From Spirochaetia bacterium (GTDB taxonomy: Bacteria; Spirochaetota; Spirochaetia; SZUA-6; Bin103): 64,000 bases of DNA. The DNA lies in assembly GCA_965203905.1 (NCBI GenBank), contig CBDBDQ010000005.1, positions 2,272,001 to 2,336,000 of the forward strand, read 5' to 3'. Both the position numbers and the translations under genes were made by a program. The notes beneath the pieces were generated by a model. The model searched no databases. It was not told the DNA's origin and saw only the letters and a list, made by a program, of their open reading frames with translations. Positions 1-64,000 of this stretch are shown here, piece after piece (the first letter of the stretch is position 1; each line of letters begins with the position of its first letter).

Positions 1-702
1 ACCGGCGACTTTCGCGATCCCCTGGACATCGCCGTCGGGGCCCGTGCCGAACTGCTGATCGGCGGCGTCGAGCTGGGCGCCGGCGGCCTGGTCCAGGCCA
101 ACCTGGTGCCCAAGGCGATCGCCACCGCCACCGGTTCGCTGGGAGACTTCGATCTGTTCGCGGAACTGGTAATTCAGCAAGGCACCGAGCGCAACCTGAT
201 CGAGCTGGATGGCGCCGGCAGGCTCAAGGTAACCAGCCGCGACGCGCGCGCCGACGAGTGGTTCCCGGCGGCCACCATCGGCGCCCTGTACTTCGCCGCC
301 GAGCCCGGCATCGTGCTCGCCGCGCAGTACTACTACAACCCCCTCGGTTACCCGGACAGCTCCGCCCTGGAACCGGCGCGCGCCGCCCTGCGGCCCGGCG
401 CAGCCGGCCCGCCCAGTGGGCTGCGCCCGGAAGTGGTGGACCTGCTGTTCTTCGGGCGCCACTACGCCGGCGCCAGCGCGGCCTGGAACGGCATTGCCGA
501 TAGCGACCTCAGCGCCTCCGTGTTCTGGCTGGCCAATCTGAGTGACGGCTCCGGGATCGTACGGCCCTCGCTGACCTGGCGAGTGCTGGAATACGCCCGG
601 CTTTCGCTCGGCGCCAGCCTGGGCTACGGCACCGGAGCCACCGAGTACGGCGAACGCGTCGCCTTCACCCTGGGCGCCGCCCTTGGCGTCGGCAGCTTCT
701 GA
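1..702 (+). CDS. Hypothetical protein, probable outer-membrane beta-barrel, 5' partial
   Basis: Frame is open from base 1 (TGDFRDPLDIAVGARAELL...). Alternating hydrophobic strands and a C-terminal Phe (GAALGVGSF). Confidence 0.55.
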   Translation, partial: TGDFRDPLDIAVGARAELLIGGVELGAGGLVQANLVPKAIATATGSLGDFDLFAELVIQQGTERNLIELDGAGRLKVTSRDARADEWFPAATIGALYFAAEPGIVLAAQYYYNPLGYPDSSALEPARAALRPGAAGPPSGLRPEVVDLLFFGRHYAGASAAWNGIADSDLSASVFWLANLSDGSGIVRPSLTWRVLEYARLSLGASLGYGTGATEYGERVAFTLGAALGVGSF

Positions 703-822
703 TCACGGCGACCGGTCTGTCCTTCAGTGCCAACTACCGGTTGCCGATGCGCGCCCCGGTGCCCCATCTTAACCGCACCAACAGAACTCGGACGAAGAGT
801 TTGGTTACCTGAGAGGAGCATA

Positions 823-1323
823 GTGTTTCACACCAAGACGACGGTCGCGGCGCTGGCCGCGGTTCTGGTACTCGTGGCGGCGCAGGCGGCGTTCGCCGAC
901 AGCGGATCGTTCCGCGAGGTCAGAAGCTTTCACCACGAGTACATCACCGTGGACCAAGGCGACGAGAAGTTCACTGGAGGCATTCTGCGGGGGACGGTAA
1001 CCATCGTCGACAGCAGCGGCGGGCCGTTCGTCGTCGGCGCCAACCGCCCTTGCGACTGCCTGGTGTATTCGCGGAGTTCGGACGGCGGGATCGAGCTGGA
1101 CGCACCATGTACCTCCACCGACGCGGATGGTGACATCGTGTATTCTCGCGCCGTCCGTCGCCAGGGCGACGTAGCGGTCGGCGGTGGCGGCGCGGGCACG
1201 TGGCAGTTGCTGGGCGGAACCGGCAAGTACGCGGGCATTTCCGGCACCTGTTCCTACACCACCGAGTACCTGGAGGGTGCGCGGGTGGCCGTCGTCAGCG
1301 AGTGTACCTGGAGCAGATCGTAG
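823..1323 (+). CDS. Secreted protein, allene-oxide-cyclase/dirigent-like beta-barrel
   Basis: GAGGAG RBS before GTG 823. Signal peptide ending AAFA. LLGGTGKYAGISG motif and several Cys. Confidence 0.55.
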   Translation: MFHTKTTVAALAAVLVLVAAQAAFADSGSFREVRSFHHEYITVDQGDEKFTGGILRGTVTIVDSSGGPFVVGANRPCDCLVYSRSSDGGIELDAPCTSTDADGDIVYSRAVRRQGDVAVGGGGAGTWQLLGGTGKYAGISGTCSYTTEYLEGARVAVVSECTWSRS

Positions 1324-1411
1324 CGGCGAACCGCCGCGCGTAACGCTCGGTTAAGAAATCCTAACCGGGCGGTAATCGGCACGCAAAGCCCGCATGGGAC
1401 TCTCATGCTTC

Positions 1412-2215
1412 ATGAAGACCATGGTGCGAGCGGGCATTGCGGGTCTGCTGCTGGCGGTGGGGTTGCCGCTGGCGGCCGAAGAGCATGACGCGGGGATACT
1501 GGTAACCGCGGTAGATCCGGACGGGCCGGCGGCCGCCGCCGGCATCGAGCGCGGCGACCTGATCCTGAGCATCGACGGCCGGTCGGTTGCCAGCGAGCGC
1601 GATCTCGCGGCGGCGTTGGCGGCCACCGAGGAGTCGCAGGTCAACCTTGCCGTCAAGCACGGCGACGAGGTGCGGGATCAGATGGTCTCCATCGACCGCG
1701 TCTGGGGACGCCCGCGGCTCGGGGTGAGGGTCCTGGCCGCGCCGGGCCATGGTGAAACTGAACGCCGGGACCGGATACCCGAGGTGCGCAGGTTCCGCTT
1801 CGACCGGCTGCCGGGTATGCCCGGAGCGCTGGTGACGGAGGTCGTCGAGGATGGTCCGGCCGCTGCCGCCGGTCTGCAGCCCGGAGACTGGATCACCGCG
1901 ATCGGCGACGAAGCCCTCGGAGACTCCAACGAGCAGCTCGCAGAGATCATCGAGAGTTACCAACCCGGCGCCAGTGTCGACGTGGAATTCCAGCGTGACG
2001 GCGAAGCGATGACCGCCACCGTCACCCTCGGCGCGAACCCGGACACCGGCAGCGCGCTGCTCGGCGTACGCTACCGCGTCCTGCCGTTCTTCGGCCGCGG
2101 CGACCTGGAGGACCTGCGCAACCTGTTCGACATGCTGCAGGAGCGTCTCCAGCGCCTCCGGCCCGCGCAGCCGGAGCCCGAGTTGGAGGTGCCGGACTCC
2201 AACCAGGCCCTGTAG
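1412..2215 (+). CDS. Secreted tandem-PDZ-domain protein
   Basis: Signal peptide, then two repeats of the type V..V..DGPAAAAG(I/L)..GD.I..I. No protease domain seen. Confidence 0.85.
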   Translation: MKTMVRAGIAGLLLAVGLPLAAEEHDAGILVTAVDPDGPAAAAGIERGDLILSIDGRSVASERDLAAALAATEESQVNLAVKHGDEVRDQMVSIDRVWGRPRLGVRVLAAPGHGETERRDRIPEVRRFRFDRLPGMPGALVTEVVEDGPAAAAGLQPGDWITAIGDEALGDSNEQLAEIIESYQPGASVDVEFQRDGEAMTATVTLGANPDTGSALLGVRYRVLPFFGRGDLEDLRNLFDMLQERLQRLRPAQPEPELEVPDSNQAL

Positions 2216-2221
2216 CGATTC

Positions 2222-2620
2222 CTACCGCGGCAGCGCGGCGCGGATGCGCGCGGCCTCGGCCGCCAGCGCCTCGTCACCGGGGAAGGGACTGACGCTCGCG
2301 AAGTCCATGTCGTGCATCCCGTCGATCGGGCTCACGTGGATGTGCACGTGCGCCACCTCCAGCCCGGCGATCAGCAATCCTACCTTGGTGGGCCGGTACG
2401 CCGCCTGCTGCGCGCGGGCAATGGTGCGCGCCACCCGCATCAGCGTCGCCAGCATCTCCTCGTCCAGGTCGATCCAGTGGTCCACCTCGGCCCGCGGTAC
2501 CACCAGCGTGTGACCGGGACGTAGCGGTTCCCGCGACAGGAAGGCGACACACTCATCCTCCCGCCACACGAAATGGGCCGGCAGTTCGCCGGCGATGATG
2601 CGGGTAAAGACGCTTGCCAT
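2222..2620 (-). CDS. HIT family protein
   Basis: SVFTRIIAGELP, GHTLVVP and the HVHIH histidine triad. Confidence 0.93.
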   Translation of the reverse strand: MASVFTRIIAGELPAHFVWREDECVAFLSREPLRPGHTLVVPRAEVDHWIDLDEEMLATLMRVARTIARAQQAAYRPTKVGLLIAGLEVAHVHIHVSPIDGMHDMDFASVSPFPGDEALAAEAARIRAALPR

Positions 2621-2642
2621 GACGCCGGCAGTGTAAACCGCG

Positions 2643-3461
2643 TCAGCGGAACAGGTCTTTGTCGAGGGGGCGGGGGATCATGGCGGCGCTGTGCGATTCG
2701 GCCGGCTGCGCCGGGCCGCCGTCCGGCGGCGGCAGGCCCTGCACCAGCGCGGCCGGAATGCGCTCGGTCGATTCGCCCATCACCAGCACGGCGGCGCCGG
2801 CGATGGCGTCGGCGCGGTTGATCACGGTTGCCTGCAACTCGCGGCCGTACAGGTCGCGGCTGCCGCGGCGGTCGTCGAGCACGGTGAGGCCGGCGGCGCC
2901 GATCGCGATGCCCACCGTGCCGAGCCGCCAGGGCCGGTTGCTGCTGTCGCTGATCACCACGCCGATCCGCTTGCCGGCGCGGGCCGAGACGGCGTGGTGC
3001 AGCCGCGCGGCGGTGGCGTCCGGCGCCGTAGGCAGCAGCAGGGCGGTGGCGCATCCACCGTGATCGACGTTGGACTGGTCGATGCCGGCATTGGCGCACA
3101 CCAGGCCCAGCCGATTGCGGGTGATCAGCACACCGGGGGCCTTGCGCACCACCTCGGTGGACTGCTCCAGGATGAGCTGGACCAGCCGCGGATCCTTGCC
3201 GGTCTCGGCGCCGAGCCGGGCCGCGCGCGCCGATGGCTCGACGCGATCGAGAGGGACCAGGCGCCCCTCCGCCTTGGAGACGATCTTCTGCGTCACCACC
3301 AGCACGTCGCCGTCGGCCGGGGCCACGTCCGCCGTGGCCAGCGCCGCTACCAGAATCTCCGTGAGGTCATCGCCCGCCGCCACCAGCGGGATACCGCTCA
3401 GCCCGATGACGGTGAGGCGCCCCACCGGCGCGTGACCGGCCGGCGCCGCGCTCGCTCCCAT
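2643..3461 (-). CDS. cofE: Coenzyme F420-0:L-glutamate ligase
   Basis: GDVLVVTQKIVSKAEGR, ANAGIDQSN and GVVISDS.NRPWRLG motifs of CofE/FbiB. Confidence 0.93.
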   Translation of the reverse strand: MGASAAPAGHAPVGRLTVIGLSGIPLVAAGDDLTEILVAALATADVAPADGDVLVVTQKIVSKAEGRLVPLDRVEPSARAARLGAETGKDPRLVQLILEQSTEVVRKAPGVLITRNRLGLVCANAGIDQSNVDHGGCATALLLPTAPDATAARLHHAVSARAGKRIGVVISDSSNRPWRLGTVGIAIGAAGLTVLDDRRGSRDLYGRELQATVINRADAIAGAAVLVMGESTERIPAALVQGLPPPDGGPAQPAESHSAAMIPRPLDKDLFR

Positions 3462-3467
3462 CGGGCG

Positions 3468-4169
3468 CTAGCCCTGGCCGACCAGCTTGATGCCGGCGTG
3501 GCTGAGGGTGTGACGCCGGTTGATCTGAATCAGCACGCTGGTGAGCGCCTCGGCCGCGGCTGCGTTCTCGATCGGGCCGGCGTGCCAGCCGGTCATGCCG
3601 GCGGCCCGCACCAACTCGATCACCCGGTCGCGCGCCGCCTTCTTGTTGCCGGATACCAGCACGTCGCACTCGATGGCGCCCTCCTGTTGCAGCAGGTCGG
3701 CGGCAACGTTCTGGAATGCCGACACCACCATTACCTCGTCGCCGAGGAACTGCTGGGCGCGCTTGCCGGCCGATCCCTCGGCGGGAAGCTGCACGGTGCC
3801 CACTCTGGGAGGCACCAGCGGAACCGTGACGTCGACCACGACCTTGCCGGTGAGGCTCGCTCGCACGCTGGCCAGGGTGGCGATCTGATGCGCCGCGGGC
3901 ACGGTCAGCACGACAATGTCGGCGGCCTGCGCGGCCGCCGCGTTGGTCGCCGCACGGGCGCTGGTCTCGGGATGGCGCCGGCGCAGATCGGTGAGCGCGG
4001 CCTCGGCCTTCGCCAACTCCCGCGAGCCGATCAGCACCGGGTAGCCGGCCCGCGACCAGCGCTGCGCCAGGCCGGTGCCCAGGTCGCCGGTGCCGCCGAG
4101 GATGGCGATGGTATGCCTGGGCCGAGAGTCCTTGGCGGCGGCCGCCGCCTGCGCTTCGCTGCGCATCAT
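3468..4169 (-). CDS. npdG: NADPH-dependent F420 reductase (F420H2:NADP+ oxidoreductase)
   Basis: IAILGGTGDLG, IGSR, VVDVTVPL, VVSAFQNVAA and EALTSVLIQIN. ATG overlaps the hxlR stop. Confidence 0.92.
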   Translation of the reverse strand: MMRSEAQAAAAAKDSRPRHTIAILGGTGDLGTGLAQRWSRAGYPVLIGSRELAKAEAALTDLRRRHPETSARAATNAAAAQAADIVVLTVPAAHQIATLASVRASLTGKVVVDVTVPLVPPRVGTVQLPAEGSAGKRAQQFLGDEVMVVSAFQNVAADLLQQEGAIECDVLVSGNKKAARDRVIELVRAAGMTGWHAGPIENAAAAEALTSVLIQINRRHTLSHAGIKLVGQG

Positions 4170-4639
4170 CCTGCTGCCAGCTCCGATCCCGCCACCAGGC
4201 GAACGCCGGCGCCCGGCACCGCGTGGTCGCACGTCGGACAGAAGTAGCCCACCCGGACCGGCGTCCCGCAGGCGTGGTGCACCAGCGCCCCGCGGTCCGA
4301 CAGATGCCGGCGCCCCCACACCGCGAGCGCGCCCGCCACCACGCCCAGCTCGTGCCCGCGCCGGGTCAGGGTGTACTCGGCGCGCGGTGGATGCTGGCTG
4401 TAGAACCGGCGCTCCACGATGCCATGCCGAACCAGCCGCTTGAGCCGCTGCGACAGGACGTTCGGGGCGATCCCGCATACCCTCCGCCGCAGCTCGGCGA
4501 AGCGCTGAAAGCCGCGCAGCAGCTCCAGCAGGATCAGCACCGTCCAGCGGTCGCCGACGATCTCCAGCGCCTGCGCCACCGGGGCCAGGCGTTCGTCGCC
4601 GGCCTGCAGGACGGGGTGGGGATTCCGGTGAGTTGACAT
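4166..4639 (-). CDS. HxlR family winged-helix transcriptional regulator
   Basis: ALEIVGDRWTVLILLEL...RFAEL...LSQRLKRL...PPRAEYTLT..G, followed by a C-terminal H.ACG/CPTC motif. Confidence 0.9.
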   Translation of the reverse strand: MSTHRNPHPVLQAGDERLAPVAQALEIVGDRWTVLILLELLRGFQRFAELRRRVCGIAPNVLSQRLKRLVRHGIVERRFYSQHPPRAEYTLTRRGHELGVVAGALAVWGRRHLSDRGALVHHACGTPVRVGYFCPTCDHAVPGAGVRLVAGSELAAG

Positions 4640-4703
4640 TTGATACCTGGTTGCATCGTAATACCTGCGTCGCCGCACCGTCCAGGGCGGACACGGCCGC
4701 TCC

Positions 4704-5513
4704 ATGCACGCGTCAGTCTCGATCACCCGCGTCAGCAAGGTGTTTCCCGCACCGCCCACCGTCACGCCCGCCGGTGGGAGCCCGGCTCCCGGCCACACCG
4801 GGCTGGAGGTGCTGCGCGGGATCACCGCCGAGGTCCGTCCGGGGGAGTTCCTGTCGGTCCTGGGGCCGAGCGGGTGCGGCAAGACCACGCTGCTGAGGAT
4901 CGTCGGCGGGCTCGCCGAACCGACCGCCGGCACGGTCCGCATCGGCGGCCGGAGCAGCGCCGAGGCGCAGCGGCACAAGCTGCTCGGTTACGTGTTCCAG
5001 GAGCCCTCGCTGCTGCCCTGGCGTAGCGTGCTGGACAATGTGCGCCTGCCGCTGCTGGTCAATCGCGCGGTGCGGCGGCCCGATGCGCCCGCGCCCGCGG
5101 AGCTGCTCCACCTGGTGCGGCTGGCGGAGTTCGCCGACTACTACCCCGGCCAGCTGTCCCGCGGCATGCAGCAGCGGGTCGCCCTGGCGCGCGCGCTGGC
5201 GCTCGACCCGGAGCTACTGCTGATGGATGAGCCGTTCGCGTCGCTCGACGAGATCACCCGCGAGCAGATGCGCTTCGAGCTGCTGCGCATTTGGGATGCG
5301 GCACGCAAGACCGTGTTGTTCGTAACCCACAGCATCGCCGACGCGGTGCTGCTGTCCGACCGGGTGGCGGTGCTCTCGGCGCGTCCCGGCCGGCTGCGCG
5401 CCATGCTGCCGATCGAGCTGGAACGGCCGCGGGTGGCGGGCGTCGAGCGTTCGCCGGAGTTCACCGGCGCCTACCGCCGGGTGCACGACCTGGTGATGGC
5501 GGAGGCGGCCTGA
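4704..5513 (+). CDS. NitT/TauT-family ABC transporter ATP-binding protein
   Basis: Walker A GPSGCGKT, signature LSRGMQQR, Walker B LLLMDEPF. Confidence 0.93.
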   Translation: MHASVSITRVSKVFPAPPTVTPAGGSPAPGHTGLEVLRGITAEVRPGEFLSVLGPSGCGKTTLLRIVGGLAEPTAGTVRIGGRSSAEAQRHKLLGYVFQEPSLLPWRSVLDNVRLPLLVNRAVRRPDAPAPAELLHLVRLAEFADYYPGQLSRGMQQRVALARALALDPELLLMDEPFASLDEITREQMRFELLRIWDAARKTVLFVTHSIADAVLLSDRVAVLSARPGRLRAMLPIELERPRVAGVERSPEFTGAYRRVHDLVMAEAA

Positions 5514-6301
5514 TGCGCACGGCGGCAACGCGGCCGTCGGCGCAGCCCGCGGCGGCGCTGCTGCCGACCGTGCTCAGCCTGGCGCTGGTTGCCGCGGTGT
5601 GGGAGGCGTGGATCGCGCTGGCCGGTACCCCGGTCTACCTGCTGCCCGCGCCCTCGGCCGTGGCGCTTCGCGTGGGCGCCGAGCCCGGCTACTTCCTAGG
5701 GCAGGGTGCGATCACGCTGGCGGAGGCGCTCGGCGGATTCCTGCTCGGGACCGGCGTGGCGCTGGCCGCCGCCACGCTGATGGCGCACTCGCTGGCCCTG
5801 GAACGTGCCCTGCTGCCGCTGGCGGTGCTGGTCAAGGTGACGCCGATCGTGGCCGTGGCGCCGCTGTTCGTGATCTGGTTCGGGTTCGGGGTGGTGCCCA
5901 AGGTGCTGATCGCGGCGCTGATCACCTTTTTTCCCGCGCTGGTGAATGGCGTGACCGGCCTGCGCGCGGTCAACCCGGGGGCGCTGGACTTTCTGCGCTC
6001 GGTGTCCGCTTCGCGGCGCGAGGTGTTCCTGACCCTGCGCGTGCCGAGCGCCATGCCCTACCTGTTCGCGGCGTTCCGGGTGTCGATCCCGCTGTCGGTG
6101 ATCGGCGCCGTGGTGGGGGAGTGGTTCAGCGCCGACCGCGGCCTGGGGGCGGTGATCATCGTCGCCCATGCAAATCTCGACACCCCGACCCTGTTCGGGG
6201 CGATCTTTACCCTGGCGGTCATGGGCATCGGCCTGAGCCTGGCCGTCTCGGCACTGGAACGGAGGATACTGTTTTGGCACGAATCGACCCTCATCGTGTG
6301 A
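5513..6301 (+). CDS. NitT/TauT-family ABC transporter permease
   Basis: TGATG overlap with the ATPase. TPIVAVAPLFVIWFGFG and GAVVGEWF..DRGLG. Confidence 0.92.
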   Translation: MRTAATRPSAQPAAALLPTVLSLALVAAVWEAWIALAGTPVYLLPAPSAVALRVGAEPGYFLGQGAITLAEALGGFLLGTGVALAAATLMAHSLALERALLPLAVLVKVTPIVAVAPLFVIWFGFGVVPKVLIAALITFFPALVNGVTGLRAVNPGALDFLRSVSASRREVFLTLRVPSAMPYLFAAFRVSIPLSVIGAVVGEWFSADRGLGAVIIVAHANLDTPTLFGAIFTLAVMGIGLSLAVSALERRILFWHESTLIV

Positions 6302-7332
6302 CCCGGCCGGGGCGGCACGCCGGACGGCTGTGGCCGGCGCTGCTGTTGTTGGTGGCGGCCGCCCACGCCGTGCATGCGGCCGGCGAAGTGGAGATAGCGC
6401 CGTTGCCGCGCAGCATGACCTTCATGGCGGGCTTCAAGCCGCAGGCGAACCTGCCGTTCGTGGCGGCCTACGTAGCGCAGGAGCGGGGCTACTTTGCCGA
6501 ACAGGGGCTGGACGTCACCATCCACCACTCTACCGGCCAGCATCTCCAGCTCCTCCTGTCCGGCGACGTCGACGTCACCACCGCCGCCGCCGGCGCGGTG
6601 CTGAAGCGGCGCGCCGATCCCGGCGTCCCGATCCGGGCCATCGCCCTGTTCGGGCAGCGCGGCCAGCAGACCTTCATCGCGCTCGCCGGTGCGGGCATCG
6701 ACAGTCCGCGCGACTGGGAGGGCAGGACGGTAGGCTACCGCATCAGCCTGCCGCCCGAGTACCTGGCCATCGTGGATGCCGCGGGCGTGGATCGCGAGCG
6801 GGTGCAGGAGGTGCGGGTGGGCTTCGACCCGCGCATCCTGGTGCAGGGCAAGGTGGACGTGCTGGCGGTGTTCAAGTCGAACGAGCCCGACACCATTCGC
6901 AAGCTCGGCTTCGACGTGGTGCAGTTCGATCCCGCCGCCTATGGCGTGCCGGCGCTGGGGCTGACCTACATCACGCGCGAGGAGCTGATCGCCGAGCAGC
7001 CCGAGCTGATCGCGCGCTTCCTGAAGGCCGCGCTGAAGGGGCTGGAGTACTCGTTCGCCCACCCCGAGGAGACGCTCGACATCGTGCTGCGCTACGCCGA
7101 CAAGGAGGATCGCGACCACATGCGGTTCATGCTGCAGGCGGAGCAGGCCGACGCCGTGTCGGCGGTTACCCGCAAGCACGGGCCGGGGTGGATGACGCGG
7201 CAGCAGTGGCAGGAGTTCCACGACCTCCTGGTACGCTATCAGGCGCTGGCCCGGGAGCTGGACGTGACGCAGGCGTTCACCACGCAGTTCCTGGAGGCGG
7301 CGTACCAGGACGGCCGCCTGGTGTGGCCGTGA
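6298..7332 (+). CDS. ABC transporter substrate-binding protein, NMT1/THI5-like
   Basis: GTGA overlap and signal peptide (AVHAAGEVE). YVAQERGYFAEQGLDV and IDSPRDWEGRTVG. Confidence 0.88.
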   Translation: MTRPGRHAGRLWPALLLLVAAAHAVHAAGEVEIAPLPRSMTFMAGFKPQANLPFVAAYVAQERGYFAEQGLDVTIHHSTGQHLQLLLSGDVDVTTAAAGAVLKRRADPGVPIRAIALFGQRGQQTFIALAGAGIDSPRDWEGRTVGYRISLPPEYLAIVDAAGVDRERVQEVRVGFDPRILVQGKVDVLAVFKSNEPDTIRKLGFDVVQFDPAAYGVPALGLTYITREELIAEQPELIARFLKAALKGLEYSFAHPEETLDIVLRYADKEDRDHMRFMLQAEQADAVSAVTRKHGPGWMTRQQWQEFHDLLVRYQALARELDVTQAFTTQFLEAAYQDGRLVWP

Positions 7333-7380
7333 CGAGGATGCCGAGCTCGCCGTAAGCTGGGCGACGGCGAGGATGGGAGC

Positions 7381-8264
7381 ATGAAACTGGGAGTCGTCTT
7401 TCCGCAGATCGAGATCGGCGCCGATCCCGGTGCCGTGCGCGCGTATGGTCAGGCGGTGGAGCAGATCGGCTACCACCACATCCTGGCCTACGAGCACGTG
7501 GTAGGCGCCAACACCGCCAGCCGGCCCGGCTGGCGCGGGCCGTACGACATCGACTCGGTGTTCCACGAACCGTTCGTGCTGTTCGGCTACCTGACCGGGC
7601 TGACCGACCGCATCGAGTTCGCCACCGGCGTCGTGATCCTGCCGCAGCGCCAGACCGTGCTGTGGCCAAGCAGGCCGCAGCGCTCGACGTGCTGTGCGGC
7701 GGCCGGCTGCGGCTCGGCATCGGCATCGGCTGGAACGCCGTCGAGTACGAGGCACTCGGCACCGACTTCCACAACCGCGGGCGCCGTTGCGAGGAGCAGG
7801 TGGCGCTGCTGCGCGCGTTGTGGACCGAGCACGCGGTGACCTTCGACGGCACCTGGCACCGGGTCACCGACGCCGGCATCAAGCCGCTGCCGGTGCAGCG
7901 TCCCATTCCGCTCTGGTTCGGCGGCGGCGAGGAGCGCGTGCTGCGCCGCATCGCCCGCCTGGCGGACGGCTGGATGCCGCAGTTCGAGCCGGACGCCGCC
8001 GGCCGCGCACTGCTGGCCCGCATGCAGGGTTACGCGCGCGAGTGTGGCCGCGACCCCGCCGCGATCGGCCTCAACGGCCGCATGGTCGCAGATCCCGGTG
8101 CCGCCGCCGAACGCGGCTGGATCGACCGCGTGCAGGCGTGGCGGCAGATCGGCGGCACGCACCTGAGCATCGACACGATGCGGCTCGGGCTGCCGGATGT
8201 CGAGTCCCACATCAGCCTGCTGGAACGATTCCACGCCACCGCCGCCACGGTTGCCGAATCCTGA
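7381..8264 (+). pseudogene. LLM-class F420-dependent oxidoreductase, split by a 1-bp deletion near 7662 (possibly a sequencing error)
   Basis: N-half FHEPFVLFGYL...TGVVILPQRQTVL continues in another frame as VAKQAAALDVLCGGRLRLGIGIGWN. CTGTGGCC is CTGGTGGCC minus one G. Confidence 0.85.
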
Positions 8265-8287
8265 GATCCTATGAAGGATCGTCTCAG

Positions 8288-8632
8288 TTATGAATCAGGC
8301 GGGCAGGCTTCCGCATCGTCCAGGTCCGAGAAGTTAGTGATCGTGACTGCACCCTGCGGAAACTCGGCGACGATGTTCAGCTTTCCACCCATCGCCTCAA
8401 TGTAGGCACGCAGGTTCGAGACATACATGTCCGCGCGCCGCTCCAGCTTGGCGATCGCTGGCTGGTTCACGTGCAACGTCTTGCCGACCGCCTTCTGGGT
8501 CATCGCTCGTGCCCTGCGCAACTCGTGAAGGGCCATTGCCGCACGTAGTTCCGCTTTCCTGCCATCGACGCGCGCGCGGCGCTCTGGCGTGAAGTCTTTC
8601 GTCAGGTCATTGAAAGCGTGTCGTCCACTCAT
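8288..8632 (-). CDS. higA: XRE-family HTH antitoxin (HigA-type)
   Basis: LHELRRARAMTQ..V...L.VNQPAIAKLERRADMYVSNLRAYIEAMGG. ATGA overlap with the upstream toxin. Confidence 0.85.
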   Translation of the reverse strand: MSGRHAFNDLTKDFTPERRARVDGRKAELRAAMALHELRRARAMTQKAVGKTLHVNQPAIAKLERRADMYVSNLRAYIEAMGGKLNIVAEFPQGAVTITNFSDLDDAEACPPDS

Positions 8633-8991
8633 TTGATCAACCCTTCTTGTCTCAATTCTTCCAGGTGCTCGTCGTAGAGTTTGTTCGCGAGAGGCACATA
8701 CTGCTTGTAAAACCGGTCGTTTCCTGTCTTGTCACCACCGATCAGCAAGACTGCTGATCGTCTTGGATCGAAGGCGTAGAAAACGCGGATGGGCCTACCA
8801 CCGCTTTGGATACGAAGCTCGCGGATATGGCTGTGGCGAGAACCCTCGACGCCAGAGGAATAGGGAAACGGCAATCCGGGCCCGTGCTCCATCAACAACT
8901 CGACCACCGCAGTTACGTCGTCCTGCTGACCCTCCGCGAGCCCGGCCCACCACGCGCCGAACTCGTTAGTGTATTCGACCTCCCAACTCAT
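8629..8991 (-). CDS. higB: RelE/HigB-type toxin (Gp49/DUF891-like)
   Basis: WEVEYTNEF..WW, GP.L.FPYSS, RELRIQ, RVFYAFDPRR.AVLLIGGDK. Confidence 0.88.
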   Translation of the reverse strand: MSWEVEYTNEFGAWWAGLAEGQQDDVTAVVELLMEHGPGLPFPYSSGVEGSRHSHIRELRIQSGGRPIRVFYAFDPRRSAVLLIGGDKTGNDRFYKQYVPLANKLYDEHLEELRQEGLIK

Positions 8992-9001
8992 CTGGTCGTG
9001 T

Positions 9002-9025
9002 ATTCCATAAATGGAATGTTGTCAA
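9002..9025 (-). promoter_or_regulatory. higBA promoter/operator
   Basis: Minus-strand TTGACA at 9025-9020, followed by the palindrome ATTCCAT-N2-ATGGAAT (9002-9017) just upstream of the toxin ATG. Confidence 0.6.
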
Positions 9026-9660
9026 GTTCGCTCCTTGGGTGCGTGCGTCTCGGCTTCGGCGCGAACCAAAACCGAGAGCCGCAGACGCTCCGCATCGGGC
9101 TTCGCACGGCAACGTCCCAACGGCCGTCGCTGAGTCGCGCTCCGTCCTGCGCTACGCCCCGGCCGCCGCCGTCCGATTCGCCCGCTGCCTGTGCGCCGTG
9201 GCCTGCAGCGGCCGGTGCCGTCGCTTACTCCGCTACGCTCCGTCGCTTCCTCAAGCGGCCCCGCGATCGGCCTCCGGCGTACGCCCTACTGGTGTCTGTG
9301 TCGTGCATTGCCAGCCGCGAACGGTCGCCACAGGCGGGGCGCTACGGGGCGGCAACTCGAGCCAATCCACCGGCTGAACACCCGCGCGGTAGCTCACCCC
9401 GATCTCGACGTCAGGCCGACTCGGGACTCAGCCTCGAGATCGGTCCTCGGCGGCGACTCCGGGGGCGTTCCAAGGGACTCAAGGGTCGTACGGACGAGCG
9501 GGAGGGGCATCCACGCCGCAAAAGCATATACTTTTTTTCGAAGATTATACATGTAGGTCCCGAATCAGGGGTAACATGCATACTTTTTTACACTGGGCGA
9601 AGCGAACTTGCATCGACGCACTGCCGGCCGGCGCCGTGGGCAGGCAGCGCGTTTACCCGG

Positions 9661-10605
9661 TCAGTCGAAGGCGGCGACGATCTCCTGTTCCATGCGCTGG
9701 ATCTCCTCGACACTGCCGGTCGTTATGTTGCCGAACATGATCTCGTCGACCCCTTCGTCGATCAACGCGCCGATCCGGTCCACCACCTGCTGGCGGCTGC
9801 CGACCATGGTACCCTCGCCGGTGCGCTTCATCAGGGTCGCGCCCGCCTTTTGCGCCGCGGCGTCGTCGCCGACCACGATCGGCATCAGAATCGTGCGCCG
9901 GATCTCGGCCGGGTCGCGTCCGGCGCGTTCGCAATGGCGCTCCAGCACCTCCACCTTGTGGCGGAATATCTCCAGCGACACGCCCTGCCCGGCCCAGCCG
10001 TCCAGGTTCATCACGTCGCCGTACTTGGCCAGGGTGCGCAGCGTGCGCCGCTCGCCGGTGCCGCCCACCAGAATCGGGATGTGCGGCTGCTGGTAGCAGC
10101 CCGGAGAGAGCTGCAACCGGTCGGCCCAGTAGTAGCGGCCGCGGAAGTCGATCGCGCCCTCCGTGGTGAACAGCGTGCGAATCAGCTTGCACGCCTCCTC
10201 GAAACGGTCCGAGCGTTCGCGCATGGTGGGGAACTTCCAGCCGAAGCCGTAGTGCTCGCGCTCGCACCAGGCGGCCCCCAGCGAGAGCGTAAACCGCCCC
10301 TTGGATGCCTGGTCGAGCGAGGTTGCCATCTTGGCGAGCAGCGCCGGGTTGCGGTAGGTGTTGCCCAGCACCAGGTGTCCGAGGCGCAACCGGCTGGTCA
10401 TGCCGGCGGCGACCGCGATCAGCGTATAGCCTTCGAACGCCGGCAGATGCTCGCTCTCCCGCTGGCCCTTGGGCCCGCCCCACGGCGGGAAGAAGTGGTC
10501 GGCGAACCAGAGGCTGTGCCACGCCCCCGCTTCCATGGTCGTGATCGACCGTGCGATCGCGTCCCAGGTGACGCCGTAACAGTTGACCTGAATTCCAAAC
10601 TTCAC
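9661..10605 (-). CDS. LLM-class flavin/F420-dependent oxidoreductase
   Basis: SLWFADHFFP, RLGHLVLGNTYRNPALLAKMATSLD, GRFTLSLGAAW and PILVGGTGERRTLR. Confidence 0.9.
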   Translation of the reverse strand: MKFGIQVNCYGVTWDAIARSITTMEAGAWHSLWFADHFFPPWGGPKGQRESEHLPAFEGYTLIAVAAGMTSRLRLGHLVLGNTYRNPALLAKMATSLDQASKGRFTLSLGAAWCEREHYGFGWKFPTMRERSDRFEEACKLIRTLFTTEGAIDFRGRYYWADRLQLSPGCYQQPHIPILVGGTGERRTLRTLAKYGDVMNLDGWAGQGVSLEIFRHKVEVLERHCERAGRDPAEIRRTILMPIVVGDDAAAQKAGATLMKRTGEGTMVGSRQQVVDRIGALIDEGVDEIMFGNITTGSVEEIQRMEQEIVAAFD

Positions 10606-10747
10606 GTGGTTCTCCTCGTCTGCTTGTGCCCCGAAACCGCCGCCTGTCGGCGTCGCTCTTGGGCAGCTCGTCGCACTGTTTCACGCACCGGGACGGACGG
10701 TCAAGCTTGCGCGTCGCTCGTTTCATCAGCCGCTATACTGCCTCGTC

Positions 10748-11503
10748 GTGCGAGTGCTCAGTGGCAACATCGCCCATCCGGGGTTCGACAGCGATCCGCG
10801 CCTGGCGTGGCCGCCACGGCGGGAGGCGGTGCGGGCGGTGCTGGAACGCTGCGATCCCGACCTGCTGTGCCTGCAGGAGGTGAGCCGCGAACAGTGCGAC
10901 GACCTGTGCCGCTGGCTCCCCGGCTTCGGCCACCACGGCCAGGTGCCGCGCATCGACCTGCGCGACCCGCTCAACTCCATCTTCTTCCGGCACGCCCGGT
11001 TCGCCCTGATCGCCGCCGGCGGCTACTGGCTCTCCGAGCAACCGCAGGTGATCGGCTCGCGCTCGTGGGACAGCATCTATCCGCGCACCGCCGCCTGGGT
11101 GCGCCTGGCCGAGCGCTCCAGCGGACGCGAACTGCGGGTCACGGTGACCCACCTGGACAACGTCGGCGCGCTGGCCCGTGAGCGCCAGGCCCGCTTGCTG
11201 GTCGACGAGATGCTGGCGTTGCCCGGCGACTATCCCCAGGTGCTGGCCGGCGACCTCAACTGCGACGCCGCCAGCCCGGCGGTGGCGTGCATCCGGGCGC
11301 ACTTCGCCGACACCTGGGAGGCGGTGCACGGGGCCGTCGATCCCGGGCCGACCCGCCGCGGTTTCGACGGCGATGAACGGATCGACTGGATCTTCAGCCG
11401 CGGCCTGCGGGTGACCGCGGCGCGGATGGTGCGCGACACTCCCGGCGGCGTGGCGCCGAGCGACCACTGCTTCCTCACCGCCGACCTGCAACTGGAGGAA
11501 TGA
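10748..11503 (+). CDS. Endonuclease/exonuclease/phosphatase family protein
   Basis: PDLLCLQE, THLD, AGDLN, RIDWIF and SDH motifs. Confidence 0.9.
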   Translation: MRVLSGNIAHPGFDSDPRLAWPPRREAVRAVLERCDPDLLCLQEVSREQCDDLCRWLPGFGHHGQVPRIDLRDPLNSIFFRHARFALIAAGGYWLSEQPQVIGSRSWDSIYPRTAAWVRLAERSSGRELRVTVTHLDNVGALARERQARLLVDEMLALPGDYPQVLAGDLNCDAASPAVACIRAHFADTWEAVHGAVDPGPTRRGFDGDERIDWIFSRGLRVTAARMVRDTPGGVAPSDHCFLTADLQLEE

Positions 11504-12522
11504 CGATGCCGCAGACGCGCCCGCCGCGGAAGTTGATTCAGGTCGGGCTGGGAGGATTCGGCCGGCGCTGGCTGGAGGTGGTGCTGGCCGATCCGCGCTG
11601 GGAGTACGCCGCGCTGGCGACGCGGACGCCGGCGGTGCGGGAGGCGGCGGCGCGGCGGGCGGGGCTGCCTTCGGAACGAACCGCCGGTTCCCTGGCGGCT
11701 GCCCTGGAGAGCGCGCCCGAGGCGGACGCGGTGCTGGTGACCACGCCCTACTTCCGCCACGCGGACGACGTGGTGACCGCCCTCGGCCACGGCAAGCACG
11801 TGCTGGTGGAGAAGCCGCTTACCGACAACCATGGCGACGCCGAGCGGATCCGGGCCGCCGGCCGCGCCGCCGGCACCACGGTGATGGTGGGCGAGGACTA
11901 CCGCTTCCGCGCCGGCCCTCGTGCCGTACACGCCATCCTGGAGGCGGGCGAGATCGGCGTGCCGGAGATGATCGACCTGCAGTACTTCGTGTCGCATCGC
12001 TTCCCCGCGGGCGACTGGCGCAACGACCTGCGCTACCCGGTACTGATCGAGAACAACACCCATCAGCTCGATCTGCTGCGTTATCTCACCGGGCGCGAGG
12101 CGTTGGCGGTCACCGCGAGCGCCTTTGCCAGTGCCGGCGACACGCCGTGGCCCTTCCCGTCGACGGCGGCACTGATCGAAATGGACGGCGGCCTGCACGT
12201 GACCTTCTCTGCGAGCTGGGCCTATCCCGCGCTGCGCACGCAGTGGGAAGGAACCTGGTTCATGCGCGGCCCGCACGGCGGTCTGCACTGGGACGAGAGC
12301 GGCATCACCGTGCTGCGCGGCGAGCGCCGGCGCGCTATCCCCGCCCCCGACCCGGCGCCGCGCCTCGACCGGGTGCTGGAGGAGTTCACCGCCGCGCTGG
12401 ACGAGGCGCGCGCCCCGAGCGTATCGCTGGAGGACAACCTGCGTACCCTCGCCATCGTCCTGGCCATGATCCGCTCCAGCGAAGAACGCCGCCGCGTGCC
12501 GCTGCCACGGTCAGCACATTGA
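11500..12522 (+). CDS. Gfo/Idh/MocA family oxidoreductase
   Basis: VGLGGFG, GKHVLVEKP and HQLDLLRYL. Confidence 0.9.
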   Translation: MTMPQTRPPRKLIQVGLGGFGRRWLEVVLADPRWEYAALATRTPAVREAAARRAGLPSERTAGSLAAALESAPEADAVLVTTPYFRHADDVVTALGHGKHVLVEKPLTDNHGDAERIRAAGRAAGTTVMVGEDYRFRAGPRAVHAILEAGEIGVPEMIDLQYFVSHRFPAGDWRNDLRYPVLIENNTHQLDLLRYLTGREALAVTASAFASAGDTPWPFPSTAALIEMDGGLHVTFSASWAYPALRTQWEGTWFMRGPHGGLHWDESGITVLRGERRRAIPAPDPAPRLDRVLEEFTAALDEARAPSVSLEDNLRTLAIVLAMIRSSEERRRVPLPRSAH

Positions 12523-12540
12523 CTCCGCGACTCGGGGCGC

Positions 12541-13146
12541 TATCAGGGAGCGCAACGGTGGGAGCACGAGCGGGAGTTTGCGGACCTGGTAACGGACGCG
12601 TCGCGGGAGTGGCGCTGGGTGCCGAGGTTCGAGAACCTGCTGATCGACCAGACGGAGTTGGGCGCGGAATCGGTGACGGGCGCGGTAGCGGCGCGGGTGC
12701 TGCAGATCGCGATGATGGCGACGTTTCGGAAAGCGCCGGAGGAGTTGCTGGAATCGGTGACGCGGTTGATCGGGGAGTTGTACCGCGCCAGGGGGTTCGA
12801 GGAAGTGGCGAAGCACGTGGAGTACGTGCTGGCGACGCAGCCGGAAGCACAGCGCAAGGTGTTTTCGGAGGCACTGCGGAGGAACGTGCCGGGTCGCGGA
12901 GGAGAGGTGATGAATTACGTGGAAGAAATGATCGAGCGAGGCCGCCGGGAGGGTCGTCAACAAGGCCGCCGGGAGGGCCGCCGGGAGGGCGAATTGAAGG
13001 GGCAGGTGCGCGCCATCGAGGGGTTCGTGGCACGAGATATACCGTGGCCCACCATCGAAGCGGCCACGGGAATCGACGAGGCCACATTCCGGCGCCTCAG
13101 GCAGCGTGTCGAGGCCGAGGACAACGGGACAGAGTCCACCGTCTGA
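12541..13146 (+). pseudogene. 5'-truncated Rpn/YhgA-like recombination-promoting nuclease. The C-terminal half includes a probable intragenic small ORF at 12910-13146.
   Basis: Frame reads YQGAQRW...WVPRFENLLIDQT...GGEVMNYVEEMIERGRREGRQQGRREGRREGELKG...IEAATGI. The N-terminal PD-(D/E)XK part is absent. Confidence 0.75.
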
Positions 13147-13278
13147 AGCCGCTGCAGCCGCCTCGACCGCAGCCTGCGCCGCAACCACACTGAGGGAATG
13201 CACCCGAACCTGACCTGCCCGTTGACATGATCCCCGTTCTGTGCTCTGGTGATGCAGAGAGCACGGTGAACTTCGTGT

Positions 13279-13310
13279 GTCCACTCGTCCACTCGTCCAC
13301 TCGTCCACTC
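13279..13310. repeat. 8-bp tandem repeat (GTCCACTC)x4
   Basis: Seen directly; a partial echo lies near 13465-13475. Confidence 0.85.
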
Positions 13311-13713
13311 GACGATAGCTCTTGCATAGAACCAGGAACACTGACCGACCCGACGCTCCGCGTGGCTGCGGGCGCAGCTACAACGACCGCAGGGGCACAC
13401 GCCGTTGCGCGCCTCACCCCGTCCTTCGCCGGGATCGGCAGACCTACGGTCCGACCGGCGTCAATCCACTCGTCCAATCCAATCGCCGGTGTCCGCCGCC
13501 GGTCTTTCCCGTCAATCACACATTCGCGGCGTTGCCGACCACCGCCCCCCGCGGCGTTCCGGGATTGCGCGCGCGTACGCGTTCAGGAGGTGCCGTTTGT
13601 AGGATGCGAAGCGGTCGTCCTCGCTTTTTGGTCGCCGGCAAGAGAGCAGGCATACCTCGAGAGTAGGCGAGGGGCCGGCACTGGACTCGATACTCTCGAA
13701 TATCAGGAGTGAA

Positions 13714-15498
13714 ATGATGCATTACGTAATGCGAACGTGCCTGGCCGTACTGTTCGGTCTCGCACTGACCGCAACCGGCCTCTGGGCGGCTGGCGCAGAA
13801 GAGGCGCCGGCAGCGGCGGCCGCGAAAAAGTATGTGACCGACCCCACCACCGGCAAGGTGGTGTCGGCACCGGAGTATGGCGGGACATTCACCTGGGGCG
13901 ATGCCCTCGGGGCTCCGCACTGTGATCCCCACATTCATGGCTGGGGGCCACGGGCCATCGACGGCGTTGCAGAGAGGCTAGGCATCAGGGACTGGGCAGC
14001 AGATAGGAACGAAATCAGCTTTACAGACTCCTATACTCCTCTCCGTTTCATGAGAGGGGCGCTGGCGGAAAGCTGGGAGATGGCCGACCCACTGACGTAT
14101 GTCTACCACATCCGCGAGGGCGTTCGCTGGCACGACAAGGCGCCGATGAATGGTCGGGAGTTCACTGCCCAGGATGTCGTATACAACCTTCACCGTTATA
14201 CGGGTTCGGGGAGCGGCTTCACCGAACCCGGGGCTGCTGGCGCACTCGCTGCGATACCGTTCGAATCGATAACGGCCAGCGACGATTCGACGGTAGTCTT
14301 CAAGCTGACGGAGCCAAAGGTAGACTTGCGGGAAGTTCTCGCCATCAACTGGCATGCCGCTATGTTACCCCCAGAGGTAATCGAGCAGCACGGCGACCTC
14401 ACGGACTGCGATAACATGGTTGGTACCGGGCCCTATATGCTGACTGAATGGGTCGAGAACAGCTCCATGACCTATTCCAAGATTCCTGACTACTGGGGCT
14501 TTGACGAAAAATACCCGGAGAACCGCTTGCCCTACATCGACCAGATAAACCGGCTAATCATGCCGGAAAAGGAAACACAGCTGGCGGCGCTACGCTCGGG
14601 TAGGCTCGATTACATCGGTCAGTCCGGCGGGGGTCAGTTGCAGCCGGCCCAGGTAGAGACCCTGCAGCGTACCAACCCCGAAATCGTGGTATATCCGTGG
14701 GCCTTTCGGTCGGAGACCTCTGTTGCATTCAACCTGCGCCACCCGTCGCCCTTTCAAGACATCAGGGTTCGCAAGGCGATGCAGATGGCCATTGACCTCG
14801 AGACCATCAACAATACGTACTTTCGTGGCTTTGCTATGACGAAACCACAAGGGATCATAGGAGACGGTCTGAAGGGGTTCTACATCCCATTCGAAGAGTG
14901 GCCCGAAGAGACCAAGAAAGTCTTTGCCTATGACCCGGAAGGGGCCGAAGCGTTGCTCGACGAGGCTGGGTATCCGCGCGGTGCGGATGGCATTCGATTC
15001 AAGACCGTCGTCAACCCCGTGCCCTCATGGGATGTGGGCTATCAAGAAATAGCCGCTGAATACTGGGCTGCGATTGGCGTTGATGTAGAGGTCAGGATAA
15101 CAACCGAGATCCCTCGACTGATGGCGCTGGTAACCGAAGGTACTTATGAAGGAATGGCCTATATGGATATCGGCAACGACGGCTCGGTTCAATGGCTAAT
15201 GAGCGTGCTTGAAATCGGAGCGCAATGGGGCCGTACCGGACACCAGGACCCGGTGATGGACGCCATGGCGAAAGCCGCCATGGCCGCTATCACGCTCGAG
15301 GAGCAGCAACGGCTGGTGGCGGAGGCAGATATGTACTCGATCCAGCAGCATTGGTTCATATGGGGTCCTAAAGTTCCCCAGTTTGAGGCGGTGCAGCCGT
15401 GGGTGATAGGTTTTAACGGTGAAATCTGGTATACCACACATGCGCCTTTCGAGCGCTTGTGGATCGATAGTGCGCTGAAGAGCGAAATGGGATTCTGA
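13714..15498 (+). CDS. Family-5 (peptide/nickel-type) ABC substrate-binding protein, cassette 1
   Basis: AGGAG RBS and signal peptide WAAGAEE. LAESWE, VRWHDKAPMNGRE, VGTGPY and DIRVRKAM. Confidence 0.92.
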   Translation: MMHYVMRTCLAVLFGLALTATGLWAAGAEEAPAAAAAKKYVTDPTTGKVVSAPEYGGTFTWGDALGAPHCDPHIHGWGPRAIDGVAERLGIRDWAADRNEISFTDSYTPLRFMRGALAESWEMADPLTYVYHIREGVRWHDKAPMNGREFTAQDVVYNLHRYTGSGSGFTEPGAAGALAAIPFESITASDDSTVVFKLTEPKVDLREVLAINWHAAMLPPEVIEQHGDLTDCDNMVGTGPYMLTEWVENSSMTYSKIPDYWGFDEKYPENRLPYIDQINRLIMPEKETQLAALRSGRLDYIGQSGGGQLQPAQVETLQRTNPEIVVYPWAFRSETSVAFNLRHPSPFQDIRVRKAMQMAIDLETINNTYFRGFAMTKPQGIIGDGLKGFYIPFEEWPEETKKVFAYDPEGAEALLDEAGYPRGADGIRFKTVVNPVPSWDVGYQEIAAEYWAAIGVDVEVRITTEIPRLMALVTEGTYEGMAYMDIGNDGSVQWLMSVLEIGAQWGRTGHQDPVMDAMAKAAMAAITLEEQQRLVAEADMYSIQQHWFIWGPKVPQFEAVQPWVIGFNGEIWYTTHAPFERLWIDSALKSEMGF

Positions 15499-15558
15499 AT
15501 CAGTCGCCCCTTGGGCGATTGAAATGGCGGCAGCGCTGCGCGCGGCTGCTCTGAGCTA

Positions 15559-15590
15559 GGGCGCCGGGAGCCTCGCGCTTCCCGGCGCCC
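15559..15590 (+). promoter_or_regulatory. Conserved intercistronic stem-loop between binding protein and permease
   Basis: GGGCGCCGGGA-GCCTCGCGCT-TCCCGGCGCCC. Homologous hairpins at 37097-37128 and 47184-47213. Confidence 0.75.
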
Positions 15591-15605
15591 ATTTACCACC
15601 AAGAT

Positions 15606-16559
15606 ATGAGAGCCTATATCATTAGGCGCGTATTGCTGGTCATCCCCACCCTGTTCATATTGACCATCGTCGTCTTTCTCTCGGTCCGCTTCCTCCCGGG
15701 CGATGTCATAGACGCCATGGCGGGCGACTTGCAGCACTACATCGGCTTCGACCGTGCTGCTCTCGAGCGTAGGCTGGGATTGGATGTGCCGATGCCCGTG
15801 CAGTATGGCCGCTGGATAGGAGGTGTGTTCCTGCACGGCACCCTCGGCGAGTCGCTGTGGAGCGATAGCCCGGTAGAGAAGTTGCTGAGAGGCGGACTGC
15901 CGGTAACGCTGGAGCTTGGCTTTCTGGCGATCGTCATCGGGCTCGCGATCGCGCTGCCGGTCGGCATCTTCTCGGCTATTCGGCAGGGTACCTTCACCGA
16001 CTACGCCGGGCGCTCGGTCGCCATCATCGGCTTGGCGACGCCCAACTTCTGGATTGCGGTCATGGTGTTGCTCTATCCGGCAATCTGGTGGGGCTGGACG
16101 CCTCCGATGCAGTGGGTTCCGTTTACCGAAGACCCGCTGGGAAATCTCGGCGTGCTGATCATTCCCAGTCTGATTCTGGGGACCTACCTGTCGGCCAGCA
16201 CCATGCGGATGATCCGCACCACCATGCTGGAGGTGTTGCGGCAGGATTATGTTCGCACCGCCTGGTCGAAAGGGTTGCGGGAGCGGATCGTCGTGCTGCG
16301 CCATGCGGTCAAGAATGCGCTCATCCCGGTGGTTTCGCTGATCGGCTTGCAGTTGCCGATCCTGGTCGGCGGGTCGGTGATCATCGAGAACATATTCAAC
16401 CTGCCGGGCGTAGGCCGGCTTATGGTAGATGCGCTGGGACGCAGAGACTACCCGGTGGTCTCGGGCGTGAATCTGATGTTCGCCACCGGGGTCATGGCGA
16501 TCAATCTGGCTACCGACCTGATGTATCCCTATCTGGACCCCCGACTCCGTTATGAATGA
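15606..16559 (+). CDS. DppB/OppB-like ABC permease
   Basis: YIIRR...LPGD, DYVRTAWSKGL, RHAVKNALIPV and LDPRLRY. Confidence 0.93.
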   Translation: MRAYIIRRVLLVIPTLFILTIVVFLSVRFLPGDVIDAMAGDLQHYIGFDRAALERRLGLDVPMPVQYGRWIGGVFLHGTLGESLWSDSPVEKLLRGGLPVTLELGFLAIVIGLAIALPVGIFSAIRQGTFTDYAGRSVAIIGLATPNFWIAVMVLLYPAIWWGWTPPMQWVPFTEDPLGNLGVLIIPSLILGTYLSASTMRMIRTTMLEVLRQDYVRTAWSKGLRERIVVLRHAVKNALIPVVSLIGLQLPILVGGSVIIENIFNLPGVGRLMVDALGRRDYPVVSGVNLMFATGVMAINLATDLMYPYLDPRLRYE

Positions 16560-17424
16560 ACGGAGAAGCAGTTTCTTCGTCCGGCTGTGGCGGGAACGGC
16601 CGGTGGGAGCTGTCGGCGGGATTGTCGTCGTGATATTGATTCTGGTGAGCATCTTTGCCGATGTTCTGGCGCCGTATCGCCCCCGGGAGATAAATCTGCC
16701 GGACATCCTGCAGGGCCCGTCAGCCGCTCATCTCCTGGGCGCCGACCACCTGGGGCGCGACGTGCTGAGCCGCCTCATTCACGGGGCGCGGATCTCGATA
16801 TTCGTCGGGTTCGCCGCGACCACCCTCAACGTTGTCGTGGCCGGGCTGATCGGCGGCACGTCGGGCTTCCTGGGCGGCAAGTTGGACTTGGTGGTGCAGC
16901 GTTTCGTCGATGCCTGGATGTCGTTCCCGGGACTGCTGCTGCTGTTGACGGTCATGTCGATAACGGGGCGGGGGATCGTGCAGCTCATCGTTGTGCTGGG
17001 CGTCGTAGGCGGCATCCCCGCCTCACGCGTGGTGCGCGGGGCTGTTATCGGGGTCAAGGAGAATGCCTACTTTCAGGCCGCGGAGGTGATCGGCTGCTCG
17101 ACGTGGAAGACGCTGGTCCGCCACGTGCTGCCCAACATTGCGGCTCCGATAATCGTCATCTTCAGCATCAACATCGGGGCGGTGATCATCACCGAGGCAT
17201 CTTTGAGCTTCCTCGGCTTCGGCCTGCCGCTACAGGTTCCGAGCTGGGGCGGCATGCTGAGCCGGGAAGGGCGGCAGTACATGGAGATGGCGCCGCGCCT
17301 GGCGCTCTGGCCCGGCCTGTGCCTGACCATCGTGGTCTACAGCCTGAACATGTTCGGCGACGCGGTGCGCGACCTGCTCGACCCGCGCCTGCGCGGCGGT
17401 CAGGGAGGTTACGGCGGCAGGTAA
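16552..17424 (+). CDS. DppC/OppC-like ABC permease
   Basis: LGADHLGRDVLSRLIHGARIS, RHVLPN, EASLSFLGFG and GDAVRDLLDPR. Confidence 0.93.
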   Translation: MNERRSSFFVRLWRERPVGAVGGIVVVILILVSIFADVLAPYRPREINLPDILQGPSAAHLLGADHLGRDVLSRLIHGARISIFVGFAATTLNVVVAGLIGGTSGFLGGKLDLVVQRFVDAWMSFPGLLLLLTVMSITGRGIVQLIVVLGVVGGIPASRVVRGAVIGVKENAYFQAAEVIGCSTWKTLVRHVLPNIAAPIIVIFSINIGAVIITEASLSFLGFGLPLQVPSWGGMLSREGRQYMEMAPRLALWPGLCLTIVVYSLNMFGDAVRDLLDPRLRGGQGGYGGR

Positions 17425-17508
17425 GCTGCGGGAGACCACCAACGGACGTCGCACGGGCGCCGCCGGTTCTGCGTTGCCGGCGCACGAGGTGTGCCGTTCG
17501 CTACGCCT

Positions 17509-19062
17509 TCAGCCGGCCGCCACCTCGAACGCCGTCACGTTGCGCGTCTCGCGGCTGAACTCCACCCCGATCAGGTGGATCGGTTCCTTCAGGTGACGGT
17601 ACTTGTCCGCGTACCCGCGCTCCCGCAACTGCGCCAGCGCCGACCCCGGCGGCGCCATCTCCGCCACCTTGAATTCGAACAGGTACACGTGCCCGCCGGT
17701 GCGCACCGCCATGTCCAGCCGCCCGTGGCTGCTCGATTCCTCCACCGCGATCTCGTACCCCAGCGCCGCGAAGTAGGAGTAGACCACGCTCGCGTAGAAG
17801 CCCTCGTATTGGGCGATGTGGTTGTTCGTGTACCAATGATACGGAATGCTCGCGAAGAAGGCGTGGAACAGTTCCTTCAGCCCCGCGCAATCATGTGCCT
17901 CCAGCAGCCGCGCGAGACGCATGCTGTTGGCCGTCTGGCGTTCCGTGTCCTGCACCAGTTGCCGCAGCAGCACCCGGTTCAGGCTCTGGCGGACCTCCCG
18001 GTTGGGGTAGCCCAGCCGATACAGCGCCATGCCGCCCAGTTCCTCTTCGGCCGTGATGGTCAGGTAGCCGGTCTGGAACAGCAGCGCTTCGGTGCCGATC
18101 TTGCCCACGTCGAACGCCGACAGCAGGTCCTCCGTGCCTAGCATCGAGTCCAGCGACACCGACGCGACCTGGCGCTCGAACAGCCTGTCCACCAGGAACG
18201 CCGGCGTCCCGGTCTCGAACCAGTGGGCCTTGAATTCGCGGCTGTCGAACAGCAGCAGCACGTCGTACGGGTTGTACACCTTCTCCGCGCCGCGCCAGCG
18301 GTAGCCGTTGTACCACTCGCGCACCCGCTCCCGGTCGAGTCCCGCCAGCTCCGGCGCGAACACCGCCTCCAGGTCGCCCTCCGTGTAGCCGCAGATCGAC
18401 GAATAAGCCGGATCCAGGGTGATGTCGGTGAGATTGTTCAGGTCTGAAAAGAGGCTGGCCGTGGTGAACTTGCTTACGCCGGTCACGAACGTGAACCGCA
18501 CGTGCGCGTCGCGCGCCTTGATCACCCCGTACAGGCCGCGCAGGTAGTCGCGGTTGGCACGGGCGATCTCCGGCGTCTGCAACGCGTCCAGGATCGGCTT
18601 GTCGTACTCGTCCACCAGCACCGCCACCCGCTGCCCGCTGCGCTCGTGCAGCGACCTGATCAGGTAGCCGAAACGTTCAGGCGGCGTGTCGTAGCGCGGA
18701 CTCACGCCGCTCGCTACTTCCATGCCGTCCAACTGCGCCGCCAGGTTGGTCTGGAGGTAGCCGGGATCCTTGAAGCTCCCGCCGGCGAAATCCAGGCGCA
18801 CCAGCGGGTGGGGCGCCGACCAGTTCCAGTTCCCGCGGTCGTGGATGTGCAGCCCCGTGAACAGTTCCTCGTTGCCCTCGAACAGCTCCTTCAGAGTGTC
18901 AAGGAACAGGCTCTTGCCGAACCGGCGCGGGCGTGACAGGAAGTAGTGGGAGCCCTCATCGAGCAACCGTTCGATGTAGGGCGTCTTGTCCACGTAATAA
19001 CAGTCCTCTTCGCGCAGCTTGCGGAAGGTCTGCATGCCGATGGGCAGTCTGCGCCGGGCCAC
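17509..19062 (-). CDS. AAA-ATPase-like protein with C-terminal PD-(D/E)XK nuclease domain
   Basis: LPIGMQTF, YYVDKT, SRPRRFGKSL, LVDEYDKP, GVSKF and GRLDM...YLFEFK. Confidence 0.92.
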   Translation of the reverse strand: MARRRLPIGMQTFRKLREEDCYYVDKTPYIERLLDEGSHYFLSRPRRFGKSLFLDTLKELFEGNEELFTGLHIHDRGNWNWSAPHPLVRLDFAGGSFKDPGYLQTNLAAQLDGMEVASGVSPRYDTPPERFGYLIRSLHERSGQRVAVLVDEYDKPILDALQTPEIARANRDYLRGLYGVIKARDAHVRFTFVTGVSKFTTASLFSDLNNLTDITLDPAYSSICGYTEGDLEAVFAPELAGLDRERVREWYNGYRWRGAEKVYNPYDVLLLFDSREFKAHWFETGTPAFLVDRLFERQVASVSLDSMLGTEDLLSAFDVGKIGTEALLFQTGYLTITAEEELGGMALYRLGYPNREVRQSLNRVLLRQLVQDTERQTANSMRLARLLEAHDCAGLKELFHAFFASIPYHWYTNNHIAQYEGFYASVVYSYFAALGYEIAVEESSSHGRLDMAVRTGGHVYLFEFKVAEMAPPGSALAQLRERGYADKYRHLKEPIHLIGVEFSRETRNVTAFEVAAG

Positions 19063-19195
19063 GCCTCATCATACGCCGCCGCCCGGCCGGTTCCAAACCC
19101 GTCAAGGTGCGATCTGGTGCGATCAACGCGATCAGCCCGCGCCGCTGGACGGGGTTTGAGCGACACGGCGGCGTCCGGGTACCATCCGCCGCGTA

Positions 19196-19918
19196 ATGCA
19201 GCAACAAGCGTTGATCGTGTGGGGTGGCTGGCTGGGCCACGAGCCGGAGCAGACCGCGGAGATCTTTGGCGGGGTGCTGGAGGCGGAGGGATTCGCCGTC
19301 GAGGTGGCCACCACGCTGGACCGGTTCGTGGATGACGGGCGGCTCTCCGAGCTGGATCTGATCGTCCCGCTGTGGACCATGGGGACCATCGCCCGCGAGC
19401 AGGTGGAGCCGGTGGTGGAGGCGGTCGCCAACGGCGTCGGGCTGGCCGGTTGTCACGGCGGCATGTGCGACGCGTTCCGCGACTCGGTGCAGTGGCAGTT
19501 CATGACCGGCGGCAACTGGGTATCCCACCCCGGCGGCGACGGCGTGGAGTACACCGTGAACCTGCGCCACGGTTCCAGCGAGATCACCGCCGGCATGCGC
19601 GACTTCACGGTGCGCTCCGAGCAGTACTACCTGCACGTGGATCCCGCGGTTGAGGTGCTGGCCAGCACCCGCTTCCCGGTGGTGGACTGGTACCACAGCA
19701 GCAATGGGCCGGTGGACATGCCGGTGGTGTGGACCAAGCGCTGGGGCGCCGGGCGCGTGTTCTACAACTCCCTGGGCCACAAGGCCGAGGTGATCGCCCA
19801 GGAGGCGCCGCTGGAGCTGATGCGGCGCGGCTTCCGGTGGGCGGCCGCCGGCCGCCGTATCGCCCGCGAGCAGGGCCTTACGGCCGAGAGCTTCAGCAGC
19901 ACCGCCAAGATGTTCTGA
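19196..19918 (+). CDS. ThuA domain-containing protein
   Basis: ALIVWGGWLGHEP, GLAGCHGG, EQYYLHVDP and GRVFYNSLGH. Confidence 0.9.
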   Translation: MQQQALIVWGGWLGHEPEQTAEIFGGVLEAEGFAVEVATTLDRFVDDGRLSELDLIVPLWTMGTIAREQVEPVVEAVANGVGLAGCHGGMCDAFRDSVQWQFMTGGNWVSHPGGDGVEYTVNLRHGSSEITAGMRDFTVRSEQYYLHVDPAVEVLASTRFPVVDWYHSSNGPVDMPVVWTKRWGAGRVFYNSLGHKAEVIAQEAPLELMRRGFRWAAAGRRIAREQGLTAESFSSTAKMF

Positions 19919-19942
19919 AGCGGCCGCGTCATGGTCAAGACG

Positions 19943-20782
19943 TCAAAACTTGACCGCACCGCTAATCAAACCCTTGACAAAGTGCTGCTGTAGCACAAAT
20001 GCCATCAGGATGATGGGCAGCGAATAGACTACCGCCATGGCCATGAGCGTGTCCCAGGGAGGGCTGCCGCCGGGTCCTTGACCATGCAGGCTGGCAATCA
20101 CCAGCGGCACCGTTTGCATCGAGCGGCTTCCCAGGAACGTGAGCGGTATCATCAGGCTCTCCCAGCTCAGCAGGAACACGAACAGGAACACGGTCACCAC
20201 GCCCGCTCTTGCCAGCGGCAGCACAATGCGCAGCAAGATGCCGAGCGTGCCGCAGCCGTCGATCATTGCGCTTTCGTCGAGCTCCCGTGGGCAGCTCTCC
20301 TTGATGAACCCGATCAGCAACCAGGTGCAGATCGGTATGGCGAAACCCATCTCGATGAATACCACGGCGTGATAGGTGTCGTAGGCTTGAAAGAAGCGCA
20401 CCACGCGCGCCAGCGGCGAGATGAGGACCACGGACGGGATCATCTGCAAGATGAGCAGGAACGCCAGGAACAGGGACTTTCCGGCAAACCGGTAGCGCAC
20501 CACCGCGTAGGCGGCCATGAAGCCGAGGGGGACCGCGGTGGCGCTGGTAGCAGTTGCCACCAACACCGAGTTGAAGAGGTTGCGCGGGAAGCTCCTCAGC
20601 GTGAAGACCTGCAGATAGTTGTCCAGTGTGTATTCGGAGGCGAACACGCGGGGAGTGCGAACGAAGATCTCGCTCATGGGCTTGAACGAGTTCAACACCA
20701 TCCAGAAGATCGGAAACAGCGCTACAACCAGGATCGCCAGAACCAACAGGTGCAGCAGCACTTCCCGCGCTGTTCTCGTCAT
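19943..20782 (-). CDS. Carbohydrate ABC transporter permease (MalG-like)
   Basis: FPIFWMVLNSFKP and the EAA loop PRELDESAMIDG. Confidence 0.9.
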   Translation of the reverse strand: MTRTAREVLLHLLVLAILVVALFPIFWMVLNSFKPMSEIFVRTPRVFASEYTLDNYLQVFTLRSFPRNLFNSVLVATATSATAVPLGFMAAYAVVRYRFAGKSLFLAFLLILQMIPSVVLISPLARVVRFFQAYDTYHAVVFIEMGFAIPICTWLLIGFIKESCPRELDESAMIDGCGTLGILLRIVLPLARAGVVTVFLFVFLLSWESLMIPLTFLGSRSMQTVPLVIASLHGQGPGGSPPWDTLMAMAVVYSLPIILMAFVLQQHFVKGLISGAVKF

Positions 20783-21678
20783 AGCTGCCCCTGACTGCGG
20801 AGGTTCCTGAGGTAGAAGCGAGCAAACACCAGCAGCAGCAGGAAGATGATGACACCGCTGGCACTGCCCAGTCCCGGCCGATTGTGGAAGAACGACATCG
20901 ACCACGCGTAAACACCCACCACCTCTGAGCTGTGGTACGGACCACCCTTGGTCATGATGTACACGACGGTAAAGGCCTTGAACGTCCAGAGTATGTTGAG
21001 GAGCACCAGGATCTGGAACGTCGTCCGAATGCCCGGCAGCGTTACGTAGCGCAGCTTGGCAAACAACCTCGCGCCCTCGAGCTCGGCGGCTTCATAGAAA
21101 TCCCGTGGAATGGACTGCAACGCCGCCAGATAGGCGAGGGTAAAGAACGGAAACGCCTTCCAGATCTGGACGAGGATTGCCGACAGCAACGAGTACCGGC
21201 GGTCGATGAGCCAGCCGAAGTTCACGAAGTACTCGATGCCGAGGACGTTGCCCAGCAGATGATTCAGAAACCCGTAGCGGTCACTGAAGATCAATCCCCA
21301 GACCGTGGCTGCCGTAACCATGGGGGTAATCCACGGGAGCAGGATCGCGGTTCTGATCAGCCGCCGGAATCTCAGGCGCTGATTGAGCAGCATTGCGCTG
21401 GTGAACGAGATGAGAGTCGTCACCGACACCACCATCACGCTCCAGATCGTCGAGTTCTTGATCGAGTTGAGAAAGAAGCGTTCGTGAACGATCAGCTCGA
21501 CATAGTTGGCGAGCCCGACGAACTCCGGCCGCAGCATCATGATGGTCTTGCGGAACAGACTGAAGCCCACTCCGTAGAAGAGCGGTACCAGCAGAACGGC
21601 CAGCACCGCCAGCATCGAAGGGAGAATCAGCAGATAGGGGACGCGGTTTCGTCTGAGGGTGGCGGTCACCATCCTCAT
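20779..21678 (-). CDS. Carbohydrate ABC transporter permease (MalF-like)
   Basis: FVGLANY, LLPWITP, ALQSIPRDFYEAAELEGA and MTKGGP. Confidence 0.9.
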   Translation of the reverse strand: MRMVTATLRRNRVPYLLILPSMLAVLAVLLVPLFYGVGFSLFRKTIMMLRPEFVGLANYVELIVHERFFLNSIKNSTIWSVMVVSVTTLISFTSAMLLNQRLRFRRLIRTAILLPWITPMVTAATVWGLIFSDRYGFLNHLLGNVLGIEYFVNFGWLIDRRYSLLSAILVQIWKAFPFFTLAYLAALQSIPRDFYEAAELEGARLFAKLRYVTLPGIRTTFQILVLLNILWTFKAFTVVYIMTKGGPYHSSEVVGVYAWSMSFFHNRPGLGSASGVIIFLLLLVFARFYLRNLRSQGQL

Positions 21679-21772
21679 GGCAGGGGCCGCCGGCGCGCCG
21701 CCACGGGTGTCGCGAGCACGTCGGCACAGCGACGGCTCGTGGCGGCGCGGGACTGTATCTTCGCCAGCGTTG

Positions 21773-23113
21773 TTACTTGTAGGCCTCTTGAATCACGGCC
21801 ATCTCGGCGAGCATGTCGTCGACCGCCTGCTCGACCGTCTTTTCGCCCAGCAGCGTGACCGCCACCGCATCGAAGATCTTCTCGCGCAATTGGCCCCAGC
21901 CCGGGTGAGGCTCCTGTTTGATCACGCCCTGCTGCGCCTGCTGCATCATGTATGAGGCCCACGGGTCGGCGTGGAGGCGCGGATCATCGATCAGATCCAA
22001 CCGGGCCGGAATGTAGCGCGACAGGGTGGTTCCTGGAATCGCGTTCTCCGGAATCTGCAGGTACTCGATGAACCGCCAGGCCGCCTCGGGATGTTTGCTC
22101 TTCGAGCTGATAGCGATGTGCCCGCCGCCTGCCATGGACATGCCGGTGGGTTTCAGCGGCAGGTTGATGAAGCCGATCTTGCCATCCAACGCGGGGTTCT
22201 GGCCGATGACGGTGCGCGCGTTGTACGGCGTCGTGGTCATCATCGCGATCTCCTCCTCGGCCATCAGCCGCAACAGGTCGGCGTACTGGTAGGCGGCGGA
22301 TGGTTCCGGTCCACCGGGGGAGAACTCGGCCAGCGCGTTCATGTGGGCGATGGCGTTGATTACCTCCTGGCGGTACTGGGGCAGGAAGAATCCGCCCTCC
22401 TTGGTGGTGAGGTTCTCGCCAGTCTGCTGATACATCCAGATGAGGAACTGGTGCGAGCTCAGCCGGCCACCGTGGCTGCCCCATCCGAACTGGTCGATCT
22501 CGCCGTCGTTGTCCGTGTCGCGGGTGAGGGTCTCCGCCATCTGCAACAGCTCGTCCCAGTCCTCCGGGGGCTTGTCCGGGTCCAGGCCGGCTGCTTCGAA
22601 CATCTCCCTGTTCACCATGATCGCCCACACGGTCATGATGCGCGGGACTCCCCAGCGTTCCCCATCGATGGTGATCTCGTTCACGTACGCCGGTGGCAGG
22701 GCGGACTTGTACGGCAGGCCCTCGAACTGGTCGGTGATGGCGAGGACCTCACCCATCACCTGATAGCTGGTCACACCGCCTTCCCAGATGTCCGGCGGCG
22801 AACCGATCTCGATGGCGCTGAGGTGCTTGGCTACGTATTCACCCCACGGGAAGCTCGTCACCTCCACGCGAATGCCGGTCTCGTCGTAGAACGAGTCCGC
22901 CAACTCCTGCAGCTTCTCCACGCCTTCAGTGGGATAGCCGCCGACCCAGTAGTTGAGCTCGATGTTCTCCTGGGCGGCTTCGCCGGCGGCTGCTGCGAAG
23001 GCAAGGGTTGGGATCAGCGCGAACAGGGCGACGGTCAGCGCCGCCAATGGGATTCTCTCTCTGTAAGTCAAGTCTCTACTCCTCGCGTGGTGACACGCTG
23101 GCGTGAGCCGCAC
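21773..23113 (-). CDS. Sugar ABC transporter substrate-binding protein (start uncertain)
   Basis: Signal peptide ending AFAAAAGE. PPEDWDELL and SKSKHPEAAWRFIEYL. Confidence 0.85.
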   Translation of the reverse strand: MRLTPACHHARSRDLTYRERIPLAALTVALFALIPTLAFAAAAGEAAQENIELNYWVGGYPTEGVEKLQELADSFYDETGIRVEVTSFPWGEYVAKHLSAIEIGSPPDIWEGGVTSYQVMGEVLAITDQFEGLPYKSALPPAYVNEITIDGERWGVPRIMTVWAIMVNREMFEAAGLDPDKPPEDWDELLQMAETLTRDTDNDGEIDQFGWGSHGGRLSSHQFLIWMYQQTGENLTTKEGGFFLPQYRQEVINAIAHMNALAEFSPGGPEPSAAYQYADLLRLMAEEEIAMMTTTPYNARTVIGQNPALDGKIGFINLPLKPTGMSMAGGGHIAISSKSKHPEAAWRFIEYLQIPENAIPGTTLSRYIPARLDLIDDPRLHADPWASYMMQQAQQGVIKQEPHPGWGQLREKIFDAVAVTLLGEKTVEQAVDDMLAEMAVIQEAYK

Positions 23114-23150
23114 GTGGCGCGCGACACCGCTTCACTCTCCTCTCGTCCAG

Positions 23151-24023
23151 TTACGATTCCGCGAACAGTGCGCGGGGCACGTCTGCGGTCCATGAGATGA
23201 CCTCCTCGGTGGATGGGAACATGGCTTCGAACATCAGCTCGCCCGAATAGTCGACCTCAGCCAGGGCCGCGAACAGACTGCGCCAGCGCACGTGGCCGGT
23301 GAATGGCGCGTTATGGTCCCGCACGGCAACACGCTGGCCATCCACCACCACCTCTACCGCCTCGTCGCCGAAGTCATGCAGGTGGAGATGGCGCAAGTGG
23401 CTCGCGCACTGCGCGATGATGGGTCTGATCTGGTCCTCGTGGGTGAACAGGCTGACGCCGTCGCCGTCTGTTGCGTGGCCGATATCCAGCGCGAACCCGA
23501 AACGTGCAGACCCGATGCGGTCGCATAGCGGCAGGTAGTGGCTGGGGTGCTCGGACAGGTTCTCGTTGACGAGCGTGACCCCGCTGTCGCTGGTCTGCTC
23601 GAGCATCTCCACGATCGACCGCTCGGCGTGGTCGTTGGTCCCGAAGTGCCCGACGCATACGGCGGCGCCGAGTTCCGCCCCTTTGCGCACTGCATCCACC
23701 AGTGCCTCGACGGCGCCTTTCCGCACCGGCTCGTACTCGCTGTCGGTGGGCAGCACGGGGACGTGCATGGAGACGACGCGCACGCCATGACGGTCGCACG
23801 CACCACGTATCTCGTCGATCTGAGACTGGTCGTAGAAGTCGTAGAAGCTGCGCGGGCGAATGCCGCTGATCTCGATGCGCTTGATCCCCGATTCGGCGAT
23901 CTCGGCTATCTCCCGCGCACCCAGCCGCCGATCGCGAGAGAACGCACAGGTCGAAATGCCAAGCCGCGCCGAGATCTCTTCTGCGTTCCACACGATTCCG
24001 ATGTCGCGAGGTCGTTCACTCAT
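23151..24023 (-). CDS. Sugar phosphate isomerase/epimerase (AP endonuclease 2 TIM barrel)
   Basis: VSMHVP, LVNENL, LDIGH, HLHLHD and DYSGELMFE. Confidence 0.85.
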   Translation of the reverse strand: MSERPRDIGIVWNAEEISARLGISTCAFSRDRRLGAREIAEIAESGIKRIEISGIRPRSFYDFYDQSQIDEIRGACDRHGVRVVSMHVPVLPTDSEYEPVRKGAVEALVDAVRKGAELGAAVCVGHFGTNDHAERSIVEMLEQTSDSGVTLVNENLSEHPSHYLPLCDRIGSARFGFALDIGHATDGDGVSLFTHEDQIRPIIAQCASHLRHLHLHDFGDEAVEVVVDGQRVAVRDHNAPFTGHVRWRSLFAALAEVDYSGELMFEAMFPSTEEVISWTADVPRALFAES

Positions 24024-24092
24024 CTCCACGTCAGGTGGCGGACCGTGCGTGTGCACAGCATCAAGGCAGGATGAGGATTGGGTGCGATATTG

Positions 24093-25112
24093 TCAAGTGT
24101 TCGAGTCCTCGACATCCTCGACGTCCTCGACCGGGCCGAGCAGGCGGGGCAGGAAGCCGGCCACCGTGAGCTGCCACAGGTGGTACATGATGAGGGGCAG
24201 CAGGGCCACGCCGAGCAGGTCCGGCATGGTGGCGAAGTAGGTGGTGAGCAGCGGCGCGCCCATGGCCAGGGTCTTCTGCGGCGCCACGAACAGGGCGGTG
24301 TAGGTGTTGGCCTTGTCGAGTTGCAGTGCGCGGGTGACCCCCCAGACCGCCCCCAGTAGCAGCAGGTGGGACAGCGCCAGGTAGCCGAACAGGGGCCACA
24401 GCCGCAGCAGCGAGGCGGCAAAGGTGGGGTCCAGCGCGGGCCGTGAAAACGAGAACCAGATGATCACCACGATGGAAGCGTTCATGAACACCGAGATTGC
24501 CTTGCGCAGGCGCTGCGCGAGTTCCCGCAGCCGCGCCCGCGCGAGCTGACCGAGCGCGAACGGCAGCAGCATCTTCAGCGCCAGCGCCGTGAGCACTCGC
24601 AGCAGCTCGTCGGCGGGCAGGGCGCGGCCGCTCTGCTGCAGCAGCAGCGACAGCAGCAGCGGCGACAGGAACACCCCCGCCACGTTGGCCAGGGAGGCAT
24701 TGAAAATGGTGGCGACCACGTTGCCGCGCGCCGCCTGGGTGAACACGATGCAGCTCGACACGGTGGTGGGCAGCACCGCCAGCGCATAGATCCCGGCCAG
24801 CAGGCGCGGATCCCCGCCGCGCCACAGCAGCGCCGCGCTGGCGGCGAAGTAGAGCGGCACCGCGACGAAGATGAACGCCTGCAGGAACAGGTGCAGGCGG
24901 ACATCGCGCAGGCCGGACGCGATCGCCTCGGTCGGCAGGCTCAGGCCGGACAGGAAGAACAGCACCACCACCAGCACGGTGGCGGTGGTTCCGTCCAGGC
25001 TCGCCGCGGTGCCGGCCCGCGGCGCCGCCAACCCCACCGCCACCGCGGCCAGCAGCCCGATGAGGAACCAGTTCTTGGCGAACCACGCGCCGACGCGCGC
25101 CGAGCCAGCCAT
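24093..25112 (-). CDS. Bile acid:sodium symporter (SBF-like) family protein
   Basis: FFLSGLSL, LPTTVSS, ARGNV, QKTLAMG and LPLIMYHLWQL. Confidence 0.9.
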   Translation of the reverse strand: MAGSARVGAWFAKNWFLIGLLAAVAVGLAAPRAGTAASLDGTTATVLVVVLFFLSGLSLPTEAIASGLRDVRLHLFLQAFIFVAVPLYFAASAALLWRGGDPRLLAGIYALAVLPTTVSSCIVFTQAARGNVVATIFNASLANVAGVFLSPLLLSLLLQQSGRALPADELLRVLTALALKMLLPFALGQLARARLRELAQRLRKAISVFMNASIVVIIWFSFSRPALDPTFAASLLRLWPLFGYLALSHLLLLGAVWGVTRALQLDKANTYTALFVAPQKTLAMGAPLLTTYFATMPDLLGVALLPLIMYHLWQLTVAGFLPRLLGPVEDVEDVEDSNT

Positions 25113-25175
25113 CGCGGTGCATCATAGCGGCCGGACCTTTGCCACTCATAGCCCAACCCGGTAACGTCCAGGGCC

Positions 25176-26036
25176 ATGCAGATTGGCTTCAACATGCTGC
25201 TCTGGACACCGTTCGTGACCGAGGAGCACTTCCCGTTGTTCGCACCCCTCAAGGAGACCGGCTACGACGGCGTCGAGCTGGAGATCTTCGACGGCACCCC
25301 CGAGCACTACGCGCGGGTGGCGCGCGAGTTGGACAACCATGGCCTGCGGCGCACCGGGGTGACCATCATCCCGGACCAGGAGCGCAACATCCTCAGCGAC
25401 GACCCCGCCCGCCGCGCCGCCGGGGTGGATCATCTCAAGTGGGCGGTGGACTGCGCCGCGGCACTGGGGGCGGAGCTGCTGTGCGGTCCCTTTTATCAGC
25501 CGCTCGGCCAGTTCACCGGCACCGGACCGACCGCCGAGGAGCAGCGGCGCGCCGCGGACGCCCACCGGCAGGCCGCCGAGCACGCGGCCCAGGCGGGGAT
25601 TCCGCTGGCGGTGGAGGCTTTGAACCGCTTCGAGTGCTACTTCCTCAACACGCTGGCCGACACCGCGGCCCACGTGAAGCGCGTCGACCACCCCAACTTC
25701 CACCTGATATACGACACCTTCCACGCCAACCTGGAGGAGAAGGACCCGGTGGGGGTGATCGCGCCGCACCTGCCGCTGATCAAGCACGTCCACGTATCGG
25801 AGAACGACCGCGGCACGCCGGGGCGCGGCCACGTGCCATGGGACGCGACCTTTCGCGCCCTGCGCCAGGGCGGCTACGACGCCTGGCTCACCATCGAGGC
25901 GTTCGGCCGCACGCTGCCGGAGCTGGCCGCCACCACCTGTGTGTGGCGCGACTTCTCGGCCAGCAACGAAGAGGTATACCAGGTCGGCTTCCGGACCATC
26001 CGCGACGGGTGGCGGCGCGCGGGAGAGCCCTGCTGA
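25176..26036 (+). CDS. D-tagatose/D-psicose 3-epimerase-like sugar epimerase
   Basis: EALNRFECY, YDTFHANLEE, HVHVSENDRGTPG.GH and LTIEAF. Confidence 0.9.
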   Translation: MQIGFNMLLWTPFVTEEHFPLFAPLKETGYDGVELEIFDGTPEHYARVARELDNHGLRRTGVTIIPDQERNILSDDPARRAAGVDHLKWAVDCAAALGAELLCGPFYQPLGQFTGTGPTAEEQRRAADAHRQAAEHAAQAGIPLAVEALNRFECYFLNTLADTAAHVKRVDHPNFHLIYDTFHANLEEKDPVGVIAPHLPLIKHVHVSENDRGTPGRGHVPWDATFRALRQGGYDAWLTIEAFGRTLPELAATTCVWRDFSASNEEVYQVGFRTIRDGWRRAGEPC

Positions 26037-26043
26037 ACCTGGG

Positions 26044-27039
26044 CTAAAGGAGCGTCTTGCGGTACAGCGCGCGTGCCAGGCGGACGATTTCCTCAGCCGC
26101 CGGCAGCCCGTCGCGCAGATGGGCGGGGATCGCCTGCGCACCGTTGCAGGCACCGCTCAAGGCGCCGGCCACCGCGGCGAACGTATCCACGTCGCCGCCG
26201 CAGGTGAGCGCCCGCCGCAGCGTGGCCTCGAACTCGCCGGGGGTGCGCAGGAACGCCTCCAGGGCCACCGCGGCGGTGACCGGCGCCTCGCTGGGCAGCC
26301 CCTGCCCGGCGCTGAACGGCGTCTCCGGCAGCTCCAGGAGCGTCGCGTAGGCGGCGTCGGCGGGCAACTCCAGCAGCCGGCGCACCCCGCCGAGCAGCCG
26401 GCCGGTGGGAGCGTGCACCGCGCCTGCCGACCGTTCCGCCAGCGCCAGCAGCTCGTCCGCCGCCGGCGCACCGCCGGCCGCCAGGTGGCGCACCACGTGG
26501 GCGATGGCCACGGCCGGTCCCACGGCGCGCGGGTCCTTGTGGGTGAGGTGACTCACCGCGATGGCATCGGCGTCGAGCTGTGTCTTGCGGCGCCAGTGCC
26601 ACAGCCCCACCGGGGCGATCTTCATCACCGCACCGTTGGAGGGCAGATCGGTGGACGCCGCCTGCTGCCAGGGGACGCCGCGGGCCATGCGCTCCAGCGT
26701 CTCTCGGAACGCGCGCCCGTAGCCGTACAACTCGCCAGCGTGCCACATGCGCAGCAACCGGTGCGCCACGTCACCGGGATCGACCCGCCCGCGCGCCAGC
26801 AGCGACTCCACCAGCACCAGGGTCTGCTGGGTGTCGTCGGTGTACGCCCCGCCGGGACGCACCACCGCGCCGTCCGCGCGCCGGAGCTCCCGGTAGTGGC
26901 CCAGGAGTCGCTCCACCTCCAGGATGCGGCTACGTGGCCAGCCCTCGCAGAAGCTGCCCAGCGCATCCCCCACCGCGCCGCCGAGCAGCGCGCCCACGAA
27001 GCGATCCTCGCTCTCTACTTCACCACCGACAAAGCTCAT
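26044..27039 (-). CDS. ADP-ribosylglycohydrolase family protein
   Basis: [29 protein letters not shown] and [16 protein letters not shown]. Confidence 0.92.
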
Positions 27040-27545
27040 CGCGGCGCCTCCAGCACGAGCGGCGGGCCGTCCGCCCCGAACGACATTTCCACCAGGTTGT
27101 CGCCGGGACCCCCGCGGTCGACCACCACGAAATCGGTCTCGCGGGTCATGGCGATCACCGGATGGTGCCACACGCCGCGCGCGTAATTCACGCCCTGGCG
27201 GCCGTCGGTCACGAAGGCGCGCACCGCCGCCGGCCGTGGCGTGGCGCCGGCCGGCGCCACCACGATCAGAAACGGCGCGGCGTCCAACGGGATGAACGCC
27301 TGCGAGCCGAGCGGGTGCTGTTCCAGGAGGCGGATGGTGAGCGGCAGCGCCAGCGGCCGCGCCCGGAACAGGTTGATCAGCGGGAATCCGCCGCCGGCCG
27401 CCACATCCACGCGCGCCAGGTCGTGGAAGCGCACGGTGGTGCCGTCGTTGATCACCCGCCGCTCCGCGCCCTCCGTCTCGATCACCTCGCCGAACGGCGC
27501 AAAATCGCGTTGGATGAGCGGGACCGGTGCGAGGCGGTGAGTCAT
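27036..27545 (-). CDS. allA: Ureidoglycolate lyase
   Basis: [32 protein letters not shown] and [12 protein letters not shown]. Confidence 0.93.
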
Positions 27546-27610
27546 CGTGCGACTATCCCGAAACCATGTCCAGCAGACGAACCAGGTGCAACCGTCTTCA
27601 TGGTTGCGTA

Positions 27611-28672
27611 CTACTCCTGCACCGGCGTGCCGAACAGGCGCAGCCGGGCCACGCCACCGTCCGGGACGATGTTGAGGTGGACGTGCGACACCGGCTGCGG
27701 GGCGTCGGCGGGAATCACGAAGGTGTGCTCGCGGTCGGCCTGCAGCGGCTGCTCGGGAAGCAGTATCGGCCAGAACATCGACTGCGCGATCACCGACTCC
27801 TGCAGCTTGCCGAAGTGCTCGGCGAGCAGCGCGCCCTGCAGTGAGCAGCGGTCGGGGAAGTTGCCCTTGAAGTGGCTGGTGTCCACCACCACCCGGTCGA
27901 TGATGCCGGGACGCGCCAGCGCGATGATGCACCAGTCGTGGCCCGGTTCCCGGCGCCGGCGCGTCTCCCAGCCCTCGCCGGCGTCACGCGCCCGGTCGGG
28001 ACGCAGGATGTTGGCTGGGTGGCCGTAGTGGGAGTTGTTCCACGCCACCGCCACCGCGCCGTTGCGCGCGCAGCCCAGGTCCACGGCTCCGCGCTCGGCC
28101 AGCGCCCCCCAGTCGGGGTCCGGGCGTCCGAACACGCGCAGGCGCGCCACACCGCCGTCCGGGAGCAGATTGAGACGGACGTGACTGACCACTCCGGCGC
28201 CGGCAACCTCGAACAGGTGATGCGAGTCGGGGCCGATCGGCGCCGGCGGCACCAGCGTGACCCACTCGGTGGCCGCATCGGGATCGCCCTTGCAGTAGCA
28301 GCCCTCCACCGACGCGGCGGGCGGAAAGTTGCCGGTGAAGTGGCTGGTGTCGATGTCCACCGAGAACACCTCGCCCGGGGTCGCCAGCCGCACCACGCAG
28401 TAGTCGTGTCCGCCGCGGCGCCGGCGCCGCGACTCCCAGCCGTCCATCCACTTGCCGTGATCGTCGTACTTGTCCGGCAGGAACACCGCGTCGTGCGATT
28501 GCAGCATCCGCGTCATCGGTCCGAAGAACTCGTCGCTGCACGAGATCGCCCGCGCGCCGAGCCGGGCGTCGGCCAAGTTGGTCGTGTAGCCCTGCCCGGG
28601 CTGGGTCGTGGCGCTGGAATCGACGCGGGCATCCGGCGCGGCGCCGCCCGCTGCGGTGGATTCAGTTGCCAT
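27611..28672 (-). CDS. alc: Allantoicase
   Basis: Two allantoicase repeats ([13 protein letters not shown] and GWETRRRR), DTSHF.GNFP and PDGGVARLR. Confidence 0.95.
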
Positions 28673-29573
28673 GGGGATGATGTTGCCTCCAGTGGCGGGC
28701 GATGTCGATGCGCCGGCAGCACCACACCGCCTCGTGGGCGAGTACGTGGTCGAGGAACCGCGCCACGGCGGCGAAGCGTCCGGGGCGTCCGGCAAGGCGG
28801 CAGTGCAGCCCCACCGACATCATGCGCGGGGTATGCTCGCCCTCGGCGTACAGCACGTCGAACGCGTCGCGCAGGTAGGCGAAGAACTGGTCGCCGGAAT
28901 TGAAGCCTTGCGGCGTCGCGAAGCGCATGTCGTTGGCGTCCAGGGTGTAGGGCACCACCAGGTGGGAGCGCCCGGCAACCTCGGTCCAGAACGGCAGGTC
29001 GTCGTTGTAGTCGTCGGCGTCGTACAGGAAGCCTCCCTCCTCCACCACCAGGCGGCGGGTGTTGGGCCCGGTGCGTCCCGTGTACCAACCCAGTGGCCGC
29101 TCCCCGGTGAGCTCCTGGATGATCTCGACCGCCCGCCGCAGGTGCTCCCGCTCCACCGCCTCCGGCACCTCCTGGTAGTCGATCCAGCGGTAGCCGTGGC
29201 TGCAGATCTCGAAACCGTTGGCCAGGGCGGCGTCGGCCACCGCCGGGTTGCGCTGCAGGGCCATCGCCACCGCGAACACCGTGACCGGCACCTGCCGCTC
29301 GCGGAACAGCTCGAACAGCCGCCACACGCCGACCCGGCTGCCATACTCGTAGATCGACTCCATGCTCATGTGGCGCTGACCGGGGAACGGGCGCGCCCCG
29401 ACGATCTCCGAGAGGAACGCCTCCGAGGCCGCGTCGCCGTGCAGGATGCAGTTCTCACCGCCTTCCTCGTAGTTGATCACGAACTGTACGGCCACACGCG
29501 CGGCGCCGGGCCAGCGGGCGTGGGGCGGAGTGGGGCCGTAGCCCTGCAGATCCCTCGGGTAGGCGGCTTCCAC
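28662..29573 (-). CDS. puuE: Allantoinase PuuE (polysaccharide-deacetylase fold)
   Basis: YPRDLQGYG, FVINYEEGGENCILHGD, MESIYEYGSR, GWYTGR and MMSVGLHCRL.GRPGR. Confidence 0.95.
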   Translation of the reverse strand: MEAAYPRDLQGYGPTPPHARWPGAARVAVQFVINYEEGGENCILHGDAASEAFLSEIVGARPFPGQRHMSMESIYEYGSRVGVWRLFELFRERQVPVTVFAVAMALQRNPAVADAALANGFEICSHGYRWIDYQEVPEAVEREHLRRAVEIIQELTGERPLGWYTGRTGPNTRRLVVEEGGFLYDADDYNDDLPFWTEVAGRSHLVVPYTLDANDMRFATPQGFNSGDQFFAYLRDAFDVLYAEGEHTPRMMSVGLHCRLAGRPGRFAAVARFLDHVLAHEAVWCCRRIDIARHWRQHHPHGN

Positions 29574-29670
29574 GTCGCGAGCCGCGCTAACGCCCCAAGA
29601 GCGCCACCGGGGCGGCGCTTTTGGCCCATCCCGTCCGATCACTGGGAGGCAGTCGCAATTCGACAGCCTC

Positions 29671-30582
29671 CTAATGGCGGCCGAACAGAGCGAAGGCGAA
29701 GTTGGCGGCGGGCGGCGGCATGTCGCTGCGTCCCTGCAGGTAGCGCTGTGCCTGTTCGTCGGGCGGGACGCTGTCCAGCTCCGAGAAACCGGCGCGCGCC
29801 AGCTCGGCGGTCAACTCCTCGGGGGCGAACGTGGACCGCATCGGCTCGCCGCGCTTGGCCACGAACTGATCCACCTTGTCGGCGAACAACAGGCTCTGCT
29901 CCGGAATGAGCCGGCGCGGGTACTTGTAGTCGAGGACGATCCTGCTGCCGGATGCGGTCACCGCGGATACCCGCTCGAGGGTTTCCCGGATCGCCTCCTT
30001 GGTCAGGTAGTAGATGGTCCCCAGCCACGAGAAGAACGCAGGGGCGCTGCGGTCGTAGCCGGCTTCCATCAGCTTCTCGTCGAGCCGGTCGCTCTCGAAG
30101 TCCACGGGTACCAGCACCAGGTTGGCGGGAACGCTGCCGTTGATGGCGAGAAGCCGTTCGCGTTTCATCGCCTGCGAGGCGGGGTGATCCACCTCGTAGA
30201 TGCGCAACTGGCCGGCGAGTTCCGCCTGGCGCAACGAGAAGGTGTCGAGTCCCGCTCCCAGGATCACGTATTGCGCGACCCCGCTGCCGACCGCCTCCTG
30301 CAGGCGGTCCTCGGCATAGCGGATGCGCAGGATGTTCTCGGTGTGTATCGGCCGGAACACGCGCAGCAGGCGGTGGACGATGAGCCGGTTCAGGAACCGG
30401 TTGGTTGCGACCAGGCGCCAGAACGGCGTGGTCATCTGCAGCGCGTAGTCGTCGGAAAAGATCGGTGGCCGGTCCCAGCGCAGATGACTGGCCCGAATCG
30501 CAGCTACCAGCACCGCCGTTCTGCTCGCCCGCAGATCGCGCCCGTCGCTCCGAGCTCCGCTCTGCTGCCCGTCGTCAGCCAC
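29671..30582 (-). CDS. SAM-dependent methyltransferase (LCM-like family)
   Basis: SRTA...A..RA, QYVILGAGLDTF, YEVDHPASQ and FSWLG.IYYL. Confidence 0.9.
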   Translation of the reverse strand: MADDGQQSGARSDGRDLRASRTAVLVAAIRASHLRWDRPPIFSDDYALQMTTPFWRLVATNRFLNRLIVHRLLRVFRPIHTENILRIRYAEDRLQEAVGSGVAQYVILGAGLDTFSLRQAELAGQLRIYEVDHPASQAMKRERLLAINGSVPANLVLVPVDFESDRLDEKLMEAGYDRSAPAFFSWLGTIYYLTKEAIRETLERVSAVTASGSRIVLDYKYPRRLIPEQSLLFADKVDQFVAKRGEPMRSTFAPEELTAELARAGFSELDSVPPDEQAQRYLQGRSDMPPPAANFAFALFGRH

Positions 30583-30721
30583 CGCACGCGCACAGTATCG
30601 GGATCGGAATCGACACACAAGAGCAGCGAGTCGTCATCGCGGCCGACGCCACAATACCGGAATGCACCCATCATCGAGCGCGCGATTGCATCGGGCCGGT
30701 GGAATGCCGTACCGTGCCGGC

Positions 30722-31753
30722 ATGGCTTCGGTACGCCCGCTCGGTCCGCAGGTCGAGGCGCCGGCCCCGGCGCCGGGAACGCCTCAGCCGGTGGACCCGG
30801 CGCCCGGCATCCAGCCGCCCACGGCGGCGGACTTCCCCGGCTGCAAGCCGGTGCGCCTGCCGCGCGAGGAACTCGACGCCTGCGAGATCCGGCTGGAATA
30901 CTGGGACTCCGTCTCCGAGACCGCCTGGATCTGCGATCCGGTCAGCTCCTGGCACGAAGGCCCCGCGCATGGCTTGACCGCGTTGGCCGAGCGCATCGCC
31001 CAGGTGCGGGGTGGGGCGGTGGAGTGCTTCGGCAGCACCGACCTCACCGAGCGCGACGCGCACGGCGAGCCGCGCCTCATCATGCAGGCGGACCAGTCGG
31101 TGTACCTGCACCCGGCGCGCGCCCGGTTGCCGCGTCCGGTGCTGACGGTTGGCGAGCACGACTTCCCGGACGTGGTGCTGGAAGTGGACCACAGCACCGA
31201 CGCGCGCCGGCGCAAGCTGGGGCAGTACGAGGCGTGGGGGTTCCCGGAAGTGTGGATCGAGGTGCCCGATGTGGGTGCGCCGAGCCGGCCGCGGAGCCGG
31301 CGCTCGGGGCTGACCATCCACCTGCTGGAGGATGGGGCGTATCGGGAGTCGGCGCAGAGCCGGGCGTTTCCCGGCTGGACGGCGGCGGAGATCCACGCGG
31401 CGCTGAACGAGGACACGCTTTCAGTGCCGACCAGCGCGGTACTGGAGCGGGTGGGAGCGGCGCTCGGGGAGCGGAAGGGCACCGGCCCGGACGACGACCC
31501 CCTGCTGGGCGCGCAGCGCCGCCGCAGCCGCGCGGAAGGTCATGCCGAAGGCCATGCGGAAGGCCGCGCCGAAGGCCATGCGGAAGAACGCATCCAGTTT
31601 GCACGAGCGCTGTTGGCGGCGCGCGGCATCGTGCTCGCGCCCGGATTCCCCGGCGTGCCCGGCTTCGCCGAACTGCCCCGCCACGCCATCGTCGCGGCCG
31701 CCACCGCCTGCGTCAGCGAGGCCGACTTCCGGAAGCGTCTGCACAGCCGGTAG
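30722..31753 (+). CDS. Uma2-family (PD-(D/E)XK-like) endonuclease with EG-repeat tail
   Basis: QADQSVY, PDVVLEVD.ST and KL..YEAWGFPEVW. C-terminal AEGHAEGHAEGRAEGHAEE. Confidence 0.8.
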   Translation: MASVRPLGPQVEAPAPAPGTPQPVDPAPGIQPPTAADFPGCKPVRLPREELDACEIRLEYWDSVSETAWICDPVSSWHEGPAHGLTALAERIAQVRGGAVECFGSTDLTERDAHGEPRLIMQADQSVYLHPARARLPRPVLTVGEHDFPDVVLEVDHSTDARRRKLGQYEAWGFPEVWIEVPDVGAPSRPRSRRSGLTIHLLEDGAYRESAQSRAFPGWTAAEIHAALNEDTLSVPTSAVLERVGAALGERKGTGPDDDPLLGAQRRRSRAEGHAEGHAEGRAEGHAEERIQFARALLAARGIVLAPGFPGVPGFAELPRHAIVAAATACVSEADFRKRLHSR

Positions 31754-31845
31754 CCGGCCAGGAGCCGCCTGCCGCCCTACCCGCCGCGCGCCATCATCGA
31801 GGCCGGATCCCCATCACCGGCTGGTTCGTGGTATTCTGATGCACC

Positions 31846-32367
31846 GTGTTGTCTCCCCGCCAGCCGCGTCGGGGTCATGGGTACCCCGAACTGAAGCCAC
31901 TTCTGGACCTGTATCTGGGCAGGGTGCGCGACCGACTCGGGGAGAGCTTGTCGGCGGTAGCCCTCTATGGCTCGGTTGCCCGCGGACAGGCGCAGGCGGC
32001 GAGCGACGTGGACCTGTTCGTGGTCCATCGCGGCCGGCGTGCTGCCGTGTTCGAGGTATTCCTGCACGTCGCGCTGCATCTGCGGGAGCATCCGCTCGTA
32101 TGTGAGTTGCAGGCGCGCAAGGTCCCGACCGAGCCGTATCCGGTGTTCCGTACCGAGACGGAGCTGGCCGATACCCCCTGGCTCCTGCTGGACATCTGCG
32201 ACCACGGCATCATTCTGTTCGATCCGCGCCAGGTGCTGGCTCGCAAGCTGGCGAGTCTGCGGCTGCGGCTGCGCGAACTTGGCTCGCGCCGCGTGGAATT
32301 GGCCGACGGTTCGTGGTATTGGGACCTGAAGCCCGATATGCGCCCCGGCGAGGTCATTGCTCTGTAG
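31846..32367 (+). CDS. Minimal nucleotidyltransferase (MNT) antitoxin
   Basis: LYGSVARG....SDVDLFVV. Confidence 0.88.
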   Translation: MLSPRQPRRGHGYPELKPLLDLYLGRVRDRLGESLSAVALYGSVARGQAQAASDVDLFVVHRGRRAAVFEVFLHVALHLREHPLVCELQARKVPTEPYPVFRTETELADTPWLLLDICDHGIILFDPRQVLARKLASLRLRLRELGSRRVELADGSWYWDLKPDMRPGEVIAL

Positions 32368-32384
32368 CGACGCAGCAGTTGCCA

Positions 32385-32864
32385 ATGGACAACGGAGAGC
32401 GCGGCCGCAGACTGATGGCTATGGCCGCCGAGTATCTGCAGGATATGGACGCAGCCACCGGCCGCAAGTCGTGGAACGCGGTAGTTCGCCGGGCGCAGGA
32501 AGTGGTCGAGCTGGCATTGAAGGGCGTGCTCAGCTACCTGGGGGTGGACTTTCCGAAAGTGCACGACCCGGCCGCCGTGTTCATCGCTACCTTGTCCGCC
32601 CGGGGCATGGCGTTGAGCGCGACGGAGGCGGAGGACGTCACCAACGTCTCGGCCACCCTGGCGCGCAAGCGGTCGCCAGCGTTCTATTTCGAGCAGATCG
32701 AAGACGAGTCGACGGCCCAGGAGGCGGCGGCCGATGCGCATCGCATCCACCGGATCTGCATGCGCCTTGTCGCCGCCATCGAGTCGGAACTCCCGGAACC
32801 GAATGAGCGCTCCCCCGAGGGAACGCAAGCCGACGGAGAGCCCGGAGAGTCCTCCGATGGTTGA
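32385..32864 (+). CDS. HEPN domain protein
   Basis: AQEVVELALKG.L...G.D.PKVHD and R.PAFY. Directly follows the MNT gene. Confidence 0.85.
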   Translation: MDNGERGRRLMAMAAEYLQDMDAATGRKSWNAVVRRAQEVVELALKGVLSYLGVDFPKVHDPAAVFIATLSARGMALSATEAEDVTNVSATLARKRSPAFYFEQIEDESTAQEAAADAHRIHRICMRLVAAIESELPEPNERSPEGTQADGEPGESSDG

Positions 32865-32943
32865 TAGCGCGCATCATCGATGGTAGCGGCGGCAAACAGT
32901 CTCCTGGCAAGCTGGTGCGCAATCCGCAGGCCGAGGCAGCACG

Positions 32944-33726
32944 ATGAGTTCGATGAGATTTGAGGGCAAGGTCGCGCTGATAACCGGCGGCGGGTCCGGT
33001 ATCGGCCGCGCCACGGCGGTGGCGTTTGCCCGCGACGGCGCGCGCGTGGCCCTGGCCGACGCCAACCTGGCGGGGGCCGAAGAGACGGCGCACCTGGTTG
33101 CGGCTGCCGGCGGGCAGGCCATGGCACTGCACACCGACGTCGCCGACCCGGCCGCGGTCGAGGCGATGGCGCAGGCAGTGGTCGACCGGTACGGCCGCAT
33201 CGATTGTGCCTTCAACGCCGCCGGTGTGGGTGGCGAGGGCAAGACAGTCACCGAGCTGTCGTGGGAGCGCTGGCAGCGAACCATCGGCATCAATCTGAGC
33301 GGCGTGTTCCTTTGTATGCAGCAGGAGCTGCGCCACATGGTGGCCGCCGGGGGCGGTGCCATCTGCAACGTGGCCTCGATCTATGGCCTGACCGGCGGCG
33401 GCGCCGGCGGTGTCACGGGCGAACGGCAGCCGGCCTACAACGCCAGCAAGCATGGGGTGGTCGGCCTGACCAAATCAGCCGCCCTCGACTACGCCCAGGC
33501 CGGCGTCCGGATCAACGCCGTGTGCCCCGGCCACATCGAGACGCCGATGACGCACTACTACGCCGAGCACCCCGAGGCAAAGCGGCGCCTGCTGCGCAGG
33601 TATGCGGGCGGTCGCATGGGCCAACCCGATGAGGTCGCCGCCGCGGCGCTGTGGCTGTGTTCGGACGCCGCCTCGTTCGTTACGGGCACCACGATGGCGG
33701 TTGACGGCGGCTTTCTGGCTCAGTAG
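32944..33726 (+). CDS. SDR family oxidoreductase
   Basis: TGGGSGIG, NAAG, YNASK and NAVCPG.I.T. Confidence 0.93.
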   Translation: MSSMRFEGKVALITGGGSGIGRATAVAFARDGARVALADANLAGAEETAHLVAAAGGQAMALHTDVADPAAVEAMAQAVVDRYGRIDCAFNAAGVGGEGKTVTELSWERWQRTIGINLSGVFLCMQQELRHMVAAGGGAICNVASIYGLTGGGAGGVTGERQPAYNASKHGVVGLTKSAALDYAQAGVRINAVCPGHIETPMTHYYAEHPEAKRRLLRRYAGGRMGQPDEVAAAALWLCSDAASFVTGTTMAVDGGFLAQ

Positions 33727-33863
33727 CAGGCGCAATCGGGCATTTCAGCGCTGCCTGGATATGTGGTTTCATCCGGGCGACATCCACCGGCCCCTCGGCG
33801 CGGGTGTGACTGCGTTGCCGTTCGCCGACCTGTAGTCCGGGCGGGCCGTAGCCCCTCAGTGAT

Positions 33864-33949
33864 CACTTGAGATTCTGCACCTGCATGCCGTTGTGCACGT
33901 GGATACCCGACTTTTACTCGATCCAGGCGGAGCCATCGACCAGGATCAC
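33864..33949 (-). pseudogene. vapC: Collapsed VapC (PIN) toxin remnant
   Basis: GTGA-coupled start reads MILVDGSAWIE then stop (33949-33914), the canonical VapC N-terminus. The rest is missing. Confidence 0.7.
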
Positions 33950-34161
33950 GGTTGGCGACGCAACTGCGCAAGCGCCTCCTGGTCCAGCTCAAGGTCCAAC
34001 CGCCCCGCGCGGCTCAGCGCCGCGTTGCGCCTCCAGGCCTTGACCGCCTCCCGAAGAGCCAACTCGATCGTTTCTCGCTTCGTGGACGTACGCAGCGCTT
34101 GCCGGGCCTCTTCGATCAGGTGGTTGTCAATCGTAACAGTTATGCGCCCCATCGGCATCAT
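33946..34161 (-). CDS. vapB: VapB-family antitoxin (DUF2191-like)
   Basis: RITVTIDNHLIEEARQAL...TKRETIELALRE. Confidence 0.82.
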   Translation of the reverse strand: MMPMGRITVTIDNHLIEEARQALRTSTKRETIELALREAVKAWRRNAALSRAGRLDLELDQEALAQLRRQP

Positions 34162-34259
34162 CAAGACATACACCAGCGATCTACGCCAACACAGACCCCT
34201 GCTGCGCTCCCGTACGCGGCGGATCTCGGCCGCGATCGCGTCGTTGTTCTTCCGGCGCG

Positions 34260-34334
34260 TCAGAGGCGGCCGACGCTGCCGCACAGCCGGGGGTCGAGCA
34301 GGTCGCGCAGCGCGTCGCCGAACATGTTGATGCT
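34260..34334 (-). pseudogene. Isolated 75-bp 3' end of a DppC-like permease
   Basis: Encodes SINMFGDALRDLLDPRLCGSVGRL*. Near-identical to 35184-35258 and 45278-45352. Confidence 0.85.
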
Positions 34335-34434
34335 TGTGCGGCCTTGAACGCTTCGCCGTTAGCCATCATATTGGAAAGAGGGATGCCGAACGTTCCGGCC
34401 AGCCACCCAGGAACCGGCAACCCATAGCGGAGCA

Positions 34435-34686
34435 ATGGCTCAAGTAAGATTGGAACTACCGGACGCGGTTTGTGCCCTGCTGCAGTGTGCGCCCGGAACC
34501 CTTGACAAGGAGCTGCGACTGGCTGCTGCCGTCCAGTGGTATCAGCAGGGGCGCATATCGCAAGAGTGGGCGGCCCGGATCGCGGGAATGGATCGCACGG
34601 ATTTCATCCTGACACTTTCGCAAATGGGAGAGGACTCATTTCAGGTAGATTTCGACGACTTGGACCGCGAACTCACCCGTGGCTGA
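34435..34686 (+). CDS. UPF0175 family protein (putative antitoxin)
   Basis: ELRLAAAVQWYQQGRISQ..AA.IAGMDR.DF. Confidence 0.88.
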   Translation: MAQVRLELPDAVCALLQCAPGTLDKELRLAAAVQWYQQGRISQEWAARIAGMDRTDFILTLSQMGEDSFQVDFDDLDRELTRG

Positions 34687-35164
34687 TCGGGCAATAATCA
34701 GCGCGTCACCCCTGATCTTTTTTTCGCGCAGCAATCATTTGCAACTGCTTCGGACGTTCGCCGACGAGTTCTGGGTACCTGAACCGGTCGCGAACGAGGT
34801 TCTCCGCCGGGGCACGCGGGATGTCAGTGCTCGTGCCATCCATGACTCAGAGTGGCTGACCGTCCATCCGGCGGCCACGATTCCCGCGGCCATCGCTGCG
34901 TGGCGGTTGGGAGCCGGCGAAGCGAGCGTTCTGGCGCTGGCCGTCGAACATCCGGGAACCGAGGCGATAGTTGACGATCTGGCCGGCAGACGGTGTGCCG
35001 CCAGCCTGAATATCCCGGTTCGCGGAACCCTGGGAATCGTACTCGTCGCCAAGCGACGAGGGCTCATCCCGAAAGCTCGGCCCGTCATCGAGGAAATGGT
35101 GATCGCTGGTCTTCATCTCTCGCGACAGGTGATGGATGAAGCTCTACGGCGAGTGGACGAATAG
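34679..35164 (+). CDS. DUF3368 PIN-domain protein (putative toxin)
   Basis: ASPLI, LGAGEASVLALA, DDLAGRR.A and GTLGIVLVAKRRGLI. Confidence 0.88.
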   Translation: MADRAIISASPLIFFSRSNHLQLLRTFADEFWVPEPVANEVLRRGTRDVSARAIHDSEWLTVHPAATIPAAIAAWRLGAGEASVLALAVEHPGTEAIVDDLAGRRCAASLNIPVRGTLGIVLVAKRRGLIPKARPVIEEMVIAGLHLSRQVMDEALRRVDE

Positions 35165-35183
35165 GTATGGCTGCCGGCGGCGG

Positions 35184-36122
35184 TCAGAGGCGGCCGACGC
35201 TGCCGCGCAGCCTCGGGTCGAGCAGGTCGCGCAGCGCGTCGCCGAACATGTTGATGCTGTAGACCACGATGGTCAGGCACAGGCCCGGCCAGATCGCCAG
35301 CCGCGGCGCCATCTCCATGTACTGGCGCCCTTCCCGGCTCAGCATCCCGCCCCAGCTCGGCACCCCGGGCGGCAGACCGAACCCCAGAAAGCTCAAGGAC
35401 GCCTCTGCCACGATGATGCCACCGATGGTGATCGAGAAGATCACGATGATGGGCGCCATGATGTTGGGCAGCACGTGCCGCCGCAGGGTCCCGGAGATGC
35501 CCTCGCCAATCGCCTGCGCGGCCTGGAAGTAGTCGTTCTCCTTGATCCCGATCACCGCGCCGCGCACCACCCGCGAGTTGGTGATGCCGGACGATACCCC
35601 CAGAATCACGATTATCTGCAGCAGACCCTGTCCCGCGATGGACATGATCGTCAGCAACAGCAACAGACCCGGGAACGACATCCAGGCATCGACGAACCGC
35701 TGCACCAAGAGGTCCAGTTTGCCGCCGATGAACCCGGCGGTGCCGCCGATCAGCACCGCGACCACCACGTGCAGCGTGGTCGCCGCCAGGCCGACGAACA
35801 GCGAGATGCGCGCCCCGAAGATGAGCCGGCTCAGGAAGTCGCGTCCGAGCTGGTCGGTGCCCAGCGGATACTCGCCCGATGGCCCTTGCAGCCGGTCGGC
35901 CAGCGTCATCTGGTTGGGATCGTGCCCCGCCAGGGACGATGCGAAGATGCTGACCAGCACCAGCGCCAGCAACACCACCCCCCCGAACGCACCCAGGGGC
36001 TGCTCCTTGATGAACCGTCGCGGCCACCCGCCCAAAAAAAACCGGCGCTCCACGCGCTTGGTCGCGGCGGCTGTCCGTTCGGCTGCTCGCTCTTCCGTCA
36101 CTCGTTCACCCACCGGTGCCAT
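35184..36122 (-). CDS. DppC-like ABC permease, cassette 2
   Basis: LGTDQLGRDFLSRLIFGARIS. Paralog of 16552-17424 and 45278-46210. Confidence 0.93.
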   Translation of the reverse strand: MAPVGERVTEERAAERTAAATKRVERRFFLGGWPRRFIKEQPLGAFGGVVLLALVLVSIFASSLAGHDPNQMTLADRLQGPSGEYPLGTDQLGRDFLSRLIFGARISLFVGLAATTLHVVVAVLIGGTAGFIGGKLDLLVQRFVDAWMSFPGLLLLLTIMSIAGQGLLQIIVILGVSSGITNSRVVRGAVIGIKENDYFQAAQAIGEGISGTLRRHVLPNIMAPIIVIFSITIGGIIVAEASLSFLGFGLPPGVPSWGGMLSREGRQYMEMAPRLAIWPGLCLTIVVYSINMFGDALRDLLDPRLRGSVGRL

Positions 36123-37081
36123 CAGCGGTACCGGACCCGCGGATCCAGGACGGCGTAGATCAGGTCGACCACCAGGTTGATTGCCATCACCGCGGCCGCG
36201 AACGTCAGGTTTATGCCGGACACCACCGGGTAGTCGCGGTCGGTGAGGGCATCGAGCATGAGGCGACCGAGCCCCGGCAGGCCGAAGATGCTCTCCATGA
36301 TTACCGAGCCGCCGATCAGGATCGGCATCTGCAGGCCGATCAGCGTCACGACCGGGATCAGCGCATTCTTTATGGCGTGTCTGACGATCACGACCCGCTC
36401 CTTGAGCCCCTTCGACCAGGCGGTCCTGACGTAGTCCTGCCGGAGCACCTCCAGCATCATGGTGCGCGTCATCCGCATGGTGGCCGCGGCCAGGTAGGTC
36501 CCCAGAATCAGGCCGGGCACGATGAACACGCCGATGCTGCCCAGCGGGTCGTCGCGGAACCGCACGATGGTCAACGGCGGCGACCAGGCCCACCAGATGG
36601 CGGGAAAGGTCAGGACCAAGGTTGCCAGCCAGAAGTTGGGGGTCGCCAGGCCGATGATGGCGACCGATCGCCCGACGTAGTCGGCGGCCGTATTGCGGCG
36701 CATCGCCGAGTAGATGCCGACCGGCAGCCCGATCAGCAGCCCGATCACGATCGCCAACACTCCCAGCTCAAGAGTTGCCGGCAACCTGGCGAGTATCTTC
36801 TCCTCGACCCGCCAGGAGCCCAGGAGGGAGTTGCCCAACGTGCCGTGCAGGAAGATGTCCCCCAGCCAGCGTCCATACTGCACGTAGATCGGCCGGTCGA
36901 GCCCCAATATCCGCTGGAACGCGGCATGGTCGATATCACCACCACCCATCCATTGCATTTGAGCCATCAGCGCATCCACCGCATCGCCGGGTATGAAGCG
37001 CACCGACAGGAATACCAGCATCGACAGCAGCAGGAAGGTGGGTATCAGCAGCAGAATGCGGCGGATGACATACGCTCTCAT
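36122..37081 (-). CDS. DppB-like ABC permease, cassette 2
   Basis: DYVRTAWSKGL and LDPRVRY. Confidence 0.93.
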   Translation of the reverse strand: MRAYVIRRILLLIPTFLLLSMLVFLSVRFIPGDAVDALMAQMQWMGGGDIDHAAFQRILGLDRPIYVQYGRWLGDIFLHGTLGNSLLGSWRVEEKILARLPATLELGVLAIVIGLLIGLPVGIYSAMRRNTAADYVGRSVAIIGLATPNFWLATLVLTFPAIWWAWSPPLTIVRFRDDPLGSIGVFIVPGLILGTYLAAATMRMTRTMMLEVLRQDYVRTAWSKGLKERVVIVRHAIKNALIPVVTLIGLQMPILIGGSVIMESIFGLPGLGRLMLDALTDRDYPVVSGINLTFAAAVMAINLVVDLIYAVLDPRVRYR

Positions 37082-37159
37082 ATCGTCGTGATAAATGGGC
37101 GCCGGGAAGCTCGAGGCTCCCGGCGCCCTTCTCTGCAGGCGGAACGAGCGATAAAACGC

Positions 37160-38944
37160 CTAGAAGCCCATCTCCCGCTTCAGATCCTGGTCGATCCAGA
37201 CCCGAGTCATAACGGTAGAATAGTGGCCATTCTTGGACAGACTGACCTCACCGTTGTAACCCTTGACCCACGGCTGCGCGACGTTGAACTGTGGGCTCAG
37301 TGGACCGGTAAGCGTCCACTGCAGTTCCAGCAGGCGCAGATTGACCGCCTTTGCCCACCGATTGGACTCCTCGAGCGTGGCAGCCGTGCTGGCGCGTTCC
37401 CAGGATTCATCAACCTCCGCGTCGCTCCCATTGGCCCCGTTCCAAATATGTCCCGTGGTGAATCTCGCAATGCCATTCCGCGGTTCATACGTGATAGCCG
37501 AGACCGACATGAGCATCCCGTCCGACGTATTGTCTCTCGTTAGCGCAGTGGATTGCGTAGCGTCCACCGTATGGATGGCGACTTCCACGCCAATCTCACG
37601 CCAGTAGTTGGCGATCAGTTCCGCGTAGCTCATATCGGCGCGAATATCGTAGTCCAAACGGGTCTCGAAGCCATCGGGATAGCCCGCCTCGGCCAGAAGC
37701 TGCTTCGCCCCTTCCGGGTCATACCGGTAGTATGGCTTGATCTCTTCGGGCCACTCTTCGAATGGCGTGCCGACGCCCATCTTGGAATTTGCCATCACTC
37801 CGTTCGGAGTCGGATTGCCGAAACCGCTGAAGAAAGTCTCGTTGATCGTCTCCAGATCCAGCGCCATCTGCATCGCCCGGCGCACGCGGACGTCGTTGAA
37901 GGGCGGGTTCTGCACGTTGTTGAAGATGAACCCGGTGCCGGCCCGAAACTCGAAGTTCCACATGTTGATCTCGGGATTCCTCTCCTGCAGGCTCTTCAAC
38001 TGATCGATCGACCTGATTTGAGAGTCGCCGGCAGTACCCAGCACATCGATCTTGCCCGAGCGCAGCGCCGCCAGCCGCGCCGCCATATTGGGCAGGATGA
38101 CGGCGTTGATCTCATCGACGTAGGGCAAGCGGTTCTGCGGAAACTTCTCATCGAACCCCCAGTAGTCGGAAACCCTGGTCCATTTCATGGAGGCGCCTTC
38201 GACCACGTCCGCGAGTTCCATCGGTCCCGTGCCAACCAGGTTCCGCCAATCCGTGATGTCGCCGTGTTCCCTGATCACCTCCGGCGGGTAGACCCAGGAA
38301 ACCCACTCGTCAAAAACCCTGGGCAGGGCTTCGACGTCCGGCCTCGACAGCTTGAAGACGACCGTGCGGTCGTCGGTGGCCGTGACCGATTCCAGGAATT
38401 CCTCTACCCCACCGGCCACGGTGCTGGCTTCGGTGAAGCCGCTGCCCAGCCCATAGAGCCGGTGGTAGTTGAATTCGACGTCGCTGGCGGTCAGCTCCCG
38501 ACCGTTCATCGGCGCCTTGTCGTGCCAGTGAACGCCGGAGCGGATGTGGGCGATGATCGTGGTCGCGTCGGGCGTCTCCCAGCGTTCCGCCAGCGCCCCG
38601 GTGAACACGGACCAGGGCAGGTCGTAGGTCCGCAGGTCGTTTACGCTCCGGTCGTACGCCCAATCCACGATGACCAGCTTCTCGACCACCTCGCTGACGT
38701 AGTGGGTGGCCCAGCCGCCGATGAACCAGGCATCCGTATGCTCGCCATAGTTGGGCCGGCCATAGGTGACGCTCCCGCCGTACTGCGGCGCCTCCACCAT
38801 CTCGCCGGTGGATGGGTCGAGCACCATCTCTTTTTCCATCGCCGCGGCCGGCTCCTCGTCTGCCGCAGCCGCCCAGAGGCCGGTTGCGGCCAAGCTGAGC
38901 ACGAGCACAAACACCAAGGTGTGTGCACCTCTTGAAAGAGTCAT
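37160..38944 (-). CDS. Family-5 ABC substrate-binding protein, cassette 2
   Basis: GGAGGAG RBS before ATG 38944. Signal peptide WAAAADEE and WHDKAPMNGRE. Confidence 0.92.
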   Translation of the reverse strand: MTLSRGAHTLVFVLVLSLAATGLWAAAADEEPAAAMEKEMVLDPSTGEMVEAPQYGGSVTYGRPNYGEHTDAWFIGGWATHYVSEVVEKLVIVDWAYDRSVNDLRTYDLPWSVFTGALAERWETPDATTIIAHIRSGVHWHDKAPMNGRELTASDVEFNYHRLYGLGSGFTEASTVAGGVEEFLESVTATDDRTVVFKLSRPDVEALPRVFDEWVSWVYPPEVIREHGDITDWRNLVGTGPMELADVVEGASMKWTRVSDYWGFDEKFPQNRLPYVDEINAVILPNMAARLAALRSGKIDVLGTAGDSQIRSIDQLKSLQERNPEINMWNFEFRAGTGFIFNNVQNPPFNDVRVRRAMQMALDLETINETFFSGFGNPTPNGVMANSKMGVGTPFEEWPEEIKPYYRYDPEGAKQLLAEAGYPDGFETRLDYDIRADMSYAELIANYWREIGVEVAIHTVDATQSTALTRDNTSDGMLMSVSAITYEPRNGIARFTTGHIWNGANGSDAEVDESWERASTAATLEESNRWAKAVNLRLLELQWTLTGPLSPQFNVAQPWVKGYNGEVSLSKNGHYSTVMTRVWIDQDLKREMGF

Positions 38945-38984
38945 ATCGATCTCTCCTCCATAGTCCGATGTTGAGAGTTCTGCC

Positions 38985-39325
38985 GGCGAGTTGCCCTTCG
39001 CTGCCACTCTCGCGCCCGCAACGCAGGCGGCCAGACAGAGAGGGCAATCTCTGGTGGTCACGCGCGCGGCATGAGCGTCACGAACTCAGGCCGCGCGCGT
39101 GGTGCGGTTCTTTGAGTATCAGCTTGCAGCTCCCTGTTGCACGGATTTGCGGAGTTCGACGCCGAGCGCGAGGCCGCGAGGCCGCGCGCTCGGCGCGCGC
39201 AGTGTGGCGGTTGTCCCGGTAGTTCACGGAGTGGGCTGGTAAGTGACGGAGTGCTGCCGCAGGCGCAGGGCGGGCGTACACGGAGGTGCGGCGCACGCCG
39301 CCCGGTTGGCCGAAGCGGTTAGTTA
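38985..39325 (-). promoter_or_regulatory. Long conserved leader/promoter region of cassette 2 (its continuation lies at about 43286-43397)
   Basis: Aligns by eye with 49069-49372. Contains a 12-bp stem (39059-39101) and a T(G/C)ACGGAGTG direct repeat with 20-bp period. Confidence 0.7.
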
Positions 39326-39919
39326 TTTCTCGGGTGAATGGAGAGTCAGGTGTTGTGCCCGCCCCGGGGGGGACTCCTCACCATTTGTCAAGGCGAGTTT
39401 TCGGTCGCTGGAGCATGAGGGCAGGTACCTTGCGGCCACCCGGAGGGATTAGATAAAACGGCGGCGGTAAAGGGGGAGGGGTGCGGGGAGGGGGTGTCGT
39501 GGCGCTGTGGATATGTGGATAAGTCCGAGGCGTCGCCGAGTGGTCAGTGGCTGCGTATTCCGGTGACAAGCCACCCATTCCGGGAAAGAGCCACCGGGGA
39601 GTGGTCCGATCCTGTGACAGTGAGTACAGCGGGGTGGCCTTTTTGAATCAATCTGACGGTGCGTGCAAAGGGAGTTCGGAGCGGGTAACGGCGTTCCGGC
39701 CAGAGTGTCCCTGGGTGGCCTGTTCGGGGGTGCCTGGGTACACCAACTTGGCTGAGGAAACTGCATCGACGGTGCTCGGATCTGCGTAAGCGACGCCGTG
39801 ATGTGCCGGAGGGTGCCACGTCGTCGACGGAGCGCCGGTGTCGGATTGTTGTTCGAGGTTCCGGGAGCAGGCGTGGCGAATCGCGCGGGGCCAGCGGTGC
39901 GGGTATAGCGCTGGGAACG

Positions 39920-40812
39920 GCGTTGACGGGCACTATTCTGATTTTCGGGGGTACTTGAGGTACCCCCGCAGGTTTGGAAGGGCCTCTGAGGGCCGCTGAG
40001 CGGCCGACTCTGACGCCGAGCGGCCCGCTGACGGCCAGGCGGCGGTGCCTGACGACCGTGGAGCGGGCCGAATGCCGAGATCGTGGGCGCGATGGTGCGC
40101 ATGCCGCCGCCGCTGCCGCGACCTCGACCGGTGGTCCGGCGGCCGGCAGCGGCAGTCGGCTCGGAACAGCAACCCGACGACTGCACGCAGGTTGCCTCGA
40201 GTGCAGTCCATGCGGACGCCGGAGCGGCGGACCGCGCGCGGTCGGCGACGCTGAGAAAGGGCGTTTGACGGGCACTATTCTGATTTCCGGGGGTACCCTG
40301 GAGTACCCCCGCGGGTTCGGAAGGCCCTCTGAGGGCCGCTGAGCGGCCGACTCTGACGCCGAGCGGCCCGCTGGCGGTCAGGCGGCGTCGCCTGACGACC
40401 GTGGAGGAATACGAATGCCCGAGGTCGCGGGCGCGACGGTGCGCATGCCGCCGCCGCTGGCGCGAACTCGACCGGTGGTCCGGCGGCCGGCAGCGGCAGT
40501 CGGCTCGGAACAGCAACCCGACGACTGCACGCGGGTTGCCTCGAGTGCAGTCCATGCGGACGCCGGAGCGGCGGACCGCGCGCAGTCGGCGACGCTGAGA
40601 AAGGCGTTTGACGGGCACTATTCTGATTTCCGGGGGTACCCTGGAGTACCCCCGCGGGTTCGGAAGGCCCTCTGAGAGCCGCTGAGAGACCGACTCTGAC
40701 GCCGAGGGGTCTGCTGACGGCCAGGCAGCGGTGCCTGACGGCCATGGAGGGGTCCGAATGCCGAGATCGCCGGCGCGACGGTGCGCATGCCGCCGCCGCC
40801 GCGAACTCGTGG
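39920..40812. repeat. ~343-bp tandem repeat, about 2.6 copies
   Basis: TTGACGGGCACTATTCTGATTT starts at 39923, 40265 and 40608, and the units align throughout. Confidence 0.92.
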
Positions 40813-40878
40813 TGGCAACCCCGGAGCGCCGCGCGTAGCAGTAACGCGCCCGCCGCGCTCGGGGCGCCGGGCGGGGCG

Positions 40879-41639
40879 CTAGCCCAGCCGCTCGGTTGTA
40901 TCCCGGTGGGCACGCTCGGCATACAGCTTGCGCACCGAATTTCCTTCCAGGTTGATGCGGTGGGCGCCGTGCACGATGCGATCACAGATCGCGTCGGCGA
41001 TGGTGGGCTCGCCGATCACCTCATGCCAGGACGACACCGGCAGCTGCCAGACCATCAGGGTCGAGGCTCGACCGTGGCGATCTTCGAGCATCTCCAGCCG
41101 CCACAGCCGCGCCAGTGCATCCAGCGGCTCCAGGGCAAAGTCGTCGATTAGATGATGATCAGTGCCTGCTTGCTGATCTTCTCCAGTTCGCGCACGTAGC
41201 TGCCGTCAGCCTTGGCCAGACGCAGTTGCCCGAACAGCCGCGAGGACGCATGGTAGCCGACCCGGAACCCGCGCAGACACGCCTGATGGCCCAGCGCGGA
41301 GGCGAGGAAGCTCTTCCCGGAACCGCATTTGCCGGTGATGATCAGGTCCTGGTGGTGCTGCACCCAGCGGCAGTCGGCCAGGCGCAGCAACTGGTTCTGG
41401 TCCAGGTTGCGGCGCAGCGAGAAGTCTACCTCCTCGATGGCGGCCGGGTAGCGAAAGCGGGCCGCCTTCAGCAGCCGCCGCAGCCGCCGCGCATGGCTCC
41501 CACTCGGCATCCACCAAGTGGGCCAGCAACTCGTCGGCGCTGCACTGGCCTGGGTCTCCAGGCTGGTGCGCAGCGCCCGCGCCATGCCGTGCAGGCGCAT
41601 CTGGTCGAGTTGGTCGAGGGTGGCCTGGTTATTGGTCAT
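40879..41639 (-). pseudogene. istB: IS21 helper ATPase IstB, frameshifted
   Basis: MRLHGM, RRLRRLLKAARFR, GKCGSGKS, IDDF, LEDRHGRAST and ADAICDRIVH.AHRINL.G.S.RK, spread over several frames. Confidence 0.9.
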
Positions 41640-41748
41640 CGTCGCGATAGCCCTCCGAGGACCAAGTCTCGGCGTATCCGGTGGTGGCAGGCTACCGGAT
41701 CGAACCCGTTGTTCGCGCTATCACAGTCTCATCTGACCTGCCCCTCGA

Positions 41749-42995
41749 TCAGGCGGCTGTCGAGCGGCTAACCCGGTGCTCGGGATCATACGGCGTTCGA
41801 TTACGCAACATCGCGCAGGCCACCTTCAGCAGCCGGTCCGAGACGGTTCGCAGGGCGCGGGCATGGCGCTGGCCGCGCCCGCGCAGCTCGGCATACCGCT
41901 CCCGACTCGCCGCATCGTGCTGGATCGCCACCCGCGCCCAGTGATACATCGCTTCCCGCAGCCGCTTGTTGCACGCACGTCGCATCATCACCACGCAGCT
42001 CTTCCCCGACCGCCAAGTCACCGGCGCCACTCCGGTCAGGATGCGCAACGTGTGATAGTCTCGTGCTGCCAGGGCCTGCGTGGCCTCTGCGAGCAGCGTG
42101 GCGAGCACGATCCGACCGATTCCGGGCATGGAGCGTAGGATGGACACGTCACGCTGCTCTTCTGGTTCTGCCGAGTCGTCGTTGGCCACGATTTCGGCGA
42201 CTAATTCGTCCAGACGAGCGTGCGCCTGGTCGATCAGCTCGGTCACCGGTCGCAGCCGCACTATGACGCTCTCGATGTGCGCCTTCGCCGCCGCTGTCGT
42301 GCCGCGGCTTACCTGCAGCGGCTGCTGCCGCAGGATGTGCAGCACTCCGGCAGCATTGTGGCGTCGGATGCGGTTTCTCTTCAGGATCGCCGCGATCGAC
42401 GCCTTGCGGATCCGCGCTGCCTCCGCCGGCGTCGGTGCCTTCTCCCACAGCTCCAGGAACCAGGCGGCACCGAGATCACCGCCCAACTCCAGCATCTGCG
42501 GATAGTAGCGGCGCAGTTGCTCGCGCATGCGATTGATCAGCCGGTTGCGTTCCTGCTTCAACTCCTCCCTCATGCGCGACCATTCCCGCAACTCGATCAC
42601 CTCCGCTGCCTCCACCTGCAACTGGCGAAAACTACGCCGATCGGTGCGCAGCGAGTCTGCCAACACCCGCGCGTCGCGGCGGTCGTCCTTGGCCCCGGCC
42701 GCCGTAAACCGGTCGCGAAATCGATCCAGCTGCTTGGGATTGATCGCGTACACCTGCACCTCGCGCTGCAGCAGCATCTCCACCACCGCTCCATGCGGCA
42801 TTTCGATCGCCGCGTGCACGCTCGCCAAGTGCCCGCCGGACAGCTCTTCCAACCATGCGCACAGGTCGGCGATGCCGGCGCCGCTGTGCGCCACCTGGCG
42901 CTCCCCGATTACCTTGCCGTCTCCTTCGAGCACGCACACCTGATGCTGTTCGGTCGCCCAATCGACTCCCACGAACACTGTTCGTCGCCTGCCAT
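41749..42995 (-). CDS. IS110-family recombinase/transposase. True start is probably ATG 42995 with a 1-bp deletion near 42978.
   Basis: DEDD domain (FVGVDWA, AIE, KDDRRDA) and C-terminal SMPGIG...GVAPVT.RSGK. Confidence 0.92.
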
Positions 42996-42999
42996 ACTA

Positions 43000-43212
43000 C
43001 CCCCGAGAATCGTCTGTAGCTCGGCTGCCACGATGTCGTTTCCGCCCCTGTACTGGTGCTCCCGGCCTCCGGTGCTCCTGCAACCTCACGCCTTGGCACT
43101 ACTCCTCACTGGGTATCCATCGCGGCTCTCCCACCGGGGCACACGTCCCCCCCCCAGGTGCTCGCTGGCGCTCGGGGGGCCAAGGTGCTCCCGGCAGGTT
43201 GCCTTGCCCGCC
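43000..43212 (-). ncRNA. Predicted IS110 bridge RNA
   Basis: Non-coding left end downstream of a TAGAAT -10 box. Contains GTGAGGAGT (matches the right end), AGCA (complement of the left end) and GGGGAC (matches the target flank). Confidence 0.65.
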
Positions 43213-43423
43213 CGGGATTCTAGCAGTCCCCGACGAACTATCGAACTATCTACTGTTTAAAAGGGTACAGGGGGGGTAGAACGCACCGGTTGCGCGGTCT
43301 TCAACCGGCAGCCGCGCTGACGGGATCCTCAATCGGTGCACATGCGCTCCCAATCCCACGTCGGCAAAGTGTCACACACGTACGGCCACCTGTCAAACCT
43401 GTCAATGAACAGTAGTCGGTGGT

Positions 43424-43556
43424 CTATTGCATTCGGAGCACCTTGATGACGCGGTCGCGTTCAAGGACTTGGTACACGAGGCGGTGCTGGATGTTGATCC
43501 GGCGCGAATTCGCTCCGGTCAGATCGCCAATCAGTTTCTCGAACGGTGGCGGGTTG
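43424..43556 (-). pseudogene. yoeB: Txe/YoeB-family toxin C-terminal fragment
   Basis: Not in the ORF track. Translates as NPPPFEKLIGDLTGANSRRINIQHRLVYQVLERDRVIKVLRMQ*. Confidence 0.8.
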
Positions 43557-43599
43557 CAGCCGGGAACGGTTCCCGACGGCCGCGGCGCTGGGCAGTCCC

Positions 43600-44448
43600 C
43601 TACCAGGTGACGTAGTGCGGCGACGGGCCGAGTCGCTGGAGGTGCAGGGGCAGCAGCTCGTTCGGCAGCCCGTGGATCCGGTCTGCGGCGGCGATCCTGG
43701 TGCAGATCACGCTGTTGCGGTACTTGCGCGCCTGCTTCAGATCAGTCGAGCGGACCTGGCTGGTCGGCAGAATGCGCCCATGGACCTCCATGTCGTTGAT
43801 CGCGGTGAGGTACCCCCCATGCACCAGGTAGCGGTCGAACGCTTCGATCAAGGCCGCGGCGTCGCCACGTGAGTCGGCGATGCCCTTGAGATCGAGGTAC
43901 TCCGCGAACGACAGCGGGTAGAGGTGAAAGTCGACGCGCGGTGCCCGATCTCGGCGTCCCGGGAGACGGGTGCGCGCTTCCCGGATAATGACGGAATCGG
44001 AGCCGGTCAGAACCAGAACCACGTCGTCGAGCAACCCCGCGTCCGCGAGGAACTTGACACCGCGGTCCCAGTCGCGGATGTAGGTGACCGCGTCCACGAT
44101 CAGGTAGGCCGGCAGCGCCGGTGACCGGTCCGGGGCAACCCGCGTGAGCAGCGAAACCAGCGCGTGGTGGTCGTCGATAAGCTCCCCGGTCAGATAGAGA
44201 ATGCGCTGTGGCTGCACGCCTGCGTGCAACAGGTCGGCCATCCACTGCTTGAGGACCGTCGACTTGCCCACCCGACGACCACCGGTGATCGAGTACACCC
44301 CCGGCTGATCAACGGGGAGGTGTGCCAGGATGGGGTAGCGGTAGGCGATGGGCAGCCGTTGCAGTTCCCGGAGTTGCGGATCCATGGTGCGGAACAACGC
44401 CGGATCGTCGAGATGCAGGTTGTGAGGGGCAAAGCGCGGGTCGACCAC
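43600..44448 (-). pseudogene. AAA_14-type ATP-binding protein with an internal deletion of most of the DUF4143 half
   Basis: GGRRVGKST, YLIVDAV, VLTGS, LYPLSFAEY and YLVHGGY, then an abrupt short tail. Confidence 0.75.
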
Positions 44449-44500
44449 TGTGATTTCAGATAATTATCCTCCATGGGCAATCTACCCTACGGCAGCATAC

Positions 44501-44632
44501 TTTACGTCGGCCGCCTTTTCTTGCGGCCACGGCAAGAACCCGCAGGTCAAGCCGGTGTACGTGGCGAGTATCCGCTCGTTGCTCGCGTCCCATGCGGATG
44601 ACTTGCAGAAACTGCCGGGAGGTCAGAAGTGA
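44501..44632 (+). pseudogene. HicA-like toxin C-terminal fragment
   Basis: FSCGHGKNPQVKPVYVASIRSLL, coupled by GTGA overlap to hicB. No N-terminus. Confidence 0.55.
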
Positions 44633-45006
44633 TGAAGAGGCTCAACCCGTATGCGTACAACATCACGGTGCGGGAGTGCGTGTTCGAAGGCCAACCATTG
44701 TTCGAGGCTCGCGTCAAGGAGCTGCCGGACGTTCGGGAATATGCGGAGTCCGCACAGGAAGCCTACGATCTGACCATCGACACCATCGAGACGGCAGCCG
44801 GGATGTTTGCCGAGACCGGCCGGCCGTTCCCGCCCCCGACCAGCCCGCAGGATGAGTTCAGCGGCCGCGTTACGCTGCGCATTCCCAGAAGCCTGCATCG
44901 TGCGCTGGCGAGCGCGGCCGAAGACGAGGGTGTGAGCCTCAACCAACACCTCGTCACGGCCCTGACCCGCCTACACGCGAGTGCTGGCGCCAAGCGGCAC
45001 GGATAG
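44629..45006 (+). CDS. hicB: HicB-family antitoxin
   Basis: ARVKELPD..EYAES..EAY and FSGRVTLRIPRSLHRALA..AEDEGVSLNQ. Confidence 0.9.
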   Translation: MMKRLNPYAYNITVRECVFEGQPLFEARVKELPDVREYAESAQEAYDLTIDTIETAAGMFAETGRPFPPPTSPQDEFSGRVTLRIPRSLHRALASAAEDEGVSLNQHLVTALTRLHASAGAKRHG

Positions 45007-45080
45007 GGAGCCGCCACGCCGGCGAAGATCGCCGTCGCTGGCCGATGCGGCGCAGGCCGATGCCGTGCGGAACGCCACAC

Positions 45081-45196
45081 CTCGCTACGGATCGCGAGCG
45101 CAGGTTGGTCTCGATACCGCTGGAGTGAAGCTGCTCTTGGATCAGAACCTGGCGCCTCGCCTGGTCGGCAAGCTCAAGCATCTCGCGCTTCGCTGA
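45081..45196 (+). pseudogene. Junction remnant of a DUF433-DUF5615(PIN) toxin-antitoxin pair
   Basis: LATDRERRLVSIPLE* overlaps (GTGA) with MKLLLDQNLAPRLV... which stops after 23 codons. Confidence 0.65.
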
Positions 45197-45277
45197 GTGC
45201 CCGAGCCGGAATAGCGCCGGCAGCCGGCTCAGTTTCCTTGACAGCGCCCAGCCAGCCAGCCGCAATCCGGTCAGCGG

Positions 45278-46210
45278 TCAGAGGCGGCCGACGCTGCCGC
45301 GCAGGCGGGGGTCGAGCAGGTCGCGCAGCGCGTCGCCGAACATGTTGATGCTGTAGACCACGATGGTCAGGCACAGGCCCGGCCAGATCGCCAGTCGCGG
45401 CGCCATCTCCATGTACTGGCGGCCTTCCCGGCTCAGCATACCGCCCCAGCTCGGTACCCCGGGCGGGAGGCCGAACCCCAAGAAGCTCAAGGACGCCTCC
45501 GCCACGATGATGCTGCCGATGGTGATCGAGAAGATCACGATGATCGGCGCCATGATGTTGGGCAGCACGTGCCGCAGCAGGGTCCGTGTGGTGCGTTCGC
45601 CGATCGCCTCGGCCGCCCGAAAGTAGTCGTTCTCCTTGATGCCGATCACCGCGCCGCGCACCACCCGCGAATTGCTGATGCCGGACGATACCCCCAGAAT
45701 CACGATGATCTGCAGCAGCCCCTGCCCCGCGATCGACATGATGGTCAGCAACAGCAGCAGCCCCGGGAACGACATCCAGGCATCGACGAATCGCTGCACC
45801 AGCAGATCCAGCTTGCCGCCGATGAACCCCGCGCTGCCGCCGATCAGCACCGCAACCACCACGTGCAGCGTGGTCGCTGCCAGGCCGACGAACAGCGAGA
45901 TGCGCGCCCCGTAGATCAGCCGGCTCAGGAAGTCCCGCCCGAGTTGATCGGTGCCCAGCGGATACTCGCCCGACGGGCCCTGCAGCCGGTCGGCCAGCGT
46001 CATCTGGTTGGGATCGTGCCCCGCCAGGGACGATGCGAAGATGCTGACCAGGACCAGCACCAGCAGCACCACGCCACCGAACGCACCCAGGGGCTGCTCC
46101 TTGATGAATCGTCGCGGCAACCCGCCCAGGAACAACCGGCGCCCCGGTCGCTTCGGCGCCGCGGCGGCTGCCCGTTCCGCGGCTCGTTCGTCCGTCACCC
46201 GTTCGGCCAT
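45278..46210 (-). CDS. DppC-like ABC permease, cassette 3
   Basis: Near-identical to 35184-36122. Confidence 0.93.
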   Translation of the reverse strand: MAERVTDERAAERAAAAAPKRPGRRLFLGGLPRRFIKEQPLGAFGGVVLLVLVLVSIFASSLAGHDPNQMTLADRLQGPSGEYPLGTDQLGRDFLSRLIYGARISLFVGLAATTLHVVVAVLIGGSAGFIGGKLDLLVQRFVDAWMSFPGLLLLLTIMSIAGQGLLQIIVILGVSSGISNSRVVRGAVIGIKENDYFRAAEAIGERTTRTLLRHVLPNIMAPIIVIFSITIGSIIVAEASLSFLGFGLPPGVPSWGGMLSREGRQYMEMAPRLAIWPGLCLTIVVYSINMFGDALRDLLDPRLRGSVGRL

Positions 46211-47166
46211 CAGCGATACCTGACCCGCGGATCCAGAACGGCATAGAACAGGTCGACAATCAGGTTGATTGCCATCACCGAGGCCGCGAACGTCAGGTTT
46301 ACGCCGGAGACCACTGGGTAGTCCCGGTCGGTGAGCGCGTCCAGCATGAGGCGACCGAGCCCCGGCAGGCTGAAGATGCTCTCCATGATCACCGAGCCGC
46401 CGATCAGCATCGGCATCTGCAGGCCGATCAGGGTGACCACCGGGATCAGGGCGTTCTTGATCGCGTGCCTGACGATTACGACCCGCTCTTGCAGGCCCTT
46501 GGACCAGGCGGTCCTGACGTAGTCCTGCCTGAGCACCTCCAGCATCATGGTGCGCGTCATCCGCATTGTGGCTGCCGCCAGGTAGGTGCCGAGAATCAGG
46601 CCGGGCACGATGAACACGCCGACACTGCCCAGCGGGTCGTCACGGAATCGCACGATCGTCAACGGCGGCGACCAGGCCCACCAGATGGCGGGAAAGGTCA
46701 GGATCAACGTCGCCAGCCAGAAGTTGGGGGTCGCCAGGCCGATGATGGCGACCGATCGCCCGACGTAGTCGGCGGCCGTATTGCGACGCATCGCCGAGTA
46801 GATGCCGACCGGCAGCCCGATCAGCAGCCCGATCACGATCGCCATCACTCCCAGCTCGAGGGTTGCCGGCAACCTGCCTAGTATCTTCTCCTCGACCCGC
46901 CAGTCGCCCAGGAGGGAATTGCCCAGTGTGCCGCGCAGGAAGATATCCCCCAGCCAGCGTCCATACTGCACGTACACCGGCTGGTCCAATCCCAACATCC
47001 GCTCGACCGCTTCACGGTCTATGTCGCCGGTCACGTACTGCATCTTCCCCGCCAGCGCATCTACGGCATCGCCCGGCAGGAAACGCACCGACAGGAATAC
47101 CAGCATCGACAACAGCAGGAAGGTGGGTATCAGCAGCAGAACGCGGCGGATGACATACGCTCTCAT
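46210..47166 (-). CDS. DppB-like ABC permease, cassette 3
   Basis: Near-identical to 36122-37081. Confidence 0.93.
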   Translation of the reverse strand: MRAYVIRRVLLLIPTFLLLSMLVFLSVRFLPGDAVDALAGKMQYVTGDIDREAVERMLGLDQPVYVQYGRWLGDIFLRGTLGNSLLGDWRVEEKILGRLPATLELGVMAIVIGLLIGLPVGIYSAMRRNTAADYVGRSVAIIGLATPNFWLATLILTFPAIWWAWSPPLTIVRFRDDPLGSVGVFIVPGLILGTYLAAATMRMTRTMMLEVLRQDYVRTAWSKGLQERVVIVRHAIKNALIPVVTLIGLQMPMLIGGSVIMESIFSLPGLGRLMLDALTDRDYPVVSGVNLTFAASVMAINLIVDLFYAVLDPRVRYR

Positions 47167-47244
47167 ATCGTCGTGGAAAATGGGGCACCGGGAACCGCGA
47201 GGCTCCCGGTGCCTTCTCTGCAGGCAGAACGAGCGCGGAAGAGC

Positions 47245-49029
47245 TTAGAAGCCCATCTCCCGCTTCAGATCCTGGTCGACCCAGACGCGGGTCAAGAGCG
47301 TAGAGAAATTGCCTTCTCCGATTCGGATCTCGCCGTTATAGCCCTTGATCCAAGGCTGGGCGACGTTGAACTGCGCGCCTACCGGACCGGTGATAATCCA
47401 GTGCTGTTCTGCGATGCGCATATTCGCCGCCTTGAGCAACCGATTCTGCTCTTCAATAGTGGGAGCCGCGTTGGCGGCATTCCAGAGAGCGTCATATTCC
47501 GAATCGTCATGTGCGACCGGGTTCCAGATGGACTCGGTGGTGAAGGAACGCGATTGACCGATCGCGTCATACGTGAGACCTGATGTCCAGGCGACCAATC
47601 CGTCTGAACTATTCTCATGCAAGAACACCGTGTGTTGCGTACCGTCGATAGGCTGGATCTCGACTTCCACGCCAATCTCACGCCAGTAGTTCGCAGCCAG
47701 CTCCGCGTAGTTGAGATCGAACCGATTCAGGTAGTCCAGACGGGTCGTGAAGCCATCGGGATAGCCTGCTTCAGCCAGCAGTTGCTTCGCCCCTTCCGGG
47801 TCATACCGGTAGTATGGCTTGATCTCTTCAGGCCACTCTTCGAATGGCGTGCCAATCCCCAGCTTGGCATTGTTCAAGAACGCCTGCGGCGTCGGATCGG
47901 CCATACCGCTGAAGAAGGTCGCACTGATCGTCTCCAGATCCAGCGCCATCTGCATGGCCCGTCGCACGCGGATGTCATTGAATGGCGGTTTGTTAATATT
48001 GTTGGGCGCAAATGCGTGTTCGCTGCGGAACTCGTAGGTCCACGTATTGATCTCGGGATTGGTCTGGTGCAGGCTCTTTACCTGATCGATAGACCTCAAT
48101 TGAGAGTCGCCGACGGTCCCCAGCACATCCACCTTCCCCGACCGCAGCGCGGCCAGACGCGCCGCAGGATCCGTCATGATGAGGGCGTTTATCTCGTCGA
48201 CGTAGGGCAAGCGGTTGTGCGGGAACTTCTCATCGAACCCCCAGTAGTCGGGAGCCCGGGTCCACTTCAGAGAGGCGCCTTCGACCACGTCCGTCAGCTC
48301 CATCGGCCCCGTGCCGACCAGGTTCCTCCAGTCCTTGATGTCGCCGTGTTCCTGGATGACCTCCGGAGGGTAGATCACGGATGTCCACCAGTCGAAGATT
48401 TTCTGCAGGGCGTTAACGTCCGGGTTCGTCAGCTTGAAGACAACCGTGCTAGCGTCGGTCGCCGTCACGGACTCAACGATTTTTTCGATCCCAGCGGCGC
48501 CGGTGCCGGCTTCGGTGAAGCCGCTGCCCAGCCCATAGATACGATGAAAGTTGAACTCGACATCGCTGGCGGTCAGCTCCCGGCCGTTCATCGGTGCCTT
48601 GTCGTGCCAGTGAACGCCCTGGCGGATGTGGACGACGATCGTGGTCGCGTCGGGTGTGTCCCAGCTTTCCGCCAACGCCCCTCGGAGGACAGAAAAGGGC
48701 TGATCCCAGCTCCGCCAGTCATATTCGTTCCTGTCTATCGCCCAGTCCCCGATGACGAGCTTCTCGATCACCTCGCTGATCCAGTGGTGGGCGAAGCCGC
48801 CAATGTACCAGACGTCCGTATGCTCACCCAGGTTGGCCCGGGCATAGGTGATGGTTCCGCCATAGCGCGGGGCCTCCACCATCTCGCCGGTGGATGGGTC
48901 GAGCACCATCTCCTTCTCCATCGCCGCGGCCGGCTCCTCTTCCCCGGCCGGACTGGCCCAGATGCCGGTCGCGACCAGGGCAAACACGAGCACAGCCACG
49001 AAGGGGTGTGCAATTCTTGGAAGATTCAT
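47245..49029 (-). CDS. Family-5 ABC substrate-binding protein, cassette 3
   Basis: GGAGAG RBS before MNLPRIAHPF. Signal peptide WASPAGEEE. Paralog of 37160-38944. Confidence 0.92.
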   Translation of the reverse strand: MNLPRIAHPFVAVLVFALVATGIWASPAGEEEPAAAMEKEMVLDPSTGEMVEAPRYGGTITYARANLGEHTDVWYIGGFAHHWISEVIEKLVIGDWAIDRNEYDWRSWDQPFSVLRGALAESWDTPDATTIVVHIRQGVHWHDKAPMNGRELTASDVEFNFHRIYGLGSGFTEAGTGAAGIEKIVESVTATDASTVVFKLTNPDVNALQKIFDWWTSVIYPPEVIQEHGDIKDWRNLVGTGPMELTDVVEGASLKWTRAPDYWGFDEKFPHNRLPYVDEINALIMTDPAARLAALRSGKVDVLGTVGDSQLRSIDQVKSLHQTNPEINTWTYEFRSEHAFAPNNINKPPFNDIRVRRAMQMALDLETISATFFSGMADPTPQAFLNNAKLGIGTPFEEWPEEIKPYYRYDPEGAKQLLAEAGYPDGFTTRLDYLNRFDLNYAELAANYWREIGVEVEIQPIDGTQHTVFLHENSSDGLVAWTSGLTYDAIGQSRSFTTESIWNPVAHDDSEYDALWNAANAAPTIEEQNRLLKAANMRIAEQHWIITGPVGAQFNVAQPWIKGYNGEIRIGEGNFSTLLTRVWVDQDLKREMGF

Positions 49030-49068
49030 GCTGATCTCTCCAGACTCTTGATTGTGAGAGCGCTGTCG

Positions 49069-49485
49069 GGGCGAGTTGCCTTTCGCTGCCACTCTCGCGC
49101 CCGCAACGCAGGCGGCCAGACAGCGACGGCAATCTCTGGTGGTCACGCGCGCGGCATGACCGTCATGAACTCAGGCCGCGCGCGTGGTGCGGTTCTTTGA
49201 GTATCAGCTTGCACCTCCGTGTTGCCCGGATTTCCGGAGTTCGACGCCGAGCGCGCGGCCGCGAAGCACGCGCAGGTCGGCGGCGGTCCCGGTAGTTGAC
49301 GGAGTGGTCTGGTATGTGACGGAGTGATGCCGAAGGCGCGACGCACGCCGCCCGGTCAGTTGAGCGTTAGTTGCCAATTGCACCATCTTCAGCCGCAAGC
49401 CGCGCTGAAGGGGTTGGTTACCGGTGCACATGCGCTCGCATCCCCCTTCGGCAGAGTGTCACACCCGTGTGGCCACCTGTCAAAT
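49069..49485 (-). promoter_or_regulatory. Uninterrupted conserved leader/promoter region of cassette 3
   Basis: Homologous to 38985-39325 joined to 43286-43397. Confidence 0.7.
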
Positions 49486-49616
49486 GACACGGAATCCCGT
49501 CCCGTCCTGCAGAGCCATCTCGATAAGATGTCCTGCTGCGGGTCGGCGCGGCGGCAGCGACTACGGCTGTAATGCGGAACCCGAGATAACGCGGAGTCAC
49601 ACGACTGGGAGGGACC

Positions 49617-50567
49617 ATGACGCCGGAACAGATAGAGCGACGCTCGATCATCATCACCATCGTCGCAAGTGTTTCGTTCGGGCTGATCGGGGTGGTGATC
49701 TCGCTCGCCAGCCAGTCTGGGGCGGTGTTCCTGGACGGCGTCTTCTCGCTCATCTTCGCCGTCGTGGGGCTGCTCACCCTGTACGTCTCCGGGCTGGTGC
49801 AGCGCCCGAGCGACGAGCAGTATCCGTTCGGCTACGCCACCTTCGAGCCGATGCTGAACCTGTTCAAGGGTATCCTCATCACCCTGGCGCTGCTGTACGC
49901 GCTGTGGAGCGCGGTCACGGCGCTGATGACCGGCGGGCAGGAGGTGGCAGCGGTCGGCGGCATCGTCTACGCCGCGATTGCCGTCTCCGGAGGCGCCGCG
50001 CTGGCCGTGGTGCTGCGCAAGCTGGCGCAGCGGTCGGGATCGCCCATCGTGCAGGTGGATGCGCAGAACGCGGTGATCGACACCCTGATCAGCGGCTCCG
50101 TGGGGGTCGCGTTCGTGGCCACGCTGCTGCTGCAGAACTCCCGCTGGTCGTCGTTGGCGCGCTACGCCGATCCGGTGATCATGCTCGCCATCGCGGCAAT
50201 TGCGGCACCGCAGCCGATCCGCGTGATCCGCAGCAACTGGCGGCAGATCCTGGGGCGGGCACCGGAGCGCGCAATACAGGAACGGGTCGCCACGCTGGTC
50301 GACGAAGTGCTGCTGAGCGTGCCGCACTCGGAGACCCACCTGCGGCTTACCGAGATGGGGCGGTACCTGTACATCCATCTGTACGTGATCGTGCCGGAGA
50401 ACGCGCCGAAGCCGATCGACACCCGCCTGCACGACCGCATCAGGCAGCAGATCTACGATTCGATCGTGGCGGAGTACCCCTATCTGGCGCTGGACATCGG
50501 CTTCACCATGGACCGGCGCTGGGCGTTGAGCAGCGCGCCGACCGAGGGTCGCGCCGGCACCTCTTAG
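49617..50567 (+). CDS. Cation diffusion facilitator (cation efflux) family transporter
   Basis: SGAVFLDGVFS, YPFGY..FEP and ADPVIML, with several transmembrane segments. Confidence 0.85.
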   Translation: MTPEQIERRSIIITIVASVSFGLIGVVISLASQSGAVFLDGVFSLIFAVVGLLTLYVSGLVQRPSDEQYPFGYATFEPMLNLFKGILITLALLYALWSAVTALMTGGQEVAAVGGIVYAAIAVSGGAALAVVLRKLAQRSGSPIVQVDAQNAVIDTLISGSVGVAFVATLLLQNSRWSSLARYADPVIMLAIAAIAAPQPIRVIRSNWRQILGRAPERAIQERVATLVDEVLLSVPHSETHLRLTEMGRYLYIHLYVIVPENAPKPIDTRLHDRIRQQIYDSIVAEYPYLALDIGFTMDRRWALSSAPTEGRAGTS

Positions 50568-50663
50568 CCCGCCGGCGAAACCGCGACGGATAACCCGTAG
50601 GCTGCGGCCCGGCAGTGCGCCATCGCGGCGCGGCCACTCCCGTCACTCCGCTTTGGGTCCGCG

Positions 50664-52184
50664 TCAGCGGGCTCCGGCCACCTCCGTCAGGCGGAATCGG
50701 CGGCGCAGCTCCTCCGGCGCGCCGCAACGGTCGAAGGCGGTCCCGAGTGCGGCTTGCAGCTCCGCCGCCCGTTCGGGATGCTCGGCGGCCACGTTGCGGC
50801 GCTCGCTCGGATCGGCCTCCAGGTCGCTGAGCCAGGTGCCCAGGTAGTCCTCGGGCAGCGGGTCGCGCTGCACCGGGCGGCGACCGTCGGCGTAGGGGCC
50901 GAGCACCTGCCGGCCGCCGTAGAAGCGCTGCTGGTGGTAGCCGTACCAGTACAGCGGCTGCTCGGGATCGGGCCCCTGGTGCAGCGTCCAGCGGCCGTCG
51001 GTAACGGTCGCCGAGCGCGCGAACTGGCCGGCGATGGCGTAGTCGCGGGTCGGCGCCGCGGGGTCGGCCAGCACCGGCAGCAGGTTCACGCCGTGGCGCC
51101 CTTGCGGCAGCTCGCGCCCGAAGGCGGCCAGTACGGTGGCGTAGATGTCCACGTTCTGCACCAGTTGCCGGCGCCGCTCGCCGTGCCCCAGCTCCGGGTG
51201 GTAGACGATGAACGGGATCATGTTCTTGGCCGCGAACTCATGGGTCTGCAGCTTGCCGATGCGGCCGTGGTCGCCGTTGAAGGTGCCGTGGTCGGTGTGC
51301 ACGATCACCATGGTGTTGCGCCAAAGGTCCAGCTCGTCCATGGCGTCCAGCACCTGTCCCAGCCAGCGGTCGGCCAGCACGACCTTGCCGGCGTAGCGCG
51401 CCTGGAAGCTCCGCAGCTCCTCCTCTTCCATGTGGTCGCCCCACTTGGCGTAGGGTGGATGGCTGGACCAGTCGGCGGTGTAGTAGCCGCGCGGGTCGAA
51501 CTTGCGCAGAATCTCCTCCGGCGGATCCCACGGTTCGTGGGGGTCGAACTCGTCGATGTGGAGATAGAAACTGCGGTGGCCGGCGTTGCGGCGCAGCCAC
51601 TCGGCCGCGGTGCGGAAGGTGCGCGCCACCGGCATGTCCTGCTCGCGATCGCCGAAGCGGTGCTTGTTGCGCCAGTAGCGCTCCAGCTTGGTCGGAAGGT
51701 CGGGCGGCGGACAGTGGAACCGGTCGCTGGTGGTGGCCCACGGGTCCTCCTGCTGGCCGCGGATGAACTCGAAGCCGCTGAAGCCGAAGTGGTAGTTGCC
51801 CGAACCCGCGCACCACATGTTCTTGTGGTCGGAGATGAAGTAGCTCACCACGTCGTCCGGGCCGTAGGCGCTGATCGGATGGATGTGGGGCGGCGACAGC
51901 AGGCTCGGCAGATCGAGGTCGCCTTCCTCCAGCGGGCCCCAGCCGCGCTCCAGGAACTCGTAGCGGCCGGTGTAGACGTCGCGCCGCGCCGGCATGCACG
52001 GGGTGCTGCCGGCGTAGGCGCGTTCGAACACCGTGCCGCGCGCCGCCAGCCGGTCGAGGTTGGGCGTGGGCACCACCCAGTCCGGCTGCTCGGGTGAGTC
52101 CACCTCGTTGAGCGGCCGGCCCTGATGGTAGGGGCCGCAGTGATCGCGCCGCAGCGTGTCGCAGAGAATGTGGATGACGTTCAT
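50664..52184 (-). CDS. Sulfatase
   Basis: ILCDTLRRDH, TPNLDRLA, CMPAR (CxPxR), FDPHEPW and TDHG. Confidence 0.92.
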   Translation of the reverse strand: MNVIHILCDTLRRDHCGPYHQGRPLNEVDSPEQPDWVVPTPNLDRLAARGTVFERAYAGSTPCMPARRDVYTGRYEFLERGWGPLEEGDLDLPSLLSPPHIHPISAYGPDDVVSYFISDHKNMWCAGSGNYHFGFSGFEFIRGQQEDPWATTSDRFHCPPPDLPTKLERYWRNKHRFGDREQDMPVARTFRTAAEWLRRNAGHRSFYLHIDEFDPHEPWDPPEEILRKFDPRGYYTADWSSHPPYAKWGDHMEEEELRSFQARYAGKVVLADRWLGQVLDAMDELDLWRNTMVIVHTDHGTFNGDHGRIGKLQTHEFAAKNMIPFIVYHPELGHGERRRQLVQNVDIYATVLAAFGRELPQGRHGVNLLPVLADPAAPTRDYAIAGQFARSATVTDGRWTLHQGPDPEQPLYWYGYHQQRFYGGRQVLGPYADGRRPVQRDPLPEDYLGTWLSDLEADPSERRNVAAEHPERAAELQAALGTAFDRCGAPEELRRRFRLTEVAGAR

Positions 52185-52254
52185 CGAGCGCCAGTATAAC
52201 GCCCCGTTGCGGACAGTTTGACCACGCAATGAGGCGCCCGCTAAGCTGGATCGC

Positions 52255-53190
52255 ATGGAACAACCGGAGCCGGCGTCAGTGACGATCGGCCGCCAACTGC
52301 CGCTGCCGCGCATCGGCCTGGGCACCGGCCTGCACGGCGAGGTGTCGGAGCGACAGTCGGTGGCCACCATCGAGCACGCCATGGATCGCGGGGTGCGTTT
52401 CTTCGACACCGCGCCGCTGTACGGCAACGGACTCGCCGAGGAGCGCCTCGGCATCGCCCTGAACGGCGTTCCCCGCGACAGCTACGTGCTCAACACCAAG
52501 GTCGGCATCCTCTCCGGCGGCGTGACCGGCGGCTTCGACTACGACTTCAGCGCTGACGGGGTGGAACGCTGCTTCGCGCGCAGCCTGCGCCGCCTGCGAG
52601 TGGAGCGCATCGACATCCTGCACCTGCACGAGCCGGAAGGGTTCGCCGAGCAGGTGTTGGCGGAGGCCCTGCCCCTGGTGCTGCGCTGGCGCGAGCAGGG
52701 ACTGGTGCGCGCGGTCAGCGCCGGGGTGAACCACTGGAGCATGGCCGAGCCGTTCGTGGAGCACCTGGACTGCGTGCTGCTGGCGGGACGCTACACCCTG
52801 CTGGAGCAGGGTGCGCTGGCCTTCCTGGAGCGCCAGCGGCAGGCGCGGCGGCAGGTGCTCGGGGCCGGCATCTTCAACAGCGGCATCCTGGCCACCGGCC
52901 CGAACGGCGACGCACGCTACAACTACCTGCCGGCACCGGAGCCGGTGCAGGATCGGGTGCGGAAGCTGCAGCAGGTGTGCGCGCGCCACGGGGTGGAGCT
53001 GTCCCACGCCGCGGTGCAGTTCGTCGCCGCGCAGCCGGCCATCGGCTCGCTGATCTTCGGCGCCTGCAGCGGCGCAGAGCTGGACCAGGCGCTGCGCGGC
53101 ACCCGGCCGGGGACCCCGCCCGCGCTGTGGCAGGAGCTGCGCACGGAAGGACTGCTCGATCCGGCCGCACCGGTGCCCGAACCCGAGTAG
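52255..53190 (+). CDS. Aldo/keto reductase (D-threo-aldose/L-fucose dehydrogenase-like)
   Basis: FFDTAPLYGNGLAEERLG, TKVG, LLAGRYTLLEQ and FNSGILA. Confidence 0.88.
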   Translation: MEQPEPASVTIGRQLPLPRIGLGTGLHGEVSERQSVATIEHAMDRGVRFFDTAPLYGNGLAEERLGIALNGVPRDSYVLNTKVGILSGGVTGGFDYDFSADGVERCFARSLRRLRVERIDILHLHEPEGFAEQVLAEALPLVLRWREQGLVRAVSAGVNHWSMAEPFVEHLDCVLLAGRYTLLEQGALAFLERQRQARRQVLGAGIFNSGILATGPNGDARYNYLPAPEPVQDRVRKLQQVCARHGVELSHAAVQFVAAQPAIGSLIFGACSGAELDQALRGTRPGTPPALWQELRTEGLLDPAAPVPEPE

Positions 53191-53235
53191 ACGCGCACGC
53201 ACCACGCGCACGCCGGGGCGGGCCCGACGGCGCGA

Positions 53236-54108
53236 TCAGGTCACCGGCAGGCGGTAGACGCGCACGGCGTTGTCGCGCAGCACGCGGGCACGCTCGGCCG
53301 CGGTCAGGGTGGGAGCGGAGTCCAGCATCGTGGCGAACGCCTCGCCGTAGCTGCCGCCCACGAGCTCCGGCGGCCAGTTGCTGCCCCACAGCAGCCGCTC
53401 GCTGCCGAATGCCTCGAACAGCACCCCGGCGGCGCGGCGCAGTTGCTCCGAGTCGCAGCGTGGATGGCAGTGCAGGAAGAACGAGGAGTACTTCACCACC
53501 ACGTTGGGAACCTCGGCCAGGGCGCGCACGTGGCGCTCCCACAGGGTCAGATCGCCGTCACGAAACGGCGGCAGTCCGCAGTGGTTGAGCACCAGGGTCA
53601 GCTCCTCGTGGCGGCGCGCGAACCCACCCACCGCCGGGATCAGCGTGTGCTCCACCAGGATGTCCAGCACCAGGCCGCGCCGCAGCAGCTCGCGCGCACC
53701 GCGGTCCGCGGCCGCATCTTCCCCCCATCGGTCGGGTGGAAGCTGCGGCTGGCTGCGAATGCCCAGGAACCACGGCTTGCCGGCATATGCGTCCAGCCAC
53801 TCCCCGAGGCGCGGCGACGTCATGCCGTAGCTGCCCACCAGGCCCAGCACGTCGGGGTGCTGCTCGCACATGGCGCCCCACTCCAGGTTGTGCCGGTGCG
53901 AGTCCGGCGCCGCGCCCACGATGATGGCGCCCTCGGCGCCGATGGCCGCCAGCTCAGGCCGCAGGTGGTGCGGCAGGTAGTCGCGTCTGAGGTAGTCGCG
54001 CCCGCGAAACCAGCCGTCGTAGCCGCCGTACCCGGCCAGCTTCCAAAAATGGACGTGAGTATCGATGGGCCGTACGCCGCCCCCAGCCGCACCCTCAGCT
54101 TCGGTCAT
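53236..54108 (-). CDS. Amidohydrolase (L-fucono-lactonase-like)
   Basis: IDTHVHFW, LRRDYLP, VLNHCGLP and FGSERLLWGSNWP. Confidence 0.85.
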   Translation of the reverse strand: MTEAEGAAGGGVRPIDTHVHFWKLAGYGGYDGWFRGRDYLRRDYLPHHLRPELAAIGAEGAIIVGAAPDSHRHNLEWGAMCEQHPDVLGLVGSYGMTSPRLGEWLDAYAGKPWFLGIRSQPQLPPDRWGEDAAADRGARELLRRGLVLDILVEHTLIPAVGGFARRHEELTLVLNHCGLPPFRDGDLTLWERHVRALAEVPNVVVKYSSFFLHCHPRCDSEQLRRAAGVLFEAFGSERLLWGSNWPPELVGGSYGEAFATMLDSAPTLTAAERARVLRDNAVRVYRLPVT

Positions 54109-54165
54109 GGCGGCGAGTGTGGTGGATGGCAGGGCGCCCTGTCACTCACTACTGGTCGCCGGCGA

Positions 54166-55176
54166 CTATCGCCAGGGAGCCACGACCACTTTGCCGTGGG
54201 CGTCAGGGCGACCGAGGTCGGTGAATGCCTGCGCCACGCCGTCCAGGCCCACCGTGTGGGTGATCACGGGTTCGACATTCAGGGTTCCGTCGGCGATGTG
54301 CCGTAACGCGTCGCGGAACTCCGCTGCCGAGTAGCCGAGCACGTACTGCACGTTCAACTCCTTGTTGACCGCGATCAGCGGGCGCGCGTGGTCCATCTGC
54401 AGACAGACGCCGACTACCACGATCCGCGCGCCATGCGGCGCATGCAGGAAGATCTCATCGATCATCCCGGGTACCCCGACACACTCGAACACCACCACGT
54501 TGTCCCGGCGGCGCACGTCGGTTACCTCGTACGGACTCGACTCGCGCGGATCCACCACGATATCCGCGCCGACCGCCAGGCTCAGGGCACGGCGTTTCGG
54601 CGACAGCTCCGACACCACCACGGGGCCGACGCCGCGTGCCTTCAGGTTGGCCGTAATCGCCAGGCCCACCGGCCCTCCGCCGATGACGACCAACGCCTCG
54701 TCGCCCTCGAGACGAGCCATGTTGATCGCGTGCAGGCCCACGGCCATCGGCTCGGTCAACGCCGCGTGCTCCTTGGCCGTTCCCCGCGGCACCGGCACGA
54801 GCAGCCGTTCCGACAGCAACAGGTATTCGGCGAAGCCGCCGGGGATATCGCTGGACCAGCCCACCGGCAGCGACGGTTCGCGGGCCAGCATCGGCCTGGA
54901 GCAAACCAGGTCCCCGGCTTTCAGATCGCCGCGAGACTCGATCACCTCCGCGCAGAACTCGTGACCGAGCACCACGGGATCGAGGGTCGTCAGCTTGAAC
55001 GCGCCGCCGGCTTCGAGGCTGGTCGCCACGAACTCCTGCGTGTGCTTCGCCGCGTGCAGATCCGATCCGCAGATCCCGCACGCAACCGACTTCAGAACCG
55101 CCTCACCCTTTGCCGGCGTCGGATCGGGTAACTCGTCGACCCAGATCCTCCCTCGTTCCATCAATGCTGCACGCAT
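54166..55176 (-). CDS. Zinc-binding alcohol dehydrogenase family protein
   Basis: CGICGSDLH, LGHEF, LTEPMAVG.HA and GGGPVG. Confidence 0.92.
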   Translation of the reverse strand: MRAALMERGRIWVDELPDPTPAKGEAVLKSVACGICGSDLHAAKHTQEFVATSLEAGGAFKLTTLDPVVLGHEFCAEVIESRGDLKAGDLVCSRPMLAREPSLPVGWSSDIPGGFAEYLLLSERLLVPVPRGTAKEHAALTEPMAVGLHAINMARLEGDEALVVIGGGPVGLAITANLKARGVGPVVVSELSPKRRALSLAVGADIVVDPRESSPYEVTDVRRRDNVVVFECVGVPGMIDEIFLHAPHGARIVVVGVCLQMDHARPLIAVNKELNVQYVLGYSAAEFRDALRHIADGTLNVEPVITHTVGLDGVAQAFTDLGRPDAHGKVVVAPWR

Positions 55177-55178
55177 AA

Positions 55179-55448
55179 CTACCTCCCAGACCGGGGTTGC
55201 CGGGGTTGACGCTCCGGCATAGCTCGCCGCTGGTTCATTTCGTCGCGGCTGAAGGTGCGGCCGCCGGTGCGCACGTAGCTGCTGAGCTCATCGATCAGCG
55301 CCAACGCATCGGCAGCCTGTCGATCCCGCCGTGCATAGCTGGCCAACCACCGGCGAAATGCGTCGTTCAACGTCGTGTTCTCGGCGCGGGCCCGTGCGCG
55401 TGCGGCCTGGATGAGCCCCTCGTCCGCGCTCAGGATGATGTTGCGCAT
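55179..55448 (-). CDS. Orphan ribbon-helix-helix antitoxin-like protein (DUF6364-like)
   Basis: MRNIILSADEGLIQAARARARAENTTLNDAFRRWL...GRTFSRDEMNQR. No PIN gene follows. Confidence 0.7.
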   Translation of the reverse strand: MRNIILSADEGLIQAARARARAENTTLNDAFRRWLASYARRDRQAADALALIDELSSYVRTGGRTFSRDEMNQRRAMPERQPRQPRSGR

Positions 55449-55553
55449 ACCATCCAAGAGTACACGACATGTAGTGTACACAACGAGCGTAGAGACTTGG
55501 CGCAGCGCACGCGGGCGCTGGCCAGAGCGGTCTCGATGGCCGATGATGACGGC

Positions 55554-56942
55554 ATGTCGAGGCCCAACATCCTGTTCGTCATTGCCGACGATCACGCGCC
55601 GGCGGCGATCTCCAGCTACGGTGCCAGCCTGGTGGCCACGCCAAACCTGGATCGCCTGGCCAGCGAAGGGGCGCGCTTCAACCGCTGCTTCTGCACCAAC
55701 TCGATCTGTACGCCGGCGCGGGCCACGGTGCTCACCGGCAAGTACAGCCACACCACCGGCATCCGCACCCTGAACGACGTCATCGACCATACCCGCGAGC
55801 GCACGCTAGGGATGATGCTGCACGACGCCGGCTACCAGACCGCGGCGCTCGGCAAGTGGCACCTGGGCCACGGCGGCAACAGCGATCCGGTCGGCTTCGA
55901 CCACTGGAGCGTGCTGCCGGTACAGGGCAAGTACGTCGACCCGGAGTTCCACGAGGCCGGCGGCACGGTGACCCGCCGCGGCTATGTGACCGACATTCTC
56001 GCCGACCTGGCGCTCGACTGGCTGCGTGGGCGCGATCCCGACCGGCCCTTCTTTCTCTACCTCGGCAACAAGGCGCCGCACGACCCGTTCACCTATGACG
56101 CCGCCCACGCCGAGCTGTTCGCCGACCGTGACCTGCCGGAGCCGCCCACCTTGCGCGACGACTACCGCAACCGTGCCGCTGCAGCGGCGCGCAGCACGCA
56201 GAGGGTGGCCACGGCGCACCAGCGCCGCCACGTGCCCGATCCGCCGCCGCCCGACGTGAGCGGCGACGACCTGCTGCGCTGGAACTACCAGTCGTTCATG
56301 AAGGGCTACCTGCGCTGCGTGGCCTCGGTGGACGACAACCTGGGCCGCCTGCTGGCCTACCTCGACGAAGCCGGCCTGGCCGCCGACACGCTGGTGGTCT
56401 ACACTTCCGACCACGGCTTCTTCCTCGGCGACCACGGTTTCTACGACAAGCGCTTCATGTACGAGGAGTCGATCCGCATCCCGCTGCTGATGCGCGGACC
56501 GGGCGTCACGCAGCCGGGCCTGGCCGACGACCACATGGTGCTCAACCTCGACTTCGCACCTACGCTGCTCGACCTGGCCGGGATGGCGATCCCGGAAGAG
56601 CTGCCGGGGCGCAGTCTGCGGCCGCTGTTGCAGGGGGAGGCGGTGAGCGACTGGCGCACCTCGATGTACTACCGCTACTGGATGCACGGCGCGCACTTCG
56701 ACGTCGCCGCCCACTACGGGGTGCGCACCGAGACCCACAAGCTGATCTACTACTACGGCGAGCCGCTGGACGCCGCCGGGGCGGTGGGCGATCCCACCCC
56801 GCCGGAGTGGGAGCTGTTCGACCTGACGCGCGACCCGCAGGAACTGGTGAACGTCTACGACGATGGCGCCTATGCCCGGGTGCGCGAGGAATTGACGACG
56901 GAACTGGAACGTCTGCGGACGGAAGTCGGCGACACCCGGTAG
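55554..56942 (+). CDS. Sulfatase
   Basis: RPNILFVIADDH, NSICTPARA, GKWHL, SDHGFFLGDHG.YDKR and YYRYW. Confidence 0.93.
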   Translation: MSRPNILFVIADDHAPAAISSYGASLVATPNLDRLASEGARFNRCFCTNSICTPARATVLTGKYSHTTGIRTLNDVIDHTRERTLGMMLHDAGYQTAALGKWHLGHGGNSDPVGFDHWSVLPVQGKYVDPEFHEAGGTVTRRGYVTDILADLALDWLRGRDPDRPFFLYLGNKAPHDPFTYDAAHAELFADRDLPEPPTLRDDYRNRAAAAARSTQRVATAHQRRHVPDPPPPDVSGDDLLRWNYQSFMKGYLRCVASVDDNLGRLLAYLDEAGLAADTLVVYTSDHGFFLGDHGFYDKRFMYEESIRIPLLMRGPGVTQPGLADDHMVLNLDFAPTLLDLAGMAIPEELPGRSLRPLLQGEAVSDWRTSMYYRYWMHGAHFDVAAHYGVRTETHKLIYYYGEPLDAAGAVGDPTPPEWELFDLTRDPQELVNVYDDGAYARVREELTTELERLRTEVGDTR

Positions 56943-56959
56943 CGGCGCAGGAGGCAGAC

Positions 56960-58402
56960 ATGATACCCGATCCAGACTTTCCGTTGATTCAGCTCCCGGC
57001 CGAGTTCAAGGCTCGCAAGCATGCCGGTCGTGCGTCCTTCAAGCAGCCGGGAAGCTATGAGCTCTTCAACGCCGACGGACCCGGCTGCATTCGCCACATG
57101 ACCGTGATCTACAAACCGTTCGGCGACCACGCTCGCATAGAAATCTTTTGCGATGATGACGCCAGGCCGCAGGTGGACATGGATCTGAACGCCTTCTTCG
57201 GCGTGCTGCTCGGGGTCGATCCCCGGACGACGAACTACCGCGCGGACGGTGCCGGGATCAAGGTGCTTCCCGAGGGTGGGTACAACTGCTACCTGCCGAT
57301 CCCTTTTCAGAGGTCGTGTCGGATCGTGCTGACAACCGCGTCGCCGGTTCCGGTACAGGTCTACTCCCAAATCGACTGGCAACAATACCAGGCCGGTACC
57401 GAGCTGACACCGTACCGATTGCATGCGCTGCACCGCAAGGAGACCCCTGCAGCGGCGTCTTCCGGCGGCACTTTCCAGATCGCCGAGATCGGTGGTCGTG
57501 GTTTCGTGGCGGGGCTGTTCAAGGCCATCCGGCAGCGCGATACGAGCGATCTGCTCTATCACACCGGTGGCTCGGTGTGGTTGATCGACGGCGAGAACGA
57601 CCCCCATGCCATTCGCGGCTACAACGAGGAGGACGACTTTGGCTTCGGCTGGTCCTACCACCAGTTTCTGAGCCGCTGGACCGGTTGTGCCCACGTGGTG
57701 AATCCTGGCATTCATGCCACCGAATTCTCGGCATACCGGTTTTATGGCCCCGATCCGATTCCATTCAGATCTTCGCTCATCGCCTATTGCGGCTCAAGGG
57801 CGGACGATACCGAGTCGGTGCTGTATTTCTACCGGTCGCTGGGATCCGTGGCAGCGCCCCTGGAGACGCCATCGCAGTGGCAGGTCACCGGGCCCTACCG
57901 GTGCTTTACCTTCGAGGAGTTCCTGATGGCCGGAGCCCCTGAAACCGCGGCGGTGTGGCCGGCGAGCTGGCGCGATGACGGACGTACTCTGCCGACGCTC
58001 ACGGTTCCCTCCAGAAGGGGTTGGGTCGACCTGACCTGGGAATACCGCGGACGCAGGCACCTGTGGAACGACTATGCCAAGGCGCAATCAGAGGCTGCGG
58101 GGACGGTTACGCTTCTCAGTGACAAGCCGGTGGCGGTCTCGGCGTATGCACGTGCCACGATCGATGCGAAAACGAGTCGCAGGGTCAACCTTCGCCTGGC
58201 TTTCGACGATTGGCTGACGCTTTGGGTCAATGCCAAGAAGATAGCCACCAAGCGCCACGATCGTGGATTCGAGATCGCCAGTTTTCCGGTGAATCTGCGT
58301 GCGGGGGAGAACACGGTTCAGATCAAGCTGAGCAACTTCGACAATCAGGAGCATCGGCTGTGGGCGTTCAGTCTTGCGGTCGAAGAGAGAGAACCCGGGT
58401 AG
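56960..58402 (+). CDS. DUF2961 domain protein (GH172-related)
   Basis: AGGAGG RBS. DGPGCIRHM, YNCYLPIPFQRSCRI, EEDDFGFGW and AYRFYGPDPIPF. Confidence 0.75.
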   Translation: MIPDPDFPLIQLPAEFKARKHAGRASFKQPGSYELFNADGPGCIRHMTVIYKPFGDHARIEIFCDDDARPQVDMDLNAFFGVLLGVDPRTTNYRADGAGIKVLPEGGYNCYLPIPFQRSCRIVLTTASPVPVQVYSQIDWQQYQAGTELTPYRLHALHRKETPAAASSGGTFQIAEIGGRGFVAGLFKAIRQRDTSDLLYHTGGSVWLIDGENDPHAIRGYNEEDDFGFGWSYHQFLSRWTGCAHVVNPGIHATEFSAYRFYGPDPIPFRSSLIAYCGSRADDTESVLYFYRSLGSVAAPLETPSQWQVTGPYRCFTFEEFLMAGAPETAAVWPASWRDDGRTLPTLTVPSRRGWVDLTWEYRGRRHLWNDYAKAQSEAAGTVTLLSDKPVAVSAYARATIDAKTSRRVNLRLAFDDWLTLWVNAKKIATKRHDRGFEIASFPVNLRAGENTVQIKLSNFDNQEHRLWAFSLAVEEREPG

Positions 58403-58418
58403 CCGAACCCCGACCGAA

Positions 58419-58820
58419 TCAGCCCGCGTCCGAGCCGAACGCGATCAGGTAGCCGTCGCGGTCGCGCACTGCGAACTCCCAGTTGCCGTACTCCCGTTGC
58501 AGTGACGGGCCGTACGCCACGTCGGCCCCGGCGGCCGCCATCTCGGCGTGCAGCGCGCGCGCATCGTCAACCCACACGTAGGCGTCCCACGGCCCGCCGC
58601 GGGCGCCCGGGTCGGGATTGTTGCTGCGTATCGGATCGCCGCTCCGCGCCCGCTTGAGCATGATGGTGACGCCGTCGCGCGCCGGCATGGCGAACTCCGG
58701 CGGGTCGCCCCAGTAGGGAGGCTGCGTAAACCCCAGGGCGCTCACGTAGTACTCGGTTGCGGCTACCACGTCGCGCACGTAGAACAGCGGCGCGACGTGG
58801 CGCAGGCGGACCCGGTCCAT
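58419..58820 (-). CDS. VOC/glyoxalase family protein
   Basis: VRDVVAA.EYY...LGF and YG.WEFAVRD.DGY.IAFG. Confidence 0.88.
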   Translation of the reverse strand: MDRVRLRHVAPLFYVRDVVAATEYYVSALGFTQPPYWGDPPEFAMPARDGVTIMLKRARSGDPIRSNNPDPGARGGPWDAYVWVDDARALHAEMAAAGADVAYGPSLQREYGNWEFAVRDRDGYLIAFGSDAG

Positions 58821-58841
58821 GGTAGTGCGTCCGGCGGCCAG

Positions 58842-59678
58842 CTAACGGAGCGGCTCGCCGGTGAGCTGCTCCCAGATCTCGCGGCGGATGGCGCGCTCCT
58901 TGTAGGAGTCGCTCTGCGACACGTTCAGCGGGTTGGCGAAGGAGAGCTGGTTGAACGGGTCCGCCGCCTGGTCGCGCAGGTTCCAGTCGCGCAGCCGGTT
59001 CATGCACTGCGGGTCGTGCTTCCAGGTGGCGCCCTCGTTGTCTCCGGTGCGGGCGAACAGGAACTTGATCATGTGGCGGCGCTTGCCGGAGCGGTTGGCG
59101 GCGGTGCCGTGCCACAGGTCGTAGTGGGTGATGGCGAAGGTGCCCGCCTGCACTACCAGCGGCACCTGGCCGCGGATGTTGCCGTAGCTGCGCATGCGGT
59201 CGGTGGGCGCGTTGCGGTACTGGGTGGCCGGGACGATCATGGTGGGCCCCATGTCGGCGCTGACGTCGGTGGGGTAGAAGAGACCGAGGAACCGGTCGAG
59301 GGCGACGGAGCGCCGGTTCTTGCCGTCCTGGTGCCAGTGCATGTAGGGGGTGCCCGGCTCCTTGCAGTGCCAGTGACGGTGGAACATCGTCTCGTAGTGC
59401 TTGCCGGCCAGGCTCACCAGGGCGCCGCGCACCGCCGGATGGTCGAGCACCTCGTTCAGCTCCGGCACCTCGTCGCAGATCGCATCGCCGGGGTTGCGCT
59501 GCATCACGTCCAGCTTGGCGGCGATGGCCTCGTTCAGGCCGGGGCGCAGATCAGGCTGCACGATGTGATAGCCCTTGACGATGAAGTCGACCACCTCCAG
59601 GTCGTCGAGCAGGTAATCGGCCAGCGTGCACCGCCTGGCCTCCGTGGCGGCCGGTGCCGCCGCAACTGCCGTACTCAC
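58842..59678 (-). CDS. Phytanoyl-CoA dioxygenase (PhyH) family Fe(II)/2OG enzyme
   Basis: WHQD, MGPT.IVP.TQ and THYDLWH.....R.....R. Confidence 0.85.
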   Translation of the reverse strand: MSTAVAAAPAATEARRCTLADYLLDDLEVVDFIVKGYHIVQPDLRPGLNEAIAAKLDVMQRNPGDAICDEVPELNEVLDHPAVRGALVSLAGKHYETMFHRHWHCKEPGTPYMHWHQDGKNRRSVALDRFLGLFYPTDVSADMGPTMIVPATQYRNAPTDRMRSYGNIRGQVPLVVQAGTFAITHYDLWHGTAANRSGKRRHMIKFLFARTGDNEGATWKHDPQCMNRLRDWNLRDQAADPFNQLSFANPLNVSQSDSYKERAIRREIWEQLTGEPLR

Positions 59679-59968
59679 GTTTCCACTACCTCCATCTTCT
59701 GCAGGATGAACTGGTATCCCACCATGTCGATCTCGTTGTCGTCGTACTCCGCCTGGTGCAGGGGGAACTGCACGACCTGCCAGCCGTCCACCACCGCCTC
59801 GTGGACCGTCGCGTACGGGTACTCCGGATCCTCCGCCGTCAGTTCCATCTTGAAGCCGGGTACCGGCTCGTAGATCGTCATCTCCAGCACCGGAGACAGG
59901 ATGTTGGGGGTCTGCGCGTGCATGTACAGCAACCGCTGCCGGGGCTGGGAGCCGTTATCGTCTGCCAT
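59675..59968 (-). CDS. Small hypothetical protein coupled to the PhyH gene
   Basis: GTGA overlap. RQRLLY...PYATVHEAVVDGWQVVQFP...YQFILQKM. Confidence 0.7.
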   Translation of the reverse strand: MADDNGSQPRQRLLYMHAQTPNILSPVLEMTIYEPVPGFKMELTAEDPEYPYATVHEAVVDGWQVVQFPLHQAEYDDNEIDMVGYQFILQKMEVVET

Positions 59969-60233
59969 GGTGATCTGCGTACCTGCCGCATGGTAGTGCC
60001 GCCGGTCGTTGCAAGACAAGGCTGTACTGACGGACAGCGACCGACAGTCGGCCCCGGCCCGGTTCCGCTCCCGGTCGCGGGCGCCGTTCGACTTTGCCGG
60101 CCGGCGTTCGCGAACCACTTTGGCGGTGAAACCTTGATTAAGGACCTTGTTTGTTGCATTGATACCTTGATTTTGATACGTGCAATGGGTATAAAACACT
60201 TGTTCTTGGTGCAAGAAGGACTCTCGCGCGCGG

Positions 60234-61574
60234 ATGAAGCGGCTGATTGACTACCATTTGCAGGAATGGAAGCAGCACCCGGACCGCAAGGCGTTGCTGC
60301 TGCGCGGCGCCCGGCAGGTGGGCAAGACCTACTCGGTGCGCTCGTTCGGTCAGTCCTTCGACGAGCTGGTAGAGATAAATCTGGAGCGGAACCCCGAGTT
60401 TGCCGAGGTGTTCCGTGCCAATCTCGATCCGCGGCGGATACTGAGGGACCTCCGTCTCCTGACCGGCAAGCGTCTGCTTCCCGGCACCTCCCTGCTGTTC
60501 ATCGACGAGATTCAACAGCATCCCGCCGCGATCGTTGCCCTGCGCTACCTCTACGAAGAGACGCCGGACCTGCACGTGGTCGCTGCCGGCTCACTGCTGG
60601 AGTTCGCGCTCGACCAGGTCGGCATCCCCGCGGGGCGCGTCGCCTCCCTGCAGATGTACCCACTGTCGTTCCTGGAGTTCCTGGTTGCCCGCGAGGATCG
60701 CTCATTGGCCGAGTATCTGCTTGACCCCGCTCCGAGGCCGGCCGCCAGCGGCGCGGTCCACGACCGGTTGTTGGGTCTCGTCGGAGAGTTCCTCGTCGTC
60801 GGGGGCCTGCCGGAAGTGGCAAGTACCTGGATCGAGCATGAGGCACCCGACCGCTGCAGCGACATCCTCGACGATATCGCAACCGCGTATCGCCAGGACT
60901 TCGCCAAGTACGCAAGGCGATTCCAGATCAAGTATGTCGACCTGGTCTTCGGCGAAGTCCCGGCTCTGATGGGCAGGAAGTTCACCTACAGTTCGCTGCC
61001 GGGGAGCTGGAAGGCCCGTGAACTCGCCCCGGCGCTTGATCTGCTGTGCCAGGCCGCCGTGGTGCACAAGGTTACTCACTCGTCCGGGAACGGAGTGCCG
61101 CTCAGGGCGGAGTGCGACCCGCGGCGCTTCAAGACGCTGTTGCTCGATGTGGGGCTGGCACAGCGCATCATGGGCGCCGACGTGAGACCCTGGATACTGA
61201 ACCCCGAGGCGGCCATTCGCAACGCCGGCGGAGTGGCGGAGGCGTTCGTGGGCCAGGAGCTGTTGGCCTACAGTCGACCGCGGGCAAAGGCAGAACTGTT
61301 CTACTGGCATCGAGAGGCGCGCTCCAGCAACGCGGAGGTGGACTACCTCCTGGTAGAGGAGAACCGGGTGATCCCCGTCGAAGTAAAGAGCGGCACGACC
61401 GGTCGGCTGCGAAGTCTGCGACTGTTCCTTGACGAAAAGAGCGGCAACGCTCCGTACGGCATCCGTTTCTCAGGCCTGCCGGAGTCGACCCACGCCGATC
61501 TGCGTTCCTATCCCCTGTATGCCGTGCCCCGCGTCTTGCGCCACCAGATCCCAACCGGATGGTGGCTCGCCTGA
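60234..61574 (+). CDS. AAA_14 + DUF4143 ATP-binding protein
   Basis: GARQVGKT, FIDEIQ, AAGSLL, MYPLSFLEFL, VGGLPE and AEVDYL...IPVEVKSG. Confidence 0.92.
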   Translation: MKRLIDYHLQEWKQHPDRKALLLRGARQVGKTYSVRSFGQSFDELVEINLERNPEFAEVFRANLDPRRILRDLRLLTGKRLLPGTSLLFIDEIQQHPAAIVALRYLYEETPDLHVVAAGSLLEFALDQVGIPAGRVASLQMYPLSFLEFLVAREDRSLAEYLLDPAPRPAASGAVHDRLLGLVGEFLVVGGLPEVASTWIEHEAPDRCSDILDDIATAYRQDFAKYARRFQIKYVDLVFGEVPALMGRKFTYSSLPGSWKARELAPALDLLCQAAVVHKVTHSSGNGVPLRAECDPRRFKTLLLDVGLAQRIMGADVRPWILNPEAAIRNAGGVAEAFVGQELLAYSRPRAKAELFYWHREARSSNAEVDYLLVEENRVIPVEVKSGTTGRLRSLRLFLDEKSGNAPYGIRFSGLPESTHADLRSYPLYAVPRVLRHQIPTGWWLA

Positions 61575-61655
61575 CGGCCGTGGAGTGACCGTGCCCAGCG
61601 GGCCTGCTTCCATACCGGGGGAGGCGCCGCTAAGGTGAAGGAGGACGATACAAAA

Positions 61656-63197
61656 ATGAGTAGCTGCCCGAACATCCTGTTGCTGTTCTCCGATCAGCAT
61701 CACGCCAAGGTACTGGGGCACAAGGGTCACCCCGACGTCAGCACTCCGCACCTGGACCGCCTCGCCGCCGAGGGGGTGCGCTTCGACAACGCCATCACCC
61801 AGAATCCGATCTGCACCCCGAGCCGCACCTGCTGGCTGTCGGGCCAGTACTGCCACAACCACGGCTACTACGGCCTGAGCGGTCCCAACCCGGGCGGCCT
61901 GCCAACGCTGTTCGGACACCTGCGCCGCCACGGCTACCGCACCGGCGCCGTCGGCAAGATCCACTGCCCGGAGTACTGGGTGGAGGATGACGTCGACTTC
62001 TTCCTGGACACCTGCGGCACCAGCATCGGTGGCCGCTCGGCGGCCTACGCCGACTACCTCGCCGAGCGGGGACTTACGGAATCGGAGGACCACGGCGCGA
62101 TGCAGGAATTCGGCGCCGCCGGCCGGCAGACCTGCGACGCCCGCCCGAGCAAGGTGAGCTACGAGGATGGCCAGGAGGGCTACCTGACGCGCGCCGGCAT
62201 CGACTTCATGCGCCGCTGCGCGGACGACGGCCGTCCCTTCTTCCTGCAGGCCAACTTCCCCAAGCCGCACCAGTGCTACACGCCCGCGCAGCCGTTCTGG
62301 GACCGGTACGACGAGGCCGCCCTCACCCTGCCGCCCAACGCCGACCACGACCTGCACGGCAAGGCACCGCACCTGCAGGCCACGGTGCAGCGCTGGCGCA
62401 CCACCGACTGGCAGTTGTTCGAGCCCAAGACCTTCGCCGCCGGGCGCCTGCGCAAGCTGCACGGCTACCTGGGCAACGTCAGCCACGTCGACCACGCGGT
62501 GGGCGAGTTTCTCCAGTTCCTGGACGAAGCGGGGCTGGCGGAGGACACCATCGTGGTCTACTCCTCCGACCACGGCGACTACGCCGCCGAGTTCGGGATC
62601 ATGGAGAAGGCGCCGGGGATCTGCTCCGACGCCATCACCCGGGTGCCGTTCATCTGGCGCTGGCCGGGCCGCTTTCCCGCCGGCCGCGTCGCCGAAGAGC
62701 TGGTGGAGAGCGTCGACTTCGCCACCACGGCGTGCGCGCTGGCCGGCGCGCACGCGATGGAAGCCGGCGACGGTCACGACATCTCCCACCTGCTGCGCGG
62801 CGAGAGCGGCGCCGTGCGCCGCGTCGCGGTAACCGAGTTCGCGTTCAGCAAGAGCGTGCGCAAGGGCCGCTTCCGCTACGTCCACTACCCGGTCGGGATG
62901 TTCTCCCGCTTCGGCGCCGAATGGGAGGAGCGCGGCTTCGCCGAGCTCTACGACCTGGAGGCCGACCCCTGGGAACAGGAAAACCTGGCCCTGCTGCCGC
63001 GCCACCGCGCCACCGTGGAGGAGTTGCGCGCCGACCTGATCGACTGGCTGGTCACCACTACCCGCCCGACCACCGTGCTGCGGCTGCCCGATGCCCCCAC
63101 CGAGCAGCGCACCTGGCGCTACGGCAACCCGGTCAACCGCGACGGCAAGTTCAACCCGCGCCGCGTCACCGAGCTGGCCACCCTCAACTACCTCTGA
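61656..63197 (+). CDS. Sulfatase
   Basis: PNILLLFSDQH, TPHLDRLA, PICTPSR, PKPH and SSDHGD. Confidence 0.93.
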   Translation: MSSCPNILLLFSDQHHAKVLGHKGHPDVSTPHLDRLAAEGVRFDNAITQNPICTPSRTCWLSGQYCHNHGYYGLSGPNPGGLPTLFGHLRRHGYRTGAVGKIHCPEYWVEDDVDFFLDTCGTSIGGRSAAYADYLAERGLTESEDHGAMQEFGAAGRQTCDARPSKVSYEDGQEGYLTRAGIDFMRRCADDGRPFFLQANFPKPHQCYTPAQPFWDRYDEAALTLPPNADHDLHGKAPHLQATVQRWRTTDWQLFEPKTFAAGRLRKLHGYLGNVSHVDHAVGEFLQFLDEAGLAEDTIVVYSSDHGDYAAEFGIMEKAPGICSDAITRVPFIWRWPGRFPAGRVAEELVESVDFATTACALAGAHAMEAGDGHDISHLLRGESGAVRRVAVTEFAFSKSVRKGRFRYVHYPVGMFSRFGAEWEERGFAELYDLEADPWEQENLALLPRHRATVEELRADLIDWLVTTTRPTTVLRLPDAPTEQRTWRYGNPVNRDGKFNPRRVTELATLNYL

Positions 63198-63284
63198 ACG
63201 GGCCCGGGTGCATTCTTTCTCTGTGGCACCTGCGGCATCTGTGGTACGGGAACAGAGACCCCTCCCGGAGATTCGATGATGTGG

Positions 63285-64000
63285 TAAGGACTCTCGCCAA
63301 AATAAAGTGATCGAACGGAGTAGCCGATAATCTACTCAGACGTAGTGGACCCAATTCTCACCCAAGCGGTCAAGACCAAGTTCGCAGCCCTGAATCCATT
63401 GTTTGACGAGCGCCTCCGGCGCCGCTGGGCTGCGGTGGAGGCGCGCCTGCTGGGCCGTGGCGGCATCGCCTGTGTGGCGGCCGCCACCGGGATCTCGCGG
63501 ACCACCATTCACGCCGGGCTGAAGGAACTGGATGCCGGCGCAGCAGCAGGGGCACAAGCCAACAGCGGACGCCAGCGACGACCCGGCGCAGGCCGTAAGC
63601 CGTTGACCGCCCGCGACCCGAAGTTGACACAGGCGCTGGAGCGGTTGGTCGACCCGGTCACCCGCGGCGACCCGATGGGGCCGTTGCTGTGGACCTGCAG
63701 TAGCGCGGCGCGGTTGGCCGAGGAACTGCAGGCGGCCGGTCACCCGGTGAGCGAGCGGACCGTGAACCGGCTGTTGCATGAGTTGGGCTACAGCCTGCAG
63801 GCCAACCGCAAGACGCTGGAAGGCACGCAGCATGTCGACCGCGATGCGCAGTTCAAGCACATCAACCGGAGGGTGCGCGCGTTTCAGGCTCTGCGGCAGC
63901 CGGTAGTTTCTGTTGACACCAAGAAAAAGGAGTTGGTGGGCGAGTACCGCAACGGGGGTCGAGAGTGGCGCCCGAAGGGCCAACCGGAGCGCGTCAAGGT
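63285..64000 (+). mobile_element. ISAzo13-family insertion sequence, transposase from GTG 63345, 3' partial
   Basis: DERLRRRWAAVEA..LGRGGI, RRPGAGRK, TRGDPMGPLLWT, GYSLQANRKT.EG, DRDAQF.HIN and SVDTKKKELVG. Confidence 0.93.

Follow-up and report, generated by a model that had tools for sequence, protein, structure and literature searches.

The locus

The window, a stretch of 64,000 nucleotides of DNA from a Spirochaetia bacterium, contains on its minus strand a block of about 3.9 kb (43272-39373) that is very probably a single IS110-family, bridge-RNA-guided insertion sequence (IS). It occupies a run of C's (the C-run) upstream of a gene for a solute-binding protein (SBP). This copy is an ordinary but instructive representative of an element type that is already known, and it looks damaged. 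The two ends of the element are unlike each other and lack terminal inverted repeats, while the same core dinucleotide, CC, stands on both sides (43272-43271 and 39372-39371). Foreign DNA (an IS21 fragment, 41644-39552) is enclosed between the transposase and the authentic right end (RE), and the limits from the left end (LE) to RE are set by relatives and by empty sites. The block and its immediate flanks contain the following features.

43273..43279, minus: left target (LT), CTA plus four C's, chromosomal flank; end of the conserved motif GCAACCGGTGCGTTCTA plus C-run (from uninterrupted sites)
43271..43272, minus: left core dinucleotide, CC (in family loci, LT-CC-CTGTACC at the left junction and ...GAGT-CC-RT at the right one)
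42979..43270, minus: LE, non-coding, begins CTGTACCC, predicted to encode the bridge RNA (conserved from the C-run onward in nine relatives)
42909..42995, minus: ATG 42995, the ancestral start, out of frame in this copy and opening a 28-codon dead-end frame (comparison with nine relatives)
41749..42978, minus: IS110-family transposase open reading frame, 409 aa, open only from GTG 42978 (Pfam, NCBIfam)
41741..41748, minus: last 8 bp after the stop still common to relatives (comparison with relatives)
41645..41740, minus: 96 bp between the IS110 body and the IS21 fragment, without a match elsewhere in the genome (G000) or in ten genus genomes
39552..41644, minus: 5′-truncated IS21-family element, equal to positions 1734-4157 of a 4,157-bp element (3′ 58%; 80-86% identity to two full copies)
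41639-41148 and 41091-40879, minus: broken istB inside the passenger (IstB by Pfam, PF01695, and NCBIfam, NF038214)
40799-39909, minus: 2.6 copies of a 343-bp tandem repeat in the passenger (TRF)
39373..39551, minus: RE region of the IS110 element, with TTGACA (39391-39386) as predicted -35 and LD at 39381-39373 (from relatives)
39366..39372, minus: right core CC (39372-39371) and right target C's (39370-39366), chromosomal flank (uninterrupted sites, family loci)

Boundaries of the element

Comparison with relatives places the start of the element at the core CC, followed by CTGTACCC, with RD from 43270. Homology with 9/9 relatives reaches 43275/6, within the C-run at 43276-43270, and the flanks differ only upstream of this run. 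Five identical copies in genome G012 likewise remain homologous as far as the C-run, with differing flanks upstream, and throughout the family LE opens with a conserved CTGTACC(C/T)TT. An earlier note on this DNA had put the left end at 43225/43226. With other copies aligned, this proves to be misplaced by about 50 bp, since the 47-51 bp upstream of 43225 are kept in all nine relatives despite their unrelated flanks.

A start after TGTACCC, with the C-run plus TGTACCC as target, had been suggested by the site G000:C5:950110-949980, which has CTGTACCC without an element. This boundary was rejected because TGTACCC is absent from five of the six uninterrupted sites and because AGUACAGGGG lies on the 3′ side of the loop of the left donor guide (LDG), as expected of a right donor guide (RDG). 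With the boundary at CC, the presence of CTGTACCC at this empty site requires the extra assumption of an excision footprint, which counts against the main reading.

The string TTGACAAATGGTGAGGAGT (39391-39373, minus strand) is best read as the right end of the IS110-family element, 2,376 bp past the transposase stop. Against the final 180 bp of the L006 element, the RE region at 39373-39551 shows 80% identity, and against the L004 terminus 91%. L004, L006 and three G006 contigs share this 19-nt terminus with the window, and in each it runs into C's and from there into unrelated flanks, which bears out the earlier placement of a right end at 39373, 2.4 kb beyond the transposase; a homologous right terminus is also present in the five identical G012 copies. 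Homologous right termini occur across many phyla, 33 of 37 loci having them no more than 343 bp from the transposase, and GAGT-CC stands at the right end in 36 of the 37 family loci that have a transposase. The greater distance in the window arises because the 3′ non-coding part is already long in the genus (about 1.36 kb in L004 and L006) and has here been replaced by a nested IS21-family element.

Judged from the window alone, the 9-nt match between the left and right ends is not beyond chance. The left end has ten same-strand 9-mers in common with the 2.45-kb stretch behind the stop; 300 shuffles gave 6.1 on average and 17 at most. TTGACA has a single occurrence in these 2.45 kb, directly beside the 9-nt match.

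It is very unlikely that the block is instead a short IS110 element ending at about 41741, with the distal TTGACAAATGGTGAGGAGT an unrelated solo right-end remnant and the 3.9 kb not one unit. Homology between genomes does end at 41741, and solo RE-like remnants and 51-bp RE-only units exist (L051/L065, L172, L175, L177, L173, L176 and G000:C5:6861160). However, the surroundings of 41741 contain neither a terminus resembling a right end nor a C-run, one conserved site is split between the flanks at 43273-43279 and 39366-39372, and the homology to the L004 and L006 right-end regions extends over 179 bp, not merely 19, in the same orientation downstream of orthologous transposases. At the internal boundary 41741/41740, a comparison by eye with half-sites (LD/RD-like) gave matches at only 5/10 positions.

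Insertion site and bridge RNA

The motif GCAACCGGTGCGTTCTA plus C-run occurs upstream of paralogous SBP genes. At six uninterrupted paralogous or orthologous sites (L060-L064 and G000:C5:950110-949980), the homologue of 43277 onward is joined directly to the homologue of 39371 onward via the C-run, and the whole block is therefore one insertion. The empty sites hold CTA plus the C-run and lack GGGGAC, so the target proposed in the earlier note, GGGGAC^CCCC, gives way to the C-run itself. The target is accordingly read from these sites as (TGG/CTA) plus C-run, with core CC.

Family comparison indicates that the left end encodes an IS621-like bridge RNA at 43198-43027 (a 172-nt core) with two internal loops. 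Its elements, in 5′ to 3′ order, are listed below.

43184..43198, minus: target-loop outer stem, 5′ strand, pairs with 43142-43130 (helix 1)
43174..43183, minus: left target guide (LTG) UUGGCCCCCC, same sense as LT plus core (family comparison)
43145..43155, minus: right target guide (RTG), nine G's at 43155-43147, plus the AC handshake guide at 43146-43145 (family comparison)
43130..43142, minus: target-loop outer stem, 3′ strand (covariation alignment)
43120..43126, minus: donor-loop outer stem, 5′ strand, pairs with 43033-43027 (helix 2)
43101..43109, minus: LDG GUGAGGAGU (DNA GTGAGGAGT), same sense as the terminal 9 nt of RE (exact match to 39381-39373)
43096..43099, minus: donor-loop inner stem, GUGC pairing with GCAC at 43059-43056 (helix 3)
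43045..43054, minus: RDG AGUACAGGGG (DNA AGTACAGGGG), complement of core CC and of the CTGTAC that opens LE (direct reading)
43027..43033, minus: donor-loop outer stem, 3′ strand; the bridge-RNA core ends here (covariation alignment)

The stems were assessed in a 22-sequence alignment from which the tested structure was itself derived: over the three helices, 94.5% of cells are paired compared to 31-47% when the strands are slid, 20 of 24 pairs are compensatory, and 0/500 shuffles scored as high. In helix 1, both sides change in 12/13 pairs and 94.8% of cells are paired; in helix 2, both sides change in 7/7 pairs. Helix 3 is 100% paired, and its pair 138/180 occurs as CG (16 sequences) or UA (6 sequences). 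These covarying stems, together with the protein profiles described below, sustain the earlier classification as an IS110-family element and the earlier placement of a bridge RNA in the left end. A search of 38500-44500 against Rfam 15 matched no family at E<=1, and a single-sequence fold of the left end gave an uninformative z-score of -0.71, with the C-run paired to the G-run. Contigs from the RNA library X16 lie over 43036-43130 (the donor-loop part) and over the IS21 part, and such contigs cannot show the level or ends of transcription.

The donor loop would read the two ends of the element itself: GUGAGGAGU its own right end (...GGTGAGGAGT) and AGUACAGGGG its left end (CC-CTGTAC). The RE 9-mer recurs exactly as LDG in 18 of 21 family loci, and the guide covaries with RE, as G012 has GTGGAGAGT in both places (A/G covariation). 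The suggestion that GTGAGGAGT is a left donor guide within an internal loop thus holds. Within RDG, CAGTACAGG is conserved across the family. AGCA (43060-43057), which had been put forward as a second guide, lies in the 3′ strand of the covarying donor-loop inner stem.

The target loop holds UUGGCCCCCC and G9 plus AC, and it therefore reads (T)GG/CTA plus C-run, with core CC. At the LTG position, LT7 plus core matches at 7 or more of 9 positions in 10 of 13 family loci, compared to 4 of 150 cross-pairs. The L004 flank, GTGGCCCCC, matches the guide at 8/9 positions, and the left flank in the window, CTACCCCCC, at only 6/9, or more with wobble pairs. Two other candidate LTGs, GAUGGAUACCC and GGGGGUAG, were rejected as lacking family support. 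In 16 of 21 family loci the RTG position holds the complement of core plus RT, in most cases with AC or AG next to it, and the AC handshake guide is the complement of the terminal GT of the right end. CGGGGAC, earlier taken as the flank outside the left end, is internal sequence. GGGGAC (43150-43145), earlier taken as a match to that flank, forms the end of RTG and aligns with RTG plus handshake guide in the family.

Because the target is a homopolymeric C-run, LTG and RTG are complementary to each other. In free-RNA folds the C-run of LTG pairs with the G-run of RTG, so the status of both as loops rests on family comparison. This complementarity of the target guides (C6, G7-9), combined with a core CC inside a C-run, could allow the register of strand exchange to slip. 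It is an unlikely proposal that the lineage is a homopolymer-targeting bridge recombinase with a slipping register, and that the composite could still move with its IS21 passenger. Slippage would explain why the C-runs at the junctions range in length from 4 to 33 and why re-insertion has taken place next to existing ends (L014), and it would account for such by-products as the 51-bp right-end-only units flanked by C-runs and the CTGTACCC footprint at an otherwise empty site.

Putative promoters

Two promoter-like arrangements involve the left end.

43262..43267, minus: TACCCT, predicted -10 of a circle-junction promoter (direct reading and analogy with IS621, as described in PMC11208160)
43217..43244, minus: resident promoter-like site TCGATA-16-TAGAAT, with TG before the -10 (one site found, 0.5 expected)

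In a circular intermediate with the ends joined via one CC, TTGACA of RE would lie 18 bp from TACCCT of LE. By analogy with IS621, a junction promoter could plausibly have TTGACA as its -35 box; the predicted TTGACA-18-TACCCT would be weak, given its 18-bp spacer and TACCCT -10. While the element is integrated, the bridge RNA could be transcribed from the resident site. The TGCTAGAAT of this site is invariant in seven aligned genus copies and is absent from the G012 type.

The strings quoted in the earlier note all lie on the minus strand where it had placed them (TGCTAGAAT at 43225-43217, TTGACAAATGGTGAGGAGTC at 39391-39372, GTGAGGAGT at 43109-43101, AGCA at 43060-43057 and GGGGAC at 43150-43145). 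From these strings it had assembled an element at 43225-39372 with a TTGACA-17-TAGAAT junction promoter, AGCA and GGGGAC as guides, and GGGGAC^CCCC as target, and the arithmetic does yield a perfect 17-bp spacer. This reading is nevertheless next to untenable, as it is refuted by the conserved 47-51 bp, the AGCA stem, the alignment of GGGGAC and the empty sites. Since the element starts with the core CC at 43272-43271, TTGACA-17-TAGAAT is never formed and the target is not GGGGAC^CCCC; TAGAAT has an upstream partner of its own in TCGATA-16 plus TG.

The transposase and its lost start

The transposase contains the N-terminal DEDD RuvC-like domain (PF01548, 3.3e-38, residues 3-160) and the C-terminal Tnp (Transposase_20) domain (PF02371, 8.6e-16), and it scores 162.5 bits against a cutoff of 140 with NF033542, “IS110 family RNA-guided transposase”. 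Its relatives in the PDB are ISCro4 and IS621, and the D, D..D and S-x-PGIG motifs align with ISCro4. Relatives in the genus have 76-90% amino acid identity.

All nine relatives compared start in frame with M(S/A)TEQ..W. In the window, the frame from ATG 42995 dead-ends because one G of a TGG codon is missing near 42976/42975 (codon 7, a 1-nt deletion). The extra base is present in contigs of sequencing runs X2 and X3 but not in X1 contigs. As the deletion uncouples the ancestral ATG and ribosome-binding site from the reading frame, the 3.9-kb copy is probably crippled.

The IS21 passenger and mobility

The identity of the passenger is established by two identical full IS21 copies in the same genome (G000:C5:629942-634098 and, inverted, at about 1344373). 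Each contains frames of the sizes expected for IstA and IstB, is bounded by inverted TG...CA ends and by 4-6 bp duplications, and has a 1.66-kb tail of 343-bp tandem repeats, which is unusual for the IS21 family. The full copies, the IstB profiles and TRF confirm the earlier report of an IS21 remnant and tandem repeat inside the element. The nested copy is a remnant: istA and the left end are gone, and all that is left is a broken istB with the right terminus (...ACGCA). The IS21-family element that replaced the 3′ non-coding part of the IS110 element probably lost its istA half afterwards. The passenger has no resistance or adaptive genes.

It is possible, though doubtful, that the composite is a working cargo carrier in which the IS21 fragment was aboard before entry into the C-run, and that the 3.9 kb still excises and re-inserts by use of the GTG start or of a transposase acting in trans. 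Both ends, the four guides and the 409-aa frame are intact; according to the description in PMC11208160, IS110 recombination requires just two ends and the RNA, and natural IS110 loci of up to about 9 kb are reported to circularize (bioRxiv 10.64898/2026.08.14.744561). Both junctions specific to the composite are present, at about 99% identity, in contigs of X2 and X3 (records 17, 19, 24 and 28). In addition, an X3 contig (record 30) fits 43016-43276 and continues with 24 letters unlike the window, and an X2 contig (record 16) begins with 23 unlike letters before 39363, but these loose ends could stem from other, canonical copies with the same ends. Against a working carrier, the composite is single-copy in G000, the junction of IS110 and IS21 is contiguous in 0/10 other genus genomes, and the exact 23-nt junction of IS110 with the adjacent 96 bp has no match in JGI metagenome contigs. 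The codon-7 frameshift, moreover, removes the ATG and ribosome-binding site used by 9/9 relatives, and G000 has no second full-length homologue to act in trans.

Among the contigs of the sequencing runs, no joint of RE to LE is listed. One X1 joint, 39306->43367 (which skips 4060, side 30), was considered as an excision product and rejected, as it lies 66-90 bp outside the ends and is most simply a paralogous site. The immediate flanks are thinly covered in the X2 and X3 contigs, an observation given no weight as evidence.

Relation to known systems

The element resembles IS621 of E. coli in several respects. Both proteins have DEDD/RuvC-like and Tnp domains. As IS621 is described in PMC11208160 and PMC11208158, both elements have a left-end RNA of about 172-177 nt with the target loop before the donor loop, a core dinucleotide at both ends and a -35 box in the right end; the concept of a 2-nt handshake guide, here found after RTG, comes from PMC11208158. 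In contrast, the protein is distant (phmmer E 4.5e-10, C-terminal domain only; 409 aa compared to the 328-aa IS621 chain), the core is CC instead of CT, and the target is a homopolymeric C-run with mutually complementary LTG and RTG. The left end here also has an extra resident promoter-like site, and 2.4 kb separate the stop from the right end, compared to tens of bp in IS621.

Expanded, cargo-bearing IS110 loci have already been described by Hu et al. (bioRxiv 10.64898/2026.08.14.744561, a 2026 preprint). In that account, as here, DNA builds up downstream of a conserved transposase module, within the right end; tandem non-coding repeat units adjoin the transposase, 3′ regions are homologous to flanking DNA, and the dereplicated median is about 4 kb. 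The added DNA in the window differs in being a truncated IS21-family transposon, and the preprint treats loci with alternative transposases separately. The present copy also lacks resistance or adaptive genes.

By description, the IS110-family elements ISPpu9 and ISPpu10 of Pseudomonas putida likewise insert into a conserved repeated intergenic motif, and ISPpu9 has an extra module downstream of the transposase, whereas their targets are REP or intergenic repeats and not C-runs. The passenger shares IstB (PF01695, NF038214) with the IS21 family and differs from it in the loss of istA and the left end and in its broken istB.

Implications

The biological weight of the 3.9-kb copy is small, because it has no adaptive cargo and no sign of activity. 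Its boundaries illustrate that IS110 limits are correctly set where guides, empty sites and sister copies agree, since a promoter-shaped coincidence had misplaced the left end by about 50 bp. The locus is also a fully dissected example of an IS110 3′ part grown by nested insertion of a transposon, which fits the recent claim of a size continuum for IS110. The lineage, which is present in several phyla, has an invariant donor sequence, TTGACAAAnGGTG(G/A)GGAGT-CC-CTGTACCCTT, and the variant that reads a C-run could serve studies of how bridge recombinases handle low-complexity targets and register.

Gene Content

The element is read on the minus strand, and coordinates refer to that strand unless stated otherwise. 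The ORF listing and Pfam give the following genes:

42978-41749, minus strand: IS110-family transposase of 409 amino acids (PF01548, PF02371)
41639-41148 and 41091-40879, minus strand: two IstB pieces
Further on from these: an SBP_bac_5 (solute-binding-protein) gene

The transposase scores 162.5 bits (cutoff 140) with the NCBIfam model NF033542, "IS110 family RNA-guided transposase", and the solved structures nearest to it are those of ISCro4 and IS621. Its own genome, G000, holds one full copy of the element. Matches are found in 11 of 61 related genomes and in 6 of 10 genus genomes (76–90% amino acid identity), while a sister-genus genome, G012, carries five identical copies at 51% identity.

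Boundaries and Insertion Site

All strings quoted in the earlier note were found by direct reading at its coordinates on the minus strand. It had placed the left end at 43225. Homology with all nine genus relatives extends to 43275/6, and divergence of the left flanks begins only upstream of the C-run that precedes TGTACCC, a pattern shared by the five G012 copies. In the wider family set, the left junction reads LT-CC-CTGTACC(C/T)TT, where LT is the left target. Therefore, TGCTAGAAT is internal to the element, and the left boundary is set as follows:

43272-43271, minus strand: left core CC
43270, minus strand: start of the element proper

The proposed right end has an exact 9-nt match in the left end. 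Within the window alone this match is not beyond chance: the left end shares ten 9-mers with the 2.45 kb after the transposase stop, while shuffled sequences share 6.1 on average and 17 at most. In the same 2.45 kb, TTGACA is found a single time, beside the match. The question was therefore settled through relatives. TTGACAAATGGTGAGGAGT followed by C's lies about 1.36 kb downstream of orthologous transposases at two loci, L004 and L006, whose flanks past the C's are unlike each other and unlike the window. Three contigs of the related genome G006 open with this same terminus and have three different flanks, and the G012 copies end in TTGACGAAAGGTGGAGAGT plus 10–33 C's about 150 bp after the stop. 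A scan of species-representative genomes with a degenerate right-end motif gave at least 101 stretches at at least 80 loci, with about 139 matches expected by chance. Among the matches listed, a homologous transposase lies upstream on the same strand at 37 of 80 loci; the GAGT-CC reading holds at 36 of these 37, and the terminus is within 343 bp of the transposase match end at 33 (the others at 382, 457, 1126 and 4236 bp). These termini show that the right end at 39373 was correctly placed and is unusually distant.

One conserved intergenic motif, GCAACCGGTGCGTTCTA + C8-14 + ...ACACCTAAC...GAGAAATAAC, is found upstream of paralogous SBP genes; the 120 bp to the left of 43276 form one half of it, and the sequence to the right of 39372 the other. 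Six uninterrupted versions were read (G000:C5:950110-949980, L060, L061, L062, L063 and L064), and the inserted block is therefore 43272-39373. CTGTACCC stands inside the C-run at one of these six sites and is absent from the other five. The site at G000:C5:950110-949980, outside the window, reads CTA-C8-TGTACCC-CCGGG, which includes the initial 8 nt of the left end without the element itself. Here CTGTACCC is possibly a footprint, left by excision via the CC inside TGTACC-C as a pseudo-core.

Dozens of SBP_bac_5 paralogues occur per genome in the genus (window 47384-49484 and many other loci), and several have the same upstream C-run motif that the element targets. The three G006 right flanks also resemble SBP_bac_5 upstream regions. 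The 9-mer GGGCGGGCA appears in the left end directly behind TAGAAT (43213-43205) and again in the right chromosomal flank (39364-39356), probably by chance in G+C-rich DNA.

Bridge RNA and Guides

An RNA alignment of 22 sequences (the window, four genus copies, G012 and 16 family loci) gives three helices, and comparison with the ends gives left and right donor guides (LDG, RDG) and a right target guide (RTG):

43198-43184 with 43142-43130, minus strand: outer stem of the first loop
43126-43120 with 43033-43027, minus strand: outer stem of the second loop
43099-43096 with 43059-43056, minus strand: inner stem of the second loop
LDG GUGAGGAGU: second (donor) loop, 5′ side; equals the last 9 nt of the right end
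RDG AGUACAGGGG: second (donor) loop, 3′ side; complement of CC+CTGTAC at the start of the left end
RTG, G9 plus AC: first loop, 3′ side; the AC complements the GT ending the right end

In this structure, which was derived by RNAalifold from the same 22-sequence alignment on which it was tested, 94.5% of cells are paired, compared to 31–47% when the 3′ partner is slid. Both-side changes occur at 20 of 24 pairs, and none of 500 shuffles gave values as high as those observed.

The earlier identification of GUGAGGAGU as a donor guide is borne out, both by its position and by covariation: G012 has GTGGAGAGT at both guide and right end, and locus L095 has the window's A-variant. Among the matches listed, the left end contains the exact right-end 9-mer at 18 of 21 family loci; of the remaining three, two carry it with a single mismatch and the third lacks it. 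The donor loop of the window follows the strand logic published for IS621 (PMC11208160), in which the bottom strand is bound by the 5′ side of the loop and the top strand by its 3′ side. AGCA, also proposed as a guide, falls in the inner stem of the donor loop.

The 3′ side of the first (target) loop complements the core plus right flank at 16 of 21 listed family loci, one of them doubtful, mostly followed by AC or AG. The AC after G9 in the window is as expected of a handshake guide (HSG; PMC11208158), and the GGGGAC once read as a match to the outside flank is RTG plus HSG. The 5′ side matches the left flank plus core at 7 or more of 9 positions at 10 of 13 listed loci, compared to 4 of 150 cross-pairings. 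The left target guide (LTG) of the window, UUGGCCCCCC, matches the L004 flank at 8 of 9 positions and its own flank at 6 of 9. By these guide comparisons the target is (TGG/CTA) plus a C-run with core CC, and not GGGGAC^CCCC.

Among the matches listed, donor ends of the form TTGACAAAnGGTG(G/A)GGAGT-CC ... CC-CTGTACCCTT are common to IS110 relatives at 42–57% amino acid identity (L066-L145), in MAGs labelled Acidobacteriota, Gemmatimonadota, Binatia, Poribacteria, Methylomirabilota and others. Their target guides differ, each relative having its own.

Predicted Promoters

The junction promoter TTGACA-17-TAGAAT proposed earlier cannot form; TAGAAT has its own upstream partner, TCGATA at 16 bp, with TG before the -10. 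Between 39300 and 43400 it is the single promoter-like site, against an expectation of 0.5. With the ends joined via one CC, TTGACA (39391-39386) would stand 18 bp from TACCCT (43267-43262), and both hexamers are conserved in the family. By analogy with IS621, whose -35 is likewise located in the right end (PMC11208160), TTGACA-18-TACCCT is the predicted circle-junction promoter.

State of the Transposase Gene

The gene start in nine of nine relatives is an ATG that follows a GGGGGTGA/GGAGGTGA box, and the protein begins M(S/A)TEQ..W. Compared to these relatives, the window transposase lacks one G of a TGG codon, so that the frame of the ancestral ATG ends after 28 codons and the long frame can be read only from the GTG at 42978. 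The extra base is present in contigs of the sequencing runs X2 and X3 and absent from those of X1.

The 9-bp unit ACCGAACAG, encoding TEQ at the transposase start, is single in most relatives, doubled in L008 and tripled in L014 and L022 (all three loci in genome G005), which amounts to a small tandem expansion, in frame, of the N-terminus.

Passenger DNA

As the earlier note had recognized, an IS21 remnant with a tandem repeat lies inside the element: 41644-39552 is 80–86% identical to positions 1734-4157 of a 4,157-bp IS21-family element. G000 holds two full copies of the latter, 100% identical (G000:C5:629942-634098 and an inverse copy near 1344373), with IstA- and IstB-sized frames, TG..CA inverted ends, 4–6 bp duplications, and a tail of 1.66 kb in which a 343-bp repeat is present about 3.7 times. 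Such a tail is unusual for IS21. A related repeat, in opposite orientation, occurs in the IS110 3′ regions of L004, L006, L015, L017 and L029.

The homology ends exactly at 39552, the right terminus of IS21, and the 179 bp beyond match the final 180 bp of the L006 element at 80% identity. The stretch 41740-41645 has no match in the rest of G000 or in 10 genus genomes. In the simplest history, an IS21 copy would have inserted 179 bp from the IS110 right end, and a later deletion would have taken its istA half together with the native IS110 3′ region. That native region itself varies among relatives: a 610-bp module is duplicated in L006 and single in L004, where other DNA accompanies it, and the G005 copies have more than 1.5 kb in common downstream of the stop.

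A 70-bp stretch of the right-end region (39527-39456) has eight other copies in G000, at 79–84% identity, away from this element. Within 7 kb of the L008 copy (G005:C4:165600-176794; L033, L172) there is no right-end motif. On the same strand, the first such motif follows about 9.7 kb after the stop, with two tandem 2.2-kb units in between, and this copy possibly represents an element some 11 kb long.

Mobility and End Remnants

None of the 10 other genus genomes has the IS110/IS21 junction as contiguous sequence, and the junction has no exact match in metagenome contigs. Contigs from X2 and X3 contain both junctions of the composite, the IS110 element with its nested IS21-family fragment (about 3.9 kb). 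Two contigs, one from each run, depart from the window sequence right at the element ends, which other copies could explain: the X3 contig continues for 24 nt past 43276, and the X2 contig begins 23 nt ahead of 39363. Mobility of the composite is therefore judged unlikely for this copy.

GGCGGGAGCTCCAAGAATTCGTTTCGCGGGGG and the 19-nt right-end terminus together form a unit of about 51 bp that occurs at least five times (L172, L175, L177 and L168 in G005; L173 in G001), with C-runs of 5–35 on both sides and CCTA before. It is a right-end-only mini-element or remnant. At L168/L014, the left end of a full element abuts one such unit. Junction homopolymers vary greatly in length among the five identical G012 copies (L009, L016, L023, L027, L030), with right C-runs of 10, 33, 28, 11 and 28 and left ones of 5–10. 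At L176 (G001:C1:1593786), G000:C5:6861160 and an X1 loose end at 39392, right-end-like termini (...GGTGAGGAGC) are fused to CCTGTA(C/G).. or CCTGCA.., followed by unrelated DNA. These fusions look like truncated junctions of right and left ends or like ends of sister elements.

Comparison with Known Systems

The element works like IS621 and shows the family features that were tested, but it differs in its core CC, homopolymer target, putative resident promoter and distant right end. According to a 2026 preprint (bioRxiv 10.64898/2026.08.14.744561), IS110 loci grow through the addition of DNA, tandem non-coding repeats among it, downstream of the transposase, and the dereplicated median size of such loci is near 4 kb. 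Growth of IS110 loci downstream of the transposase is thus already described there.
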